This document shows positions 1-64,000 of a stretch of 64,000 nucleotides of DNA, piece after piece (position 1 is the stretch's first letter; every line of letters starts with the position of its first letter). The notes below the pieces were generated by a model. That model did no database searches. It saw only the letters and a list, made by a program, of their open reading frames with translations, and was not told the DNA's origin. The position numbers and the translations under genes are program-made. Location of the stretch: assembly GCA_016180525.1 (NCBI GenBank), contig JACPBB010000001.1, positions 169,180 through 233,179 of the forward strand. The letters are read 5' to 3'. Source of the DNA: Parcubacteria group bacterium (GTDB lineage: Bacteria > Patescibacteriota > Minisyncoccia > Phycocordibacterales > UBA2135).

Positions 1-3000
1 GAAACAACAAGCGTTCTTCCGTAGGGAATCGCGTACTCAATGCGTTCCCCTTTTTTCTTTCCAGCTCCCGCTTCCTCGGTTAATACCACGAGCACCTGCT
101 CATTCCCCTTGTTTTGAATTTCAAGAACCTCTCCGTCGGTACGAGAAACAACTGCGGGGTTTTTGGGAATGCGGCGTTCAAATACCTCTTCAACACGCGG
201 AAGACCTTTTGTAATATCAGATCCGGTAACACCTCCTTGGTGAAAAGTTCTCATGGTCAACTGCGTTCCCGGCTCTCCAATAGCTTGAGCCGCAATAACG
301 CCCACCGCCTCTCCTTGCTCAATTAATTTATGACGTCCCATATCAAGGCCGTAACAATTTCTGCAAAGACCATATACTGTCTTACAAGAAAGCGGGCTCC
401 GAATGAATACTTCTTCTGTACCCGCGTCTGTAATTTTTTTAATCTCTGCCCGTTTCAGAAGAGTCTTTTTAGGGACAATGACAACTCCGTCCGCACCGAC
501 AATATCTTTTACGATAATACGGCCTCCAATCACTTTTGTGAGAGAAACACCGATACCTGAAATATTTTCCTTTAAACTGACCCGACGCCCAACTTTATCT
601 CCGCAATCATCCTCCGTGATAATGACATCCTGGGCGACATCAACAAGCCGCCGCGTTAAATATCCGGCTTTCGCGGTTTGCAGTGCCGTGTCGGTAAGCC
701 CCTTTCTTGACCCGTGAGTAGTAATAAAATATTCAATAGGAGTAAGCCCTTCTTTGTAGGAGGAAACTATAGGGAAGTCAATTGGCACGCCAACGGTATT
801 CATCACAATCCCCTTCATGCCGGTCATCTGCGTAATGGGACCGAGAGAACCTCGGGCGCCTGATTTCCACATATCATGTACCGAGCCGTTAAGCGAAAGT
901 GTTCCGGGAATTGCCTTGGCAACTTCCTCTTTTGCTTTTTCCCAGACTTCAATAACCATTCTGTATCGCTCGACATCAGAGAGAAGCCCGCCGCTCCATT
1001 GTTCCATAATCTCCTTTTCTTTCTTTCTCGCCTCGGCAACAATGCGCTCTTTTTCTTTTGGAACCGCTAAGTCTTCCATGCCCCAGGTAATTCCCGACTT
1101 CGTCGCAAATTTGAATCCAAAATCTTTAATTTTATCGAGAATTGTCGTGATTCGTTCTACGGGATATTTCTCAATAATATTATCCATAATTTCGGAGAGA
1201 GCGCTTTTGTCCACCTCCGCGTTTATATATGGATAATCACTCGGGAGTACGCTGTTAAATAAAAGACGGCCAACAGAAGTTTCAAAAACACCACCCTTAA
1301 GTTGGGCATATTTTTCGGTTTCGGTCGCCATGACTTTTATTTTTGCCCGCAAACTCAAGATGCCGAAATCGTGCGCGGTGATAGCGAGGTTTGGGCTTCC
1401 AAAAACTTTACCCTCTCCTTTCTCACCAGGAAGTATTTTTGTAACCCAGTATGTTCCGAGCGTAATATCAAGCATTTTTGAAATAACTACCGGATATCCC
1501 GTTCCCGGTTTAAATATATTTTTATCCGCCGCCATTATTTCTCGGGCCTCTCCTTGCGCCTCTTTTGAGAGCGGCACGTGAACGGCCATCTGGTCTCCGT
1601 CAAAGTCAGCGTTAAATGCGGGACAAACAAGCGGATGCAATTCAATAGCGTTTCCTTCAATAAGAATTGGTTTAAACGCCTGCACGCCAAGCCGGTGAAG
1701 CGTCGGGGCCCTGTTTAAAAGAACGTATTTATCTTTGATAACATCTTCAAGAATAGCCCAGACTTCCGGTAGCCCTTCTTCAATAAGACGTCCGGCCCCC
1801 CTGATGTTGTACGCCAGTTCCTGTTTTAAAATTTCCGAAATAACAAATGGCCTAAACAGTTCAAGCGCCATGTGTTTTGGAAGGCCGCACTGGTCAAGCC
1901 TTAAGCTCGGGCCGACAACAATGACTGATCGCCCCGAATAATCAACCCGTTTACCCAATAAGTTTTGTCTAAAAAGCCCCTGTTTTCCTTTAAGGTTCTC
2001 CGACAGTGATTTTAAAACTTTTTTCCGGGCATGCGCGGCCTGCTGGGACGTAGAGCGACGCATTGAATTATCAAGAAGCGAGTCAACGGCTTCTTGAAGA
2101 ATTCTTTTTTCGTTACGCAAAATAACATCCGGAGCATTAATTTCCTTAAGTTTTTTAAGACGATTATTCCGATTTATAACACGTCGATACAAGTCATTCA
2201 CGTCGGAGGTGGCATGTCTTCCTCCGTCAAGAGCGACCATCGGCCGAAGCTGGGGAGGCATGACAGGTATCACCGTAAGAAACATCCATTCAGGACAAAC
2301 ATCGGCCTCTACAAGAGATTTAACCAAGGCGAGACGTTTTCGTATTTTAGTTTTTTCCGCGGCCGACGCTTCTTCAAAATCTGCTTCAAGCTGTGTCGCT
2401 AATTTTTCCAGATTTACTTTTTTCAGAAGATTATAGAGAGCCTCTGCGCCAATTTCCGCATGAAAAACACTTCCGTACTTCAGAGAAAAACGGTGATACG
2501 AAACCTCGTCAAGCACGGAACCTGCCCGCAGGTCTTCAATTTCTTTTCTTACTTCGGTAAAACGTTTCTTCAGAATTTCCTTTTCTTTCACGCTCTCGGC
2601 AATTTTTTGCTTTGATTTAAATTCTGATTCAAGGTCTTTTAAAATTTTATTTCGTTCGCCTTCGTATACCTCCGTCACCATGTAGCCGGCAAAATACACA
2701 ACTTTTTCAACATCGGAAAGAGAGAGGTTCAGTAAAAGTCCAATGCGTGAAGGCACTCCCCGCAAAAACCAAATATGAGAAACCGGCGAGGCAAGTTCTA
2801 TGTGGCCCATCCGCTCACGGCGCACGATTGATCGCGTTACCTCAACGCCGCACCGTTCGCAAATAATATTTTTGTAACGAATGCGGCGATATTTACCGCA
2901 ATAGCACTCGTAGTCTTTTGTGGGACCGAATATTCGCTCGTCAAAAAGTCCGTTACGCTCGCTTCTTCCGGTACGATAGTTTATGGTTTCTGCTTTCGTT

Positions 3001-3087
3001 ACCTCTCCGCGCGACCATTCCCGCATACGCTCGGGGGATGCGAGTTTGATAATGATTGAATTAAAGTCTTTTGTTTGTGGATTCATA
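1..3087 (-). CDS. rpoC: DNA-directed RNA polymerase subunit beta' (partial; 3' end beyond window start)
   Basis: Minus-strand reading frame starts at ATG 3087..3085 and translates [83 protein letters not shown]..., the canonical beta' N-terminus with its Zn-binding Cys motif. The frame stays open to position 1, so it is absent from the ORF track. It lies directly downstream of rpoB. Confidence 0.92.
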
Positions 3088-3091
3088 ATGC

Positions 3092-3170
3092 TAGGCTTTA
3101 GGCTTTAGGCTTTAGGCTTTAGGAATATCGTTTTTTCCTAGCGCCTAGTGCCTAATAACCTAGAGCCTCA
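3092..3170. repeat. Intergenic imperfect-palindrome element, copy 1: (TAGGCTT)x4-TAGG / 14-nt loop / CCTAGCGCCTAGTGCCTAA. It lies between the rpoB stop and the rpoC start, ending 4 nt before the rpoC ATG.
   Basis: Tandem 7-mer TAGGCTT x4 at 3092-3119. The downstream half (3137-3170) is its imperfect reverse complement in 5-bp modules separated by 2-nt mismatches. Two further copies with the same architecture are at 36887-36964 and 43202-43287. Confidence 0.8.
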
Positions 3171-3174
3171 ATAA

Positions 3175-6100
3175 TTACTTTTCATTGCTTAGCTCCACAT
3201 CAAGCGCAAGCGCTTTTAAATGATGCATGAGCACATTAAAAGATTCGGGTAAGTTCGGCTCTCGTAATTCCTCTCCTTTTATAATTGAATCAAACGTCGC
3301 CGCACGACCTAAAATATCGTCTGATTTCACGGTGAGCATCTCACGAAGTGTGTGCGCCGCGCCGTATCCTTCAAGCGCCCAGACTTCCATCTCTCCAAAC
3401 CTCTGCCCACCCCCTTGCGCCTTTCCTCCAAGTGGCTGCTGATGAATGAGCGAATACGGACCGATAGAGCGCATGTGGATTTTATCTTCAACCATGTGAT
3501 GCAATTTCATAATGTACATGTATCCGATGGCAATTTCTTGCTCAAACTGTTCTCCTGTGCGCCCGTCATAAAGTTTTACCTTTCCATTTTCATTGAAGCC
3601 GGCTTTTTTGAGTTCCTGTTTAATTTCCTCTTCTGTCGCGCCCAAAAACGGAGGAGTAATCGCCTGATAATTAAGCGTGTGCGCGGCAAGTCCGAGATGC
3701 AGCTCTAAAATCTGCCCCAAGTTCATACGAGACGGAACTCCAAGCGGAGTTAAAATAACGTCAATCGGGGTGCCGTCAGCGAGGTATGGCATTTCTTCTG
3801 TGGGAAGAATTTTTGAAATAACTCCCTTGTTGCCGTGTCGCCCCGCAAGCTTGTCTCCCACCGTTACGGTGCGCAGCTGTGCAACTTCCACATGAATGCG
3901 CTTGATGGTTCCTGAATCAAGCTCGTCGCCGTTGTCGCGAGAAAATACCTTAACCCGTATGACACGCCCCCGCTTTCCGTGCTCCATTCTTTTTGAAGTA
4001 TCTTTTACGTCACGCGCTTTTTCTCCGAAAATTGAACGCAGGAGCCGCTCTTCGGGAGTGAGCTCCGCTTCTCCTTTGGGGGTAATTTTCCCGACTAAAA
4101 TATCGTTCGGCCCCACTTCAGCGCCGACCATCACAATCCCGTCTTCATCAAGATTTTTCAGCTTTGCTTCTCCGACATTTGGTATGTCGTGGGTTGTAAT
4201 TTCAGGACCAAGTTTCGTATCTCGGACGTTTACCTGAAACTCATCAACATAAAGAGACGTAAAGACATGGTCGCGCACAAGCCGCTCCGATAAAATAATG
4301 GCGTCTTCATAGTTCGCCCCGCTCCATGACATAAACGCGACAAGAACGCTCTGCCCGAGAGAAATTTCTCCGTCAACAGTTGAAGCATTATCGGCAAGGG
4401 GCGTCCCCTTTTTAACTTTTTGCCCAAGCTCCACTATCGGACGCTGCCTGAACGCGGTGACTTCGTTTGTTTTTACGAAATTTACCAGTTTATATTCTTT
4501 CTCTTTGTTCTTTTTTGCTTTAGAATTTTTAGTAATAATTTTATTTCCATCAACGGCAATAACAGTTCCCTCTTCTTCGGCAACAACAATTCTACCGGAG
4601 TCGGCGGCCGCTTTCCCTTCAATGCCTGTAGCAACACGCGGTCTCTGCGGAATAATGCACGGCACCGCCTGCTTTTGCATGTTTGAACCCATGAGCGCCC
4701 TGTTCGCGTCATCATGTTCAAGAAATGGAATAAGAGATGTCGCGACAGAAAACGGCTGGTTTGAGGCAACGTCAATAAAATGAACGTCCTTGGTGCTCAC
4801 AAGCCGAACCTGACCTTCTTTGCCTTTCGCGCGAACTTCCACGAACTTCTCCACAAAAACACCATCGTCGTTATAGGCGGTTGCCGCGTGCGCAATATTA
4901 TAATTTTCCTCTTCAATGGCGTTTAAATAGACGATTTCTTTTGTCACGATGCCATCTACAACTTTAAGATACGGGGTTTCAATAATCCCAAACTCATTTA
5001 CACGGGCAAACATCGAAAGACGAAGGATGAGCCCGATACTCTGTCCTTCAGGGGTGTGAATGGGACAGACACGTCCATAGTGAGACGGGTGCACGTCTCG
5101 CACTTCAAAACCGGCTCTCTCGCGAGTAAGTCCACCCGGGCCAAGCGCGGAGAGCGTGCGCAAGTGTTCAAGCTCGTCAAGCGCGTTTTTTTGGTTCATG
5201 TATTGAGTAAGTTGGTGCGTGTTGAAAAATTCTTTAATAGATGTCTGCAACGGTCTTGGGTTTATAAGTTGCACGGGAAGCATTGTTTCGGGATCCGTTG
5301 TCGACATTCTGTCTTGAATATTGCGCTTCATGCGGGAAAGCCCGACCCGAATGCGCTGTTCAAGCATTTCCCCCATAAAGCGAACGCGCCGGACGCCTAG
5401 GTGATCAATATCGTCACCTTCCGCTCCGGGAGTGTGGTTGAGCGTAATAATATGAGAAATAATGGTCACTAAGTCGTCCGCGGAGATAGTGCGTCTGTCC
5501 ACCTCTTTCTTATCCATGCTTTTATTGAACATTTTGTTAAATCGGTAACGTCCGACCGGAGAGAGGTCATAGCGCTCAGCGCCGAATATCCCGTCAATGA
5601 ATTCCTTCGCGTTTTCAGCAGAAGCCAATGTGCCGTCACGAAGCCGTTTATATATTTCAATATATGATTCATCCACCGTGTGCGCGGCGTCTTTCGCGAT
5701 TGATGTTTTAATGTATTGAACTGCGTGCTCATTGCCTTTAAAAAGATTCAGCAATTCTGCTTCAGTTTTGGCACCGCTGAATATTCGGAGAAGTGCCGTA
5801 GCGGAAATTTTTCGTTTTTTATCTATACGGACGTAAATCGCCCCGTCTGCTTCTGATTCAATTTCAATCCACGCGCCACGGGAAGGAATTATTTTTGCTC
5901 CAAAATATTTTACTCCACGTGTTTCCTGTTCGTTGAAGAACACTCCGAATGAACGAGCAAGCTGAGAGACCACAACGCGCTCGTTACCGTTAATGATAAA
6001 CGTGCCGTGCGGAGTCATAATCGGGAAATCCACAAGGAAAATTTCCTGTTCTTTTTCTTTACCAAGATTTTTGTTTTTTAGTTTGACGATTGCCCGAAGC

Positions 6101-6345
6101 GGAGCCTGAAGCGTCAGTTTATTTTCCTTCGCATAAAATTCGTCAAATAGAGGCTCCGCGAGTTCAAACGAGATAAATTCCAAATCAAACTTTTTTCCGG
6201 AATAGTCGGAAATAGGAGAAAATTCTTTAAACAAACCTTTGAGATCTTCGGTGACAAGTTTTTTATATGAACGAACCTGTGGCTCCACCAAGTCAGGCGG
6301 AGTAAGAATCGGTTTTTTATATTTTGAAAAATATTTTTTTTGCAT
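3175..6345 (-). CDS. rpoB: DNA-directed RNA polymerase subunit beta
   Basis: 1056-aa ORF with hallmark rpoB motifs (…GEMEVWALEGYGAAHTLREMLTVKSDD…, …RFGEMEVWAL…) and full-length collinearity with bacterial beta subunits. Confidence 0.97.
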   Translation of the reverse strand: MQKKYFSKYKKPILTPPDLVEPQVRSYKKLVTEDLKGLFKEFSPISDYSGKKFDLEFISFELAEPLFDEFYAKENKLTLQAPLRAIVKLKNKNLGKEKEQEIFLVDFPIMTPHGTFIINGNERVVVSQLARSFGVFFNEQETRGVKYFGAKIIPSRGAWIEIESEADGAIYVRIDKKRKISATALLRIFSGAKTEAELLNLFKGNEHAVQYIKTSIAKDAAHTVDESYIEIYKRLRDGTLASAENAKEFIDGIFGAERYDLSPVGRYRFNKMFNKSMDKKEVDRRTISADDLVTIISHIITLNHTPGAEGDDIDHLGVRRVRFMGEMLEQRIRVGLSRMKRNIQDRMSTTDPETMLPVQLINPRPLQTSIKEFFNTHQLTQYMNQKNALDELEHLRTLSALGPGGLTRERAGFEVRDVHPSHYGRVCPIHTPEGQSIGLILRLSMFARVNEFGIIETPYLKVVDGIVTKEIVYLNAIEEENYNIAHAATAYNDDGVFVEKFVEVRAKGKEGQVRLVSTKDVHFIDVASNQPFSVATSLIPFLEHDDANRALMGSNMQKQAVPCIIPQRPRVATGIEGKAAADSGRIVVAEEEGTVIAVDGNKIITKNSKAKKNKEKEYKLVNFVKTNEVTAFRQRPIVELGQKVKKGTPLADNASTVDGEISLGQSVLVAFMSWSGANYEDAIILSERLVRDHVFTSLYVDEFQVNVRDTKLGPEITTHDIPNVGEAKLKNLDEDGIVMVGAEVGPNDILVGKITPKGEAELTPEERLLRSIFGEKARDVKDTSKRMEHGKRGRVIRVKVFSRDNGDELDSGTIKRIHVEVAQLRTVTVGDKLAGRHGNKGVISKILPTEEMPYLADGTPIDVILTPLGVPSRMNLGQILELHLGLAAHTLNYQAITPPFLGATEEEIKQELKKAGFNENGKVKLYDGRTGEQFEQEIAIGYMYIMKLHHMVEDKIHMRSIGPYSLIHQQPLGGKAQGGGQRFGEMEVWALEGYGAAHTLREMLTVKSDDILGRAATFDSIIKGEELREPNLPESFNVLMHHLKALALDVELSNEK

Positions 6346-6751
6346 AATAGATTTTAAACGAGTAAAACGAATATTAAAATCATTACCCTGTGAAAGAAAA
6401 ATCTAAAAGATTTTTATTTCGTGGGGTTAGAAAAAACAAAAGAAGAACTATGCACATGAAAAAGCCCCGATTGTGGTCGGTAAGATCAAAAAGGGGTTTT
6501 AAGAAAAAAGCATAGAGCTGTATTTTTCTATCGTTTAATATGTTTGCCTGCTTTTTTGAGGCGTGAAAGATTGCCGAATTCACGCTTTAAGCGGCAAAAA
6601 GCCCGATAAATATGTAGATTTTTGAGAGTCCCCCCGCAACTCAATCAGAACAGTTATTAATAGCCATTATATATATCCCCAAAACAATGTCAAGAGTTTT
6701 CCACACCCCCAACACAAAACGCCGCCGCCCCTCGCATTTTAACCTCGCACA

Positions 6752-6782
6752 ACAAAACACACCCTTACAAACTAGTTTGTAA
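6752..6782. promoter_or_regulatory. Perfect 14-bp-arm palindrome (CACCCTTACAAACT/AGTTTGTAAGGGTG) inside a long non-coding region upstream of rpoB
   Basis: Seen directly: acacccttacaaactagtttgtaagggtgt. It is flanked by a CA-rich low-complexity tract at 6690-6760. No convincing ORF in 6346-7252. Confidence 0.4.
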
Positions 6783-7297
6783 GGGTGTTGTGTGTAAAAA
6801 CTATGTACTTTTTCTTTTTTGCTCACGCAAACTTTTTTTGTGTTTTTTTGTCACTAACACGCAAAACTGCGCAATTTCTCGCAGACATGTTTCTTCATAT
6901 ATTGTCTGCTCGCGCGGATGAAAGACATATGTATTCCAGCGAGGAAACCAAGAAATATATCCAAGAAACGCACGTTCTTTTGTATTTCTTACCTCGTAAT
7001 GAGAAATATCTCGAGTATCATTGGATTCAATTTCTTGAAAATAAATATAGGTGCCGAATGTTTCTCTGTCGTCACTTCCTGCTCTAAGTGCCACAAACCC
7101 ACCGTTTTTAAATACTGCGTTTCAGTATAACAAAAAGTACTATACACGCAACGACAGCCAAAATTCTCCACATTTCAACCCAAACTAAAAACACCCCAAG
7201 TAATTTGAGTGTAATGTTGACTCATTTTAAAATTGTGCTAAAACAAAGCTAGTTGCCGACCCCCGTAACTGCTTCAACCACACAAGGAGGACCCACG

Positions 7298-7846
7298 ATG
7301 CGGAGAATGTTGCAGATCGCTCTTTTAGCAGTCTGCTTTGCGGTTCTCTCTCCTATCGTAGAGGCAAGCATCATCGGCCTGTACTATTACGTACAGAACG
7401 ACAAAGTAAGCGTTGTCTTAAAAGATGGCCGACCATTCCTTATAGTTGAAGTCTCGAAATTTCCCGATTTGCCGGCATGCACCGGTTTCCAAGTCTACCG
7501 CACCAAACCGTTTACCAGAAAAGAACTCAATCTCATAAGCGGGCCTCAAGGAAAAGGCACCGGTTTCGGTCTCTGGAAATCTAAAAAATGTCTTGATGCA
7601 TATTATGAAAAAACGGGCAAGAATGAACGCGTCCCCGTTAAAAAACTCGTTCAGGAAATAGACGTATATAACGATTTCTTCGGATATTTCACAAATAAAG
7701 AACAATTGATTCGTGACTTTGAAGCAGGGAATTTTTTCCTCGCCGTCATGTATCAGAAAAACTATGACGGGTACGAATCAGATATGTATGAAGAGCTCTA
7801 TTCGTACAAAGATGTAGTAAACGGAAAAGTGCTCCTCGGCCAATAA
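7298..7846 (+). CDS. hypothetical secreted protein (signal peptide)
   Basis: ORF 7253..7846. The internal ATG at 7298 is preceded by aaggagg and opens MRRMLQIALLAVCFAVLSPIVEA, a predicted signal peptide. No recognisable family. Confidence 0.55.
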   Translation: MRRMLQIALLAVCFAVLSPIVEASIIGLYYYVQNDKVSVVLKDGRPFLIVEVSKFPDLPACTGFQVYRTKPFTRKELNLISGPQGKGTGFGLWKSKKCLDAYYEKTGKNERVPVKKLVQEIDVYNDFFGYFTNKEQLIRDFEAGNFFLAVMYQKNYDGYESDMYEELYSYKDVVNGKVLLGQ

Positions 7847-7872
7847 TTAATAATACGTTTTCACCAATGCAC

Positions 7873-7904
7873 GCGGCTACTTTTAGTAGCCGTTTTTATT
7901 TTCC
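7873..7904 (+). terminator. Rho-independent terminator (GCGGCTAC-TTTT-AGTAGCCG + T-run)
   Basis: Perfect 8-bp stem followed by tttttatttt, immediately downstream of the 7846 stop. Confidence 0.75.
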
Positions 7905-7979
7905 CTCACCTATTTTGAATGTATAAAAAAAGACCCTTTGATGTTATCGCAGGGTCTTAGTTCTGGTTGGTTCGTGTGG

Positions 7980-8498
7980 CTAGGCGGGGTTAATCTGTTT
8001 CCAGCCCTCACCCTCGGTGTACCACCTTTCTGCATCCGACGGGGTGTCGGAGAGATGCGGAGGATGGCAGACTTCACCAAATTCACGCTTGGCAACGAGC
8101 CGCTCGAGCATCGGCGAGCCGTCGTCATGAAAATCGTTGTAGACGAGCGAATGCCCTTTGTAGAGATAGAATGAACGCCCGCCGATGCGAACACCGAGCT
8201 CGCCGATATCGTTGACGACCCACTCGACCTCCTCAGCGGAGAGAGGACCTGCAAGCCGGCGGATTCTTGCCTTCATCGCATCAATTAGTCGTGTGAAAAC
8301 GTTGGGCGGATTCTCCAGCATGATGCGTTCGGATCTTATCCTCATCTCTCTGCCCGAAGACAAAGCCACGAGGATACGCCCTCCTGCCTGTCTGATGACC
8401 GAAGCAACGGTGCCTGCTGATGCGCGCACCTTACCACTTCGTGAATCTTCCACAAAGACAATCTTGTCGCCCGTGTGGAACTGGGGTTTGGATAGCAT
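7980..8498 (-). CDS. hypothetical protein, compositionally GC-rich (possible horizontally acquired gene)
   Basis: ORF 7980..8543. The internal ATG (MLSKPQFHTGDKIVFVEDSRSGKV…) is preceded by GGAAGAAGGAGAG. GC content by eye is well above the flanking genes. No recognisable domain. Confidence 0.5.
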   Translation of the reverse strand: MLSKPQFHTGDKIVFVEDSRSGKVRASAGTVASVIRQAGGRILVALSSGREMRIRSERIMLENPPNVFTRLIDAMKARIRRLAGPLSAEEVEWVVNDIGELGVRIGGRSFYLYKGHSLVYNDFHDDGSPMLERLVAKREFGEVCHPPHLSDTPSDAERWYTEGEGWKQINPA

Positions 8499-8592
8499 TG
8501 CGCTCTCCTTCTTCCTTAGGGTTAAGTTAAGCAGAACGGACATTCGATTACTCGAACTCCAACTTAATTATACCATACTAAATGAGTATTTG

Positions 8593-9234
8593 TCAATAGA
8601 GCTTCCTCTTCCTCCATTCCGCTATTTTTTTGTGGTCGCCGGAGAGAAGAATTTTGGGGACTGCGTATTTTCTTTTTTTATGAACTATTATTTCCGGACG
8701 AGTGTAGACTTCCGAAGATGTCTCGCGTGACTCTTCAAGCGACTCATGTGTGCCGAGCACCCCTTTCATCTGCCGCGCTGTCGCGTCAATGACAATCATC
8801 GCGGGAAGCTCCCCTCCCGTGAGAATATAGGGACCGATAGAGATTTTTTCCGCCTTTAAAATTTTTGCCACGCGCTCATCAACCCCTTCGTAGTGTCCCG
8901 CGATTAAAATGATATCGGCATATGTTTTGGAAATTTTTTTTGCGTAGACATTCGTGAATTGCTTGCCGTCTGCGGCAAAAAGAATGACTTTGGCATTCTT
9001 TTTGCCGCGCCTGATTTTATCAACTATTTTTACAATCGGCTCAACTTTAAGCACCATACCGGGGCCTCCGCCATATGGCTTGTCATCTGCAACTTTGTGT
9101 TTCCCTTTCGCGAAATCGCGTATATCGTAAATTTTTACAGCGATTTTTCTGTTTTTCACCGCGCGCTTCAGCATTGACTCATTGAGATATGAGAAACTGT
9201 TTGGAAATAATGTGAGAATGTGAAACCGAACCAT
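8593..9234 (-). CDS. trmD: tRNA (guanine37-N1)-methyltransferase
   Basis: 213 aa; signature …DDKPYGGGPGMVLKVEPI… and SPOUT-fold collinearity. Downstream of rpsP and the KH-protein gene, as in canonical operons. Confidence 0.92.
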   Translation of the reverse strand: MVRFHILTLFPNSFSYLNESMLKRAVKNRKIAVKIYDIRDFAKGKHKVADDKPYGGGPGMVLKVEPIVKIVDKIRRGKKNAKVILFAADGKQFTNVYAKKISKTYADIILIAGHYEGVDERVAKILKAEKISIGPYILTGGELPAMIVIDATARQMKGVLGTHESLEESRETSSEVYTRPEIIVHKKRKYAVPKILLSGDHKKIAEWRKRKLY

Positions 9235-9328
9235 AAAATTAGAATATAGAATTACGAATTATGAATCAAGGAAAACAAAAACTCCCCGAAAAATAATTGA
9301 GGGGAGTTTTTGTTTTTAGAATCGCAGA

Positions 9329-9646
9329 TTAGAGCTTGAGATCATCCATTGCTCTGTCTACGTCGCTTGAAGCTCGAGATCGTTTTCCGCCCTCGGGCTC
9401 GCTAATTTTCAAATTAACCCGCGCGTTGTTTTTGATGCCGACCACTCGCAGAAGCGTGCGGATAGCTTTCGCTGTCGCACCCATTCGGCCAATGACTGTT
9501 CCCATATCTTCGGGAGCAACATCAAGCGTCATAAGGACGCCCATTTCGTCAACTTCTCGTTTGACTTTAACCGCGCTCGGGTTGCTTACTAATGCCTTCA
9601 CTACTACTTCAAGAAAATCTTGGTCTTTTAATTCTTTAGAAGCCAT
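9329..9646 (-). CDS. KH-domain RNA-binding protein (UPF0109/KhpA-like)
   Basis: 105 aa with a …VIGRMGATAKAIRTLLRV… KH core. Conserved position between rpsP and trmD. Confidence 0.8.
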   Translation of the reverse strand: MASKELKDQDFLEVVVKALVSNPSAVKVKREVDEMGVLMTLDVAPEDMGTVIGRMGATAKAIRTLLRVVGIKNNARVNLKISEPEGGKRSRASSDVDRAMDDLKL

Positions 9647-9759
9647 AAAGCAAATATATTATCTTTTAATCATTAATATCAAGCAGAAACCGACCTTGTT
9701 TTAATTCTGCGGGTTACCTATATTATATATTATTATTTTAAAATGTCAAGTACTTTTTA

Positions 9760-10209
9760 TTACGCCTTCGTTTCAGGGGCTGCGGGCTCTTCCTTCTTTT
9801 CTTCTTTTACCTGTTCCTCTTTTTTTACTTCATCTTTTGCCGTTTCGGATTTTGGTTCAATTGTTTTTTCCTCTACTTTTTTCTCGGCACTTACCGAAGG
9901 CGTTGCAACCCCCGCTTCTGTCTCGCCCTTCTTCAGTTTTTTCTTTGCCGAGACATCAATCTTTGCTCCTTTTATAATCCCTTTTTTTATGAGAAGGTTG
10001 TGGACTGTCGCGGTCGGCTGTGCCCCTTTTGACACAAGCTCCGCAATTCTGTCTTTCTTCAAGGCACCTTCCCGCCCACCTCGCGGGTCATAATTTCCGA
10101 GGACTTCCAAATACCGCCCGCTTTTCGTGCTGTTTCTGGAATCGGTCAAAACCACCCGAAACGCAGGCTCATGAATTCTTCCCACTCGCTGTAATCTGAT
10201 TTTTAACAT
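9760..10209 (-). CDS. rpsP: 30S ribosomal protein S16 with Lys/Glu-rich C-terminal extension
   Basis: The internal start MLKIRLQRVGRIHEPAFRVVLTDSRNSTKSGRYLEVLGNYDPR matches the bS16 N-terminus. ORF-track start 10248 is probably an upstream artefact. The C-terminal ~60 aa are a KE/A-rich low-complexity tail. Confidence 0.88.
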   Translation of the reverse strand: MLKIRLQRVGRIHEPAFRVVLTDSRNSTKSGRYLEVLGNYDPRGGREGALKKDRIAELVSKGAQPTATVHNLLIKKGIIKGAKIDVSAKKKLKKGETEAGVATPSVSAEKKVEEKTIEPKSETAKDEVKKEEQVKEEKKEEPAAPETKA

Positions 10210-10275
10210 AATGAAGAATATACTATCAAAAGAACATAGACCCCGCAAGCGTGCATAAAAAATGCTTTTTTAAGC

Positions 10276-11628
10276 TTAAAAATTTTCAAGAAGTTTAACC
10301 AAAAATCTGATAGGTGCGCCGGCGGAGCCTTTTGCCAAATGGTCGCTTGAAATTGCAACCATGCGCGGGGCCATATCAATGTGCGCCCATTTATACCCCT
10401 CCGCAAACTGCGAAAGAAACATTGCCGCGTGAATGGCATCCCCATACCGGGTGCCGCTTACTGCCGAATTCGCCACATCAGCAAAGTTGCCTTTCACTTC
10501 GTCTTCATACTCATCCCAAAGCGGCAAGGGCCAAAGGTATTCACCCGACTCCTCACCAAGCTTCATGCATGTTTCAATAAGTTTTTCGTCTTTGCTTAAA
10601 ATCGCACTTGCTCTCTGTCCTAGCGCCGCGACTGCCGCTCCAGTCAAGGTAGCCACGTCAACAACAAGCCGCGGTTTATATTTTTTAGCATGTGTTAGAG
10701 CATCCGCAAGTATAAGCCGCCCCTCCGCATCCGTATTTAATACTTCTATCGTTTTCCCAGACATTGATTTTAAAATATCTCCTGGGCGATAACTTGAACC
10801 CGATGGCATATTTTCAACCGCCGGAATAAGTCCCACGATATTCTTTTTTACTTTGAGTTTTGCTGCCGCGATAATCGCGTGCGCAACAGCCGCGCCACCC
10901 GACATGTCTAAATGCATATCCAAAATTCCTCCGGTCGGCTTCAAATTAAGCCCGCCCGTATCAAACGTAACTCCTTTCCCCACAAGCACAATCGGAGCCT
11001 CCCCCTTCTTTCCTTTTTTATATTCAAGAATGATAAACTGGGCCTCTTCTTCTGACCCGCGAGCAACTCCTAATACCGCGCCCATTTTAAGCCGCTTCAT
11101 CTCATTCTCTCCGAGAATTTTCACAATGATGCCAGTACCACGACACGCTTCTTTTATTTTCCGCGCGAGAAGCTTCGGAGTCATATCCCCTCCCGGTGTA
11201 TTTGAAAGAATTCGTGATTTATTTACCTCTTCCCCAACAACAACTCCGCGGGCAGCGCCTTTTTTAAATTGACTATCTGCTCCATATATAAAAACTTCCT
11301 CCACCTCGCCCCATCCTTCTTTGGGGCGAGTTTTAAAGGAGTTAAATTCAAAATTCGCCATGAGCGCGTTCTCCGCAAAAAGCGAGCCAAGTTCATATGG
11401 AGAAATATCTTTCGGCGTGGGAATGTCGGAAAGCGCAAGAGCAATTTTTTTTATTTTATGCTTTCTGGCGGTAGTAATTATTTTTCGCACAAGAATAATG
11501 AGGAGCCGCCGAGTAATGGGCTTTGTGCCAATGCTTATGTGGAGAAATTTTGTTTTTCCATCCTTCACGATTTCTGCATCCGGCTTTTTTTCAAAAACAA
11601 CACGAACAACAACTCCGTCTTGAGACAT
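10276..11628 (-). CDS. pepA: leucyl aminopeptidase (M17 family)
   Basis: Motifs VGKGVTFDTGG and NTDAEGRL; start taken at MSQDGVVVRV (ATG 11628). ORF-track start 11703 adds 25 unlikely residues. Confidence 0.9.
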   Translation of the reverse strand: MSQDGVVVRVVFEKKPDAEIVKDGKTKFLHISIGTKPITRRLLIILVRKIITTARKHKIKKIALALSDIPTPKDISPYELGSLFAENALMANFEFNSFKTRPKEGWGEVEEVFIYGADSQFKKGAARGVVVGEEVNKSRILSNTPGGDMTPKLLARKIKEACRGTGIIVKILGENEMKRLKMGAVLGVARGSEEEAQFIILEYKKGKKGEAPIVLVGKGVTFDTGGLNLKPTGGILDMHLDMSGGAAVAHAIIAAAKLKVKKNIVGLIPAVENMPSGSSYRPGDILKSMSGKTIEVLNTDAEGRLILADALTHAKKYKPRLVVDVATLTGAAVAALGQRASAILSKDEKLIETCMKLGEESGEYLWPLPLWDEYEDEVKGNFADVANSAVSGTRYGDAIHAAMFLSQFAEGYKWAHIDMAPRMVAISSDHLAKGSAGAPIRFLVKLLENF

Positions 11629-11724
11629 TTTTTCCTCTGTTTTAAATATAAAGTGCATAGACATCATTAAACCATAAAAAAACAAAAAAGAAAACTCGCC
11701 CAAAGAAGCGGGCGAGGTGCTGTT

Positions 11725-12180
11725 CTACACAATTTTTGTATCTAAGTGCTCGTGAAGAGGCGTATTTATTTTTTCAATATTGTTTCCAATAAACATCCTG
11801 CCCCATATCATGCCTAGACGCATGCAATAAAATCCCGCAGCTGCATAGACTGCCAAAGTAATAATATTTATTTGTCCGCCAACCAAGAAAAAAGAGGCTA
11901 GGGTTAGAAAAAAAACATTCGCTAGATTACGATACGCCATCCACATGTTTAATGAAGAATGCGGATTCAGTCTCGTTGCCATAACCTCCAATAACACCAC
12001 AATCCCAAGCAAAAGTTCTGCATAAGCGGGGCTATAGAACCTGCTCAGCGGAGCGGCCAATATTAACACTCCGGTAAGGGAGACATACGATCTCACTTTC
12101 ATGGAATCAACCCATCGCCATAGCGGAATAAATACTGGACGAGCAAGGAACTTTTTAAGCCACAAAAGACTTGAGTTCAT
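11725..12180 (-). CDS. hypothetical integral membrane protein
   Basis: 151 aa with 4 predicted hydrophobic helices; no recognised family. Confidence 0.5.
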   Translation of the reverse strand: MNSSLLWLKKFLARPVFIPLWRWVDSMKVRSYVSLTGVLILAAPLSRFYSPAYAELLLGIVVLLEVMATRLNPHSSLNMWMAYRNLANVFFLTLASFFLVGGQINIITLAVYAAAGFYCMRLGMIWGRMFIGNNIEKINTPLHEHLDTKIV

Positions 12181-12292
12181 GTATGCCTATTTCCTCAATA
12201 CTTCTGATTCCAGTAAATCAGGAAGAAGGGCGTGTGTCAAAGAAAAAGAAGAGCTATTTATTAAAAGAAAAAACATCTATAATTAGGAAACA

Positions 12293-14230
12293 ATGACCCA
12301 AAAGCAAAAAGGCGCGTCGCAATATATTGAGGATGTTATATTTATCACGCGAACCGGAGTTGGTTTCGTTGCATTTCCGGATAAAAAAGACGGCGAAGTG
12401 CGCATAGAAAACCGGCTTTTAAACACGGCGCTCAACGGCGATTTTGTCCGTGTGCTCGTGTATCCCAAAAAAGATGAGAAACAAAGAAGCGGAGAGATTG
12501 AGAAAATAATCGCCCGAGCTAAAGAAACATTTGTAGGAACTCTTTATAGCGAGCGCGGAGTGGTTACCGTGCGGCCTCAGGATTCACGTTTCTACACCCA
12601 TATCGTCATTCCACGCGAGGAGAGCAAGGGGGCCAAAGAAGGAGAAAAAGTGCTTGTTAAGATAGTGGAATGGAAAACGGGAAAAGATATTCCGCTCGGC
12701 TCAATTATAGAAGTCCTCGGTAAAAAGGGCGAGCACGAGACAGAAATTCAGGCAATTCTCCGTGACCGTGGAATTATTGATGAATTCCCTAATGCAGTGG
12801 AGGAAGAGACAAGAATGATCGTTTCAAAATATACGGAGCGCCTCATAAAAGAATTGCCGACACGAAGAGATATGCGCAAGACCCTCACGTGCACCATTGA
12901 CCCTGAAGATGCGAAAGATTTTGATGACGCGCTTTCAATTCAAAAACTTTCAAACGGAAACTATGAAGTGGGTGTGCATATCGCGGATGTTTCTTTTTTT
13001 GTACGAAAGGGAATGGCGCTTGATATTGAGGCGGCGCGCAGGAGTAATTCTTTGTATCTCGTTGACAGGACGATTCCCATGCTACCTTCCGCGCTTTCAA
13101 ACGACCTCTGCAGTTTAAAGCCGAATGAAGACCGTCTCACATTTGGGGCGGTATTTGAAATGACGCCCCTCGGAATTGTAAAAAATCGATGGTTTGGAAA
13201 AACAATTATTCATTCTAACAAACGATTTACTTATGAAGAAGCGCAAGGGGTGCTTCTCGGGAAGTCGGGTAATTGGCATGCTGAGCTTTCAGTGTTAAAC
13301 ACAATGGCAAAACATATTCGCGCAAAACGTGAAGACGAAGGGGCGCTCTCGTTTGACCATGACGAAGTCAAGTTTGAACTTGATGCAAAAGGCGTTCCGC
13401 TTCGGGTGTTCCGCAAAAAAAGTTTTGATACCAATAAATTAATTGAGGAATTCATGATTCTTGCGAACAGAGAGGTGGCGCAGTATATGTCAGCAAAAAA
13501 CCCTCATATACAGCAATCATTTATTTACCGGGTTCACGATTTACCTGACGCTGATAAAATAAAAGAACTAGAGCGGGTTATGCGGGCGCTTGGTTACGAA
13601 ATTACGCTGCGCAAAAAAAATATTACCTCAAAAGACATCGCGAATCTTTTAAAACAAGTTAAAGGAGCTCCGCACGAGGAAATGGTGCACATGCTCACCG
13701 TACGCGCGCTTGCGAAAGCAATATACACCACAAAAAATATCGGGCATTTCGGACTCTCTTTGAAACATTACACTCATTTTACCTCTCCCATTAGGCGATA
13801 CCCTGACCTTGTTGTGCATAGACTTCTTCTTAAAAATTTACAAAAAGAGAAAGTCAGCCTAGAGGATTTGAGACGCTATGAGGCCGTCTCGCGATACGCC
13901 ACGCAAGCAGAAATTTCGGCACAAGAAGCAGAGCGCGCCTCTGTGAAATATAAGCAGTCGGAATATATGGCAGCACGCGTAGGACACACATTTGACGGAA
14001 TCATTACCGGATTAACCGAGCGCGGCATATTTGTATCTGAAGCAGAAACACTTTCGGAAGGAATGGTGTCGCTCCGCGATATAGGAGACGACTATTACAT
14101 GTATGATGAAAAAAAAGTTGCCATTATTGGCCGTAAAACCAAGAAAAAATATTCACTCGGTGACAAAGTTAGAATAAAGGTTAAAAAAGTTGATGTTGAG
14201 GCCCGTTTGATTGATTATATATTCACATAA
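12293..14230 (+). CDS. rnr: ribonuclease R (RNB-family 3'-5' exoribonuclease with C-terminal S1 domain)
   Basis: 645 aa; RNB catalytic motif …TIDPEDAKDFDDALSI…, cold-shock-like N-terminus and C-terminal S1-like segment. Confidence 0.9.
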   Translation: MTQKQKGASQYIEDVIFITRTGVGFVAFPDKKDGEVRIENRLLNTALNGDFVRVLVYPKKDEKQRSGEIEKIIARAKETFVGTLYSERGVVTVRPQDSRFYTHIVIPREESKGAKEGEKVLVKIVEWKTGKDIPLGSIIEVLGKKGEHETEIQAILRDRGIIDEFPNAVEEETRMIVSKYTERLIKELPTRRDMRKTLTCTIDPEDAKDFDDALSIQKLSNGNYEVGVHIADVSFFVRKGMALDIEAARRSNSLYLVDRTIPMLPSALSNDLCSLKPNEDRLTFGAVFEMTPLGIVKNRWFGKTIIHSNKRFTYEEAQGVLLGKSGNWHAELSVLNTMAKHIRAKREDEGALSFDHDEVKFELDAKGVPLRVFRKKSFDTNKLIEEFMILANREVAQYMSAKNPHIQQSFIYRVHDLPDADKIKELERVMRALGYEITLRKKNITSKDIANLLKQVKGAPHEEMVHMLTVRALAKAIYTTKNIGHFGLSLKHYTHFTSPIRRYPDLVVHRLLLKNLQKEKVSLEDLRRYEAVSRYATQAEISAQEAERASVKYKQSEYMAARVGHTFDGIITGLTERGIFVSEAETLSEGMVSLRDIGDDYYMYDEKKVAIIGRKTKKKYSLGDKVRIKVKKVDVEARLIDYIFT

Positions 14231-14237
14231 AAAAATA

Positions 14238-14268
14238 AGAGTTCTCTTTAGAGAACTCTTATTTTTGC
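14238..14268. terminator. Bidirectional intrinsic terminator (AAGAGTTCTC-TTTA-GAGAACTCTT) shared by rnr (+) and rplU (-)
   Basis: Perfect 10-bp stem. A-run upstream and T-run downstream serve both strands. The rplU stop codon lies in the loop. Confidence 0.75.
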
Positions 14269-14670
14269 GTATGTTTGCCGATGTCCATACCGCCTCGTCC
14301 ATCTGCTTTTTGATTTAAATTTGAGCACATTGATTTTTTTGCCGCGCACCTTGTCTTCGAACACAGCACCTACTGTTTCTCCGACAAGATACGGAGTTCC
14401 AATTTTTATCTCTTTCCCATCAGAGACAAGAAGCACTTTATCAAAGACAATAGCATCCCCTTTTTTGTGGATATCAGAAAGTTTCTCAATTAAAAGCGTA
14501 TCGCCCGAAGAGACTTTGTATTGTTTCCCCCCTGTTTCAATAATCGCAAAACCGGACCCCAGTTTTGATGCTAATTTTGAAGTAGCTGGTGCGGTTTTTT
14601 TTGAAACAGCGGCCTTTGTTTTTTTTGCTGCCAGTTTCACCGCTTTTTTGACTGTTTTTGTTTCTGCCAT
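14248..14670 (-). CDS. rplU: 50S ribosomal protein L21 with Lys/Ala-rich N-terminal extension
   Basis: Core …FAIIETGGKQYKVSSGDTLLIEKL… is the bL21 signature. The N-terminal ~40 aa are KKTKAAVSKK-type low complexity. Confidence 0.85.
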   Translation of the reverse strand: MAETKTVKKAVKLAAKKTKAAVSKKTAPATSKLASKLGSGFAIIETGGKQYKVSSGDTLLIEKLSDIHKKGDAIVFDKVLLVSDGKEIKIGTPYLVGETVGAVFEDKVRGKKINVLKFKSKSRWTRRYGHRQTYAKIRVL

Positions 14671-14673
14671 AAT

Positions 14674-14944
14674 TTATCCCGTTCCAGAAAGGAAGCGCTT
14701 TAGTCTCTTTTTAAGATAGAGCCTGCCCTTTCCTGATTTAAGATACTTTTCTCTCGACCGAGCATCGTGCTCGTTAATACATGCTTCATAATATATAAGT
14801 TGAAATGGTCCCCGTCCTTTTGTCCATGCTCGCTCTTCTGTATCCCTCTCGTGCTCTTTAAAGCGCTTCCGTAGGTCTTTTGTCCTTCCAGTATACCATC
14901 TTCCGCTTTATCTTGCTTTGTAGCATATAAACATAAAACATCAT
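14674..14944 (-). pseudogene. GIY-YIG nuclease superfamily gene (UPF0213-like) interrupted by a +1 frameshift/in-frame TAA
   Basis: Reading from ATG 14944: MMFYVYMLQSKI in one frame, then after skipping one nt in a gatAAAg tract, SGRWYTGRTKDLRKRFKEHERDTEERAWTKGRGPFQLIYYEACINEHDARSREKYLKSGKGRLYLKKRL in the +1 frame. Together these match the GIY-YIG consensus (YVYIL.S.DG.LYTG.T.DL.RRL.EHN…). The ORF-track frame (14700..14984) has no such similarity. The gene ends 4 nt before the rplU start. Confidence 0.6.
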
Positions 14945-15045
14945 ATTCTGGAACGGGATTAACTGTAAATAATATAGAATTCATTTAAAAAAGCAACTAT
15001 TTAAAAAGGCCGCTATATTTTATGAACGGCCATATTTATATAAAA

Positions 15046-15657
15046 CTAATTAATTACCCTCGCCTTTTTACACGCATCGGTAAATTCACGAAGGAGTGAC
15101 TCCCTCAGTATTTTTTCTGCCTCTGCTTCAAAATCTATTTCCCACAAAATAGCATGGTTAAAAATCTCATTGAGACCGCAAATAATGTCAGGAAGGTCTT
15201 TGCATAATTTTGGATCCCCTTGTTTTACGGTAGAAAATCCATGTTCCCGACTATAATATGCAAATGTCTCCAGAGAAAGATCAATCCTGAAAAAATCAAG
15301 AATCCCCACTCCATCATCATTTCTTTTCCAGCCTTCATGAAATACGGGATATTGAAGCCCTTCTCGTGGAAATACCGGAGGCTGCACAAAAATCATCTTC
15401 CCTATAATCATAACGACCCGATTTTCCTTTGCCCTCCACGTAGCAACCCGTGGATGCTCTGGGATCCAGCATAAATGCGTAAAAAATGATTCGTCTTTGG
15501 CTTTAAAAATAGAGGCTCCGTGTTCCCCTAAATCATCACGGCAACACATGAAATCTCCAACTAAAAGATGTGAAGTATCAGGCCCATATTTGGGAAGGCA
15601 TTTGTTTGTCATAAATAGTAAATCCTGTATTTCATCCCAAACAGTTTTTGAGCTCAT
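15046..15657 (-). CDS. hypothetical protein (Cys/His-rich, 203 aa)
   Basis: Single long ORF; no family recognised. Confidence 0.5.
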   Translation of the reverse strand: MSSKTVWDEIQDLLFMTNKCLPKYGPDTSHLLVGDFMCCRDDLGEHGASIFKAKDESFFTHLCWIPEHPRVATWRAKENRVVMIIGKMIFVQPPVFPREGLQYPVFHEGWKRNDDGVGILDFFRIDLSLETFAYYSREHGFSTVKQGDPKLCKDLPDIICGLNEIFNHAILWEIDFEAEAEKILRESLLREFTDACKKARVIN

Positions 15658-15811
15658 GTAAAATAGCTCTTTCTTGCATCTGTGTATAATGTTATACCGT
15701 AACGGCTTTTAGTCAACGGTAACGCGTACTGTTCATGGCAAATATAATACTTTTTGATTTAAGGCTTGATGTCGTGTAATATTCTTAAAGATACACACTA
15801 GAGAGCCGTTC

Positions 15812-16219
15812 ATGCGAATATTAAAATCTTCGTGGGGTCTTGTCATTGCGATTGCGTTACTCAGTATTTTAAAAATCTCTCCAGCATTAGGAAGCCATGA
15901 AGGCCCCTATGTAATTGGAGAAACAAAACATATTAAAAATGTGTGGGTCTGTACGGAAGAGAAGCCTCTGCAAGATGCCGTTGCCGCCTTGCCAGACTGG
16001 GATATAATGCTAGAAACTATTTCAGAAAGCGTAGAGTGTTTTTACTTAAGTATCACCTTGGAAGTAAGGGTTCTGGGTCAAATTGGTAAAGACAAGGTGG
16101 ATGAAAATGGTGTGTTGTATCGTATTGTGAGTGTTAAAAACCCGATACACAATTCCAACTTGTATCTTCTAGTAATGGGAAGTGAAACAAAAGTTATTTC
16201 ACCAAGCCGCACCCTATAA
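15812..16219 (+). CDS. hypothetical secreted protein
   Basis: 135 aa with N-terminal signal-like segment MRILKSSWGLVIAIALLSILKISPALG. Confidence 0.5.
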   Translation: MRILKSSWGLVIAIALLSILKISPALGSHEGPYVIGETKHIKNVWVCTEEKPLQDAVAALPDWDIMLETISESVECFYLSITLEVRVLGQIGKDKVDENGVLYRIVSVKNPIHNSNLYLLVMGSETKVISPSRTL

Positions 16220-16236
16220 GTTATTTTAATATAAAA

Positions 16237-16266
16237 AACTCCCTTCATCGGGAGTTTTATTTTAAA
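16237..16266. terminator. Bidirectional intrinsic terminator (AACTCCC-TTCATC-GGGAGTT + T-run)
   Basis: Sits between the 16219 stop (+) and the rmuC stop at 16283 (-). Confidence 0.7.
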
Positions 16267-16282
16267 ATTACAAGCGCGAAAC

Positions 16283-17335
16283 TTACTCTTCCTCAAAAAT
16301 CGGTTTTTCGAGAGTAAGCGGCTCAATGCTTGACTCTTTGCCCGTGATACGAACCACGTCTTTATCAATTTTTTTAAACTCTTTGTACGCCGAGCTGTAG
16401 TGCGACACGGTGGTTTTCAATGAAACTCCAAGTTTTTTTAAAAATGAATCATAGCTGTCAATATGCCGTCCCAGCTCTCCTACCCGTTTAATGATTTCAG
16501 TTGCCTGCTCTTCTATCTGTAAAGCCTTGAGACCTTGCAGCACCGTCTGTAAATACGCGAGAAATGACGTGGGAGAGACAATAATAACTTTTTTGTCCCG
16601 AAACGCATATTCAACGAGATCCCTCGTGTTTATTTTTACCGCTCCGACTTGAGAGATGAGGAGGTCATAGTAAATCGCTTCATGTGGAATAAACATAAAC
16701 GCAAAGTCTAATGTCCCCTCTGTAGGTTTCACATACTGCGCTGTTTCGTCAATCCTGTTTTTTAAATCTTGTTTAAATGCTTTTTCAAGCCGCTCTCTCT
16801 CCATGGCATCTTTCGCTTCAACAAGACGAGTATAATTTTCAAGTGAAAATTTTGAATCTATCGGAATTATTTTATCTTTCACAAAGACAACGGCGTCCAC
16901 GATGCTGCCGTCTTTAAATGCGTACTGCATTTGAAAACTTCCAGGCGGCAGTACATTTTTAAGCACTGCTTCCAAATAGTATTCACCCAAAATTCCTCGC
17001 TGTTTTGGATTTTTTAAAATATCCTGCAATTCCTGCAATTTTTCCATTGAGCCCACCATCTGCCGTCCCGTTTCTTTCATTAAAGTAAGTTCTTCGGTCA
17101 CTTCTTTAACCAATTTTTGTGATTCAGAAAATTGTCGGCCCATTGATTCACTGATGTGCTTGTGTGACTGCCCGAGACGCTCGTCCAGAGTTTTTGTAAG
17201 CATGTTGAGCTGCTGTTGAAGCAGTAAAAATCCCTGTGCATCTCCTCCTGCCTCTCTCTTGCGCACGAAAAAGAAGGCAACCGCTGCGCCCGCTATAATA
17301 CCGAGGATAATAAAAATAATTGAAATGTTGTCCAT
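16283..17335 (-). CDS. rmuC: DNA recombination protein RmuC
   Basis: 350 aa with N-terminal TM helix, long coiled-coil and C-terminal RmuC nuclease-like domain (…NPKQRGILGEYYLEAVL…IPHEAIYYD…). Confidence 0.8.
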   Translation of the reverse strand: MDNISIIFIILGIIAGAAVAFFFVRKREAGGDAQGFLLLQQQLNMLTKTLDERLGQSHKHISESMGRQFSESQKLVKEVTEELTLMKETGRQMVGSMEKLQELQDILKNPKQRGILGEYYLEAVLKNVLPPGSFQMQYAFKDGSIVDAVVFVKDKIIPIDSKFSLENYTRLVEAKDAMERERLEKAFKQDLKNRIDETAQYVKPTEGTLDFAFMFIPHEAIYYDLLISQVGAVKINTRDLVEYAFRDKKVIIVSPTSFLAYLQTVLQGLKALQIEEQATEIIKRVGELGRHIDSYDSFLKKLGVSLKTTVSHYSSAYKEFKKIDKDVVRITGKESSIEPLTLEKPIFEEE

Positions 17336-17339
17336 CAGA

Positions 17340-18314
17340 TTAGTTTAGAACGCACTTGATACATTCTGGAATCGTAAGTCCAAGAAACAGAATATACACC
17401 AATAATAACACGCTTGCTTCAAGGCGGGTAATTTTACGCTTTGTATACACAAAGAAATGAAACATGAGAAACGCGACAAAAAGAAAGAAAGCGATTACAA
17501 AAAAATTTCCGTTTGAGTCAATTTCAATCGGATTTAAAACAGCCACAAGGCCGACAATCGCCGTTGCATTGTACGCGATTGAGCCCAAAGTATTTCCGAG
17601 CATCGCCGCTCCCTGCCCCATCCGTGAGGCACGCACGCCAAAGATAAATTCCGGAATCGTTGTGCCGAGGGCAAGAAAAATAATCCCAAAGAGGAAAAAA
17701 TTTTCGTCAAAATATGCTCCCACAATTTCTTTTGATGACCAAATAAGCAAAAAAGATGATACGAGCAAAAGCACGGAGCCTCCAAGAAACACTCCAAAAT
17801 GCCGCATCACGTTTGAAACAGAGCGTAGGTCAGGCGGCTCATGAATGGGTATGTGTTTGTGATAATATTCTTCATCCTTAAAAATTTTAATAATATAGAG
17901 TGCGAAAGCGAGAAGGAGAATAACACCGTCACCGCGGGAAATAACCCCATCCACGCCAAGGAGCGTTGGCAAAACCCCGAGAAAAAACACGAGCCAGAAA
18001 TTCTGATTGGAAATTTTCCCCTCTCCTGTTAGGGCGCCGACAATTAAAACGATAATTCCTACCTTTAATGTAATGTTCACCAAATTTCCTCCAAGGATAT
18101 TGCCGAGCGATATATCCGGAATATTCTGAAATGCCGATGAGATACCGATAAACAATTCCGGAATTGAAGTCGCAAGAGACACCAAGAAAAAGGCGGTTAC
18201 AAATTGGGATAAGCGTAAAATAAGCGCGATGCCGCCGAGCGCGCGGGGCAATATTCCCCCCGCCCACACGGTAAGCGCGAGAGAAAGCATAAAGACAAAA
18301 AATGGAAACAGCAT
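17340..18314 (-). CDS. Ca2+/Na+ antiporter (CaCA/YrbG family)
   Basis: 324 aa, about 10 TM segments, two alpha-repeat signatures (GNILGGNLVNITL… and GNTLGSIAYNATAIVGL…). Confidence 0.8.
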   Translation of the reverse strand: MLFPFFVFMLSLALTVWAGGILPRALGGIALILRLSQFVTAFFLVSLATSIPELFIGISSAFQNIPDISLGNILGGNLVNITLKVGIIVLIVGALTGEGKISNQNFWLVFFLGVLPTLLGVDGVISRGDGVILLLAFALYIIKIFKDEEYYHKHIPIHEPPDLRSVSNVMRHFGVFLGGSVLLLVSSFLLIWSSKEIVGAYFDENFFLFGIIFLALGTTIPEFIFGVRASRMGQGAAMLGNTLGSIAYNATAIVGLVAVLNPIEIDSNGNFFVIAFFLFVAFLMFHFFVYTKRKITRLEASVLLLVYILFLGLTIPECIKCVLN

Positions 18315-18544
18315 ACAGTATGTATATTATAGCGGGAGTGCGCCGAATTTTAAAATTACAGAGGAGTCGTGTACAATAATAAAGGTTCCTCGGGGCTTAC
18401 CCCGAAGAATTCGTCGGTACTCGCTTCGCTCGCTCTTGCGCACGGCAGAGCCGCGCGGTATTAACCTATATTTCATCTTCGCTCGGACGAAATAAAAATT
18501 TGATATTTTCATTTCGCTCCTCACTAGCCGAAATAAGAACCATT

Positions 18545-18997
18545 ATGCTACATGAACAAATAAAAAAAGAAGCGCAAGTAGCACTTAAAACAAAAAATGC
18601 CTCTTTACTTAAGGCGTTGCGTAATATTATAGCGGCTCTTTCCAATGAAGCGACTGCAAAAGGGAAAACACCAAGCGGCATATTGACTGATGAGGAAACT
18701 GTCGCGGTTATCACGCGACTTGCGAAACAGAGAAAAGAATCAATTGAACAGTTTGAAAAAGGTGGGCGTCCAGAACTTGCGGCAGAAGAGAGAGAAGAAT
18801 TGGAACATTTGCAGAAATACCTCCCTGAAATGATGAGTGAAGACGAGGTGCGAAAAATTATTTTTTCTAAAAAAGAAGCGTTGGGGATACCAGATAAGTC
18901 AAAAATGGGAACGTTAATAGGGGTGGTAATGAAGGAGCTCAAAGGAAAAGCAGATGGCGCTATGGTAAAAAAGATCGTTGAGAAATCTTTTGAATAA
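18545..18997 (+). CDS. GatB/YqeY domain protein
   Basis: Start moved to ATG 18545 (MLHEQIKKEAQVALK…), which matches YqeY N-termini. Confidence 0.8.
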   Translation: MLHEQIKKEAQVALKTKNASLLKALRNIIAALSNEATAKGKTPSGILTDEETVAVITRLAKQRKESIEQFEKGGRPELAAEEREELEHLQKYLPEMMSEDEVRKIIFSKKEALGIPDKSKMGTLIGVVMKELKGKADGAMVKKIVEKSFE

Positions 18998-19028
18998 ATG
19001 ACTAGTATAATGTCACCTATAAAATGAA

Positions 19029-19066
19029 ACAGCGGATATTACATGTCCGCTGTTTTGTGTTATTTG
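19029..19066. terminator. Intrinsic terminator (ACAGCGG-loop-CCGCTGT + TTTTGTGTTATTTG)
   Basis: Downstream of the yqeY-like gene; it overlaps the stop of the convergent minus gene. Confidence 0.65.
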
Positions 19067-19371
19067 CTAGATTTTCGTCTGTGTCGAGAGGCTATTGAAA
19101 GTAATTTTAGAAATGCGCGCAGTTGACCAGCAATGATTTGAGCAGTTGGTTCTATGTCAACCAAATCATTTTGAATAACCGTGAAAGTATACGTTTTCTC
19201 GACCAAATCATTGGCATGAGCAATATCATCATCCCGACCCTCTACAAGGGCTTCAACAATCTCCTCTGCAAAAGCATCAAAGTCTGGGCCTAATGAACTC
19301 AAACGCCCTTCTTTTATTGATATATTAATGTCTTTTAATAAGTCAGTAATAAATTGTGCTCGTTCAGACAT
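19060..19371 (-). CDS. hypothetical protein (103 aa, acidic)
   Basis: ORF with no recognised family, transcribed divergently from 19516. Confidence 0.45.
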   Translation of the reverse strand: MSERAQFITDLLKDINISIKEGRLSSLGPDFDAFAEEIVEALVEGRDDDIAHANDLVEKTYTFTVIQNDLVDIEPTAQIIAGQLRAFLKLLSIASRHRRKSSK

Positions 19372-19436
19372 TCGAGGTTTCCAACTGACAAAATCTATAA
19401 AATAGATTACAGCACGATTTAATTTTTGTCAAAATT

Positions 19437-19473
19437 GACTTTTATATTGAAATATGATATAATGTAAAAATAA
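19437..19473 (+). promoter_or_regulatory. Consensus sigma-70 promoter TTGACT-N17-TATAAT driving the 19516 gene
   Basis: ttgacttttatattgaaatatgatataat is read directly. It is followed by the RBS acaaggaggg 6 nt before the ATG at 19516. Confidence 0.65.
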
Positions 19474-19515
19474 GTTCTTGCTTGAAATTCTGCTGACAAT
19501 AACAAGGAGGGATCG

Positions 19516-19815
19516 ATGGCGGACATCAAGTTGCTCGCCGATAAGGCGGCTCGCCTGCGACGAGAAAAAAATCTCACGGTCCCCGGGGCGGTACAGAGAG
19601 TTCTGCGCGAAAACGGATTTAGAAATCGCTCGGACTTTAAAGAAATCATGAGCGATGTCTGCGCGGAACTCCAAAGGCGTGCCACGGCGCGCCGTAAGAA
19701 AAATAAGCGGCTCGGACGAAAATCAGAAAAAATGCCCGAGCAGCTAGAATTAAGGTACGAGGAAGCGCGTCAGATGGCGGATGAGCGCCGCGATGATTTG
19801 CTTCCCGACCTATAG
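19516..19815 (+). CDS. hypothetical basic protein, GC-rich relative to neighbours
   Basis: 99 aa, Arg/Lys-rich (MADIKLLADKAARLRREKNLTVPGAVQRVLRENGFRNRSDFKEIM…). It has a perfect promoter, a strong RBS and its own terminator, with elevated GC. Confidence 0.55.
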   Translation: MADIKLLADKAARLRREKNLTVPGAVQRVLRENGFRNRSDFKEIMSDVCAELQRRATARRKKNKRLGRKSEKMPEQLELRYEEARQMADERRDDLLPDL

Positions 19816-19844
19816 GGTAGCCTTCAGGCTACCCTTCTTTTTTA
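19815..19844 (+). terminator. Intrinsic terminator (GGGTAGCC-TTCA-GGCTACCC + TTCTTTTTT)
   Basis: Perfect 8-bp stem immediately after the 19815 stop. Confidence 0.75.
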
Positions 19845-19880
19845 TAACCAAACTCTGAACGTCGGATATCCGTCGTTTGG

Positions 19881-20513
19881 TTATCTATTTTTTGTTACAA
19901 ACGGAACAAATGCAAATCCGAGAAACGCTTGTTCGTCAAACGAGCCGCCTTTCTTCTTTATAAACAAGTGAATGGAACCCCCTATCGGCATGACGATTCG
20001 GCCTCCAATTTTGAGCTGTTTTTTCCATGCTTTGGGCACCTCTTCCCCCGATGCTCCCGCGATAATCCTGTCAAACGGCGCCTCCTGCGGAATGCCATTC
20101 TCCGCATTCATTTCCAAATTAACGACAATTCCTTTTTTAATGAAATTGTATTTCCCGATATTTTCATCCCCCATTTTTTTAACTTCCGAAATTCTCTCTA
20201 TGCCAAATACTTTTCCTTTGGGGCCCACAATGTGAGCAAGAAGCGCGCTCTGCCAACCGGAGCCAGATCCAACATCCATAATTTTATTCCCCTTCTCCGG
20301 CTGTAGTAGTTCAAGCATAAACGCAACGGTGTATGGCTGTGAAATTGTTTGTCCTTCGCCTGTTGGAAGTGCGGTGTCAATATACGCCTCATTTTTGTAT
20401 TCCTCCGGAACAAAATCTTTTCTGTCTATCGCCTTAAACGCCTCTATGATGTGAGGTGTTTTTAAAATATTTTGTTTTATGAGAGATTGAACAAGTTGAT
20501 CCATACTTGACAT
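19881..20513 (-). CDS. pcm: protein-L-isoaspartate O-methyltransferase
   Basis: 210 aa; SAM-binding …VLDVGSGSGWQSALLAH… and the PIMT family pattern. Confidence 0.88.
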   Translation of the reverse strand: MSSMDQLVQSLIKQNILKTPHIIEAFKAIDRKDFVPEEYKNEAYIDTALPTGEGQTISQPYTVAFMLELLQPEKGNKIMDVGSGSGWQSALLAHIVGPKGKVFGIERISEVKKMGDENIGKYNFIKKGIVVNLEMNAENGIPQEAPFDRIIAGASGEEVPKAWKKQLKIGGRIVMPIGGSIHLFIKKKGGSFDEQAFLGFAFVPFVTKNR

Positions 20514-20833
20514 ATTACTCTATATACTATATGATACAAATAGTTACAATTACGGAGGAAATGATGCTCGGTTTTACGAAACCAGTACGTAGCCCTCAAG
20601 TAAAGGAGACGACCATAAAAATTTCTCAATTATGCGATGCTGCAATTGAAGCGCAGTTAGTATTTCTCAAAGAGGAACATGCGCAACAGAGAAAGGTGGT
20701 GACTGCTGCTGCGGGTATTTCTGGGCGTGTTTACGAAAACGAGCTAGAGCTTGAAGCGGCTATTGAAGCAGATATATCTTTTTTCCAAACAGAATTGACA
20801 AAGAGAAACAGGCAAAAAAAATCAGCAGCATAA
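20507..20833 (+). CDS. hypothetical protein (start uncertain; possibly ATG 20561)
   Basis: ORF only; it overlaps the pcm start by 7 nt and the mpg stop by 12 nt. Confidence 0.3.
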   Translation: MTYYSIYYMIQIVTITEEMMLGFTKPVRSPQVKETTIKISQLCDAAIEAQLVFLKEEHAQQRKVVTAAAGISGRVYENELELEAAIEADISFFQTELTKRNRQKKSAA

Positions 20834-21403
20834 CACAAACCTCATTTTCTTTTTAGACCACACTGGTCCAGCATAGCCGACACCCACTCTGGGTGTCTTT
20901 TTTATGTCGCGCTTCTTTATTTTTACCCCCCTATCCTCAAACCAAAGCCCTGCTTTAGGAGACGCGCGAAGCGCGTTTAGTTTTTTATCTATCTTTAAAA
21001 ACTTCGTCAACTTCCCCGGCCCGTCGCAAAGCGAGGCTCGCCAATCTTTAATTGGCGCTCCATCCAAACTCTGGACATCCGATGTCCAGAGTTTGGCAGC
21101 ACGGATTAAGACAGCGGCAGGATATTCTTTGGGGCCTGTTACCACATTGAGCATATAGTACATGCCATAGCAGAGATAGATATATAAATGCCCCGCGGGG
21201 CCAAACATTATTTCTGTGCGAGCAGTTTTACCTTTGTGAGCGTGACTTGCTTTATCATGTGACCCGTCATACGCCTCTGTTTCAGTAATCATAAGGACAA
21301 TTTCTTTTCTTCCCATTTTCCGCACCAAAAACTTTCCAAGTAAATCCCTCGCGACAATACTTGCGTTTCTATTAAAAAATTCTTGCTTTAAAATTTTTCG
21401 CAT
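20822..21403 (-). CDS. mpg: DNA-3-methyladenine glycosylase (Mpg/AAG family)
   Basis: 193 aa; …ETEAYDGSHDKASHAHKGKTARTEIMFGPAGHLYIYLCYGMYYMLNV… and …AVLIRA…DGPGKL… match the MPG fold. Confidence 0.85.
   Translation of the reverse strand: MRKILKQEFFNRNASIVARDLLGKFLVRKMGRKEIVLMITETEAYDGSHDKASHAHKGKTARTEIMFGPAGHLYIYLCYGMYYMLNVVTGPKEYPAAVLIRAAKLWTSDVQSLDGAPIKDWRASLCDGPGKLTKFLKIDKKLNALRASPKAGLWFEDRGVKIKKRDIKKTPRVGVGYAGPVWSKKKMRFVLCC
21064..21096. repeat. 33-nt perfect palindrome (16-bp arms) inside the mpg coding sequence, with an adjacent 7-bp-arm palindrome at 21041-21059
   Basis: ccaaactctggacatc c gatgtccagagtttgg and cgccaat cttta attggcg. Both strands therefore encode LWTSDVQSL. Confidence 0.8.
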
Positions 21404-21407
21404 AAGT

Positions 21408-22115
21408 TTAAACTTCTTCTAATGTTTGCGCTTCAGTTACTTTAAAATCCCCAATTCTTGTCCGGCGCAACTCTTTGACTGTTGCGGGCACATTAAGCCG
21501 CCTGCCAACCTCCTCGGCAATAGAGCGCACATACGCCCCGCTTCCCACATCCATCTCGACAAAAAGAATAATTTTCCCGTCTTTTTTTATTATTCCCAAA
21601 AGTTCAATCTTGAAAATATTCATTTTCTTTTTGGGCAGGATAACAGATTCACCTCGTCGCGCTTTTTTATAGAGCGGCTCGCCACTTTGTTTTATCGCAG
21701 AATATGCGGGAACCGGAAGTTCAATTTCCCCAATAAGGCCCTCAAAAACTTTTTTAATCTCTTTCTCGTCAACAAAATTGACTTCTTTTTCTTCTAATAC
21801 TCGTCCTTCCATATCCCCAGTATCCGTTCGTACTCCCAAGAGAATGTGAGCTTCATACGTTTTAGGCAGTTTCAAAAATTCTCCCATCTTTTTGGTTCCA
21901 TCCCCTATTCCTAAAATTAAAAGTCCTGTTGCGAGCGGATCAAGCGTCCCGGCATGCCCAATTTTCAATTCGCCATATCGTCTTTTGAGCTCACGGATAA
22001 CATCATATGAGGTCACGCCTTTCGGTTTATCAACAAGAAGAATTTCGGGTAATTCCTTTTTTTGTTTTTTCCTAAAAAATGTCTTTAAAAAATGCATGGT
22101 GTTATACAACATCAT
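21408..22115 (-). CDS. truB: tRNA pseudouridine55 synthase
   Basis: Catalytic motif …GHAGTLDPLATGLLILGIG…; N-terminal start ambiguous. Confidence 0.9.
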   Translation of the reverse strand: MMLYNTMHFLKTFFRKKQKKELPEILLVDKPKGVTSYDVIRELKRRYGELKIGHAGTLDPLATGLLILGIGDGTKKMGEFLKLPKTYEAHILLGVRTDTGDMEGRVLEEKEVNFVDEKEIKKVFEGLIGEIELPVPAYSAIKQSGEPLYKKARRGESVILPKKKMNIFKIELLGIIKKDGKIILFVEMDVGSGAYVRSIAEEVGRRLNVPATVKELRRTRIGDFKVTEAQTLEEV

Positions 22116-22201
22116 ACGACATTTTTCAATACCTGCAAGGTTGAGAAATCGAGGGGAAAAAGGCTACAATGGGACCAGAAGCTTTTTGAAAGGTATTACT
22201 C

Positions 22202-24244
22202 ATGGCCGACGAAAAACAGAAGCGTCTGTGCGATGAAGTTCGTATTGCGCTTCTTTCACGCATAGATTATTGCGGAGACGGATATCGCAAACGCCTCATG
22301 GAATGTGGATTTAATCTCGCAAAGCTGGAACAAGTCGCTTTCCTTGTGTTGGTGGGTGGGCTTGTCCACAATGAAGGTCTTAAGGAACGAATTCAGGAAG
22401 AGCTTGCGGAAGAGAAGGTGAAGCCAAAGAAAAAGCGACGCAGTCGCGCAGATGTCATTGACCGTGTTTTAAGTGAGGTCGCGGAAGAACTTGCAAAACA
22501 AATTCCAAGTATCACTCTACCCGGTACCGAAAAGAAAATTCGTCTGTATATCATGACCTCCCCAGCCTATGATGGAAAATATGGGGCAGCAATTGCCGAA
22601 AGACTCGCTGTTCTCCGCCCAGACGATATTCGCCACTGGGCAAAGGCAAGCGAGCATTTGCCACTTGAGCCGGCACCGCATGAAAAATTCAAAGAAATTG
22701 CCTGTCTCGTACCGAGGACAACTTCATTCCGTTCAAAATATGACTCCACTGCAGTAGACCGAGTTGTTGAAGACTATCTGAATACTGCGAAAAAGGCGTA
22801 CGCACCTGTCGTTATTGTCGGTTGCTTTAATGTAAATTTTCACAAGCCGGCAGGCGGTGAAAGCTCGATTCATATCATTGGACTTCCCGGATCAAGCCGT
22901 ATTGAAGAGAACCGCGCTTCAGAAAACCAAGTTGGTTTGACAATACTTAGAATCACTAATGACGGAAACCTGTTCGTAAAATCTCACAACTTCAATGACC
23001 TAGTGGTCAGAGAGCGTGAGTCAATCAATATTTCGCCGAAGTATAACAAGACAACACAGCGCGTGCTTGAACAGTTCAAGCACCGGACATGGTGGACGCT
23101 GGGTCTTCTTTCGGAAAAACTTGGCGTACCCCGCGACGAACTCAAGAAAACGCTTAACAGTATTGTAAAGCGACCGAGGCTCAATCCTCCGCTTAAATAT
23201 GACGAATCTTCGCAGCGATATTTTATTCCTCGTCCGTGGATCCAGAAAAATGTTACATATCCCTATCCGTGGCCGACGAAAGAATTTATTGAAGAGCGGT
23301 TTTTGTCTTTTGGCTGCTTGCACGCTCTGTGCCGACATACCGCGCACGAGTTCATGCTTGATGAAATGCCAAAACTTATGCTCAAATATAACATTCATCA
23401 CCTCATTGGTGGTGGAGACTTCATTGAAGGCCGTTCACACGGTCTTCCGGAAAATGGAGAATTGCTTTTTGGCGCCACGTATGACGCGCAAGAGAAGTTT
23501 GCCGCATGGCTTGTGGCAGAAGTCCTTCTCCGAGTCTTTAAAGAGCGTATTCAAAAATTGACGCAAACTGCGGACAAGAAACTGTTTACCGATGAAGCTG
23601 CCGTTCTTAACTTCATCAAAGCGACCCTTCCTGATTTTTGGTACATTCCTGGAAATCATGACGAATGGACTGAAAGAGTCGCGTTTGAAGCTCTGACGGT
23701 GTTCCGTTATGAACTGTTTCAACTCGTTCGTAGGGGTGTAACAGAGACGCTGAAAAACACAGGTCTTGTTGTACCGGCAATCCTTGAACAATTCATTGAA
23801 AGCACTATGGTGAAAATGAGCCCTCTGGACGCCGCTATGCATTCGTCAGGCGTTTCTCTGTCGCTGAACCATCTTCACATGGGCAGAACGCAGACAAAAA
23901 CGATTCGGAGTCAAGCGCTCTTGGGCGCAACGACTGCCGTTATCAACATTCACGCGAATTTTCACACCGCTCTTTCTATGTCTCGCTTTGACCCGAACAT
24001 TGGCCAGCGCGTCGTTCAGCAGATTGGAACACTCAAGCTTCGCTCAGGATTTGAAGACCGAAAAGGAAAAAAAGTTGACTTTGGAGTCGGATATCTCCGA
24101 GTCGGACTAGAGCAGCGTGGTAATGAAAAAGTTATCCTGATGCACGAGGTCGCGCTTTTCGGAGATCCGGCAAAATATCAGAGTATCGAAAATAGAGGTT
24201 TTATTGAATCTTTCAAAAAGAAAATTTTCGGAAAAAAAATCTAA
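22202..24244 (+). CDS. large hypothetical protein with C-terminal calcineurin-like metallophosphoesterase motifs (GD-x2-[DE]…GNHDE…H-x-N-F-H)
   Basis: 680 aa; …HHLIGGGDFIEG… about 65 aa …IPGNHDEW… then …INIHANFH…. The N-terminal ~400 aa have no recognisable family. Preceded by a TTGAGA-N18-TACAAT promoter-like sequence; followed by a strong terminator. Confidence 0.55.
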   Translation: MADEKQKRLCDEVRIALLSRIDYCGDGYRKRLMECGFNLAKLEQVAFLVLVGGLVHNEGLKERIQEELAEEKVKPKKKRRSRADVIDRVLSEVAEELAKQIPSITLPGTEKKIRLYIMTSPAYDGKYGAAIAERLAVLRPDDIRHWAKASEHLPLEPAPHEKFKEIACLVPRTTSFRSKYDSTAVDRVVEDYLNTAKKAYAPVVIVGCFNVNFHKPAGGESSIHIIGLPGSSRIEENRASENQVGLTILRITNDGNLFVKSHNFNDLVVRERESINISPKYNKTTQRVLEQFKHRTWWTLGLLSEKLGVPRDELKKTLNSIVKRPRLNPPLKYDESSQRYFIPRPWIQKNVTYPYPWPTKEFIEERFLSFGCLHALCRHTAHEFMLDEMPKLMLKYNIHHLIGGGDFIEGRSHGLPENGELLFGATYDAQEKFAAWLVAEVLLRVFKERIQKLTQTADKKLFTDEAAVLNFIKATLPDFWYIPGNHDEWTERVAFEALTVFRYELFQLVRRGVTETLKNTGLVVPAILEQFIESTMVKMSPLDAAMHSSGVSLSLNHLHMGRTQTKTIRSQALLGATTAVINIHANFHTALSMSRFDPNIGQRVVQQIGTLKLRSGFEDRKGKKVDFGVGYLRVGLEQRGNEKVILMHEVALFGDPAKYQSIENRGFIESFKKKIFGKKI

Positions 24245-24256
24245 ATAACGTATATT

Positions 24257-24288
24257 AAAGGAGTTCACCTGAACTCCTTTTTTTAATT
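24257..24288 (+). terminator. Intrinsic terminator (AAAGGAGTTCA-CC-TGAACTCCTTT + T-run)
   Basis: Perfect 11-bp stem. Confidence 0.8.
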
Positions 24289-24401
24289 CACAAATGTATT
24301 TTATATGGTGGATGTTTTAAAAAATCATTTTATCTTATCGTCAAGGTTTTTTATTTTTTTGGGATGTTATTATGAACACAGATTAAAAAAAGGGGTGTTT
24401 C

Positions 24402-25190
24402 ATGGCGACAAAATTCGCACTGCATAAAATAAAAGTAATAATGCCAGATGATACGGTGTTTACCTTCTGGTTTGACGGCAACGGAAAAATTACTGCAGGA
24501 AACGGAACATTTGATTCCCCCGTTCCAAATGCCTTCTCGCTCGTACAAGTCAAAGACTGTCCGTCGGCAACACCGACATGCACCAGCGTTTGCTATGTGC
24601 ACAACCTTGAAAAAGCGGAGGCTGAGGTGCACGGCAAATATGCCCACAACAGCGTCACCATTCGTAAGATTCTTCAGAATGCCATTTATCGGCAAGCAAC
24701 TGAATTTGAATTTGTTCATTGGATAAAGAAAAACAATATCCGAGAATTCAGATGGCACGTCTCCGGTGATGTCTTTTCAAAAGAATACGCAAAATTTGTT
24801 GTATCGGTGTGTAATTTAGCTCCGGATGTTTTATTTTGGATTTATACGCGCTCATTTAATTTTGTTGAAACACTGCAAGAAGCACCCAATTTGGTTGTAA
24901 ATCTCTCGGCAGACAGAGACAATTATAAAAAAGCACTTGAAATAAACAGAAAATACGGAGTCCGTATCTGCTATCTTTCTCTTGAAGGAGAGATTCCTAA
25001 GGATTTGCCAAAAGGGTCCGTCATTTTCCCAAACTACACGCTTCGCGGAAGAGATTTGCCCGTTCCTACAGAAGCTCCATTTTGGAAACAGCTTACGCTG
25101 AAACAAAAAAAGATGGTGTGCCCGCCGGATTTCTTCGGCCAAAGCGAAAAACTCCGCTGCGGCCCGTGCCGGAAGTGCATGGTTCATTAA
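24402..25190 (+). CDS. phage Gp37/Gp68 (DUF5131)-like Cys-cluster protein
   Basis: 262 aa; N-terminal C-x6-C-x3-C-Y (…DCPSATPTCTSVCYVHN…), then …WHVSGDVF… and …VLFWIYTRSFN…, resembling the DUF5131 layout W.NP..GC…S.GC..CYA … GDLF … W.ILTKRP. C-terminal CPPD…C-x2-C-x2-C. Assignment from memory of the family pattern. Confidence 0.45.
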   Translation: MATKFALHKIKVIMPDDTVFTFWFDGNGKITAGNGTFDSPVPNAFSLVQVKDCPSATPTCTSVCYVHNLEKAEAEVHGKYAHNSVTIRKILQNAIYRQATEFEFVHWIKKNNIREFRWHVSGDVFSKEYAKFVVSVCNLAPDVLFWIYTRSFNFVETLQEAPNLVVNLSADRDNYKKALEINRKYGVRICYLSLEGEIPKDLPKGSVIFPNYTLRGRDLPVPTEAPFWKQLTLKQKKMVCPPDFFGQSEKLRCGPCRKCMVH

Positions 25191-25214
25191 CCCCGCAATA
25201 GCGGGGTTTTTTCT
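25191..25214 (+). terminator. Intrinsic terminator (CCCCGC-AATA-GCGGGG + TTTTTT)
   Basis: Perfect 6-bp GC stem right after the stop. Confidence 0.8.
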
Positions 25215-25273
25215 TGCATTTATTTCTTATTTACCTATACTCCTAAACAGAACTTGAAATTCGGAAGCATCAG

Positions 25274-26152
25274 GTGTCTGAGACAATATCGCAAGAAAAA
25301 TTTCTTACATTAATGCGTTTGTGCTGCACAAAAGAGACAAGCGCGAGTCCCGATACGTGGACTCCTAAAAATCCCCTGTGGGGGCATTGTGCCGCTGTTT
25401 CCCTTGTCGCTCAAAACATGTTTGGAGGTACACTTCTGCGTGTCTCTCTTACAGATACCCCGTTTAAAGCTATGCGGTCACACTACTTCAATAAATTACC
25501 CGATGGAACCGTCATCGATTTTACCAAAGAACAGTTTGGGAAATTATATCCAAGTGGTTTAAAAACAAAGACACGAACCTGCGGAAGCATTCTTGAACAT
25601 GAAAGCACCAGAAACCGCTATAAAAAACTTGCTCTCCGTTTTGCCTATGAAATGACTCAAAATGTGCTCCTTTTGCACCCTTTATATGGGGCATGTTTTG
25701 AAGCCGCACTTGATTCCGGATGCCAAAAACTATGGGTTGGCTCCGTACTCGTGCATAATGGAGTTGTTGTCTCTTCGGGTAATAACCATCCTGTAGAAGA
25801 GCTCGCGCATGTCTGCAAACCAAAGTGTATTCGCTTCAATATTCAATCAAGAACTGAATCAATGATTGGTGCGTGTGGGCACGCGGAAGAATACGCCATG
25901 TGGGAGGCTATCCAAAAAGGAATCCCGCTTTCTGAGTGCGATATGTATGTCGCTATGGTCGGCACAGACGGATTGCCGCGGTTTAGAAGCGACCCTTCTG
26001 TTGGATATACTTGCCTACGATGCGCAACAGCAATGCGTTTGGCTGGTATCAAAAATGTATATATTGATATTGTTGACCATTGGGAAAAAATCAGTATTAA
26101 GGATGCACTACAAAGCGCATTGCAATATGCTCTTGGTGAAAAGAAACTATAA
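25274..26152 (+). CDS. two-domain protein: unknown N-terminal domain + C-terminal dCMP/cytidine-deaminase-like zinc-binding domain
   Basis: The C-terminal half reads …SGCQKLWVGSVLVHNGVVVSSGNN…ACGHAEEYAMWEAI…YTCLRCATAMRLAGIKNVYI…. These are the CDA-fold H-A-E and C-x2-C zinc motifs plus the dCMP-deaminase AGIK.V tail. The N-terminal ~140 aa (…NPLWGHCAAVSLVAQNMFGG…) are unassigned. Confidence 0.6.
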   Translation: MSETISQEKFLTLMRLCCTKETSASPDTWTPKNPLWGHCAAVSLVAQNMFGGTLLRVSLTDTPFKAMRSHYFNKLPDGTVIDFTKEQFGKLYPSGLKTKTRTCGSILEHESTRNRYKKLALRFAYEMTQNVLLLHPLYGACFEAALDSGCQKLWVGSVLVHNGVVVSSGNNHPVEELAHVCKPKCIRFNIQSRTESMIGACGHAEEYAMWEAIQKGIPLSECDMYVAMVGTDGLPRFRSDPSVGYTCLRCATAMRLAGIKNVYIDIVDHWEKISIKDALQSALQYALGEKKL

Positions 26153-26249
26153 GTAATATGTGTTAAAATTCCAGCGTTTGCTGGATTTTTTTGCAAAAAC
26201 ATTTTTTCCCTATATACTATTCACAGATTATTCAAACGAGGCACCAGAG

Positions 26250-27245
26250 ATGATACAGGACGATGTGTGTATTGACCACGAACGTATACAGGCTATTGCC
26301 CGAACTATTGCTTCCATTCCTGAGCATGGTGGAACATTAAATTTCCACAGCATTGAAACACCGCAAGGTGCACGAGTGCTTTCCGATATGTATCCAGACG
26401 TTGATGACGCTCATGCGATTGATTTCTTTTTCTTTGCCATTCTTCATGATCATGGATTCTGGTTTGGAGATGATGCGGGATATGTCAGCCCTCTGTATGG
26501 AACCATTCTTGGGAAAAACAAGGTAAAGGGTTCTGATTTATTGTGGAAGTCATTAAAACGATCGTTTGATAAAAACCCAACCATCGTAACCATAGAGCGC
26601 CTTTTAAAAATAACTCCGGAGGAATTTGCCGATGTGTTTTCAGATGATAACGGACCAATTCCGTTTCCCGACTGGGAGGCTCGGTATATGCTTACAAAAC
26701 AATACGCGCAGTGGTTTCTAGCCGCGCGCATAAAACCCAAAGACATGCTTTTAAAAGTACGCGCCACGCCCAAACCACTCTTGGAATTTAGAAATCTTAT
26801 GCGAGTTGTACCGGGCTATACAGATCCTTTCAATAAAAAAACACTACTCCTTGCTATGGTGCTTTCATTGCGCCCAGAAAAATTTTTATCCGTCACGGAT
26901 ACAGAGTCATGGGACCCAATTATTGATTACCACCTTATGCGTCTTGCGTTACGGATGGGAATAGTGGCTATTCCGAATTCTAACCCACTCTACAAAAGGC
27001 TGACAAAACGAAATTGGGTAAATGCGGATGAAGAATTATTTATACGACAAGAAGTATATCAGGCAATGAAGAAAGTATTGCAGTACTCACGTAAGCCGCT
27101 TGCGTTTGTAGATTATGCATTCTGGTCTGGAAGAAAATTTTGCCCAGAAATGACGGAACCGAATTGCAGAGAGTGTCCATTTCAGAGTGTGTGCGCAAAA
27201 AAAACTGAGTTATTTCAACCGATATTTAGAACGCTCAATTATTAA
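26250..27245 (+). CDS. HhH-GPD superfamily N-glycosylase-like protein with endonuclease-III-type [4Fe-4S] cluster loop and ~190-aa N-terminal extension (possible Qng1/DUF2419-like or divergent DNA glycosylase)
   Basis: Start taken at ATG 26250 (MIQDDVCIDHERIQ…); promoter-like ttgcaa…tatact lies inside the ORF-track 5' extension. HhH-like …VPGYTDPFNKKTLLLAMVL…. …IDYHLMRLALRMGIV… resembles the EndoIII VDTHIFRVCNR segment with the catalytic Asp. C-terminal C-x7-C-x2-C-x5-C (FCPEMTEPNCRECPFQSVC). Confidence 0.5.
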   Translation: MIQDDVCIDHERIQAIARTIASIPEHGGTLNFHSIETPQGARVLSDMYPDVDDAHAIDFFFFAILHDHGFWFGDDAGYVSPLYGTILGKNKVKGSDLLWKSLKRSFDKNPTIVTIERLLKITPEEFADVFSDDNGPIPFPDWEARYMLTKQYAQWFLAARIKPKDMLLKVRATPKPLLEFRNLMRVVPGYTDPFNKKTLLLAMVLSLRPEKFLSVTDTESWDPIIDYHLMRLALRMGIVAIPNSNPLYKRLTKRNWVNADEELFIRQEVYQAMKKVLQYSRKPLAFVDYAFWSGRKFCPEMTEPNCRECPFQSVCAKKTELFQPIFRTLNY

Positions 27246-27258
27246 AGCGAGATAAAAT

Positions 27259-27287
27259 AAAGCCCAACTGTTTTGGTTGGGTTTTTC
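27259..27287. terminator. Bidirectional terminator (AGCCCAAC-TGTTTTG-GTTGGG + TTTTT) between convergent genes
   Basis: Between the 27245 stop (+) and the 27300 stop (-). Confidence 0.65.
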
Positions 27288-27299
27288 TAAAAATTAAGA

Positions 27300-27671
27300 T
27301 TACTTTTCTGCCATATGCTTCATCACTAAAAAGAAGCTTTTGTCGGGTCCATTTTTTATTTCCACTTCATTCGCAACAACAACTCGCTTTCTAATGCCGA
27401 GCATTTCCGTAAGCATAAATACTCCTCCCATATCAAATTTTGAACCATAACTTTTCTCGTCATACCAAATATGCACCTCATCGGCATCTAAAATTGCCTG
27501 AAAATTTGTCCTACAGATATTCACTCCGCCCGTCGGGTCATCTTGTTCCGTATCCAGAGTCGGCCAGTGAACACGGTGTCCTTGTTTTTCAAGCTGCTTT
27601 ACGTACTTTGCAATTTTAGCGTTCGTTTTTTTACTTGCGTTCGTGACCGGACAAACAAGAAATATTTTCAT
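27300..27671 (-). CDS. nucleoside 2-deoxyribosyltransferase-like / DNPH1(Rcl)-like protein
   Basis: 123 aa; MKIFLVCPVT… Rossmann-like N-terminus typical of the family, and a …D…SYGSKFDMGGVFML… segment at the expected position. Family-level only. Confidence 0.45.
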   Translation of the reverse strand: MKIFLVCPVTNASKKTNAKIAKYVKQLEKQGHRVHWPTLDTEQDDPTGGVNICRTNFQAILDADEVHIWYDEKSYGSKFDMGGVFMLTEMLGIRKRVVVANEVEIKNGPDKSFFLVMKHMAEK

Positions 27672-28345
27672 GCGCTCATTCCTACCGAAAAGTACTTTTT
27701 CAATCGCTCCACCGTTTCAGACCAGAGTTTTCTATCAATTTTAGGGTCCATGTCGCGCCAATTAGCACGCTCGGGCCTACCAAGCGCTTCGGCAAGACGA
27801 GTACGGAAATATTGTGCCGGAACACCTTTCGGATCCCATATAATGTCAGTTTTTTGGTCAACACCGGGAGGCCTGGAGAGAAGATATCCATCTCCAATCT
27901 TTCCAACTCCTTCGGGAATTCCATTCGTTACAAAATTAAATTGCTCATATAAAGTTTCGGGAAAGTCCTGCAGCATTTTTGTAGTGAGGTCTACATGAGC
28001 GGGAACTATGTGTAAGTGCGCATGCTTCACTGTCTGTCCGACTATTCCATGTTCAAACAATATTACAGACCGTTCGCCAACAGTAGAACCATTATATGCT
28101 CCATATTCATCGTGAACCAAATCCTCTACGTACAACAACAAATGAGTTAATTTTACTTGCTCTTTTTCTGTAAGTAAATTCATACAGATTACATGACGTT
28201 TCGGGAATACAAGCACATGTCCACCGTCAGTAATCTGCCCCAGTGTCGCGATAACAAAAAATTCATTGGTTTCTGTAATAATACGCTCTTTAAATGTTTC
28301 GCGATTGCAGAACGGACAATCTTTTTCCATACATTTCTTCTCCAA
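27668..28345 (-). CDS. HIT-family nucleotide hydrolase/transferase
   Basis: Histidine triad HAHLHIVP; N-terminal CPFC; overlaps the downstream gene by 4 nt (operon). Confidence 0.75.
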   Translation of the reverse strand: MEKKCMEKDCPFCNRETFKERIITETNEFFVIATLGQITDGGHVLVFPKRHVICMNLLTEKEQVKLTHLLLYVEDLVHDEYGAYNGSTVGERSVILFEHGIVGQTVKHAHLHIVPAHVDLTTKMLQDFPETLYEQFNFVTNGIPEGVGKIGDGYLLSRPPGVDQKTDIIWDPKGVPAQYFRTRLAEALGRPERANWRDMDPKIDRKLWSETVERLKKYFSVGMSA

Positions 28346-28448
28346 TTCAATCTGTAACTAGGTTAGCATACAAAAAACACAAAAAACTTGACGGTCAAAA
28401 AAATAAATGTTAAAGTTAAACAAGTAAACAAAGAGGAGTTGCATTGTT

Positions 28449-29201
28449 GTGGATGTTTTTTTGACAGCAGTTTTAACAATCACCCTAATCCTGTTATCCT
28501 CTCCATGTCATGAATTAGGACACATATACGCAATGCGTAAGTTTAATATTCCCATTAAAAAAATTGGATGGAGTTTTGTTCGGGTTGAGCGGGAGGGGGA
28601 CATAGAAAAGCTTGATTTAAAAGACCAAATATACATCTCTGGCGCAGGGCCCTTGTCCAGTATAATCTTTGGGACGATACTTCTTACCATTGCGGGAATA
28701 CGAGTGAATCCTCTTGCAATAGGAGATTTTCAAATCAACTTGCTATTGTGGGCGCCCGTTGTAGCATTGACCATAATTATTTTCGCCCGTTGGTGTTGCC
28801 AATATATTATTCCTCTTGTGGGGCTCTTAGAAATAATTCTCTTGTCCGACTTTCTTTTTTGGCTTTTTACTCATTCGCTTAATGATATTATAGGTGAGCC
28901 AATATCAGCTTCTACTATAAGAATAACTGCACAGCAAACAGTAGAAAACGTGGGTATCGTGTTTACGGCGACGTTCATAGCCGGTTTCTGTTCTCTATTT
29001 TCGGGTGCATTGAATATGTTGCCATTTTACCCAATAGACGGTGGACGCATCGTTCGAGCATATATAAAGACATTCAGTGTTAGTATTGCCGACTGGTTCG
29101 CAATTGTAGGATACTTGCTATACATTGTAATTCGCTTGGTATTGGCAATAGGTTTTGTCGTGTTTCTTTTGTCATCAGATTTAGAAGCTTTTATGAAGTA
29201 A
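28449..29201 (+). CDS. site-2 protease family (M50) membrane metalloprotease
   Basis: HELGH zinc motif at the N-terminus and conserved …LNMLPFYPIDGGRIVRA… (the LDG motif) in a polytopic membrane protein. Confidence 0.8.
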   Translation: MDVFLTAVLTITLILLSSPCHELGHIYAMRKFNIPIKKIGWSFVRVEREGDIEKLDLKDQIYISGAGPLSSIIFGTILLTIAGIRVNPLAIGDFQINLLLWAPVVALTIIIFARWCCQYIIPLVGLLEIILLSDFLFWLFTHSLNDIIGEPISASTIRITAQQTVENVGIVFTATFIAGFCSLFSGALNMLPFYPIDGGRIVRAYIKTFSVSIADWFAIVGYLLYIVIRLVLAIGFVVFLLSSDLEAFMK

Positions 29202-29207
29202 GAATTA

Positions 29208-29240
29208 GGCCCCGATGTTTTCATCGGGGCCCTTTAATTA
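29208..29240 (+). terminator. Intrinsic terminator (GGCCCCGATG-TTTT-CATCGGGGCC + CTTTAATT)
   Basis: Perfect 10-bp stem after the stop. Confidence 0.8.
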
Positions 29241-29317
29241 ACCATTAACGCTTTTAAATACTGTACAAAGAGCCGTATTTTTTGAAATAAAAAGCAATAA
29301 GTTTAAAATCCTGACAA

Positions 29318-29345
29318 AAAACTGTACAGTGTGTCGTACAGTTTT
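29318..29345. terminator. Bidirectional hairpin (AAAACTGTAC-8 nt-GTACAGTTTT)
   Basis: Perfect 10-bp stem whose arms include the A/T runs. On the minus strand it lies about 90 nt downstream of repeat copy A1. Confidence 0.6.
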
Positions 29346-29430
29346 TTGTTGCTACTGTTTGTGCTGAACCCTTAGATCGTAGTCTAAAAGTTAAGTACAA
29401 AAAAATCTATCAGCCCCAGATTAACAGATA

Positions 29431-29616
29431 TTATTTTCTGCTTTTTTTATTGCGAGGAGGTCCTCCTACAACCCCAAGAGTCGCGAGACCAAGAAGAAAA
29501 TCAAGCCCCTCACCAGCGCCACCGCTACCAGGAGATCCCCCGCCAGATTTACTCTTTTTCTTTTTTTTCTCCGACTTATTGCCGGAAGAGAATGATTCAA
29601 ATTTAGGCATATATTT
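29431..29616. repeat. Direct repeat A, copy 1 (conserved ends ttattttctgcttttttattgcgAggagg … ttgccggaagagaatgattcaaatttaggCatatat)
   Basis: The 30-nt left block and 37-nt right block are near-identical to those at 31671-31700 and 31856-31894. The middle is diverged. The minus-strand ORFs over the two copies (29431..29757 and 31650..31880) share no protein similarity, so the element is probably non-coding. Confidence 0.75.
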
Positions 29617-29775
29617 ATAATATTGATAATACTCTCTTTTGTTTAAAAAAACAAGAATACATCTTGTGCGGCAAAATACGGCATTATTTCTCAAAAAACG
29701 ACTCCTCTCCAACCCAAAAAGCGAGTACTGATTATAAGAAAAAGGCTCGTATTTCATATACGAGCCGTTATAATT

Positions 29776-31428
29776 TTACCCGATAGATAGACATGGGTCA
29801 GAATCAGACTGTTTTGCTTTTTTCTGAAGCGCGACAATAATCTCTCTTGCCGAATTAAACCCGCATGCTCCCGTAACTCCTCCGCCTGGATGAGTGCCGG
29901 CACCGCATAAAAAAAGATTCTTAATTGGTGTCCGATAATCTGCGTATCCCCTAAGCGGACGAAGCGAGAATATTTGAGATAAACTCATTGCCCCATGAAA
30001 AATATTTCCTTCGGTAATGCCGAATCTATTTTCAAGGTCAATGGGAGACAAAATTTCAACACCTTCAATAATCTCTGACATGTTGCTGATATACGGCATC
30101 ATGGCCCCCAAAATATTTTTTTCAAAATATTCTTTTTTAGTGACATCATCCCAAAATTTTCCATCAGCTCGATGGTACGGAACATATTGAACAAAAATAC
30201 CCATGACATGCCTGCCGTGAGGCGCGAGGGTGTTGTCAATTGACGATGGTATAGTGATTTCCAAAATAGGCTTCTCAGACGGGTGCCCATGTTTAAAATC
30301 TTCGTGAGCTCGCTGTATGTAATCAGTACTCGGCGCAATATGAATTGACCCCCTGTGTTCGGGTCCGATTCTCATTTTGTGAGACGCGTCATCCGGCATA
30401 CAACGGAAATGTGGCAGTCCGGAAAGAATAAGATTTACTTTCATCACGGGACTTCCAAAATCAAGCAACCGAACATTATGCACAAAATTTTTCAATTTTT
30501 TATTTTTCCCGGCAATGGATACCAATTTTGTAAATGTATTTTTTGGGTCTGCGTTTGAAATAACAATATCGGCATATATACATCTTCCATCTTTCAAAGA
30601 AATTCCTACCGCTCTGCTCTCATCCGGAGAAAGGATGATTTTTTCCACCTTGCAATCCGTATGTATCCTGACGCCAAGATTACGGGCGGAAGCTGCTAAC
30701 GCATTGCTAATTGCCCCCATGCCACCCCGCTGGTAACCCCACACGCCTCGGGATCCGCCGGCCTCTCCCATAACATGATGCAAAAGCACATAACCTGAAA
30801 AGTCCGTAGCCCCAATGGTGCTATCGGTTAAAAGTGTTGCTTTTAACACTTCGCTTTCAAACCAAGAGTTAAGAAATTTTCTTGCATCTTGAGTGAGAAG
30901 CTTGCATAAGCGGATATTTGTAGCCACCCCTCGCTTAACAAGTTCTTTTAAAATTTGTGTGTATTTTTTAATATCACTCATCGTGCGCGGCGGAAAGTAC
31001 GGCGGGGTCATCGTGAGCATGAAATCGGCGATTGAAGCAATTTCTATCAATGCTTTTTCATATTTTGGATATGCTTCTTCGTCTTTGCTCGAAAATTTCC
31101 TTATTTGTCGCATGTTCTCTTCTATGTCATTACCAAGTAGGAGATATTCTCCGCTTTCAAGAGGAGTAAAAGACGCCGGGTCGCGCTTCAAGACTTCGTA
31201 GCCGTATTTTTTTAACTCAAGGTCATTTACAATTCTGGGGAGAAATAAGCTATTTACATATGATGCTGAGGAAATTTTAAACCCGGGAAATGTTGTTTCA
31301 TCCGTAGTGGCACATCCACCGACAACTCTTAACCGTTCAAATATTTCAACATTGTGGCCCGCTTTCGCTAAATAGCATGCCGCAACAAGCCCATTATGAC
31401 CAGCGCCTATAACGACTATTTTCGCCAT
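29776..31428 (-). CDS. phytoene-desaturase (CrtI)-family FAD-dependent oxidoreductase
   Basis: Start at MAKIVVIGAGHNGLVAACYLAKAGHNVEIFE (FAD dinucleotide-binding motif); C-terminal …LFLCGAGTHPGGGVTGA… is typical of CrtI-like amine-oxidase-fold enzymes. Confidence 0.8.
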   Translation of the reverse strand: MAKIVVIGAGHNGLVAACYLAKAGHNVEIFERLRVVGGCATTDETTFPGFKISSASYVNSLFLPRIVNDLELKKYGYEVLKRDPASFTPLESGEYLLLGNDIEENMRQIRKFSSKDEEAYPKYEKALIEIASIADFMLTMTPPYFPPRTMSDIKKYTQILKELVKRGVATNIRLCKLLTQDARKFLNSWFESEVLKATLLTDSTIGATDFSGYVLLHHVMGEAGGSRGVWGYQRGGMGAISNALAASARNLGVRIHTDCKVEKIILSPDESRAVGISLKDGRCIYADIVISNADPKNTFTKLVSIAGKNKKLKNFVHNVRLLDFGSPVMKVNLILSGLPHFRCMPDDASHKMRIGPEHRGSIHIAPSTDYIQRAHEDFKHGHPSEKPILEITIPSSIDNTLAPHGRHVMGIFVQYVPYHRADGKFWDDVTKKEYFEKNILGAMMPYISNMSEIIEGVEILSPIDLENRFGITEGNIFHGAMSLSQIFSLRPLRGYADYRTPIKNLFLCGAGTHPGGGVTGACGFNSAREIIVALQKKAKQSDSDPCLSIG

Positions 31429-31670
31429 GTATTTGCTACCCCCTTCTTTCAAGATACAAAAAATTTAATTTCTAGACCACAGAATATAGGAAAAGGCAAA
31501 TAAAGTCAACCTGAATTCAAAAACTAATTTTTTGAATTCAGCGCTCCTTGTGATAAATAAATAACCGCGCTGCCTACCTGAGACAGGCATACGGGCGGGA
31601 ATCTCCCGAGTGGATAATAAAAAATACCTAGATAAATTCCGGTTATTTTTTACCCCGCATATGCTGGGTT

Positions 31671-31896
31671 TATTTTCTGCTTTTTTATTGCGCGGAGGTT
31701 GTACGATTCGAAGCGTTGCAAAGCAGAGCAAAAAATCAAGTCCTTCAGGCGAGTCACTAGGTCCTCCACAGGATTTATTCTTTTTTCACGACGCCTGCCT
31801 GTGACGAGGTCAGGACTCCGACCAGCGCGGGTGGTCGGATCTTCTTTTTTCCGGCTTTTTGCCGGAAGAGAATGATTCAAATTTAGGTATATATAA
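31671..31896. repeat. Direct repeat A, copy 2
   Basis: See copy 1. Lies between the ABC-transporter stop (31911) and the oxidoreductase start. Confidence 0.75.
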
Positions 31897-31910
31897 ATAA
31901 TACGTAAATC

Positions 31911-33701
31911 TTATGACTGATGTAAGCCGCCGATTTGATATTCATACAAATGGCGATAGGTCCCGTTTTTGATTGCAATAAGCTCATCGTGCGTCCCCTC
32001 CTCAACAATACCTCCTTTCTCAAATACAAAGATTCTATCTGCGCGGCGGGTGGTGCTTAAACGATGGGCGATAATAAATGTTGTTCGCCCCTTCATAAGT
32101 TTTTGAAGCGATTCAGAAATTGTATGCTCAATTTTTGCGTCCAGAGCACTTGTCGGCTCATCTAAAATCAAAATTTTCGGGTCGCGCAACATGGCGCGGG
32201 CAATCGCAATTCGCTGTTTTTGTCCCACGGAAAGTTTAATACCTCTCTCGCCAACGATTGTTTCGTAGCCGAGTGGAAGCTTTTTAATAAAAGCGTCAAT
32301 ATGAGCTTCTTTTGCAACACGCTCCACTGCGGCATCTGTCGCATTAAATACCCCGTACTTAATGTTTTCTTTTATGGTGTTATTGAATAGCGCGACTTCT
32401 TGCGGAACAACGCCGATATTTTTTCGTAAATCAATAAGGTTAATTGCTCGTGTATCAATGCCATCAATAAGTACGCTCCCTTTGGTTGGAAAATAATATC
32501 CGGAAATGAGCGCGATGGCCGTACTTTTTCCCACTCCGGACTCTCCGACAAAGGCCACGACTTCTCCTTCTTTTACCTTAAGATTCATGTTCTGAAGAAC
32601 GTCCGATTCACCCTTTCCGTATCTAAATGTAACCGAATTAAATTCTACGGCCCCAGACATAGCAGAGAGATTGCGCGCATTCTTCGGCGCATATTCTTCT
32701 TCTGGTTTAGAATAAATTTCTTCAGCAAGCACGGCTGAGGTGAGTCCGTTTTGGATCGTCTGCCAGCTATGCCCCAGTGAAACAAAGGGGCCAAAGAACA
32801 TAAGCGCGTACCCGTTAAGTGCTACAAGTTCACCAACTGTAATAATTCCGTTTTTAATAAAATATACCGACACAATAAATACGGCAAGCTGCGTGAAAAA
32901 CACGATAATGCGCTGGAAAAAGTTTACATTGCTCCATATTCGCTCCAATCTATACCACAAAGTATAAGTTTTTTCTAAAAGATTTGTTTGTGTTTTTTTT
33001 ATTTCATACGCTTCAGCAACAGCCTGTTTTACGGTTTCTATTTGATGCACCGCTTCAGCCGCATCTCCCCACGATTCATTCCACGTGCGATGGGCTACCT
33101 CGTCTATAGCCGCAACGGGCCTTAAAATACGAACAAGTAGCACAATATATAAGACCACACCAGCGGTAAGAATTCCCGCAAGTGTTATGTTAATCGTCGC
33201 GGCAAGAACAATGCCGATGAGAATACTTAGAAATTGCGGAGCGATGCTAATAGCTGTCTGAAGAATAGCGGATGACCGCCAACCAGCTTTATGAAAACGT
33301 TCTATGGTTTCATTTATCTTTGTATTTTTATGAAAAGAAAGCGGAAGATGAAGCAAGTGAATAAATCCGCTTGTTTGCACAGAAAGATGCAGCCTTGTGT
33401 CCACACTCCGACGAATACGATCAATAACCCAATCTATGTTATTGGCAATAAATTGTATTATTGCCCACAATCCCAAGAAAAAAATCCATGGCTGAATTTC
33501 TGAAACACCACTATCGCCTTGTGAAACATTAATGAGCGTGTCAAAAAAACGTCCAGTAATATAAGGCACAAATCCGTTTGCGGCGGCAGAGATAAGCCCA
33601 AGAAACGAAAGTATTATTAACTGCCGTTTAAATGGGCGCATATGACGCCACAGGGCTTTAATGCCAGTCTGTATTTTTGTTTTTTGTTTTTTATTATCCA
33701 T
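31911..33701 (-). CDS. ABC transporter, fused permease/ATP-binding (MsbA-like exporter)
   Basis: Walker A GESGVGKST, signature LSVGQKQRIAIARAML, Walker B ILILDEPTSALD, six N-terminal TM helices. Start taken at MDNKKQKTKIQ (33701); ORF-track start 33833 adds an unlikely 44 aa. Confidence 0.88.
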   Translation of the reverse strand: MDNKKQKTKIQTGIKALWRHMRPFKRQLIILSFLGLISAAANGFVPYITGRFFDTLINVSQGDSGVSEIQPWIFFLGLWAIIQFIANNIDWVIDRIRRSVDTRLHLSVQTSGFIHLLHLPLSFHKNTKINETIERFHKAGWRSSAILQTAISIAPQFLSILIGIVLAATINITLAGILTAGVVLYIVLLVRILRPVAAIDEVAHRTWNESWGDAAEAVHQIETVKQAVAEAYEIKKTQTNLLEKTYTLWYRLERIWSNVNFFQRIIVFFTQLAVFIVSVYFIKNGIITVGELVALNGYALMFFGPFVSLGHSWQTIQNGLTSAVLAEEIYSKPEEEYAPKNARNLSAMSGAVEFNSVTFRYGKGESDVLQNMNLKVKEGEVVAFVGESGVGKSTAIALISGYYFPTKGSVLIDGIDTRAINLIDLRKNIGVVPQEVALFNNTIKENIKYGVFNATDAAVERVAKEAHIDAFIKKLPLGYETIVGERGIKLSVGQKQRIAIARAMLRDPKILILDEPTSALDAKIEHTISESLQKLMKGRTTFIIAHRLSTTRRADRIFVFEKGGIVEEGTHDELIAIKNGTYRHLYEYQIGGLHQS

Positions 33702-33897
33702 AACAATGTTAATAACCGCACATTCACGGCCTTTAATGGTGACTTCACCGGGATAAGAACAACTGGGAAACCCACGGTTTTCCCAATCCTTCCTCCACGG
33801 GGAACTACCGTTCCCCGACCTCCTCCCGTTCAAATCCAGGAGAAAGATTCATTAAGTAAAATTAAATCTATTTTCAACAGATTTAATTTTACTTATG

Positions 33898-33972
33898 TGA
33901 CCTCACCGGGATTTGAACCCGGGTTTCAGCGTTGAGAACGCCGCGTCCTGGACCAGGCTAGACGATGAGGCC
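33898..33972 (-). tRNA. tRNA-Glu (anticodon CUC)
   Basis: Minus-strand GGCCTCATCGTCTAGCCTGGTCCAGGACGCGGCGTTCTCAACGCTGAAACCCGGGTTCAAATCCCGGTGAGGTCA. Cloverleaf with 7-bp acceptor (one G-U), anticodon stem CGGCG/CGCTG, loop TTCTCAA (anticodon CTC), T-arm CCGGG-TTCAAAT-CCCGG. No encoded CCA. Confidence 0.85.
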
Positions 33973-34139
33973 AGCAAGTGCTTCGCACTAAAAATTCTAA
34001 ATCCTAATTTCTAAACATTAAGAAATAGACTTTAAAATCATACCATATTTTGAGAAAAAATCTATTGGATTATATATGAATATGCGGCAAATTTATTTTA
34101 TACTGTATAATAGAAGTAATGAAAAAAGGAGAACTACGC

Positions 34140-35447
34140 ATGTCTACAGGAATTCTGGCTAAAAAAATTGAAGAATTTGAACGTATCGGAAAGCTTATCA
34201 ATGCTCCCGGCTGGTTTTACGATGAAATGCTCACGCCTAAACGCGTTTTGAAAATGCAAATTCGCGCAAACGTCGGCGGCAAACCAACGTCCCTTACAGC
34301 AATTCGAGTTTTGCATAGAAACCCGCACCCAACCGGCGCGCGCCCGTTTAAGGGCGGAACTCGCTTTCATCCAGCCGTTACTGAGGAGTTGCTTACCGTT
34401 CTTGCTATGGATATGACAGAAAAATGTGCGCTTGCGGGTCTCCCGTTTGGCGGAGCAAAAGGTGGAATTGCTTTTGATCCATCTGTATGCAGTGAAGCTG
34501 AATTGCGAAATATTACGGAACAAATGATCATAGAGATGCTTCAAGATAATATTCCACACCCCGATATTGATGTACCCGGTCCAGATGTTGGAACCAATCC
34601 AACAGTAATGTACTGGATGTATATTAAACTTGCCGACATGAATCGTTTCAGAAATATTCCAAACGTGCCAGCAATGGTTACTGGAAAGCCAATTGAAAAC
34701 GACGGAATCCCGGGAAGAGAGGACGCAACATCACACGGTCTTTTGATACAGCTCAAAGAATTCATCCGTCTCGCGCGCCCAGCATTTTCTGACTCTGCGC
34801 ATCCGAGTTTAGTCATTCAAGGATTTGGAAACGTTGGGTATAACACTGCTCGACTTGCAGGCAAAAAAGAGTTTGATTTCCGCGTACAGGCGGTCAGCGA
34901 CAAAGATGGCGGTATTTACAACCCAAACGGTCTTAACATAGCTCACGTAAAAAAGTGGTATGACGAGCGCGGCACACTTGCCGAATTTCCCGAAGGAGAT
35001 GTTGTTACAAACAAAGAACTTTTAGAGCTGAAAACCGACATCCTTATTCCTGCTGCTATTGAAAATCAGATAACAAAAGAAAACGCCGACAATATTAAGG
35101 CGATCATGATTTCAGAGGGCGGAAACGAAACTATTACCCCGGAAGCTCATCAGATTTTATACGCGCGCGGAATTCCCGCCATTCCGGGAATTGCGGCAAA
35201 CGTCGGAGGCGTGGTAGTTTCCTATTTTGAATGGCGGAGGAATCGAGGAGATAGAAAACACCGAGTTGATTTTGACGACGAAAAAGAGTGGGTTTATTCA
35301 GAACTCTCAAAAATTATGCACAATGTTATTCAAAACGTGTGGACAAAAAGCCAGGAACTTTCATGTTCGCTTTCTGATGCGGCACATATACTTGCTATGG
35401 AAACAATACGAGACCAATTGCGCAAAAAACACAGTTATATGGATTAG
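34140..35447 (+). CDS. gdhA: glutamate dehydrogenase (Glu/Leu/Phe/Val dehydrogenase family)
   Basis: Catalytic-lysine motif LPFGGAKGGIAFDP and a Rossmann GFGNVG. Start ATG 34140 preceded by AAAGGAG and a tataat box. Confidence 0.88.
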   Translation: MSTGILAKKIEEFERIGKLINAPGWFYDEMLTPKRVLKMQIRANVGGKPTSLTAIRVLHRNPHPTGARPFKGGTRFHPAVTEELLTVLAMDMTEKCALAGLPFGGAKGGIAFDPSVCSEAELRNITEQMIIEMLQDNIPHPDIDVPGPDVGTNPTVMYWMYIKLADMNRFRNIPNVPAMVTGKPIENDGIPGREDATSHGLLIQLKEFIRLARPAFSDSAHPSLVIQGFGNVGYNTARLAGKKEFDFRVQAVSDKDGGIYNPNGLNIAHVKKWYDERGTLAEFPEGDVVTNKELLELKTDILIPAAIENQITKENADNIKAIMISEGGNETITPEAHQILYARGIPAIPGIAANVGGVVVSYFEWRRNRGDRKHRVDFDDEKEWVYSELSKIMHNVIQNVWTKSQELSCSLSDAAHILAMETIRDQLRKKHSYMD

Positions 35448-35475
35448 TATAAAGAACGATACAATACAAAAAGCG

Positions 35476-35516
35476 CCACTCCGATATTCGTTGGGGTGGT
35501 TTTTTTATTTTTTATT
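35476..35516. terminator. Bidirectional intrinsic terminator (CCACTCC-loop-GGGGTGG + long T-run)
   Basis: After the gdh stop; the T-run is 7+6 T. Confidence 0.65.
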
Positions 35517-35715
35517 TACTTCCCAAATACCCAGTTACGACAAAACCAGAGTATGACAAGTATCCGGCAAGTACAAGAACGATCCACGAAGTCCACATCG
35601 GCATTTCCCATCCACCAAGCATAACGTCCCATCCAAGAAAAAGGCGAAGTCCATGCAAGACAAAAATGACTAAAAAAATAACCGAACTAACAACTACGTG
35701 ATCTTTTAAACTCAT
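35512..35715 (-). CDS. hypothetical small membrane protein (2 TM)
   Basis: 67 aa, two hydrophobic helices. Confidence 0.4.
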   Translation of the reverse strand: MSLKDHVVVSSVIFLVIFVLHGLRLFLGWDVMLGGWEMPMWTSWIVLVLAGYLSYSGFVVTGYLGSK

Positions 35716-35806
35716 AAAAATAATGCGAAATTACGAAATTTTAATATATTGTTTTCGTGTGTTTCGAATGTTTTTTCGTGCTTTCGTGTTACATTAAAAC
35801 GACCAA

Positions 35807-36412
35807 TTATATATTTTTTAAAACTAAAAAATCTTTTTTTAATGTATCAAGAAGCGTTCTATTGTACACGGCGGCCGCGGGATGATAGAGGGCCACGATT
35901 TTAATTGCTCCATGTGATGCGTTTGCTTCAAATACTTTTCCGTGTAATTTACTGATGGGCGCCAATTCTTCCCATAAATTAAATGTTTCAAGAATAAAAT
36001 TCATGGAGTATCTTCCAAGCGTTGCTAAAACAGAGGGTTGAATAATTTCAATTTGGCGAGTCAGAAACGGGGCATAAGCCCTTATTTCTTCAGGAAGCGG
36101 GTCACGGTTACGAGGCGGCCTGTCTTTTACAATATTTGTAATATATACTTCTTCTCGCTTAAGTCCCGCGGAAATAAGGAGCTCGTCTAAAATTTTTCCC
36201 GCTGTACCGCAAAACGGCCTTCCGGTTGCCGCCTCATTTCTTCCGGGCGCCTCCCCGATAAACATAATACGTGCGTCGTGACTCCCCTCGCCAATCACCG
36301 GATACACTTTGTTTTTTGTTCTTTCTTCAAACAGGGGTAAGTCATTTCCATCCAACACCTCATCTCGTATTTCTTTAAGGAGGTCGTGTTTTGTTTTATT
36401 AGATTTCTCCAT
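35807..36412 (-). CDS. uracil-DNA glycosylase, family 4-type
   Basis: Motif A GEGSHDARIMFIGEAPGRNEAATGRPFCGTAGKIL and the UDG-superfamily fold pattern. Start taken at MEKSNKTKHD; it overlaps the upstream mgtC-like gene by 14 nt. Confidence 0.8.
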   Translation of the reverse strand: MEKSNKTKHDLLKEIRDEVLDGNDLPLFEERTKNKVYPVIGEGSHDARIMFIGEAPGRNEAATGRPFCGTAGKILDELLISAGLKREEVYITNIVKDRPPRNRDPLPEEIRAYAPFLTRQIEIIQPSVLATLGRYSMNFILETFNLWEELAPISKLHGKVFEANASHGAIKIVALYHPAAAVYNRTLLDTLKKDFLVLKNI

Positions 36413-36881
36413 TACTCCATTTTCCCGATACTTTTTTAATTCGCGTTTCAAAAAACCAGAGTATCGTGAAAATAAACAAAGTAACAATTGTCGCGAAGGT
36501 AGCAATCGCATAAAGGCCAAACCCAGAGGCCATACCGATGCCCGCGGCAACCCATAATCCTGCGGCAGTCGTTATCCCCTCAACATGGCTGCCCCGAAAA
36601 ATAATAACCCCAGCGCCTAAAAATCCGATACCGGTTACAATCTGCGCCGCAACACGAAGTGGGTCAAAATTTGTAACGCCGACAAACTGGCTTGAAATAA
36701 TAACTGATACTGCAACAAAAAGTGCCGAGCCCATTGATACAAGAGCATAGGTACGCAGACCCGCTGTTTTATGAGCACGCTCGCGCTCAAGACCAAGAAT
36801 CCCGCCAAGAACAGCCGCCACAAGTAAGTGCGCAAATATAGACAATGTCTCCGCGTCAATAAAAAAACCAAATAAGTCCAT
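36399..36881 (-). CDS. MgtC/SapB family membrane protein
   Basis: 160 aa, …LGGILGLERERAHKTAGLRTYALVSMGSALF…; family signature. Confidence 0.85.
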   Translation of the reverse strand: MDLFGFFIDAETLSIFAHLLVAAVLGGILGLERERAHKTAGLRTYALVSMGSALFVAVSVIISSQFVGVTNFDPLRVAAQIVTGIGFLGAGVIIFRGSHVEGITTAAGLWVAAGIGMASGFGLYAIATFATIVTLFIFTILWFFETRIKKVSGKWSNGEI

Positions 36882-36886
36882 AGTAC

Positions 36887-36964
36887 TAGGCTTTAGGATT
36901 TAGGCTTTAGGCTTTAGGAGTTTCTGTTTTCCTAATGCCTAGCGCCTAACGCCTAGTGCCTTAA
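36887..36964. repeat. Intergenic imperfect-palindrome element, copy 2 (TAGGCTT-TAGGATT-TAGGCTT-TAGGCTT-TAGG / loop / TAATGCC-TAGCGCC-TAACGCC-TAGTGCC)
   Basis: Starts 6 nt upstream of the mgtC-like ATG (36881) and ends about 27 nt after the Cas4-like gene stop (36991). Confidence 0.8.
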
Positions 36965-36990
36965 TTTATTAATTGTACCAAACCCTATTC

Positions 36991-37806
36991 CTAAAACAAT
37001 GTGTCTTTCTTTTTTGTTTTTGAAGAAGGCAACTGTTTGTTGAATTTTGCCGCTCTTTGTATTATTTCCACTGCTGCGTTTCTATATGAGCAAAAATCAC
37101 AGTCAGGAGATGCTTTTGGAACCTCATCACCCATAAGACAGTTTCGTGCCTTAACGAGAGTGTCGGAAACCCAGTCGTCTTTTCCTGTGTAAGGAATCAC
37201 TGTCACGTCAAATTCAAGTTTGCCATCAAACGCTTCTCTGTCACGGAGGGCATTTGCATAAACAAAATATCCCGTGGAAGAAACTTTAAAATCGTTTTGT
37301 CTGAAAAGCCACTGATATATTTCCATCTGCCGCTTGTAGCCGTCTTGCCATTTCGCATCAAGCGTAATCTCATCATTTTTACTTGTCGCTTTGTAATCAA
37401 CGATGTGTAACTCCTCTTTGGGCGTAACCCAAACATCATCAATTGCTCCGAACACAAAAAAATTGCTCTCTGTATGAAGATACGAAACCCCTTTAAACGT
37501 GTCTCGCCATTTTTCTATATCTCTATGCTCAAAAGGAATTGCATCAATCTTATAAACTTTCATAAGTGGATGCGCTTCATTTTTTGCTCGATGCGCGTCA
37601 AACTCTTTTTTAAGAAGCGTATCAACCGCGCTGTTTAAAGTAAACGGGAATCCTGGAGGTCTTCCAACTCCCAATCGTCGGTCAATATAAAAACAACGCG
37701 GACATTCTAAAAACAGGTCTATTTTGGAGCGGCTTAATTTAAATGGCTCCGTACTATCGGGGTCAAATAAATTTCTTGAACGTTTGGGATTATAATATTG
37801 GCTCAT
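36991..37806 (-). CDS. Cas4/RecB-like PD-(D/E)XK nuclease with Fe-S cysteines (standalone)
   Basis: N-terminal …LECPRCFY…, core …GAIDDVWV…IVDYKAT… (D/E-x-K), RecB-family QhxxY (QMEIYQWLF), C-terminal C-x11-C-x2-C. Confidence 0.65.
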   Translation of the reverse strand: MSQYYNPKRSRNLFDPDSTEPFKLSRSKIDLFLECPRCFYIDRRLGVGRPPGFPFTLNSAVDTLLKKEFDAHRAKNEAHPLMKVYKIDAIPFEHRDIEKWRDTFKGVSYLHTESNFFVFGAIDDVWVTPKEELHIVDYKATSKNDEITLDAKWQDGYKRQMEIYQWLFRQNDFKVSSTGYFVYANALRDREAFDGKLEFDVTVIPYTGKDDWVSDTLVKARNCLMGDEVPKASPDCDFCSYRNAAVEIIQRAAKFNKQLPSSKTKKKDTLF

Positions 37807-37897
37807 AACTCATATCACGCAAATCGTGTAATTTGCAACACAAGATTTACGATTATTCTTTTGAGTATAACACGAGGAAAATTTTAAATGAAGAAAA

Positions 37898-37928
37898 ATG
37901 AAAAAAGCGCCCACCGGAGGTGGGCGCC
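37898..37928 (-). terminator. Intrinsic terminator of rpmF (9-bp GC-rich stem + T7 on minus strand)
   Basis: aaaaaagcgcccaccggaggtgggcgcc on the plus strand. Confidence 0.75.
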
Positions 37929-37946
37929 AAGAAAATGAACGGGCTA

Positions 37947-38075
37947 CTACTTTTTTTTGCTCTTGCCCTTGGACGTGATGTGACCCCGGAATTCGTGTTT
38001 CCGGTGCTTTTGGCCCCGGTATCGCGGATCCTGCCGGGCCTTGCGGCGACTCGCCTTACACTGTTGCGCGGTCAT
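37947..38075 (-). CDS. rpmF: 50S ribosomal protein L32 (short form), not in ORF track (<60 aa)
   Basis: Minus-strand 42-aa ORF MTAQQCKASRRKARQDPRYRGQKHRKHEFRGHITSKGKSKKK. Compare bL32 MAVQQNK.SRSKR…GEKHLRHHIT. AGGA sits 8 nt upstream. A strong terminator follows (GCGCCCACC-GGA-GGTGGGCGC + T-run on the minus strand at 37898-37928). Confidence 0.5.
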   Translation of the reverse strand: MTAQQCKASRRKARQDPRYRGQKHRKHEFRGHITSKGKSKKK

Positions 38076-38240
38076 GGGAGTATCCTTTCTTCTTTTCCAA
38101 GTAATTGTTGAACCAAGTTAAATTATATCAAATATAATTAAAAAGTCAAGCACACTTGACTTTTTAGAGAAAATATGCTATTTTAGATAAAGTTCTTTTT
38201 GTGGGATTCGCGAAGGGTAAAATAAGGAGGAGCCAGAGTC

Positions 38241-38786
38241 ATGAGTGTCATTTTAACTCTTCTTCGGTGGAATCAGCCCCTTCACCGATGCAAAGAATTC
38301 AAAACAGAAGAAGACCTCGTAAAAGAATTCGGTCGGCGCAGTGGCGGGGTCTCATTTTCAGAGCGTGAAGTCCGAAATGTAGCACGCCGCATTGTCAGCG
38401 CCTTGAGTCAGACTTGCGTTGCTGAGCAGGTTGCGAAAGAATGGGGTTCGCTCCCCTCCATGCTCCAGCGCTACATTATGCAGATCGGAAACGAGGGCGG
38501 ACATTCTGGCAATGTTGGAAAGGGGTTCGCCTATCTTGACCAACTGCTTGGCGGAACAATCCGCCGTGCGCCGGATACCGACGTCACTGAACGGCGACTT
38601 CGCGTGTACGACGGAGTGCTCATCTCGGAGCGCCATCGCATAGATCCGGCACGGGCTCGCGCTCAAGCCCTCTACGCAAATACGGAACGGCCGGCAAATT
38701 ACGACTCTCTGTCAAAGCGAGAAAAGAAACAGATTGACCGAGAGTTGACACTAGCGCGAAAAGAAATGCGCCAACAAAAACGATAA
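38241..38786 (+). CDS. hypothetical protein, GC-rich
   Basis: 181 aa; strong RBS AAGGAGG 8 nt upstream; TTGACT-N17-TATTTT promoter-like upstream; no recognised family. Confidence 0.5.
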   Translation: MSVILTLLRWNQPLHRCKEFKTEEDLVKEFGRRSGGVSFSEREVRNVARRIVSALSQTCVAEQVAKEWGSLPSMLQRYIMQIGNEGGHSGNVGKGFAYLDQLLGGTIRRAPDTDVTERRLRVYDGVLISERHRIDPARARAQALYANTERPANYDSLSKREKKQIDRELTLARKEMRQQKR

Positions 38787-38820
38787 GTTTCTTCCATACG
38801 ACCAGCCAAGGAGAAACACT

Positions 38821-39054
38821 ATGACGTGCATCTACTGCGACCATCCCGTACGGAGTGGCGGTGACCGCCACAAGAAAGGGCACTGCCCGGCAAAAGCAGG
38901 ACCATGGGGCAACCGCCACGCAAGACGAGGAGAACGGCGAAAGCGTCAAGGCCTTCCAAATAAGGTCAACCGCGTCGTCGAGCGAGGCAGCGCTCCCGTC
39001 ACCGTCACCCTCGGAAGTAAGGGTGATAGGCGGAGAAGGAAGCAGAAGAAGTAA
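38821..39054 (+). CDS. hypothetical small basic Cys/His-containing protein, GC-rich
   Basis: 77 aa MTCIYCDHPVRSGGDRHKKGHCPAK…RRRRKQKK; RBS AAGGAG; followed by a terminator. Confidence 0.45.
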   Translation: MTCIYCDHPVRSGGDRHKKGHCPAKAGPWGNRHARRGERRKRQGLPNKVNRVVERGSAPVTVTLGSKGDRRRRKQKK

Positions 39055-39071
39055 TCAACTGCTCCTCACTT

Positions 39072-39102
39072 AAAAGGCGATCCTGTCGGATCGCCTTTTT
39101 CC
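39072..39102. terminator. Bidirectional intrinsic terminator (AAAAGGCGATCC-TGTC-GGATCGCCTTTT)
   Basis: Perfect 12-bp stem between convergent genes. Confidence 0.8.
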
Positions 39103-39111
39103 TTAGTTACT

Positions 39112-39684
39112 TTAGCGAGAATATAAACCGATCAATTCTGCCTTCTCCAACACATGCCCCATCATTGCCTCCTCAAGGGCCCCTTTATCTGTCTCTTTAG
39201 AAAGATTAAGTTCCGCATCAAGCGCGTAGAGTTTAAAGAAATAACGATGCTCTCCATCTGGAGGGCACGGCCCACCGTATCCGGGTTTTCCGAAATTCGT
39301 CATTCCCTCTACCGCACCCTTAGGCACGCTGTTTTCTTTTATTTCTTTTGTGCCAGGAGATATGTTCCATAGAGTCCAATGCACCCAAAGTCCCACAGGA
39401 GCATCTGGATCATCCATAATAAGCGCGAGTGTTTTTGTCCCATTTGGAATATTAGAAAACGAAAGAGGCAGACTCACATTTTCCCCATCACACGTATATT
39501 TTTGAGGAATAATTTCGTTGTGTTTAAACGCCGAGCTTTCAATTTTCATATTTCCTAATTTAGTATTCGTAATGAGTGCACTATTAAATATAACATACAA
39601 TAAAGTAAGTGTAAGTACAATGCTACTTAAAATGACAGCTGCTCGCATATCATCTGTTAGTTTAACATAATTCTTTACAAGCAA
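39112..39684 (-). CDS. YbhB/YbcL-family phosphatidylethanolamine-binding (PEBP) protein, membrane-anchored
   Basis: …LALIMDDPDAPVGLWVHWTLWNI… and …GYGGPCPPDGEHRYFFKLYALD… are PEBP signatures. Confidence 0.85.
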   Translation of the reverse strand: MLVKNYVKLTDDMRAAVILSSIVLTLTLLYVIFNSALITNTKLGNMKIESSAFKHNEIIPQKYTCDGENVSLPLSFSNIPNGTKTLALIMDDPDAPVGLWVHWTLWNISPGTKEIKENSVPKGAVEGMTNFGKPGYGGPCPPDGEHRYFFKLYALDAELNLSKETDKGALEEAMMGHVLEKAELIGLYSR

Positions 39685-39700
39685 TCATGTTTTTGTTTAA

Positions 39701-39883
39701 ATGCAGGTAGTATCCACAAGGATGGTCTCTATGAATATCCGGGAGTTTGGTTGTGCTATGTTACGCATGTGGAGAGTCGTGCGTGGACCGCTTGCCACAT
39801 TCTGTTTCCTTATATTTGTATTATTTATAGTCGTTCTGGTAATGCAGTTTGCCGGAGCCGTAAGGCCTTCAATCCCTCTATAA
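39701..39883 (+). CDS. possible small hydrophobic protein (60 aa)
   Basis: ORF followed at once by a plus-strand hairpin + T-run (39889-39925) that overlaps the 3' end of ogt. Confidence 0.25.
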   Translation: MQVVSTRMVSMNIREFGCAMLRMWRVVRGPLATFCFLIFVLFIVVLVMQFAGAVRPSIPL

Positions 39884-40141
39884 CAGTAAAGCGCCTTCTT
39901 TTTTGAGAAGCGCTTTTTTCTTTTGTATTCCCCTATTGTAGCCACCAAGCGTGCCATTTGATTTAATAACCCGATGGCACGGAATAGCGGGGTCGTAATT
40001 TTTTGAAAGAATCCGACCGACAGCGCGATACGCAAGTGGCGCGCCAGCACGGCGCGCCACTTCTTTATAGGTAAGTATTTCCCCTCTCGGAATTTTTTTC
40101 ACCACCTCAAAAACACATCTGGTAAATCGTGTTTTGTTCAT
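39878..40141 (-). CDS. ogt: methylated-DNA--protein-cysteine methyltransferase, short single-domain form
   Basis: 87 aa; active-site IPCHRVI and the HTH …YKEVARRAGAPLAYRAVGRIL…. Confidence 0.85.
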   Translation of the reverse strand: MNKTRFTRCVFEVVKKIPRGEILTYKEVARRAGAPLAYRAVGRILSKNYDPAIPCHRVIKSNGTLGGYNRGIQKKKALLKKEGALLL

Positions 40142-40403
40142 ATTCCGTGAGTGCGTATTCTATTGCCGTGCTGATTTAAATGCCGAGAGAATATTCGCAA
40201 AGAAATTGTTCCTCTCGCGAGATGATATAGGCGAAGCACTCTGCGCTTTGCATCGCGTGCAGAGATTGTAGTTTTGAGAATCGGGTGACCCCACATAAGA
40301 ACATTCTGGAACAGTAGTAAAGTTAGCACACAACTCCGGCGTAACAGGAATATACCTATGGCTAATAATTTTCTATTTGTGGTTATTAAGATGCTCATAT
40401 TTT

Positions 40404-40646
40404 TTATCTTAACGGATTGTTATATTTAAATGGATTTGCCCGGTCAAGAGGATTTATTTCCGGTACGTCTTCTCCGGGATTAGTTTGAATTTGGGGAACT
40501 GATTCGCTTACATCTTTTGCTGTTTCAACGACACCAACAGGAGGCTTTTCTTTTTGAAATACATACCAAAGACCTACAGCTATAATAAGAAGAACGATAA
40601 CGCCGCCTGCGATTATTTTTGGATCTGTTTTTGATTGTGATTCCAT
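40404..40646 (-). CDS. small single-pass membrane protein with C-terminal NPxx/NPF motifs (paralogue of 43291..43554)
   Basis: 80 aa: charged N-terminus, TM helix IIAGGVIVLLIIAVGLWYVF, tail …TNPGEDVPEINPLDRANPFKYNNPLR. Confidence 0.55.
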   Translation of the reverse strand: MESQSKTDPKIIAGGVIVLLIIAVGLWYVFQKEKPPVGVVETAKDVSESVPQIQTNPGEDVPEINPLDRANPFKYNNPLR

Positions 40647-40701
40647 AATTAAATTAGATATTTATTCTATTAAACAATCTACCTTTCATGCAACCTTCCC
40701 A

Positions 40702-43197
40702 TCAACGAAACAATGGATTAAAAGCGGAGAGAATATTGGCAAATATAGTTAATACGTCGAGAGATGATGTGGGCGGAGGTGGGGGTGGCTGTGAGAAATC
40801 TCCTGGGGGAGACGTGAAACTGCCGCTTGTCCCCCCATCAAAACTGCCTGTTGGCGGAGGCGGCACAAACGAACTGCTTCCTTCAAAGCTTCCGCTTGGT
40901 GGCGGTGGTACAAAAGTTCCTTCCTGATGAAATTCTCCACTTGGAGAACCTCCCGGTGGTGGAGGAGTAAACCCAGCATCGGGCTGAGTAAAGCTTCCTT
41001 CTGGAGGATGCGAAAAGTCTCCTGGTGGCGAAGCAAATGAACCGGGGTTAAAACTACCGCTCGTCCCGCCGCCAAAACTTCCCGGTGGCGGAGGAGCAAA
41101 CCTATCATCAGGCTGGGTAAAGCTTCCTGAGTGGTCTTCAAAACTTCCCGTTGGTGAAAAAGTATTCGGTTGGGGAGCAAAGTTACCAGTTGCGGGTGGC
41201 TGAGTAAAACTTCCTCCAGGGGGATGCGGAAAATTGCCATCAGGCGGAGTAAAACTTCCGGGTTGAGGAAAGCCATGAAACTTACCACGGTCCTCACCGC
41301 TTCCGTCAAATCCATCACGCCCGCCGGGGAAACCACCTGGCTGAAAACCTGGAAATTCACTCGATTCAAATTCATCACCTTCGTTGCCTTCCCTTCTCGG
41401 AAATCCAAAGCCTGGCGGTGGAGGAAGACCGCGGAATTGACCATCTTCGCCATCTCTTTGAAATCTATCCTGATCAAGAAATTGTTCTGGAAGTGGAGCG
41501 GAGTGTCCTTCTCGTTCAAACTGCGCTCGCTGTTCGTCCGAAATTTGAAATTCTTCTCCTTCATGAAAGCCTTCACGAAATCCTTGACCCTGAATGAAAT
41601 CACCTTGTTGTGGAATTCTGCCCTGCTCAAATTCCCCTCTCAGTTGCTTAAATTGCTCAAATCGCGACTTAAACTGCTCCTCAACCTTACTTCGCTCTTC
41701 CGGAGGAATATTTTCAAACCCTGGTGGAAATCCACCCTCACCCGAGGGACCAAAACCCTGTCCAGGAAACCCTTGAGGACCACCACCCGAAAAGCCAGAA
41801 GGACCAAATCCTTGTGGGCTGCCAGGTCCAAATCCTTGAGGGTTAAAACCTCCCGGACCGGGTGGGCCAAAACCTCCTTGAGGCCCACGTGGTCCAAAAT
41901 GCTCAACTTCAATAAATTGACGGAGCGACTGTTCGGCTTCGTCAGGAGAAAGAAATCCTTCATTGACTGCAAATGCGGCGCACTCATCAAAATGTGAAGT
42001 GTCCGTGCAATATGTCCGACATTCCCTCTCTCCGCGACACCCACCAGGTCCGCCTTGCTCCTCTACTTTCTTTTCAATATTCTTAAACTTTTCAATGCGC
42101 TCTAACTCTCCCGGCGGCAACAGATTGTTGTTTTTTGCAAATTCAAAACATTGCTCGCGATTGTCGGGATTATTGCAAAATGCCTCACATTCTCTTCCTT
42201 TACACCCACCAGGACCGCCATGTTCCTCAACGACACTTACAAAGCGATTAATTTCTTCAAACTCCTCATCATTCATAAAACCTTGTGCATGCGCAAAATT
42301 AAGACACTCCCGTTCATGCCCAGGCGCTTCACAGTATGCCTCACATGCTCTCCCACGACATCCGCCAGGGCCTTCAGCGCTTGACAGTCGTTTAAATTTT
42401 TCGGCTTCCGCGGGGTCCATGAGCCCGTGCTCTATTGCGAAATTGAAACAGACCTCTTCGTTTCCTGCCGTTGAGCAAAACTCTTCACATGCGTCAAAAT
42501 CTTCACAACCACCAGGTCCACCGCCTAATTCAGCAAGAACTTGTGCGGCCCTTGATTCATCTATTCGTGGCCCTCCAGGACCAGGACCTCCTCTTCGCGA
42601 AGCCTGTGGACCAAACTCACCTGCTCCTCTAAACCCTCCTGCTTCATTGTTTAAAAATGATTTTATTTGCCGAGCTTGTTCAGCAGTCATGTGTCCTTCA
42701 GCAACGGCAAAATCAATACATTCAATTTGATTTCCCGGCTCACTGCAAAAATCCCGACATTCCTCTTCGCCACGACATCCGCCAGGGCCACCTCGCGCTT
42801 GTTGTTCTCTAATTCTAGCTGCTTCCTCGGATGATATATGACCGTGTTCTACGCCATATTGAAGACATTCGTCCGAGTGAGCCGGGTCGTTGCAATATGA
42901 AAAACATTCGTTTTCATCCGAGCACCCACCAGGACCTTCTCTAACTTCAACATCCCGGGGCTCCTCTACCTCAATGCCATGTTCATTTGCCCAAGTGATG
43001 CATACATTTTCGTTGTCAGGATTATCACAAAACGTGTGACATTCTTCTAGATTGGTGCAGTTGCCAAGTTCGGCAATTGGAAATTCTATATCAAATGGAT
43101 TTTGCGCGTGCGCAGCAAACGCGAATGCAAAAAGAAAGACAACAACAGGAACGGCTATAAAAAATAAAATAGTGAGTTTGTGTTTAAAAGAATTCAT
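40702..43197 (-). CDS. large secreted protein: signal peptide + seven tandem about 45-aa 4-Cys repeats (GGPGGC-x5-C-x3-C-x7-C-x2-FA…G…EA) + about 450-aa Gly/Pro/Phe/Gln/Glu-rich disordered tail
   Basis: 831 aa; signal MNSFKHKLTILFFIAVPVVVFLFAFAFAAHA; repeats such as PGGCRGEEECRDFCSEPGNQIECIDFAVAEGHMTAEQARQIKSF. Tail holds GSFTQP and PPPPxGSF repeats and ends hydrophobic (…LDVLTIFANILSAFNPLFR). Confidence 0.8.
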   Translation of the reverse strand: MNSFKHKLTILFFIAVPVVVFLFAFAFAAHAQNPFDIEFPIAELGNCTNLEECHTFCDNPDNENVCITWANEHGIEVEEPRDVEVREGPGGCSDENECFSYCNDPAHSDECLQYGVEHGHISSEEAARIREQQARGGPGGCRGEEECRDFCSEPGNQIECIDFAVAEGHMTAEQARQIKSFLNNEAGGFRGAGEFGPQASRRGGPGPGGPRIDESRAAQVLAELGGGPGGCEDFDACEEFCSTAGNEEVCFNFAIEHGLMDPAEAEKFKRLSSAEGPGGCRGRACEAYCEAPGHERECLNFAHAQGFMNDEEFEEINRFVSVVEEHGGPGGCKGRECEAFCNNPDNREQCFEFAKNNNLLPPGELERIEKFKNIEKKVEEQGGPGGCRGERECRTYCTDTSHFDECAAFAVNEGFLSPDEAEQSLRQFIEVEHFGPRGPQGGFGPPGPGGFNPQGFGPGSPQGFGPSGFSGGGPQGFPGQGFGPSGEGGFPPGFENIPPEERSKVEEQFKSRFEQFKQLRGEFEQGRIPQQGDFIQGQGFREGFHEGEEFQISDEQRAQFEREGHSAPLPEQFLDQDRFQRDGEDGQFRGLPPPPGFGFPRREGNEGDEFESSEFPGFQPGGFPGGRDGFDGSGEDRGKFHGFPQPGSFTPPDGNFPHPPGGSFTQPPATGNFAPQPNTFSPTGSFEDHSGSFTQPDDRFAPPPPGSFGGGTSGSFNPGSFASPPGDFSHPPEGSFTQPDAGFTPPPPGGSPSGEFHQEGTFVPPPPSGSFEGSSSFVPPPPTGSFDGGTSGSFTSPPGDFSQPPPPPPTSSLDVLTIFANILSAFNPLFR

Positions 43198-43201
43198 GTG
43201 T

Positions 43202-43287
43202 TTAGGCTCTAGGTGGTTAGGCCTTAGGCTTTAGGAATATTAGAAGTTTTTATTTTTCTAATGCCTAGTGCCTAGCGCCCAATGCCT
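43202..43287. repeat. Intergenic imperfect-palindrome element, copy 3
   Basis: TTAGGCTC-TAGGTGG-TTAGGCC-TTAGGCT-TTAGG / AT-rich loop / TAATGCC-TAGTGCC-TAGCGCC-CAATGCC. Starts 5 nt upstream of the 43197 ATG. Confidence 0.8.
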
Positions 43288-43290
43288 CAT

Positions 43291-43554
43291 TTACTGTTGA
43301 AACGGATTAGTTACGGCTCCTTCAAAAGGGTTTTTGTATCCTTCTTCAAAGGGATTCACTGTTTCCGCAAACGGGTTTGCCGCCTCCGCAATCGCCTCTT
43401 GCGCGGCTTTTTTTTCTGCCTCAACGGCTGCTGCCTGTTCTGCCACATATGCCTTTTTCCCTTGCAAAACTCCAATAAAATAACCGCCCCCCGCACCAAC
43501 AAGAAGCGCGACAATCGCTGCGATAATTAATTTGTTTTGTGGATGGTCTTCCAT
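43291..43554 (-). CDS. small single-pass membrane protein with four C-terminal NPF motifs
   Basis: 87 aa; TM LIIAAIVALLVGAGGGYFIGVL, an Ala/Glu-rich helix, tail …ANPFAETVNPFEEGYKNPFEGAVTNPFQQ. Confidence 0.55.
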   Translation of the reverse strand: MEDHPQNKLIIAAIVALLVGAGGGYFIGVLQGKKAYVAEQAAAVEAEKKAAQEAIAEAANPFAETVNPFEEGYKNPFEGAVTNPFQQ

Positions 43555-43751
43555 AATAAAAAAGAAATCTAAGCGATTTTATGCTTAAAATCACACAGAA
43601 TTAATAAAAATAATAATAGATTTATACCTTATATCATTATACCCCCTATGTATTATTATTAACAACATTATCCACAGATATAATCTAAAAAATAAAGAAA
43701 AAGAAGCCGCATAAGGCTTCTTTGACTACGCAATATTACATGTGCGTCCTA

Positions 43752-43982
43752 TTATCGTGAATATACAGGAACAGGGCCGGCGCCGGTGACTTCCGGCTGT
43801 CCGCGAAACGCGTTTGCCCAGCGCACTTCCGTGCCTTTGGGGACAGTAATAAAATAAAAATCTCCTGAAACGCACACCTTGCCGAACTCAAGGCCAAAAT
43901 CTTTCACTATTTGCTCCACCACTTTGCCGGCAACGTTTGTTTTGCAAGTTACCACAATTTTTCCAGAACCGCTCTTCGCCAT
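43752..43982 (-). CDS. hypothetical small protein downstream of mnmA
   Basis: 76 aa; no confident family. Confidence 0.4.
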   Translation of the reverse strand: MAKSGSGKIVVTCKTNVAGKVVEQIVKDFGLEFGKVCVSGDFYFITVPKGTEVRWANAFRGQPEVTGAGPVPVYSR

Positions 43983-44036
43983 TCCCTTTTTACCCCGTGT
44001 TACATATCTGCCGGCATTCTAGCAAGAGTTATCATG

Positions 44037-45152
44037 TTACACAATAATACCTCCGCCGAGACATTCTTCTCCGCTATAGAGCACCAGCGATTGGCCCGGG
44101 GTCACCGCTTCCTGCCCATTTTCAAAAAGTATCTTGTATCTTGCCTGCCCCGCACCGAGCTTTGCTCTGGTGTCTGGGGTATCTTGTATCTTGTATCTTA
44201 CTTTTTGCAATGGCTGTCGGTACCGAGTCCGTGCCATATATGTTTTATTAGTATTGGGCGAGTTTCCGGAAACCCAATTAACATCCTGTAAGACAACTTC
44301 TTTCGCGGCGCTTTCTTCAATTTTTTTATGAGAAACGGTAATGATATTTTTTCCAATATCTTTTCCAACAATGTAATATGGTTTATCGTGTGGTGTTTTT
44401 TTGGTAATCGTAAACCCATGCCGCTGTCCGATTGTTAAGAAAAATACCCCGTCGTGATGCCCGATTATTTCCCCTTTTTCATTTACCACATCACCTCTTT
44501 TTTCTTTTATATAATGTTTCAAAAACTCTTTCATGTCCATTTTGCCGACAAAACAAAGCCCTTGACTTTCTTTTCGCTCCGCATTGGGAAGTTCAAATTT
44601 TCTCGCCAACTCCCGCACTTCTGGTTTATTGTATATTCCAACCGGAAAAAGAGTCCGATTTAACTGATCTTGAGTAAGAGTCCAGAGAAAATAACTCTGA
44701 TCTTTATTTAAATCAATGCCCGTCAAGAGTTTATATTGCCCATCTATACCTTCCTCTGTCCGTGCATAATGCCCCGTTGCAATCATATCTGCTCCCATAT
44801 CTTTTGCCTTTTTTAAAAACGCCCCAAATTTAATTGTTTTGTTGCACATAACATCAGGATTCGGCGTTCTTCCTTTTTTGTATTCAGAAATCATATAATC
44901 AATCACTTCTTCTTTGTATTCTTTTTCAAAATCAAATGTAAGAAATGGAATACCGATGTGCGCGGCAGCACGCATCGCATCCAATCTATCATCCCCTCTT
45001 TCGCACTCCAAAAAGTCCGGTTGCCAAACCTTCATAAAAACTCCCGTCACATCATAGCCTTCTTTTTTGAGTAATGCCACAGAGACAGAAGAATCCACAC
45101 CTCCGCTCATCGCTACAAATACCTTTTTCTTTTGCTTATTCATACCAAACAT
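44037..45152 (-). CDS. mnmA: tRNA-specific 2-thiouridylase
   Basis: PP-loop SGGVDSS, catalytic Cys context and C-terminal barrel; full-length collinearity. Two short 7-mer tandem repeats (AAGATAC)x3 and x2 lie in the 3' coding region at 44136-44200. Confidence 0.9.
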   Translation of the reverse strand: MFGMNKQKKKVFVAMSGGVDSSVSVALLKKEGYDVTGVFMKVWQPDFLECERGDDRLDAMRAAAHIGIPFLTFDFEKEYKEEVIDYMISEYKKGRTPNPDVMCNKTIKFGAFLKKAKDMGADMIATGHYARTEEGIDGQYKLLTGIDLNKDQSYFLWTLTQDQLNRTLFPVGIYNKPEVRELARKFELPNAERKESQGLCFVGKMDMKEFLKHYIKEKRGDVVNEKGEIIGHHDGVFFLTIGQRHGFTITKKTPHDKPYYIVGKDIGKNIITVSHKKIEESAAKEVVLQDVNWVSGNSPNTNKTYMARTRYRQPLQKVRYKIQDTPDTRAKLGAGQARYKILFENGQEAVTPGQSLVLYSGEECLGGGIIV

Positions 45153-45187
45153 GATACATATATTATAGAAAAGAAAAAGAGATTTTT

Positions 45188-45517
45188 GTGATGAGCCTTA
45201 AAGAACTCCTGTGGGCTAAACCAGTACCTATAAAAGAAATTTTAAATCTTTGGGAAGAAGTCCGTTACAAAAAAACTGAAGGAGAATTTAAAAAATTGCA
45301 CATTACTTTTCGCTTGTATGAAGTGTTGTGTTTCTTATGCCTTGGATACGCGGCCTATGCATTGATGCTGATTGTAGCGGGATTTATATACATTCCATTT
45401 GAAAAAATGCCGTGGTGGGACGTTGCGTTTGATGGTTTTCAAATGTTCTGCGCATATCGCGTTATGGTCTATGGGATAAATAGAACCGCGGAAATGCTCG
45501 GCTACAAAAAAGAATAA
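45188..45517 (+). CDS. hypothetical membrane protein
   Basis: 109 aa with a central hydrophobic segment. Confidence 0.4.
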   Translation: MMSLKELLWAKPVPIKEILNLWEEVRYKKTEGEFKKLHITFRLYEVLCFLCLGYAAYALMLIVAGFIYIPFEKMPWWDVAFDGFQMFCAYRVMVYGINRTAEMLGYKKE

Positions 45518-45528
45518 ATAAAAACTCG

Positions 45529-46536
45529 CTACTTAAGATAGCGGGCTTTTTTTGCAACATGTTCGTGAAATGTGCGGCTGTAATAAATATTTCCTTCTTT
45601 GTCAGAGAGATAGTAGAAGTATGGTGACTCTATGGGGGTAAGGGCCGCGCGAATGGAATCAAGTCCGGGGTTTGCAATCGGCCCTACGGGCAACCCCTTA
45701 TATTTATATGTGTTATACGGGGAATCAATTTGTAAATCCTCTGTGGTAAGTGTATATGTGTTTTTGTCGATAATATATTCAAACACCGCATCAACCTGAA
45801 GTGGCATATCAAGTTCTAGCCGCTTCCATAAAATACCGGCAATAGTGCGACGCGTCTCCATGGTTCGCGCCTCTTTTTCCAAAAGGGATGCCATAATGAT
45901 TATATCTTTGAGACTTTTTCCTGACTGAAGAAGATTTTGTTCCACTGCTTTAATTTTTTCATCAAAATTTTCTCTTAATGTCCGATACGCTTTCAATTCT
46001 CCGTCGTTTGGAAAAAACTTGTATGTATCGGGGAATAAATATCCTTCATCTTTTTTTGCAATACGTATAAAAACATCTTTATTAAAGGCAGTGAGGTGTG
46101 TTGCGAAAATATCGGCCATTCCTACAACCGTTGTCCCCTCCGGAATAACAATTGAAACAGGAATGATTCTGAAGTCAGCCGAAGTGATTCTTCTTGCGAT
46201 ACTCCACGCGCTTTCTGGTTTTTTAAAGAGATATTCCCCATGCCGCACCCCACCCTCCCCTTCAAGTGTTATGACTATAATTTCAAACAGTGTTTGCGAT
46301 TTAATTAATCCTCTGTCATATAGCTTTTTTGAAACCTGTGAAAGCGTGAGGCCTTCTTCAACAGTAAAACGAGTATCGGCTCCAAAAGACACGGGCGGGC
46401 TTACAAAAATAAAATATAAAACAATAATTATTATTGCGAACAAAAGAAGTAGCTGCCAAATAATGGGGTATCGTTTTAATATCCGAACAGTAGCTATGTC
46501 TTTTTTTTCTAGCCAGGAAATAATATCTGGGGGCAT
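45529..46536 (-). CDS. mltG: endolytic murein transglycosylase
   Basis: YceG-family signature …YKGLPVGPIANPGLDSIRAALTP…YFYYLSDKEGN… and an N-terminal TM anchor. Confidence 0.85.
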   Translation of the reverse strand: MPPDIISWLEKKDIATVRILKRYPIIWQLLLLFAIIIIVLYFIFVSPPVSFGADTRFTVEEGLTLSQVSKKLYDRGLIKSQTLFEIIVITLEGEGGVRHGEYLFKKPESAWSIARRITSADFRIIPVSIVIPEGTTVVGMADIFATHLTAFNKDVFIRIAKKDEGYLFPDTYKFFPNDGELKAYRTLRENFDEKIKAVEQNLLQSGKSLKDIIIMASLLEKEARTMETRRTIAGILWKRLELDMPLQVDAVFEYIIDKNTYTLTTEDLQIDSPYNTYKYKGLPVGPIANPGLDSIRAALTPIESPYFYYLSDKEGNIYYSRTFHEHVAKKARYLK

Positions 46537-46538
46537 AA

Positions 46539-47831
46539 TTATACGGGAAGATTCGCTGGAGGCTCTGCTTTTTGTGATTCAATTCGTTTGAAAGTCGGCG
46601 TTTCGGAAACTTGACCCGGAAAGTGATAAATAGTTGCAAGTTCTTCTGTATTTAAAACATACGGTTGCCGTTCATACGGGGGGAAAAACCATGAGCGCCT
46701 TCGATATGCGTCAAAAAATTTCCATTTTTTATATAGCAAGCGTCTTCCTTTAGGTGAAAAAAACGGAACCTGAGTTGGCGGATCAAAAAAAGGAATATTT
46801 ATATATTTCTGCCAAGGATAATCATAAGCAGCATAATCTCGTGGTTTAAAGCCGTTTAAATCATTTGAACTGTATTGCTTCATCGTTCCGAATAATCCGG
46901 CAACGTTTGCAGGATTGTATATACTTTTCTTCGCAAGATACAGCCCTCTGATACCACAATCAAGCCCGTGTTTTCCCGTGCTTCTGTCTATGGCCTTAAT
47001 AACATTTCGCTCGCCCTCCGTAAGCATTGAGAACCGAAAATCACTTGTCGCATCTTCAGGAAGCGGACCAGAACGTTCTTTTGCCTCATCCATAATTTTT
47101 TTAGTAAGCTCCTTTCCTTCTTCTTGCCAATTACGTTTACGCCACATTGTTGTAAAATCTTTTTCTCCCTTATTGGCGCGAACAAGAATTTGCACCCACG
47201 CCTGCTCTCCACGCCCCAAATCCCCGAGCCATTCAATAACCGAAAGCATCGGGTCAACCTTGAATTCCTCTTTCGGATCTTTTTCAAGACCATAATCAAC
47301 ATATGTTTTTATTGGATATGGATCGGGCTTGGTTAACTTCCATTCAACAGCAAAAAGATCCCAATCGGAACCTTCTTTTGCGTAGGGAACATCAGCGGTA
47401 TAGTCGGAAACTTCTTTAATTTCCGCTGTTGGATATTGTGAATATATCTGGGTTTCAATAAACTTTTTATACCCCTCACGAGTCCATATTAAAAAACGAA
47501 CATCGCCTTCAACGGAAATCATTTCAAGCGAAAAATCAGCGCGTACTTTTCCTAAAATATATCGGTCATACCAGTTTGACTCCCCGATAGTTTGATGAAA
47601 CGTTCCGAGCACAATTTCCATCGCAAGGGGTGATTTCGGAACATCCCGTGGAACTTTTATCTGGAGTAAAATATATTTTTGTTTGGCGAAAAATTGCTCC
47701 CTCCGAGCAAGCACCCACAGATGCCGAAAAATAAAAACAAGAACTACCGGGAGCGCGTAAATAAAAAATGAAGACGCGTACGCTACAAAAAATGTAAAAT
47801 TTTCTCCTAAAAAATTAAGGGATGCTTCCAT
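46539..47831 (-). CDS. hypothetical membrane-anchored protein (430 aa), translationally coupled to mltG
   Basis: Its stop abuts the mltG start; N-terminal TM helix; no recognised family. Confidence 0.5.
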   Translation of the reverse strand: MEASLNFLGENFTFFVAYASSFFIYALPVVLVFIFRHLWVLARREQFFAKQKYILLQIKVPRDVPKSPLAMEIVLGTFHQTIGESNWYDRYILGKVRADFSLEMISVEGDVRFLIWTREGYKKFIETQIYSQYPTAEIKEVSDYTADVPYAKEGSDWDLFAVEWKLTKPDPYPIKTYVDYGLEKDPKEEFKVDPMLSVIEWLGDLGRGEQAWVQILVRANKGEKDFTTMWRKRNWQEEGKELTKKIMDEAKERSGPLPEDATSDFRFSMLTEGERNVIKAIDRSTGKHGLDCGIRGLYLAKKSIYNPANVAGLFGTMKQYSSNDLNGFKPRDYAAYDYPWQKYINIPFFDPPTQVPFFSPKGRRLLYKKWKFFDAYRRRSWFFPPYERQPYVLNTEELATIYHFPGQVSETPTFKRIESQKAEPPANLPV

Positions 47832-47862
47832 TGTTTAAATATACCGTAAAAGGATATTATTG

Positions 47863-47900
47863 AAAACCCAGCCCCGCCGAGGGGCGGGGCTGGGTTTTTT
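47863..47900. terminator. Very strong bidirectional terminator (16-bp perfect GC-rich stem AAAACCCAGCCCCGCC-GAGG-GGCGGGGCTGGGTTTT)
   Basis: Read directly. Confidence 0.85.
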
Positions 47901-47907
47901 GAAATCT

Positions 47908-48945
47908 TTACGCAACTGTATACATATCGTTATCGTCTTTTTTGAAATACTTTTTGTTCTGTAGATTAACTAAAACAGTGTTTTCTTTCACGTATCGTTC
48001 TTTAAGCACTTTTTCAACGAGATCATCTTTGTGAAGCGAGCCATGCTCTTGTAAAATATCCCGAATTACATCTCGCACAATTCCGTTTGTGTACCCCCAT
48101 TCAGCAAGACCATAAATGCCACGGCCTACAAGCACGAATCGGTCTTTGTCTTTTATAAGTTCATTGTGACAAGTGGCAGTGTGCGCTGATTTTCCAAAAA
48201 GTTTTGTGATTTCTTTGGCAACTTCAGTAAAGTGAAGTGGTGAGCCGTGTCGTCTAATGACCAGATACGCGTAGTCCCGTGCACCACGAGCTCGAATATT
48301 CGGGGAAGACGCAAGCCCCCATTCTCCAAGAGGATTCCTCTGGATCACTTTTGAAATATTGAGCCAACGCCGAAGGGTTTCTTCGTCTTTTCTGTGACGT
48401 TCTTCAACCTCTTTCAGCCGGCTTACGAACATGTCAATAATTTCATTTTCAGCAACAAGATCGTCTTCTTTTAAATTTTTATATAAATCATGGAGTGCCC
48501 GATGAACATGCTGACTTGTCTCTTCATTCTGTACCCAGCGATGTTTAAAATGAGCGTCTTCCCGCTTTTTCTCAAATGGCTCACCAAGCACTAGCAAAAG
48601 ATGGAAATGATTTTGAAGTCCTCTATTTTCTGGAGCAAGGTGCTCAAGCAAATCTTCTTCGGCAACAACGCCTCCAAGCGCGTCAAGCAGATTATGAAGC
48701 TCGGTAAAAGCGTCTTGCTCATTTTTATACGCATCTGATTTCCGAATGCTGTTTAAAGCAAAATTTTCTATTTGGCGAACCCTCTCCCGTGTAATATTGT
48801 ATGTATCTCCGATTGACTCAAGGGTTCTTTTCTTTGGGTCTTTACCCAATCCGAAACGACTCTCTACAACGTCTTGTGCCCGCTCGGGCAACACCAAAAG
48901 TAGGTTTTTGGTGACTTGTTTAGGCTTAAAAGTAAGCGTTTTCAT
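47908..48945 (-). CDS. sigma-70 region-4-like HTH domain protein (putative transcription factor)
   Basis: N-terminal …LPERAQDVVESRFGL…LESIGDTYNITRERVRQIENFALNSI… matches sigma-70 region 4.2. The remaining about 260 aa are unassigned. Confidence 0.55.
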   Translation of the reverse strand: MKTLTFKPKQVTKNLLLVLPERAQDVVESRFGLGKDPKKRTLESIGDTYNITRERVRQIENFALNSIRKSDAYKNEQDAFTELHNLLDALGGVVAEEDLLEHLAPENRGLQNHFHLLLVLGEPFEKKREDAHFKHRWVQNEETSQHVHRALHDLYKNLKEDDLVAENEIIDMFVSRLKEVEERHRKDEETLRRWLNISKVIQRNPLGEWGLASSPNIRARGARDYAYLVIRRHGSPLHFTEVAKEITKLFGKSAHTATCHNELIKDKDRFVLVGRGIYGLAEWGYTNGIVRDVIRDILQEHGSLHKDDLVEKVLKERYVKENTVLVNLQNKKYFKKDDNDMYTVA

Positions 48946-49061
48946 GATTGTTTATATTTTTAGCACCTATAGGTTTTATAGTCAAGTCCTATGAGTGTTT
49001 TAGTAAAAATACCCCGTTGATGTATATTATGCAAATAATCGTTATCGTGTCAAGCGCTCAG

Positions 49062-51863
49062 CTACTCATGCTTTCTTTTTGTCACAATGCTGACCAGTTT
49101 CCCCTGTACATATAATATCTTTTGTATATCCTTACCCTCTACCCATCTCAAAACTTTGTCAAGTACCTGTGCCTTTTTCTTAATTTCTTCTTCAGTCGTT
49201 TCTTTTGAGATAGTAAATTCATCTCTTACCTTTCCATCCACTTGCACAACAATGGTCATCGTCGCTTTCTCCATTTTTTTCTCGTCATATGGTGGCCATG
49301 TTTCGGTATGAATGGAAGATGTGTGAAGAAGCCCCTTCCACAACTCTTCGGTAACATGCGGCGCAAACGGAGCAAGCAGGCATAATAGCAACTCATACTG
49401 TGTTTTTAAAATTACAGGTTCTTTTTCTAGCGCATTTGCAAAAATCATAAGCGCGGAGACGGCGGTATTAAATTTAAAATTTTCTATATCTTCTCCCACT
49501 TTTTTAATTGTCTGATGAGTGAGTGTTTCCAGTTCCGGATTCAGTGTATCATTTTCTGTCTTGGCAATTTTTTCTTGCAGTTTCCACACACGTTCAAGAA
49601 ATCTTCGCGTACCCGCGATACCTCCCGTGTCCCACGGATAGTGTCCGACGGTATTGTACGGGCCGATGAAGGCAAGGTAGAGACGCACGGAATCTGCCCC
49701 AACCATCTTTACTTGAGTGTCCGGATCAATCACGTTTCCCCAACGCTTACTCATTTTGCGTCCGTCAGTTCCTAAAATAATTCCGCGGTTCATTCGTGAA
49801 AGATACGGTTCTTTTTCTGTCACAATTCCCAGATCAAAAAGTGCTTTGTGGAAAAAACGGGAATACAACAAATGCATTGTCGTATGCTCCGCTCCGCCCG
49901 AATAACGCTTCACCGGCATCCATTGTTTGAGAAGCTTTTTTGAAGCCGGTTCTTTGTCGTTTTTGGGGTCCGTATAGCGCAAAAAGTACCATGAAGAATC
50001 TATAAACGTATCCATAGTGTCATATTCAGAACGCCAGCCTTTTCCGAATATCTTTTCCGTCCTTTTTTTAAGCTCTTTTGAAGACGCGAGCGGCGGCTCC
50101 CCCGTAGGGGTAAAATCAACGTCTGTGGGCAATGTCCATGGCAAGTGCTCCTCTGGAATAGGGTACGCTTTTCCATTTGGGTCATAGACAATAGGTATGG
50201 GACAGCCCCAATATCTCTGGCGGGAGATAAGCCAGTCACGGAGTTTATACGTCGTCTCTTTTTTCCCTTTAACAAACGCTGTTATTTTTTCTTTTGCTTC
50301 CTCGCTTTCCATACCATCAAATTTTCCTGAATTAATCATTGTTCCTTCACCGATAAATAAACGGGTTCCTAAAAGATAAGCGTTGATCGCATCTTTCACC
50401 CTAGGATTCATTCTAGGATGTACAATTGCTTCTTCAAGTGTCAGGGGTACAATTGCTTTTCCTTCGTGCAGGCGAAGTGAGCTCTCATCAATATCACGAA
50501 TATGAGCCGCCCAAATATGGCGATCCGATTCATTCGCCTCAAATGCGCATGTAGAAACTATTTTCTGCTCTCCTAATTTAAGTTCCAGTTCTTCTTCTAG
50601 TTCTCGTGCAAGACTTTGTAAAAAAATAGTTTCTCCCACTTCAATGGCGCCACCAAAGAGCCCTATGCCTCCAGGATTCGTGGGCATACCCTTATCTCTC
50701 TGTTGAAATAGAAACGTCCCAGGACGTTGCTTCGATTCCAAAAATGCCACTACGTGAGTTACTGGTTTTTGTGCCACAACGGTACGAACTGGTAATTTAT
50801 TTTTTTTTGCAAACGCAAAATCACGTTCATCATGCGCAGGTACTGCCATAATCGCTCCCGTTCCATACCCACCGAGAACGTAGTCGGCAACCCATATCGG
50901 AATCTCCTCATTGTTGGCGGGATTTATTGCTTTTATTCCCTTGAGCTCAACTCCTGTCTTTTCTCCCTTTTCAGCAATTCTATCTATATCTTTTTTTGCC
51001 AAAGCATGTTTTATATAACGCTCTACTTCGTTCCAATTTGAAATCTGCAATCTTAAATCTGAAATTATCTTGTGCTCTGGCGCCAATACTAAATATGTTG
51101 CCCCAAATAAAGTATCCGGCCGTGTTGTAAATACCTCAATTTGAAATTTGAGACTTGAGATTTGAAATTTAATCAGAGCACCTTCGCTCTTCCCAATCCA
51201 CGCGCGCTGGGATTGCTTGATTTCTTCCAGCCAGGAAAGTTCCCCGAGGTCTTTAAGAAGCCGTTCGGCATAATCGGTGATTTTTAAAAACCACTGCTCA
51301 AGCTCTTTTTTTTCAACGACTGCTCCGGAGCGCTCTGCTGTTCCATCAGGAAGCACTTGTTCGTTCGCGAGCACCGTTTTATCAATCGGGTCCCAGTTTA
51401 CGACCGCTTTTCCGCGGTACGCAAGTCCTTTCTTATATAGTTGTAAAAAAAGCCACTGTGTCCATTTATAATATTCTGGATCTGACGTAATAACCTGCCG
51501 AGACCAGTCAAACGAAGCACCGATGCTTTTTAACTGTTCCGTCATCCGTGAAATATTCTCGTACGTCCATTTCTTCGGGTCTACTTTGTTTTTTATCGCC
51601 GCGTTTTCCGCAGGCAGACCAAACGCGTCAAATCCGATGGGGAAAAGGACGTTATGCCCTTGCATCCGCTTATAGCGGGCAAAAATATCAGGCACTGCAA
51701 AAGCATACCAGTGGCCGATATGGAGGTTCCCTGACGGGTACGGAAACTCTACAAGTGTGTAGTAATTTTCTTTTTTAGCCGCCGTATCAGGTGTTTTATA
51801 GAGCCCGTCTTTCTCCCACTGTTTTTGCCATTTTTTTTCTATTTTGTGGTTATATTTCTGCAT
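49062..51863 (-). CDS. leuS: leucyl-tRNA synthetase with inserted Nudix hydrolase domain
   Basis: HIGH (…PYPSGNLHIGH…), KMSKS (…KMSKRWGN…) and the editing-domain …AVPAHDERDFAFAKK…. Between …KLPVRTVV… and …GTMINSGKFDG… lies about 145 aa with a Nudix box (GGAIEVGETIFLQSLARELEEELEL), absent from canonical LeuRS. Confidence 0.9.
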   Translation of the reverse strand: MQKYNHKIEKKWQKQWEKDGLYKTPDTAAKKENYYTLVEFPYPSGNLHIGHWYAFAVPDIFARYKRMQGHNVLFPIGFDAFGLPAENAAIKNKVDPKKWTYENISRMTEQLKSIGASFDWSRQVITSDPEYYKWTQWLFLQLYKKGLAYRGKAVVNWDPIDKTVLANEQVLPDGTAERSGAVVEKKELEQWFLKITDYAERLLKDLGELSWLEEIKQSQRAWIGKSEGALIKFQISSLKFQIEVFTTRPDTLFGATYLVLAPEHKIISDLRLQISNWNEVERYIKHALAKKDIDRIAEKGEKTGVELKGIKAINPANNEEIPIWVADYVLGGYGTGAIMAVPAHDERDFAFAKKNKLPVRTVVAQKPVTHVVAFLESKQRPGTFLFQQRDKGMPTNPGGIGLFGGAIEVGETIFLQSLARELEEELELKLGEQKIVSTCAFEANESDRHIWAAHIRDIDESSLRLHEGKAIVPLTLEEAIVHPRMNPRVKDAINAYLLGTRLFIGEGTMINSGKFDGMESEEAKEKITAFVKGKKETTYKLRDWLISRQRYWGCPIPIVYDPNGKAYPIPEEHLPWTLPTDVDFTPTGEPPLASSKELKKRTEKIFGKGWRSEYDTMDTFIDSSWYFLRYTDPKNDKEPASKKLLKQWMPVKRYSGGAEHTTMHLLYSRFFHKALFDLGIVTEKEPYLSRMNRGIILGTDGRKMSKRWGNVIDPDTQVKMVGADSVRLYLAFIGPYNTVGHYPWDTGGIAGTRRFLERVWKLQEKIAKTENDTLNPELETLTHQTIKKVGEDIENFKFNTAVSALMIFANALEKEPVILKTQYELLLCLLAPFAPHVTEELWKGLLHTSSIHTETWPPYDEKKMEKATMTIVVQVDGKVRDEFTISKETTEEEIKKKAQVLDKVLRWVEGKDIQKILYVQGKLVSIVTKRKHE

Positions 51864-51883
51864 ATTTTATTCTTCAGAAAAAA

Positions 51884-52492
51884 TTAGTTAAGTACGGCAC
51901 CCAGATTACTTCGCATATTCTCAAACATTTTTTTATGGCCAATACTATTTGGATGAATGCCGTCAATTAAATCATTTTTTGAAAGAAGATTAAAAATTGA
52001 GATAAAAGTTATTTCCTTCGCATGACAAAATTCTTTAATCGCAGCATCGTATTGTTTTATGTTTTCATTATGATAATAAGCGCCCCATGCAGTAGGAGTT
52101 GTCTTTAATTCATCAACGGGAGTAAGCCCGACAAAAATTATTTTTGGGGTAAACCTTCTAGCTGTTTTAAAGATATTTCCAATATTTTTAACAAACATAG
52201 AAAACGGCACGAGAAATGTTTCCTTAGTATCAATAATTTGCGAGTCATTAATTCCTACTGAAACAATAATTATGTCAGGTTTTCGAGCAGTACATTCTGC
52301 CGGAAGCCGCCCTAAAACATCCTGTGTTGTTTCCCCACGAATACCGAGAGCATATATACGAACATCCAATTCATTATTTGCTTGTAATTCAAAATAATTT
52401 CTTAAGCGAGTCGCCCACCCACCCTTTTGGGCGTCTCCTTGTCCATAGACAATACTATCTCCAAAAATACAAACGTTTATTTTCCCTTTCAT
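51884..52492 (-). CDS. SGNH/GDSL-family hydrolase
   Basis: Block I …VCIFGDSIVYG… and block V …DGIHPN…. Confidence 0.8.
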   Translation of the reverse strand: MKGKINVCIFGDSIVYGQGDAQKGGWATRLRNYFELQANNELDVRIYALGIRGETTQDVLGRLPAECTARKPDIIIVSVGINDSQIIDTKETFLVPFSMFVKNIGNIFKTARRFTPKIIFVGLTPVDELKTTPTAWGAYYHNENIKQYDAAIKEFCHAKEITFISIFNLLSKNDLIDGIHPNSIGHKKMFENMRSNLGAVLN

Positions 52493-52568
52493 TGTATGAT
52501 TATCACGCGGACCGAGCACTCAATGCGTTGAGTGCTTGGTTCTCAAAAATACTGGTCGCTAACGCTCC

Positions 52569-53147
52569 CTAATTTTTGGAAAATTTTTTTACTCCCGCCC
52601 AGAGGAGCGCGACGAGCGCGATACCGAGAATAATAACGCGCAGGTAGTCTTGCATTTCAGACCAGTAGCGGACTGACGCGATAAAGAGCGTAATGACTCC
52701 GCCTGCGGCAAGCGCGGGTGCCACAACCGCAATCGCGCGAAGGAGGAAGCTCGCGACAAGCGTAAGCGTGCCGAGTACTACAAGCGCGATAAATACATTT
52801 CGTTGGTATAGTTTCCACGCTTCATTATAGTCTGCGCTACAGGTAAAATCTTCGTTGCAATATCCTTTTTGTTCCTCTGTAATAACCGGCGGTTCAATAT
52901 ATTGCGCACGTGGAAGTCCTTTTTGAACATAAATGCCCTCAACCCATTGGCCTCCAACAAGGACACACTCATCTTGCGTTTGGGGAATAATGTGAACCTG
53001 CTCTTTGGCACAAAATGTATCATACGTGGGCTGCTCATACACGAGCTGAATACTAAAAATAAAGAACAAGTTAAGAACAATAATAATGGCCGCGGCAAGC
53101 GCGAGTTTCAAAATATTTGCTTTCGTAAAAAAATGGTTTCTTTCCAT
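52569..53147 (-). CDS. hypothetical membrane protein
   Basis: 192 aa, N- and C-terminal TM segments, Cys-containing periplasmic middle. Confidence 0.5.
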   Translation of the reverse strand: MERNHFFTKANILKLALAAAIIIVLNLFFIFSIQLVYEQPTYDTFCAKEQVHIIPQTQDECVLVGGQWVEGIYVQKGLPRAQYIEPPVITEEQKGYCNEDFTCSADYNEAWKLYQRNVFIALVVLGTLTLVASFLLRAIAVVAPALAAGGVITLFIASVRYWSEMQDYLRVIILGIALVALLWAGVKKFSKN

Positions 53148-53282
53148 AATGTTTTAAATATTAATTAACAGGTAGTAATAGAGCAATTATACAACGTACA
53201 TTGTATGAGCGCAAAAGCCACTTGTCATGCTCTTGTGGAGGGAGTAATATGCGGATAGATATATACCGTTGAGGCAAGCGGC

Positions 53283-53471
53283 ATGATAGAAAGTAATCCG
53301 TCAGCTCTTCATCCACTAAAATCTCGTGATAGTTGGAGACTTTTCTGGATTGGTTTTGCGGGCGGTATTATGCTCACGCCATTCATACTTTTATTCGGAG
53401 CGTCATGGATTGTTATTGAACTACTCGAGTCCCTCCTTGTTTTTATACAACTTATTTCAGCCATTTTGTAA
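53283..53471 (+). CDS. possible small membrane protein
   Basis: 62-aa hydrophobic ORF followed by a terminator. Confidence 0.25.
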   Translation: MIESNPSALHPLKSRDSWRLFWIGFAGGIMLTPFILLFGASWIVIELLESLLVFIQLISAIL

Positions 53472-53504
53472 AACCCCAAAACTTACATTGGGGTTTTAAA
53501 TTTT
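53470..53504. terminator. Bidirectional terminator (AAAACCCC-loop-GGGGTTTT)
   Basis: Lies between the 53471 stop and the ychF stop. Confidence 0.65.
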
Positions 53505-54566
53505 AAATTCAATTACGTCACCGTCTTTGACTATATATTCCTTACCTTCAGTACGCACAAGTCCCTTTTCACGCGCTTTTGCGTAAGAGCCGACTTCCAG
53601 CAGGTCACTGCATCCAATTACTTCGGCGCGGATAAATTTGTCTTTGAAATCGGTGTGAATGGCGGCGCCCGCCTCCGGTGCGGACGAGCCTCGCTTAATA
53701 GTCCACCCCCGCGTTTCATCCTCGCCTGTCGTAAAAAAAGTTATAAGGTCAAGAATCTGGTATCCTTTTTTAATAATCATCTCTATTCCCACTTCTGCCA
53801 TTCCCAATTCTTTTCGTATGCCCATGCCCTCCTCCGCGGAAAGATCGTTAAGCTCGCGCTCTGTTTTAATATCAAGTATCGCATACTCTGCTTTTTCTTT
53901 TTCAAAAAAATCAGCCAGTTCTTTTGGCAGTTGCGTCTCGCCTTTGGTATTTAAAATATAGAGGATTGGTTTTGCGGAAAGCAAATGAAGTCCTTTTATA
54001 ATTTTTTGTTCATCCGTATTGTAATCTTCCATTCGCACAAGTTTTCCCGTAGTAAGCATGGCTTCAATTTTTTTTAAAACATCATACTCTTTTGCTGTTT
54101 TTTCATCCCCTCGTTTTAATTCTTTTTGAATGTTGTTAATTCGTTTTGTTACTGTTTCCAAGTCGGCAAGAATAAGCTCTAAGTTTATAACCTCAATGTC
54201 ATGAAGCGGATTAATGGCATTATGCACATGAATAATATCTTTGTCCTCAAACACTCGCACGACTTCGGCTATCGCCTCCACCTCTCGTATATGAGAGAGA
54301 AATTTATTTCCGAGCCCCTCGCCGAGAGATGCCCCCTTCACAAGCCCCGCAATGTCGGTAAACTGTACGACCGCCGGAATTGTCTTTGCTGATTTTGAAA
54401 AGTCGGTAAGTTTTTGTAGCCGCGAGTCAGGCACGGGAACAATGCCCACAGAAGGGTCAATAGTGCAAAACGGATAATTCTCCGCAGGCACGGATTGTTT
54501 CGTAAGCGCGTTAAATAACGTGGACTTTCCGACATTTGGGAGCCCTACAATTCCAACAGATAACAT
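53496..54566 (-). CDS. ychF: ribosome-binding ATPase YchF
   Basis: G1 GLPNVGKST, …NAINPLHDIE… and a C-terminal TGS domain. Start at MLSVGIVG. Confidence 0.9.
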   Translation of the reverse strand: MLSVGIVGLPNVGKSTLFNALTKQSVPAENYPFCTIDPSVGIVPVPDSRLQKLTDFSKSAKTIPAVVQFTDIAGLVKGASLGEGLGNKFLSHIREVEAIAEVVRVFEDKDIIHVHNAINPLHDIEVINLELILADLETVTKRINNIQKELKRGDEKTAKEYDVLKKIEAMLTTGKLVRMEDYNTDEQKIIKGLHLLSAKPILYILNTKGETQLPKELADFFEKEKAEYAILDIKTERELNDLSAEEGMGIRKELGMAEVGIEMIIKKGYQILDLITFFTTGEDETRGWTIKRGSSAPEAGAAIHTDFKDKFIRAEVIGCSDLLEVGSYAKAREKGLVRTEGKEYIVKDGDVIEFKI

Positions 54567-54699
54567 GGAGAGACTGTAGCACAAAAAATTACTTTAGAAA
54601 AACTTAAAAAGAAGGTCTTATTTTAAAATTGACATAATTAATTCTTAATGTTAAAATAAAATTAGTATTTGAAACCACAGAGATACGGAGCACGTGAAA

Positions 54700-55692
54700 A
54701 TGAAAACAGTCACAATACTCCCCGGAGACGGCATTGGCCCTGAGGTTGTCTCAGCAACGCTTAGAGTGCTTGAGGCACTTGATATCGGACTCTCGTTTGA
54801 AATTCATGATTTTGGCGAAGCAGTAGGCGGAGTGTTGCCAGAGACGGTCCTTGAGTCAATCAGGCGCAACAAGGTCGCGCTTAAAGGTCCAACCATGACA
54901 CCCTCCGGAGGAGGATACACAAGTGTAAACGTAAGACTTCGGCAGGAACTTGAATTGTACGCAAATGTTCGACCCTTTGCGTCCATGCCGAACGTACGGA
55001 CACGCTGGAGCGATGTGCCCCTTGACCTTATCGTCGTTCGTGAAAACACCGAGGGTGAATACGCGGTGAAAGAAGAGAAGCGGGAAGGCCGCGTCGTCGC
55101 GACATTTGAATTTACCAATAAGGGCTGTAGCCGCATTGCCGAATTCACTTTTAAATATGCCGATAGGCTGGGAAGGAAAAAGGTCTGCGTAAGCCACAAA
55201 GCGAATATTATTAAACTCTCTCACGGTATGTTCCGTGACGCGGCATATAAAGCCGCGCAGAAATATCCGCACATTGCCTGCACGGATCTCATTATTGATA
55301 ATTACGGAATGCAGCTGGTACGCAATCCATCACAGTTTGACGTAATGCTTCATACAAATTTGTTTGGAGACATTTTCTCCGATGTCTGCGCGGGGCTTGT
55401 GCACGGCTCACTCGGATTTGCCTCTGGCGCAAATATTGGAGATGAGTACGCGGTGTTTGAAGCGGTACACGGAACAGCTCCGGATATTGCCGGCAAAGGT
55501 GTCGCAAACCCCGCCGCGCTCATGCTTTCGTCTGTCCTCATGCTTGAGCACCTCGGTATGAAAGATGCCGCCCTTTCTGTGCGCAATGGAATCATGAAAA
55601 CGCTAGAAGACGGGATCGTAACAAAAGACGTAGATCGCGCCGCTGGAGTTACTACCAATGAGTGGACAAACGCCGTTATCACACGAATGTAA
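54700..55692 (+). CDS. icd: isocitrate/homoisocitrate dehydrogenase family (beta-decarboxylating dehydrogenase)
   Basis: …KGPTMTPSGGGYTSVNVRLRQELELYANVRP… resembles the IDH substrate-binding segment; the metal site is …NLFGDIFSD…. GC is visibly higher than neighbours. Confidence 0.8.
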   Translation: MKTVTILPGDGIGPEVVSATLRVLEALDIGLSFEIHDFGEAVGGVLPETVLESIRRNKVALKGPTMTPSGGGYTSVNVRLRQELELYANVRPFASMPNVRTRWSDVPLDLIVVRENTEGEYAVKEEKREGRVVATFEFTNKGCSRIAEFTFKYADRLGRKKVCVSHKANIIKLSHGMFRDAAYKAAQKYPHIACTDLIIDNYGMQLVRNPSQFDVMLHTNLFGDIFSDVCAGLVHGSLGFASGANIGDEYAVFEAVHGTAPDIAGKGVANPAALMLSSVLMLEHLGMKDAALSVRNGIMKTLEDGIVTKDVDRAAGVTTNEWTNAVITRM

Positions 55693-55821
55693 AAAATTAA
55701 ATAGAACCCTACAACCACACGGAAGAATCGTGTGGTTTTTTGTACGACAAAAAAATTGACTTAGATACTATTTAATGGTAAAATTAATTTAGAACAAATA
55801 AACGGATGGACAGAGAATAAA

Positions 55822-57111
55822 ATGCCTTCGCATGAGTATGATGTGGTGATTGTCGGTGGCGGAGTTACCGGCACTGCCCTTCTCTATGTGCTAAGCCTCT
55901 ATTCCGATATCAGAAACATCGCGCTTATTGAAAAAAATGCTTCTGTTGGAGAGGTCAATTCTCATCCTTTAAATAACGCGCAAACATCACACGATGGAGG
56001 AACTGAAACAAACTATCCCTTGGAACATGCGCTTCTAGTGCAAAAGGCAGCAAAGCTTCTGCGCGCGTATGTTGAAGCACGTAAGACAGAGGGTCTTTTC
56101 AAAAAGACACACAGAATGGTGCTTGGGGTTGGCGAAGATGAGACACGGGACCTGCGAGAAGAACGGTTCCCTAAATTCAAGCCACACTATCCTGACCTGC
56201 ATCTTGCGGAAAAAGATGAACTGCGTGTTATTGAGCCGAATGTCGTTCTCGGCAGAGATGAGAATGAAGCCATCTGTGCCATGGTAAGCTCGGAAGGATA
56301 TGCGGTTAATTACCAGCGTCTGTCGGAGTGTTTCCTTGAAGATGTGCGCGTTCATAACCCGTACGCGAAAGTGTTCTTTAACACGAAAATCAAACACATC
56401 AGGAAGGAAAACGGCGTGTTTACGCTTGAGACAAACACGGGGGTTTACAGAGCTTCCGTCGTGGTATGTGCCGCGGGAGCGTATTCGCTTCTCTTTGCAC
56501 AGGAGCTCGGCTATGGAATGCATTTGGGCATTTTGCCCGTTGCGGGCAGTTTCTACTCTTCAGGGCCCTTGCTCAAAGGAAAGGTGTATCGCGTACAGAT
56601 AGAAGGTATGCCATTTGCCGCAATCCACGGAGACCCCGATGTTTTAAATCAGGCTGACACGCGTTTTGGCCCAACGACAAAACCACTTCCGTTTATGGAA
56701 CGGCATCGTCCAAAAACATTTTTTGATTACGTGAAGCTTCCGATCGTCTCTTTGCGAGGGTTGTGGGTCCTCACAAAGCTTCTCATGAATAAAAAATTGT
56801 TGGGATATGTCTTTAAAAACGCTCTCTACGATCTGCCTGTCATTGGCCCATATCTTTTCTTGCGCGAGGCGCGGGTCATTGTACCCACGCTTACATATCA
56901 GAATTTGAAATTACGGAAGGGAGCCGGCGGTATCCGCCCGCAAATCGTAAATCTAGAAACGGGAGAGCTTGAGATGGGCGACAAAACGCTTGTAGGAGAA
57001 AATTGTATCTTCAATACTACCCCCTCACCCGGCGCATCCGTCTGTCTTGCAAACGCGCACCGCGACGCGAAACAGGTGGCAGCGTTTCTCGGTAAAAAAT
57101 ATTCTGCGTAA
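55822..57111 (+). CDS. mqo: malate:quinone oxidoreductase-like FAD-dependent oxidoreductase
   Basis: …YDVVIVGGGVTGTALL…NNAQTSHDGGTETNYP… and …FNTTPSPGAS… match the Mqo family, although the protein is short (429 aa). Confidence 0.65.
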   Translation: MPSHEYDVVIVGGGVTGTALLYVLSLYSDIRNIALIEKNASVGEVNSHPLNNAQTSHDGGTETNYPLEHALLVQKAAKLLRAYVEARKTEGLFKKTHRMVLGVGEDETRDLREERFPKFKPHYPDLHLAEKDELRVIEPNVVLGRDENEAICAMVSSEGYAVNYQRLSECFLEDVRVHNPYAKVFFNTKIKHIRKENGVFTLETNTGVYRASVVVCAAGAYSLLFAQELGYGMHLGILPVAGSFYSSGPLLKGKVYRVQIEGMPFAAIHGDPDVLNQADTRFGPTTKPLPFMERHRPKTFFDYVKLPIVSLRGLWVLTKLLMNKKLLGYVFKNALYDLPVIGPYLFLREARVIVPTLTYQNLKLRKGAGGIRPQIVNLETGELEMGDKTLVGENCIFNTTPSPGASVCLANAHRDAKQVAAFLGKKYSA

Positions 57112-57117
57112 AAAACT

Positions 57118-57153
57118 ACCCCGCTTTCGGCATAGCCGAGACGGGGTTTTTAT
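57118..57153 (+). terminator. Intrinsic terminator (nested hairpin ACCCCG…CGGGGT + TTTTTAT)
   Basis: Directly after the mqo-like stop. Confidence 0.65.
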
Positions 57154-57204
57154 ATTTTATACATAACATATAAAAAAGATCGGCGAAGCCGATCTAAACT
57201 ATGC

Positions 57205-57795
57205 TTATTTGGTTGAAAAATCTGGTTCAATGCTCGCGAAAACCCGCTTCTTAATACTCTCGTATAACCCTCGAATATAATAGAAGATTTTATTAAAGAC
57301 CTTAAATACAAAATCATCAATCAGCGTCCACAGAACGCTCCACGGCCAAAATGTCATCCATGTCACGATTTTCTCTTTATAGTCAAAAATGCTTGAACGA
57401 ATGAGGCGCTTCATTTCACTGTGCGTATTGGTTCTCTTCCAATTCTCAAGATTTTTCTCGTCCATATCACTATCCGAGAAGTGTTGTTTCTTTAATTCTT
57501 CATATTCTTCCTTCTTGTTCAAGAGATAAAAATACCATTTCAGCACCGACCAGACGGTGCCACACACCAGATAGCCACCAAAATACATAAAGATTGCGAA
57601 CGGATGATTTTTCAGATACGTAAACAGATGAAGGTCGCCCAAAAACTGCAAGAGCAAAAAGGTGCCAAGGAGAACAAAGATGCCGAGAAACGGCCGCTCG
57701 TTTTCGGTACACGCAAACAGTGCAATATTGGCAATAACGACTAGCGTCCAAAACCCAAACGACCCGAGCACAAACAAACCAAAAAACCATTCCAT
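57205..57795 (-). CDS. hypothetical membrane protein
   Basis: 196 aa, 4 TM helices. Confidence 0.5.
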   Translation of the reverse strand: MEWFFGLFVLGSFGFWTLVVIANIALFACTENERPFLGIFVLLGTFLLLQFLGDLHLFTYLKNHPFAIFMYFGGYLVCGTVWSVLKWYFYLLNKKEEYEELKKQHFSDSDMDEKNLENWKRTNTHSEMKRLIRSSIFDYKEKIVTWMTFWPWSVLWTLIDDFVFKVFNKIFYYIRGLYESIKKRVFASIEPDFSTK

Positions 57796-57917
57796 TCGCG
57801 CGCACTCCGACTGTGATGTCTAAGGAGACAGATTAATACTATAGATAAAAAAGACAACTTGCAAAATATTTTATTTATTGTATAAGATGTAGAGATACAA
57901 AACTGAGGCGGAGAATC

Positions 57918-58493
57918 GTGGGAGAAAAAATAAAGTCATTCTTTTTTCGTTTAGGATTATGTATTGTGGGAGCTGCCCTATTCGCCGCAGCCGGTATGTT
58001 TATTGGATACCGCCTATGGCACAAACCGCCCACCCCGCTTGAAAGAGGGGTAAGTCTTTTTATTGAGGAGGTCACCGACGGCGATACGATGGTTGTACGA
58101 ATGAGCGGTGAACGCATTAAAGTGCGCCTCATGGGGGTGGACACGCCGGAGACAGTGGATAAGCGAAAAGCGGAGCAGTGTTTTGGAAAACGAGCAAGTA
58201 TAGAAACAAAAAAATTTGAAGGACAAACGCTGCAATTTGAGTTCATTCCCCCTGAATGGCCAGCTGTAAAGAGAGACACTTATGGTCGTCCGCTTGTATA
58301 TCTCTACCTGCCAAACGGAGAGCTTTATAACGAAAAGCTCATTCGCGAAGGCCTTGCCCACGAGTATACCTACAAGGGCGGATATAAATATCGTCCGCAA
58401 TTGCAAGATGCTGAAAAAGACGCTCGCACACATAAGCGCGGAATGTGGAAAAGCACATCATGCGCAGAAGAATCTTCGCGAAAAAAGAAGTAA
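57918..58493 (+). CDS. thermonuclease (staphylococcal-nuclease family), membrane-anchored
   Basis: N-terminal TM helix, then …VTDGDTMVVRMSGERIKVRLMGVDTPE…DTYGRPLVYLYL…REGLA…, the SNase catalytic pattern. Confidence 0.85.
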   Translation: MGEKIKSFFFRLGLCIVGAALFAAAGMFIGYRLWHKPPTPLERGVSLFIEEVTDGDTMVVRMSGERIKVRLMGVDTPETVDKRKAEQCFGKRASIETKKFEGQTLQFEFIPPEWPAVKRDTYGRPLVYLYLPNGELYNEKLIREGLAHEYTYKGGYKYRPQLQDAEKDARTHKRGMWKSTSCAEESSRKKK

Positions 58494-58726
58494 TTAAGAA
58501 AAAATTCAAACCATCCTGAGCAGGTGGTTTTTCATTTGCCGAAAAAACCAATAAAATGAAAGTGTTTTTGGCAAACGAAAAGCCCCCCGAAGGGGGATTT
58601 TCGCAGACATTTGCGGTGTTCGGAAGAACTCCGGACACTCATGCCTCTATATTAGCAAAAGGGGTTCCAAATGTCAAGCGATTTGGGGACAACCAAAAAC
58701 TATACGTCCAAATCCCTAAATATACG

Positions 58727-61030
58727 CTACGGATTACGCCCTGCTCTAATTTCCCGTATAAAATACTCCCCCTGCTCTTTAAATTCCGGAAACAGCTCTA
58801 TTGCCATTTCAATTTGAGCTACCGCCTTATTTCGCTCACCCAACTCAAGATACGCAGCCGAGAGTGAAACATACGCTTCCAGATTTTGCGGTTCATTTTT
58901 AATTTGTTCCTCTCGAAATGTGATTAATTTATCAAATCTGCCAATACTTACATACGCATTTACGATGTCAGGATTTAATGAATAATCATCGCCGATAAAA
59001 CCTTTTAGCATCTCTTCCGCTTCTGTTGTTCGTCCTACTCGTATAAGCAGGGAAGCATATATTTTGAGGGCACGGTCATTATTTGGCTCAAGATCAAGAG
59101 CGCGCTTCGCCACCTCAAGCGCTTTTCCTGTGTTTCCCGTATTTAAATACGTGTTCGCGAGAAGATAATATATGTCTTGTTTTTTATCTGAAACAGTGAG
59201 TGCTTTTTCAAGTTCTATAATCGCTTCATCAAAAAGCCGATAGCGTATAAGAAGGGTTCCCAGAAAAATCCGCGGACGAAGATTCTCCGGAGTTTCTTCT
59301 ATTTGTTTTTTCATTTCGGTATTCGCAAGTGTAAAAAATTCCTGTCGCACTACCTGGGAAATGGGCGCATCAACCAGGTTGCCTGTAATCTGGGATAATT
59401 GCTCCCGTGTTTCTGCCCTCCCCAAAAAACCGCTTTCTATAGATTTTTGAAACGATTGGAAATTCCCTCGGAGAAGCATCTCTCTGCTCTCTGGCGCCCC
59501 AGCTTCTTGAGCGGCGCGCAAATCAATACCATGAAGTAACGCGCGATTTCCTAACATATGTTTAATGTTTCCAACATACAAAGATAAGACAAGCATAATT
59601 ACCGTAATCGGCCCCACGAAGCGATTCATGAATTCATTTCCGCTCAAATTCATTTTTACCCAGCTAAAATGATGAAGTGCAGATGGTTTAACGCCGGCAG
59701 AAGCCTGATGCACAAACGCAAGCATAGAGAAGAAAAATATGTAGCTGATCACATTATCAAATACGAAAAAATTGTGAAAAAGATACGCCCCGAATAACCC
59801 CGTAAGAATACTTTTTTCAAAGACAGAAAAATATTCCCCCTCTCCCGTTCTTTTTTGTTCTTCAATCTTTCTCAAACCCAAAGGATAAAACCAGAGCCCG
59901 TATATGAGGACAATAAAAATAGACAAATATGAGAGGAGCGCGAGGGCTCCGCCGGCAACAAGCCAGTCAACAAAAACATTATGAGCGCGGTCAAACCATG
60001 GCTCTTCGGTATACATTTTTGGATCATAGTGCTTGCCAAACGCTACAATAAAATTATCCTGCCCCCACCCGAGTAATGGATGCTCTTTTATCCCCTCCCA
60101 CGCAACGCCCCAAACCAAAAACCGCGATTTGCCCGCGTCAAGAGAGATCCCGGCAAGACGGTCAAGCGCCTGATTTTGTCTTACAAAATTAGTGTCTTTA
60201 ATTGCTATAAAAATACCCATGAGAAGAACAATGCCTCCCAAAACTCCTGCCGCATATTTTTTAAGCGTGGGAGCATGTTTCCCAAAAAAGATAAAAAGAA
60301 GCGCAGTCAATATCGTGCCGCCAATAAGAGCAAGAATCGCTCCGCGCGTCATTGTGTTGAAAAGCATAAACACATGAAGTGCGATTATTGCTCCATAAAG
60401 TCCTTTCAACCAATTCGGAATATTTTTTTGAGCAAGTAAAAATGCCGCGAAAAAAATGTGAAGCAAAAGATAGCCGGCAAGATACGTGGCGTTGCCAAGC
60501 GTTCCGTCAACCCGCACCCCGCCTTGGTTAATCACAATTTTCCCCGCAAGTTGCAAGATGCCGTAGAAAGACATAATGGCGCTTGCTCCAAGTGATGTTT
60601 GCAAAAACCGAGTCCAGAGCTGTTTCGTATTCATTACCGGGGCGGCGACAATAAAAAGCACAAACAAATGCAGAGTGGTAATGAACCCATCCATTCGCTC
60701 ATAATTTGACCAAAAACTGCGCAAAAAATCTTGTCCAAAAATATCAGCAACGAAGACTACGCCCACAAATGTCGCAAGCGCTGCGAAAATCCATGAAAAT
60801 TTTAAACGGTATTGAACATCACGAAACGCAAGCACGATCCAGCTTGCAAATATGATTTCAATAATAATTCTAAAAGCAAAATTCTTTCCGACAATAAACG
60901 GAAAGAACATTGATTTCGTAACGATAAACGGAATAAACGGAAGCAAAAAAATGCCGCCGATAATGACAGCCCTTAACCACCATTCTATGCCATATTTTGA
61001 ACGCATCTCACTACTATACAAAAAAGACAT
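58727..61030 (-). CDS. O-antigen ligase/polymerase (Wzy_C)-like polytopic membrane protein with C-terminal TPR repeats
   Basis: Start taken at MSFLYSSEMRSKYGIEWW (61030); ORF-track start 61213 would overlap ald. About 12 TM helices including …LGNATYLAGYLLLH…, C-terminal TPR-like repeats (…YYLLANTYLNTGNTGKALEVAKRALDLEPNN…). Confidence 0.7.
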   Translation of the reverse strand: MSFLYSSEMRSKYGIEWWLRAVIIGGIFLLPFIPFIVTKSMFFPFIVGKNFAFRIIIEIIFASWIVLAFRDVQYRLKFSWIFAALATFVGVVFVADIFGQDFLRSFWSNYERMDGFITTLHLFVLFIVAAPVMNTKQLWTRFLQTSLGASAIMSFYGILQLAGKIVINQGGVRVDGTLGNATYLAGYLLLHIFFAAFLLAQKNIPNWLKGLYGAIIALHVFMLFNTMTRGAILALIGGTILTALLFIFFGKHAPTLKKYAAGVLGGIVLLMGIFIAIKDTNFVRQNQALDRLAGISLDAGKSRFLVWGVAWEGIKEHPLLGWGQDNFIVAFGKHYDPKMYTEEPWFDRAHNVFVDWLVAGGALALLSYLSIFIVLIYGLWFYPLGLRKIEEQKRTGEGEYFSVFEKSILTGLFGAYLFHNFFVFDNVISYIFFFSMLAFVHQASAGVKPSALHHFSWVKMNLSGNEFMNRFVGPITVIMLVLSLYVGNIKHMLGNRALLHGIDLRAAQEAGAPESREMLLRGNFQSFQKSIESGFLGRAETREQLSQITGNLVDAPISQVVRQEFFTLANTEMKKQIEETPENLRPRIFLGTLLIRYRLFDEAIIELEKALTVSDKKQDIYYLLANTYLNTGNTGKALEVAKRALDLEPNNDRALKIYASLLIRVGRTTEAEEMLKGFIGDDYSLNPDIVNAYVSIGRFDKLITFREEQIKNEPQNLEAYVSLSAAYLELGERNKAVAQIEMAIELFPEFKEQGEYFIREIRAGRNP

Positions 61031-61118
61031 GAGTTGCGCAACGGAAATAGATTGACTTTCAGCATTTTTTTTCTTATACCTAATGTAGAAATGTTTTTTG
61101 TTGTTAAAGGAACCGCAG

Positions 61119-62276
61119 ATGATTATCGGCGTTTTGAAAGAGGTAAAAAAGGGAGAGCACCGAGTGGGACTTACTCCTGCGGGTGCGTCACTTTTAAAGC
61201 ATGGGGGGCACACGGTGCTTGTAGAAACTGGAGCCGGGGTTGGTTCTGGGTTTGAAGATATTCATTATAAAAATGCCGGGGCTTCCATATGTTTAAAGCC
61301 GATAGAGGTGGTGCACCGCGCTGATATGGTCATAAAGATAAAGGAGCCGATTCCTCAGGAATACAAGCTCCTAAAAATGTTGCGTGGGAAAATACTATTT
61401 ACTTATTTCCATCTTTCTGGGTCTCCGAAGCTGTTGACTAAAAAACTTTTGGAGCACAAAGTTACAGCGCTTGCATATGAAACAATTGAGGACGAAAGCG
61501 GCCACCTTCCGCTTCTTGCGCCCATGAGCTCTGTTGCTGGAGTGGCGGCAATTCAATACGCCACAGAGTATTTACAGAAAAAGTACGGCGGATGTGGAAT
61601 AACTCTGGGTAAAATCCCCAATACCGAACCTGCGCAGGTTGTAGTTGTAGGAGGAGGTGTCGCCGGAGTATCTGCTGCAAAAACCGCAGTAGGCATGGGA
61701 ACACAGGTAACGATTATTGAGCAACGGCAACAGAGGATATTTGAACTTAAAGAAATGTTTCAAGGGCGTGCCAAGATTTTTGACTCCCAAAAACATGGCA
61801 TAAACGAGTGTCTTCGAGACGCACACGTGCTTATTGGAGCAACACTCTCTTCTGGAGCTAAAGCGGAGTGTGTAATATCAAAAGAGCAAGTTCTTTTGAC
61901 AACGCCGGGAGCTGTTATTGTTGACATCTCAATTGACCAGGGCGGATGTATTTGGGGCTCATCTCCAACAACTCACGAAAAACCAACTTTTGTAAAGGAA
62001 GGACGAGTCTATTGCTGTGTTGCAAATATTCCCGGACAGTTCCCACGGCAATCAACGCCGGCGCTTACCGCAAAAACAATTTCATATATACAGACATTGG
62101 CAAACAATGATTTTTTGTTTTCTCTCAGAAAAGACCGTGGGCTTGCGAAGGGGTTGAGTACATTTGCCGGCTTTATTACAAACAAAGCGGTTGCGAGAGA
62201 CCTTAAGATGGAAAAAAATTACAAGGACCTGTGGTTTTTGTTGGAGGAAAGCCTCAGAAAGAGTATTGTTTCCTAG
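61119..62276 (+). CDS. ald: alanine dehydrogenase
   Basis: MIIGVLKEVKKGEHRVGLTPAGASLLKHGGHTVLVETGAG… and NAD-binding VVVVGGGVAGVSAA. Confidence 0.88.
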   Translation: MIIGVLKEVKKGEHRVGLTPAGASLLKHGGHTVLVETGAGVGSGFEDIHYKNAGASICLKPIEVVHRADMVIKIKEPIPQEYKLLKMLRGKILFTYFHLSGSPKLLTKKLLEHKVTALAYETIEDESGHLPLLAPMSSVAGVAAIQYATEYLQKKYGGCGITLGKIPNTEPAQVVVVGGGVAGVSAAKTAVGMGTQVTIIEQRQQRIFELKEMFQGRAKIFDSQKHGINECLRDAHVLIGATLSSGAKAECVISKEQVLLTTPGAVIVDISIDQGGCIWGSSPTTHEKPTFVKEGRVYCCVANIPGQFPRQSTPALTAKTISYIQTLANNDFLFSLRKDRGLAKGLSTFAGFITNKAVARDLKMEKNYKDLWFLLEESLRKSIVS

Positions 62277-62281
62277 CATAT

Positions 62282-62313
62282 AATCCGCGTATTTTCAAAA
62301 CGCGGATTTTTTT
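62282..62313. terminator. Bidirectional terminator (AATCCGCGT-loop-ACGCGGATT + TTTTT)
   Basis: Sits between the ald stop and the convergent cytidylyltransferase stop. Confidence 0.75.
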
Positions 62314-62740
62314 ATGCGTGATAATTTTTAAGTAACTCAGAGCTTGAGCGGATTTTTCCCCCGCCGACATTAAATATCATCTCTACTCCGAGTTTTTTAC
62401 AGATATCCGCCTCAGGTATGTCTTTTTCTTCTTTTCGATCTCCCCCGTTCGCAAAAATATGGGGGCGGAATTTTTCAATCGCCTCCACTACATCGTTGCG
62501 GTCGCTCTCCAATATAAAGACCTCGTCAACACATGAAAAGCCCGCTATAAGCTCCGCGCGCTCGTTTTGGTTCATAAACGCTTTACCCTTTTTTCGCATA
62601 AGCCACGCGTCACAGTTAAGCACGACGATGAGTTTCGTGCCCAATTTTTTCGCCGCATCGAACATGCGCAGGTGTCCAACGTGCACGGGGTCAAAACCCC
62701 CGCTTACCATCACCACTTTTCCTTTTTTTTGTACAGCCAT
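62312..62740 (-). CDS. cytidylyl/adenylyltransferase (RfaE domain II / HldE-C-like nucleotidyltransferase)
   Basis: HxGH motif VSGGFDPVHVGHLRM in a 142-aa cytidylyltransferase fold. Confidence 0.8.
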   Translation of the reverse strand: MAVQKKGKVVMVSGGFDPVHVGHLRMFDAAKKLGTKLIVVLNCDAWLMRKKGKAFMNQNERAELIAGFSCVDEVFILESDRNDVVEAIEKFRPHIFANGGDRKEEKDIPEADICKKLGVEMIFNVGGGKIRSSSELLKNYHA

Positions 62741-62749
62741 AGAAATGTA

Positions 62750-63817
62750 TTATTTATGTTTACGAAATTCTGCCGGCACGTTGTTCTCATAACGTCCATT
62801 TGTATATTCAAACGCGTCAGCAGAATTATATTTATATGTATAGTGAAGCATACGAGTAATTTTTGACCCATCCATCACAATTGGATATGAATAAAAACGC
62901 CATACACCACGAGAAGTTGGTACTTTGCCACGGGAAATATGCCAAAAAATGAAATATACCAATCTTACCATCCATGGATATACCCTTAAAACCCGCTTCC
63001 CCACCGCGCGAGCCATTTGTGGTGCCAAAACTGGGTCTCCGGGTGGTGTAATGTTAAAAATAGCATATCCGATAGGTGTATTCACTTCAAATGCAAAAAA
63101 AGAAATAATGTCTGTTACATCGTCTTCGTGTATAAATTGCCGCACCCACCATGGCGTTGCCGGCACAAATGAAACCATAAGTGAAATAATCTTATACAAT
63201 GAATCTCCTTTTAACTGACCGGAGAGCGCTGATTGCAGACCAAAACGCACCCGCATAAACCTTCCCCGCGGACCGGTAATCGCGGCTGGGCGAACAATAA
63301 AAACAGATTTATTTTTCTGACTTTCCTCCCAAGCATTTTTTAAAATCTCTTCAGCCTGTTTTTTTTCATACCCATAAGAATATTCCTCTTCCCGCATTCC
63401 ATCTTTTTCCATAAATCGATACTCTAGAGAGTTTGTATAATATGCGCCGTACACAGCTGCCGATGAAAAATAAATTAATTTTTTAACTGATGGTAGTTTT
63501 AGGGCAACATCAAATACATTGTGAGACCCCTCAACATTCCACCTGTATTGTTCACGCCTGTTTCCATATAATTCACGAATTTGCCATGCTGTATGAATCA
63601 CAACATCTGGATGTAACTCCTTTACTTTTTCTTGCCAATCCATGTCCGCAGTATTTGTTTGCATCCATATAATTTTTTTATTCTCTACAAGAAACTCTGG
63701 CCTCTTCTCTTTGTCAAGAGCAATAATTTTCTCTACATCGGTACGTTTTGAAAATTGGTCACACAGCATTGCGCCTACATAACCCGCAGCTCCCGTAATA
63801 AAAATTGTGTATTTCAT
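62750..63817 (-). CDS. NAD-dependent epimerase/dehydratase (extended SDR)
   Basis: ITGAAGYVG glycine motif, YxxxK …YGYEKKQAE…; start at MKYTIFITGAAGYVG. Confidence 0.8.
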   Translation of the reverse strand: MKYTIFITGAAGYVGAMLCDQFSKRTDVEKIIALDKEKRPEFLVENKKIIWMQTNTADMDWQEKVKELHPDVVIHTAWQIRELYGNRREQYRWNVEGSHNVFDVALKLPSVKKLIYFSSAAVYGAYYTNSLEYRFMEKDGMREEEYSYGYEKKQAEEILKNAWEESQKNKSVFIVRPAAITGPRGRFMRVRFGLQSALSGQLKGDSLYKIISLMVSFVPATPWWVRQFIHEDDVTDIISFFAFEVNTPIGYAIFNITPPGDPVLAPQMARAVGKRVLRVYPWMVRLVYFIFWHISRGKVPTSRGVWRFYSYPIVMDGSKITRMLHYTYKYNSADAFEYTNGRYENNVPAEFRKHK

Positions 63818-63841
63818 AATAACAATAACCCGAACAATCAA

Positions 63842-63960
63842 AATTATTTACTCGAAAATCCCGAATCAAATTGCAGTTTTATAATTCTTTTTAATGTCAT
63901 AATATTATTCGAGATTTTCGGGTGTATTTGTAGATTCGGGTTATTATTTGTTATCTTCCC
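63842..63960. promoter_or_regulatory. Nested imperfect inverted repeats upstream of the epimerase/cytidylyltransferase operon
   Basis: aataacaataacccgaa…ttcgggttattatttgttat (outer) and tcgaaaatcccgaa…ttcgagattttcggg (inner) bracket AT-rich -10-like boxes (tataat-like ttataattc, tcataatat). Confidence 0.35.
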
Positions 63961-64000
63961 GATCGCGAGAGAAGTGTTTTTATGGTTTTTAGAGCAATCA

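Follow-up and report, generated by a model that had tools for sequence, protein, structure and literature searches.

The window (the whole 64,000-nucleotide stretch of DNA analysed) carries a complete gene for a bacterial-type leucyl-tRNA synthetase (LeuRS) with an embedded Nudix domain, an open reading frame of 933 amino acids plus stop codon at positions 49062..51863 of the reverse strand; all features described below lie on that strand. The whole protein scores 951.8 bits against the TIGR00396 (leuS_bact) model, above the equivalog cut-off of 548.4, and matches the Thermus thermophilus LeuRS structure 1h3n with E=1.6e-219. The NCBI copy (P0003) is identical and is named ‘leucine--tRNA ligase [Parcubacteria group bacterium]’. 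The class I synthetic site is marked by its HIGH signature at aa 48-51 (51711..51722) and by the KMSK(S) loop at aa 703-706 (49746..49757), and the helical anticodon-binding domain lies at aa 780-892 (49188..49526; PF08264, E=2.7e-22). The protein shares with the T. thermophilus (1h3n) and E. coli (4aq7) enzymes a collinear homology over the full length, including HIGH, KMSK, a CP1 domain with the TTRPDT and AHDxRD motifs, the anticodon-binding domain and the C-terminal domain; unlike the Thermus enzyme, it does not contain the leucine-specific domain (~Tth 581-637). Other Nudix genes were not found within the 64-kb window.

CP1 is the editing domain of LeuRS and docks the tRNA 3′ (CCA) end. 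Here, the corresponding profile (PF13603) matches with E=2.2e-60, in two stretches that flank the Nudix domain. The N-terminal part of CP1 (aa 220-365; 50769..51206) is delimited by PF13603, whose best stretch covers aa 220-370 and profile positions 1-147 of 185, together with an alignment to 1h3n that is unbroken up to aa 365. It holds the Thr-rich editing-site motif TTRPDT (aa 246-251; 51111..51128) and the editing-site motif AHDERD with its conserved Asp residues (aa 343-348; 50820..50837), both of which are conserved in relatives. When 54 Nudix-bearing and 51 Nudix-less relatives were compared, TTRPDT was essentially invariant, with T246, R248 and T251 strictly so; H344, D345, R347 and D348 were invariant in 105/105, and the longer pattern GTG..AVPAHDxRD was essentially invariant with or without the Nudix domain. 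The C-terminal part of CP1 (aa 503 to ~545; 50229..50357), where the alignment to 1h3n resumes and the second PF13603 stretch lies, opens with a conserved G-x-(M/L)-I-N-S strand. The synthetic and editing motifs are intact, and the LeuRS itself is genuine and probably fully functional.

An earlier note on this DNA had placed a Nudix hydrolase domain between the conserved end of the editing domain and the GTMINSGKFDG segment, and a real Nudix-fold domain does lie there, flanked by the end of the segment with AHDxRD on one side and by the G-x-(M/L)-x-NS strand on the other. The strings that the note quoted are all present in the protein: AVPAHDERDFAFAKKNKLPV (aa 340-359), GGAIEVGETIFLQSLARELEEELEL (aa 404-428; nt 50580-50654) and GTMINSGKFDG (aa 507-517). 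In the alignment to 1h3n, query aa 1-365 correspond to Tth 1-364, where the alignment breaks, and query aa 503 onward correspond to Tth 377 onward. The inserted domain accordingly occupies aa 366-502 (50358..50768), in a CP1 loop ~20 residues past the editing-site Asp motif. The interval first given for it, 50390-50760 (aa 368-492), falls inside the insert but is shorter than its full extent; likewise, the extra segment is real, but ~137 residues in place of the 12-residue loop of Thermus LeuRS (Tth 365-376) make a net gain of ~125 aa relative to that enzyme and not the ~145 aa proposed.

Both sequence and predicted structure identify this segment as a Nudix domain. Pfam PF00293 (NUDIX) matches aa 371-435 at 26.0 bits, the gathering cut-off being 21.1 (E=1e-5), and no solved structure matches the insert better in sequence than E. 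coli NudG (2rrk; E=8.4e-6 over 108 residues). An AlphaFold2 model of the insert reached a pLDDT of 90.1 and a pTM of 0.86, with linkers that were poorly ordered when the insert was modelled alone, and a Foldseek search of the PDB with this model returned 546 matches at E<=0.001 (best E=1.2e-9, TM up to 0.79), every top match being a Nudix hydrolase. Structure prediction had been suggested as a check on the domain, and its outcome bears the assignment out. In a two-domain construct (aa 215-560) the linkers became well ordered (pLDDT 90.3, pTM 0.85), and the Nudix domain is predicted to pack in a fixed position on CP1, the pTM being the model's own estimate.

As judged from profile scores, the nearest named families of the insert are NudG and MutT, both far below their membership cut-offs (NudG, NF007834, 32.9 bits against 156; MutT, TIGR00586, 16.2 against 97.9). 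NudG (E. coli Orf135, a pyrimidine (d)NTP / 2-OH-dATP pyrophosphohydrolase; PDB 2rrk) is both the best NCBIfam match and the best solved-structure match. The insert has the same fold as NudG, MutT and MutT2 (TM 0.67-0.79) and shares with NudG and MutT the pattern L-x-Q-R ... G-G-x-(I/V)-E-x-(G)-E ... R-E-L-x-E-E. However, these enzymes are free-standing whereas the insert is embedded, with an x8 spacing in its box and an ending of E-L in place of G-U; because it is only ~29% identical to NudG and scores 33 bits against a cut-off of 156, it is not a NudG orthologue. An exhaustive HMMER search with the insert recovered 300 relatives at E<=0.001, and among the best 150 of these nearly all are stand-alone proteins of ~120-180 aa; the top relatives checked match only Nudix/MutT-type models. 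The closest is a stand-alone Nudix protein, 45% identical (E=2.5e-16), and the stand-alone metagenomic proteins P0123, P0273 and P0274 (130-143 aa) match almost the entire insert at 39-45% identity. Such relatives share the E-L-E-L box ending but differ in being free-standing genes in unrelated contexts, and their genomic neighbourhoods gave no consistent functional clue. PADLOC and PHROGs returned only generic Nudix matches for the insert, and a pattern search found in it neither SQPWPFPxS, the signature of NADH pyrophosphatases, nor LLTxR[SA]x3Rx3Gx3FPGG, that of CoA pyrophosphatases.

The architecture is not confined to this gene. A survey for the same insertion, also proposed earlier, found a Nudix domain in the same CP1 loop in 66/120 of the closest LeuRS clusters, all of them from CPR/Parcubacteria according to the source names on which this assignment rests. 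A scan of a genome collection with the alignment of the query's insert type returned 2 loci only, and searches with the insert alone or with a profile of that type gave short stand-alone Nudix proteins only and missed even the query, so that they are unfit for counting LeuRS-Nudix proteins. The inserts in the loop fall into two sequence types: type A, to which the query belongs, is NudG-like, and type B, unrelated to it in sequence, has RppH, ADP-sugar pyrophosphatase and Ap4A hydrolase as its nearest families. Because type B inserts are missing from the 60 best BLAST matches of the type A insert, among which many stand-alone Nudix proteins are present, and because the nearest families differ, at least two independent Nudix captures must have taken place at this loop.

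The earlier note had known of no LeuRS-Nudix fusion. This stands insofar as full-text searches of the searchable literature found no description of the architecture, although the fusion is not unique, as the 66 clusters show. Public databases already contain LeuRS-Nudix proteins, with Pfam NUDIX matches assigned automatically, and several are named only ‘class I tRNA ligase family protein’ at NCBI.

The Nudix box of the query spans G405-L428 (50580..50651) and reads G-x5-E411-x8-R420-E421-L-x-E424-E425-x-E-L, that is, GX5EX8REUXEEXEU compared with the canonical GX5EX7REUXEEXGU, with F414 as the extra residue and the penultimate Gly replaced by Glu; AlphaFold2 predicts the box helix at aa 414-426. 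All acidic, metal-binding positions of the box are retained together with its Arg (E411, R420, E421, E424, E425). The x8 spacing occurs in only 2/67 aligned inserts, whereas Glu replaces the last Gly in all type A inserts, and a strictly canonical box is found in 27/43 type B inserts compared with 1/22 of type A. Across 37 aligned Nudix sequences there is no variation at G405, E421 and E425 and >=90% conservation at E411, R420 and E424, and in both types the glutamates that bind the metal hardly vary. Thus, the box that had been reported is present and its catalytic residues are conserved across relatives, but in this copy it is non-canonical. Downstream of the box, type A inserts carry an H-E-G motif (‘LHEG’; aa 465-467 region; 50463..50471) that is invariant or >=90% conserved among them and recurs in the stand-alone relatives P0001/P0002; further invariant residues of type A include F-G-G and E408. 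Conservation across the family indicates that the Nudix catalytic residues are under selection, while the activity of the query copy, with its x8 spacing and with Glu at the position of the last Gly, is less certain than that of the family.

The inserts have been exchanged among otherwise similar genes. LeuRS genes whose flanks are 97-100% identical at the protein level hold deeply divergent inserts with sharp boundaries, which argues for cassette replacement. Within type A, the mean identity of the insert is 40% compared with 64% for the core; such pairwise identities were used because a neighbour-joining tree of the LeuRS cores was too poorly resolved for counting gains and losses. The dS of the flanks is 0.44-0.58 and that of the insert is saturated. 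With a flank dS as high as ~0.5, neutral drift in situ was considered as a source of divergent inserts. For P0064/P0070, the inserts are 46% identical in nucleotides and 29% at third positions, against a neutral expectation of ~63% from the flank dS; with identities below that expectation and a saturated dS, neutral drift in situ was rejected as the source of their divergence. The CP1 loop is hypervariable in length (5 to 55 aa) and takes unrelated inserts; other CPR LeuRS either carry such inserts or have, at a second site, an alpha/beta-hydrolase or endonuclease-like domain, and in one IleRS an LMW phosphatase and a Nudix domain are found together where CP1 begins. A simple housekeeping model leaves insert turnover and repeated capture unexplained.

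In this CPR/Patescibacteria (Parcubacteria) protein, a length-hypervariable surface loop of CP1 has taken up a complete, autonomous Nudix-fold domain (~137 aa). The account that we favour, and hold to be somewhat more probable than not, is that the protein is bifunctional, combining a LeuRS with an active nucleotide pyrophosphohydrolase. According to this model, the LeuRS part would charge and proofread tRNA-Leu normally, with an aminoacylation chemistry in which the Nudix module would take no part. The module, packed on CP1, would act as a Mg2+-dependent pyrophosphohydrolase on a nucleotide-type substrate, which, going by the nearest homologues, may resemble those of NudG and MutT; candidates are (d)NTPs, damaged nucleotides and alarmone-like nucleoside polyphosphates. 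NudG and MutT have been shown experimentally to hydrolyse damaged (d)NTPs and to convert (p)ppGpp into pGp (PMC5845004).

Alternatively, the insert could be an inactive Nudix fold, at least in the query copy, kept for a structural, nucleotide-sensing or regulatory role, or else a passenger that the protein tolerates. The altered spacing and the G→E change of the query box would fit such a role, as would a hypervariable loop that tolerates unrelated inserts and a type A insert that diverges far faster than its core. Against it, E411, R420, E421, E424, E425 and the G-G pair are kept in the query and in both types, and since a decaying or purely structural domain would not be expected to retain its metal-binding residues in this way, and an open frame with a confident fold is maintained in 66/66 clusters, we regard an inactive module as unlikely.

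The insert turns over rapidly and has been captured more than once at the domain to which the tRNA 3′ end binds, which hints at a more specific role, possibly related to conflict. One such role, which we consider distinctly unlikely, would be tRNA 3′-end repair or counter-toxin activity, in which the Nudix domain strips a pyrophosphate-linked lesion, for example a toxSAS/CapRel-type 3′-pyrophosphate, and restores a chargeable tRNA-Leu. The alpha/beta hydrolase and LMW phosphatase inserts of sister synthetases would then finish the repair or treat other lesions. The position of the insert in the docking domain of the tRNA 3′ end, with its predicted fixed packing, is consistent with this role, as are the repeated capture of Nudix domains at one loop, the IleRS in which CP1 begins with both an LMW phosphatase and a Nudix domain, and the cassette-like turnover (dS of 0.44-0.58 in the flanks, saturation in the insert), a pattern expected of conflict genes. 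The chemistry has precedents: NudG and MutT cut the 3′-diphosphate of (p)ppGpp (PMC5845004), and toxSAS toxins are reported to pyrophosphorylate the 3′-CCA end, which blocks aminoacylation, with hydrolases as antidotes (PMC11782079; PMC11245113). However, with a mean net charge of -8 the inserts resemble ordinary stand-alone Nudix enzymes, which are likewise acidic, and, judged by charge, show no sign of an RNA-binding surface. Moreover, because the loop also accepts unrelated inserts that do not look like hydrolases, it may simply be permissive.

It is also improbable, in our estimation, that the synthetase relies on its Nudix domain to dispose of its own by-products (Ap4A/Ap3A or mis-activated aminoacyl-adenylates; the earlier note had raised this for Ap4A and adenylates) as an additional layer of proofreading or signalling, as the physical coupling of a Nudix domain to an adenylate-forming enzyme might suggest. 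Ap_nA hydrolases typically carry a Tyr or other aromatic residue ~16-18 residues after the Nudix box, and type B inserts have F/Y at +17 in 39/43 sequences and match Ap4A hydrolases among solved structures (3i7u, E=2e-4; 1f3y). In contrast, the query has N, E and S at +16 to +18, type A is without an aromatic residue there, and the families nearest to the query insert are NTP pyrophosphatases and not Ap_nA hydrolases. Furthermore, aminoacyl-AMP is a mixed anhydride of a nucleoside monophosphate rather than a nucleoside-diphosphate-X compound, and we know of no Nudix enzyme for which its hydrolysis has been established. Since the canonical CP1 editing site is fully intact, there is also no evident need for extra proofreading.

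Finally, although the source is a metagenome-assembled genome, fusion of a Nudix gene with LeuRS by chimeric assembly or a mis-called ORF is effectively refuted, since the identical 933-aa protein is found on contigs independently assembled from two sequencing runs and on a 344-kb NCBI contig, the insert is in frame with LeuRS sequence on both flanks, the same architecture recurs in 65 other clusters from many samples, and the GC content of the insert (0.436) matches that of the gene (0.431). The GC3 of the insert (0.31 compared with 0.42) is somewhat low but within the spread of blocks of the same gene. A search for mobile-element hallmarks flanking the insert gave merely short, chance-like repeats, and these repeats, GC and GC3 offered no evidence of a recent transposon-like insertion.

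Other synthetases that combine aminoacylation with an extra catalytic domain in one polypeptide include the family NF040702 (‘isoleucine--tRNA ligase, N-acetyltransferase domain-containing’), which is among the profile matches of the 933-aa protein, and ProRS with its INS editing domain. The LeuRS proteins described here differ from these in that the partner is a Nudix domain that lies inside CP1 rather than being appended, and that close relatives exchange as a cassette. Few enzymes are as conserved as the aminoacyl-tRNA synthetases, and whole foreign catalytic domains inside an editing domain are, to our knowledge, rare. Nevertheless, most of the closest CPR LeuRS have the Nudix insertion, domains of different Nudix subfamilies entered the same loop on at least two occasions, and other hydrolase insertions occur alongside it in LeuRS and IleRS. 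The finding also bears on annotation, in view of the NCBI name under which several of these proteins are filed.

With little confidence, we raise the idea that the CP1 loops of CPR class Ia synthetases are sockets for exchangeable hydrolase cassettes that repair tRNA ends damaged by toxins or by phage or defence effectors. The cassettes would include the two kinds of Nudix domain, alpha/beta hydrolases, the LMW phosphatase and endonuclease-like domains, and the lesion would be, for example, a 3′-pyrophosphorylated CCA end. If this were true, an arms race would have left its footprint in the cassette swaps seen among near-identical LeuRS genes. More generally, the architecture suggests either that organisms with minimal genomes link the hydrolysis of nucleotides or tRNA ends functionally to tRNA charging, or that an essential gene is subject to a hitherto unnoticed mode of domain-level recombination.

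The gene at 49062-51863 (minus strand) is a single long open reading frame encoding a 933-residue protein that, by every feature testable in its sequence, is a bacterial-type leucyl-tRNA synthetase (LeuRS). This protein (the query) scored 951.8 bits against TIGR00396 (cut-off 548.4), contained the Pfam class I catalytic, LeuRS editing (PF13603) and anticodon-binding domains, and could be aligned over its full length with the LeuRS of Thermus thermophilus (1h3n; E=1.6e-219). The HIGH and KMSK motifs were present at residues 48 and 703, as were the threonine-rich editing motif TTRPDT at residue 246 and the editing motif GTGAIMAVPAHDERD at residue 334; the editing motifs were essentially invariant when 54 Nudix-bearing and 51 Nudix-less relatives were compared. 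Unlike the Thermus enzyme, the query lacks the leucine-specific domain (query residues 699-704, nt ~49752-49769, correspond to Thermus 580-638).

An earlier note, based on the sequence alone, had proposed that a Nudix domain interrupts this LeuRS at 50390-50760, and the three peptide strings that it quoted were all found where it had placed them. Alignment to 1h3n fixed the boundaries: query residues 1-365 correspond to Thermus 1-364 and residues from 503 onward to Thermus 377 onward, such that 137 residues (aa 366-502; nt 50358-50768, minus strand) replace 12 of the Thermus protein. The insertion falls within the CP1 editing domain, ~20 residues past the AHDxRD editing motif, and the PF13603 match is consequently broken into two stretches around it. 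The insert exceeded the Pfam NUDIX gathering threshold (26.0 versus 21.1 bits), and its best sequence match across all solved structures was Escherichia coli NudG (2rrk; E=8.4e-6 across 108 residues). When 1.84 billion representatives were scanned exhaustively with HMMER, 300 relatives were recovered at E<=0.001, the best of them 45% identical (E=2.5e-16); the best 150 of the 300 were nearly all stand-alone proteins of ~120-180 residues, and the top relatives checked matched only Nudix/MutT-type models. AlphaFold2, supplied with 37 aligned sequences, predicted the expected strand-helix pattern (mean pLDDT 90.1, pTM 0.86), and a Foldseek search of this model against the PDB gave 546 matches at E<=0.001, every top one a Nudix hydrolase (including MutT of M. 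mazei, MutT2, BdRppH, NudG and YmfB; TM up to 0.79). These analyses bear out the proposed Nudix insertion: by profile and predicted fold, the insert belongs to the Nudix superfamily, with a non-canonical box, although membership tests for the NudG, MutT, Ap_nA-hydrolase, NADH-pyrophosphatase and CoA-pyrophosphatase subfamilies assigned it to none.

The distribution of the insertion was surveyed in the 120 LeuRS clusters most similar to the query, and the resulting number is a minimum for the size of the family. A Nudix domain was found at exactly this site in 66 clusters, while 51 had only a loop of 5-55 residues and three carried unrelated inserts of 96-172 residues. The source names of the closest clusters all belong to the CPR (Parcubacteria, Kaiserbacteria, Nomurabacteria, Paceibacterota, Doudnabacteria). 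The three non-Nudix inserts measured 131, 96 and 172 residues (clusters P0010, P0018 and P0111, respectively), and the last contains a G-G...H-S-D-I-D-V-F-V stretch that recalls a nucleotidyltransferase. The Nudix inserts are of two kinds: type A (~145 residues; 22 clusters including the query), whose nearest named families are NudG and MutT, and type B (~167 residues; 44 clusters), whose nearest are RppH, ADP-sugar pyrophosphatase and Ap4A hydrolase. Because type B inserts were absent from the 60 best BLAST matches of the query insert while many stand-alone Nudix proteins were among them, sequence comparison indicates that the two types are independent captures of different Nudix subfamilies by the same loop.

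A second insertion hot spot was located at the hairpin directly before TTRPDT (query residues 238-242, ~51138-51152), where the query itself has no insert. Here, six other CPR LeuRS carry alpha/beta-hydrolase domains of 174-320 residues (P0004, P0007, P0008, P0094, P0117, P0122) and three carry DUF559/REase_MTES_1575-like domains of ~136 residues (P0048, P0081, P0096). One LeuRS of 1344 residues (P0128) has both a Nudix domain and an alpha/beta hydrolase. A 1396-residue protein from the representative library (P0271) is a bona fide IleRS (TIGR00392, 709 versus 621 bits) in which two domains are inserted at the start of the CP1 editing domain, the first LMW-phosphatase/ArsC-like (aa 248-385) and the second a Nudix domain (aa 405-530).

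The insert and its host gene have discordant histories. The closest relatives of the query by core, i.e. LeuRS minus the insert (73-78% identity), have either no insert or type B, and P0004 is 75% identical to the query in the core and 20% in the insert; the main type A clade has the core most distant from the query among all 119 relatives. P0064 and P0070 are 92-100% identical in 40-residue windows over most of the core, and identity falls abruptly to 27-45% within the insert (~30% overall), with sharp boundaries in the corresponding loci (L007 4080-4578; L008 4080-4584). P0099/P0104 (type A) and P0055/P0058 showed the same pattern, and P0075/P0097 its reverse (core 81%, insert 93%). At the nucleotide level, the flanks of the insert in L007 and L008 are 84-89% identical (blastn), and blastn detected no similarity across the insert, which is 46% identical by codon alignment. 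Likewise, dN rises from 0.01-0.04 in the flanks to 0.75 in the insert, dS from 0.44-0.58 to saturation, and third-position identity falls from 75% to 29%. Since neutral divergence in place at the flank dS predicts ~63% nucleotide identity, well above the 46% observed, the insert alleles, judged by these substitution patterns, long predate the split between their host genes. Such a history is indicative of cassette replacement through recombination inside an essential gene or, possibly, of very strong selection for diversity. The flanks of the query insert contained no transposon-like repeats, and insert and gene have the same GC content. The GC3 of the insert is 0.31 versus 0.42 for the rest of the gene, close to the bottom of the span of same-size blocks of the gene (0.30-0.51), a weak hint rather than evidence of a different history.

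Apart from the query, the 64-kb window contains no Nudix-like ORF. L008 contains a stand-alone 148-residue Nudix gene (1340-1786), 31-33% identical to type A inserts, two genes upstream of its type B LeuRS, whereas the syntenic ORF of L007 (1360-1815) encodes an unrelated 151-residue protein; thus, genomes with LeuRS-Nudix can have further Nudix genes, and this slot is variable. Directly downstream of leuS lie genes for a 345-residue protein that matches Sigma70_r4 and, faintly, HARE-HTH (47908-48945) and then a DUF8128 protein (46539-47831), and upstream lies a GDSL-type esterase (51884-52519), all on the minus strand. In L007, a distant relative, leuS is likewise followed by the Sigma70_r4/HARE-HTH gene, so the neighbourhood is conserved. 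The sole tRNA gene of the window is tRNA-Glu CTC (33897-33972, minus strand; ARAGORN).

The earlier note had made its case dependent on conservation of the Nudix box, and the box residues are conserved in an alignment of 37 inserts and stand-alone relatives, with no variation at G405, E421 and E425 and with conservation of 90% or more at E411, R420 and E424. Type A inserts share further invariant residues, among them F-G-G, E408 and an H-E-G motif downstream. The query box reads G-x5-E-x8-R-E-L-x-E-E-x-E-L. Its terminal G-to-E change is common to all of type A and to the stand-alone relatives of that group. An extra residue, here F414, occurs in only 2 of 67 aligned inserts, and the model places it at the N-terminus of the box helix. 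The family looks catalytically competent, and the query copy is, with less certainty, probably competent too. That the insert is instead an inactive structural or regulatory passenger would fit the non-canonical box of the query and the permissive loop, but the conserved glutamates make this unlikely.

A model of the Nudix and CP1 domains together (pLDDT 90.3, pTM 0.85) had ordered linkers and predicts that the Nudix domain packs on CP1 in a defined way. The protein is an intact LeuRS with an autonomous Nudix fold lodged in a surface loop of CP1. We favour, with modest confidence, a bifunctional enzyme whose Nudix module would hydrolyse a pyrophosphate substrate of nucleotide type, one of the NudG/MutT kind if nearest homology is the guide. 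Enzymes of that kind hydrolyse damaged (d)NTPs and in addition turn (p)ppGpp into pGp (PMC5845004). It is distinctly unlikely that the insert repairs the tRNA 3' end or counters a toxin, although CP1 binds that end, NudG/MutT enzymes can cleave a 3'-diphosphate, and toxSAS and CapRel toxins target the CCA end by pyrophosphorylating it (PMC11782079); repeated Nudix capture at one loop, the phosphatase paired with Nudix in one IleRS and a cassette turnover suited to a conflict setting also agree with it, but the inserts are acidic, as ordinary Nudix enzymes are. Clearance of Ap4A or adenylates, as suggested in the earlier note, is less likely still, fitting type B, in which 39 of 43 sequences have F/Y at +17 past the box, better than type A, which, query included, lacks F/Y there. 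An artefact is virtually inconceivable, since an identical protein encoded by a 344-kb contig exists in NCBI ('leucine--tRNA ligase [Parcubacteria group bacterium]') and two independently assembled sequencing runs both yield it.

Full-text literature searches returned no description of a Nudix domain within LeuRS or within the editing domain of any synthetase, the co-occurrences of terms examined being few and irrelevant, and LeuRS-Nudix proteins in public databases carry automatic domain matches only. LeuRS-Nudix combines a known enzyme with an inserted, probably catalytic domain that is lineage-wide, exchangeable and, in the literature searched, undescribed.
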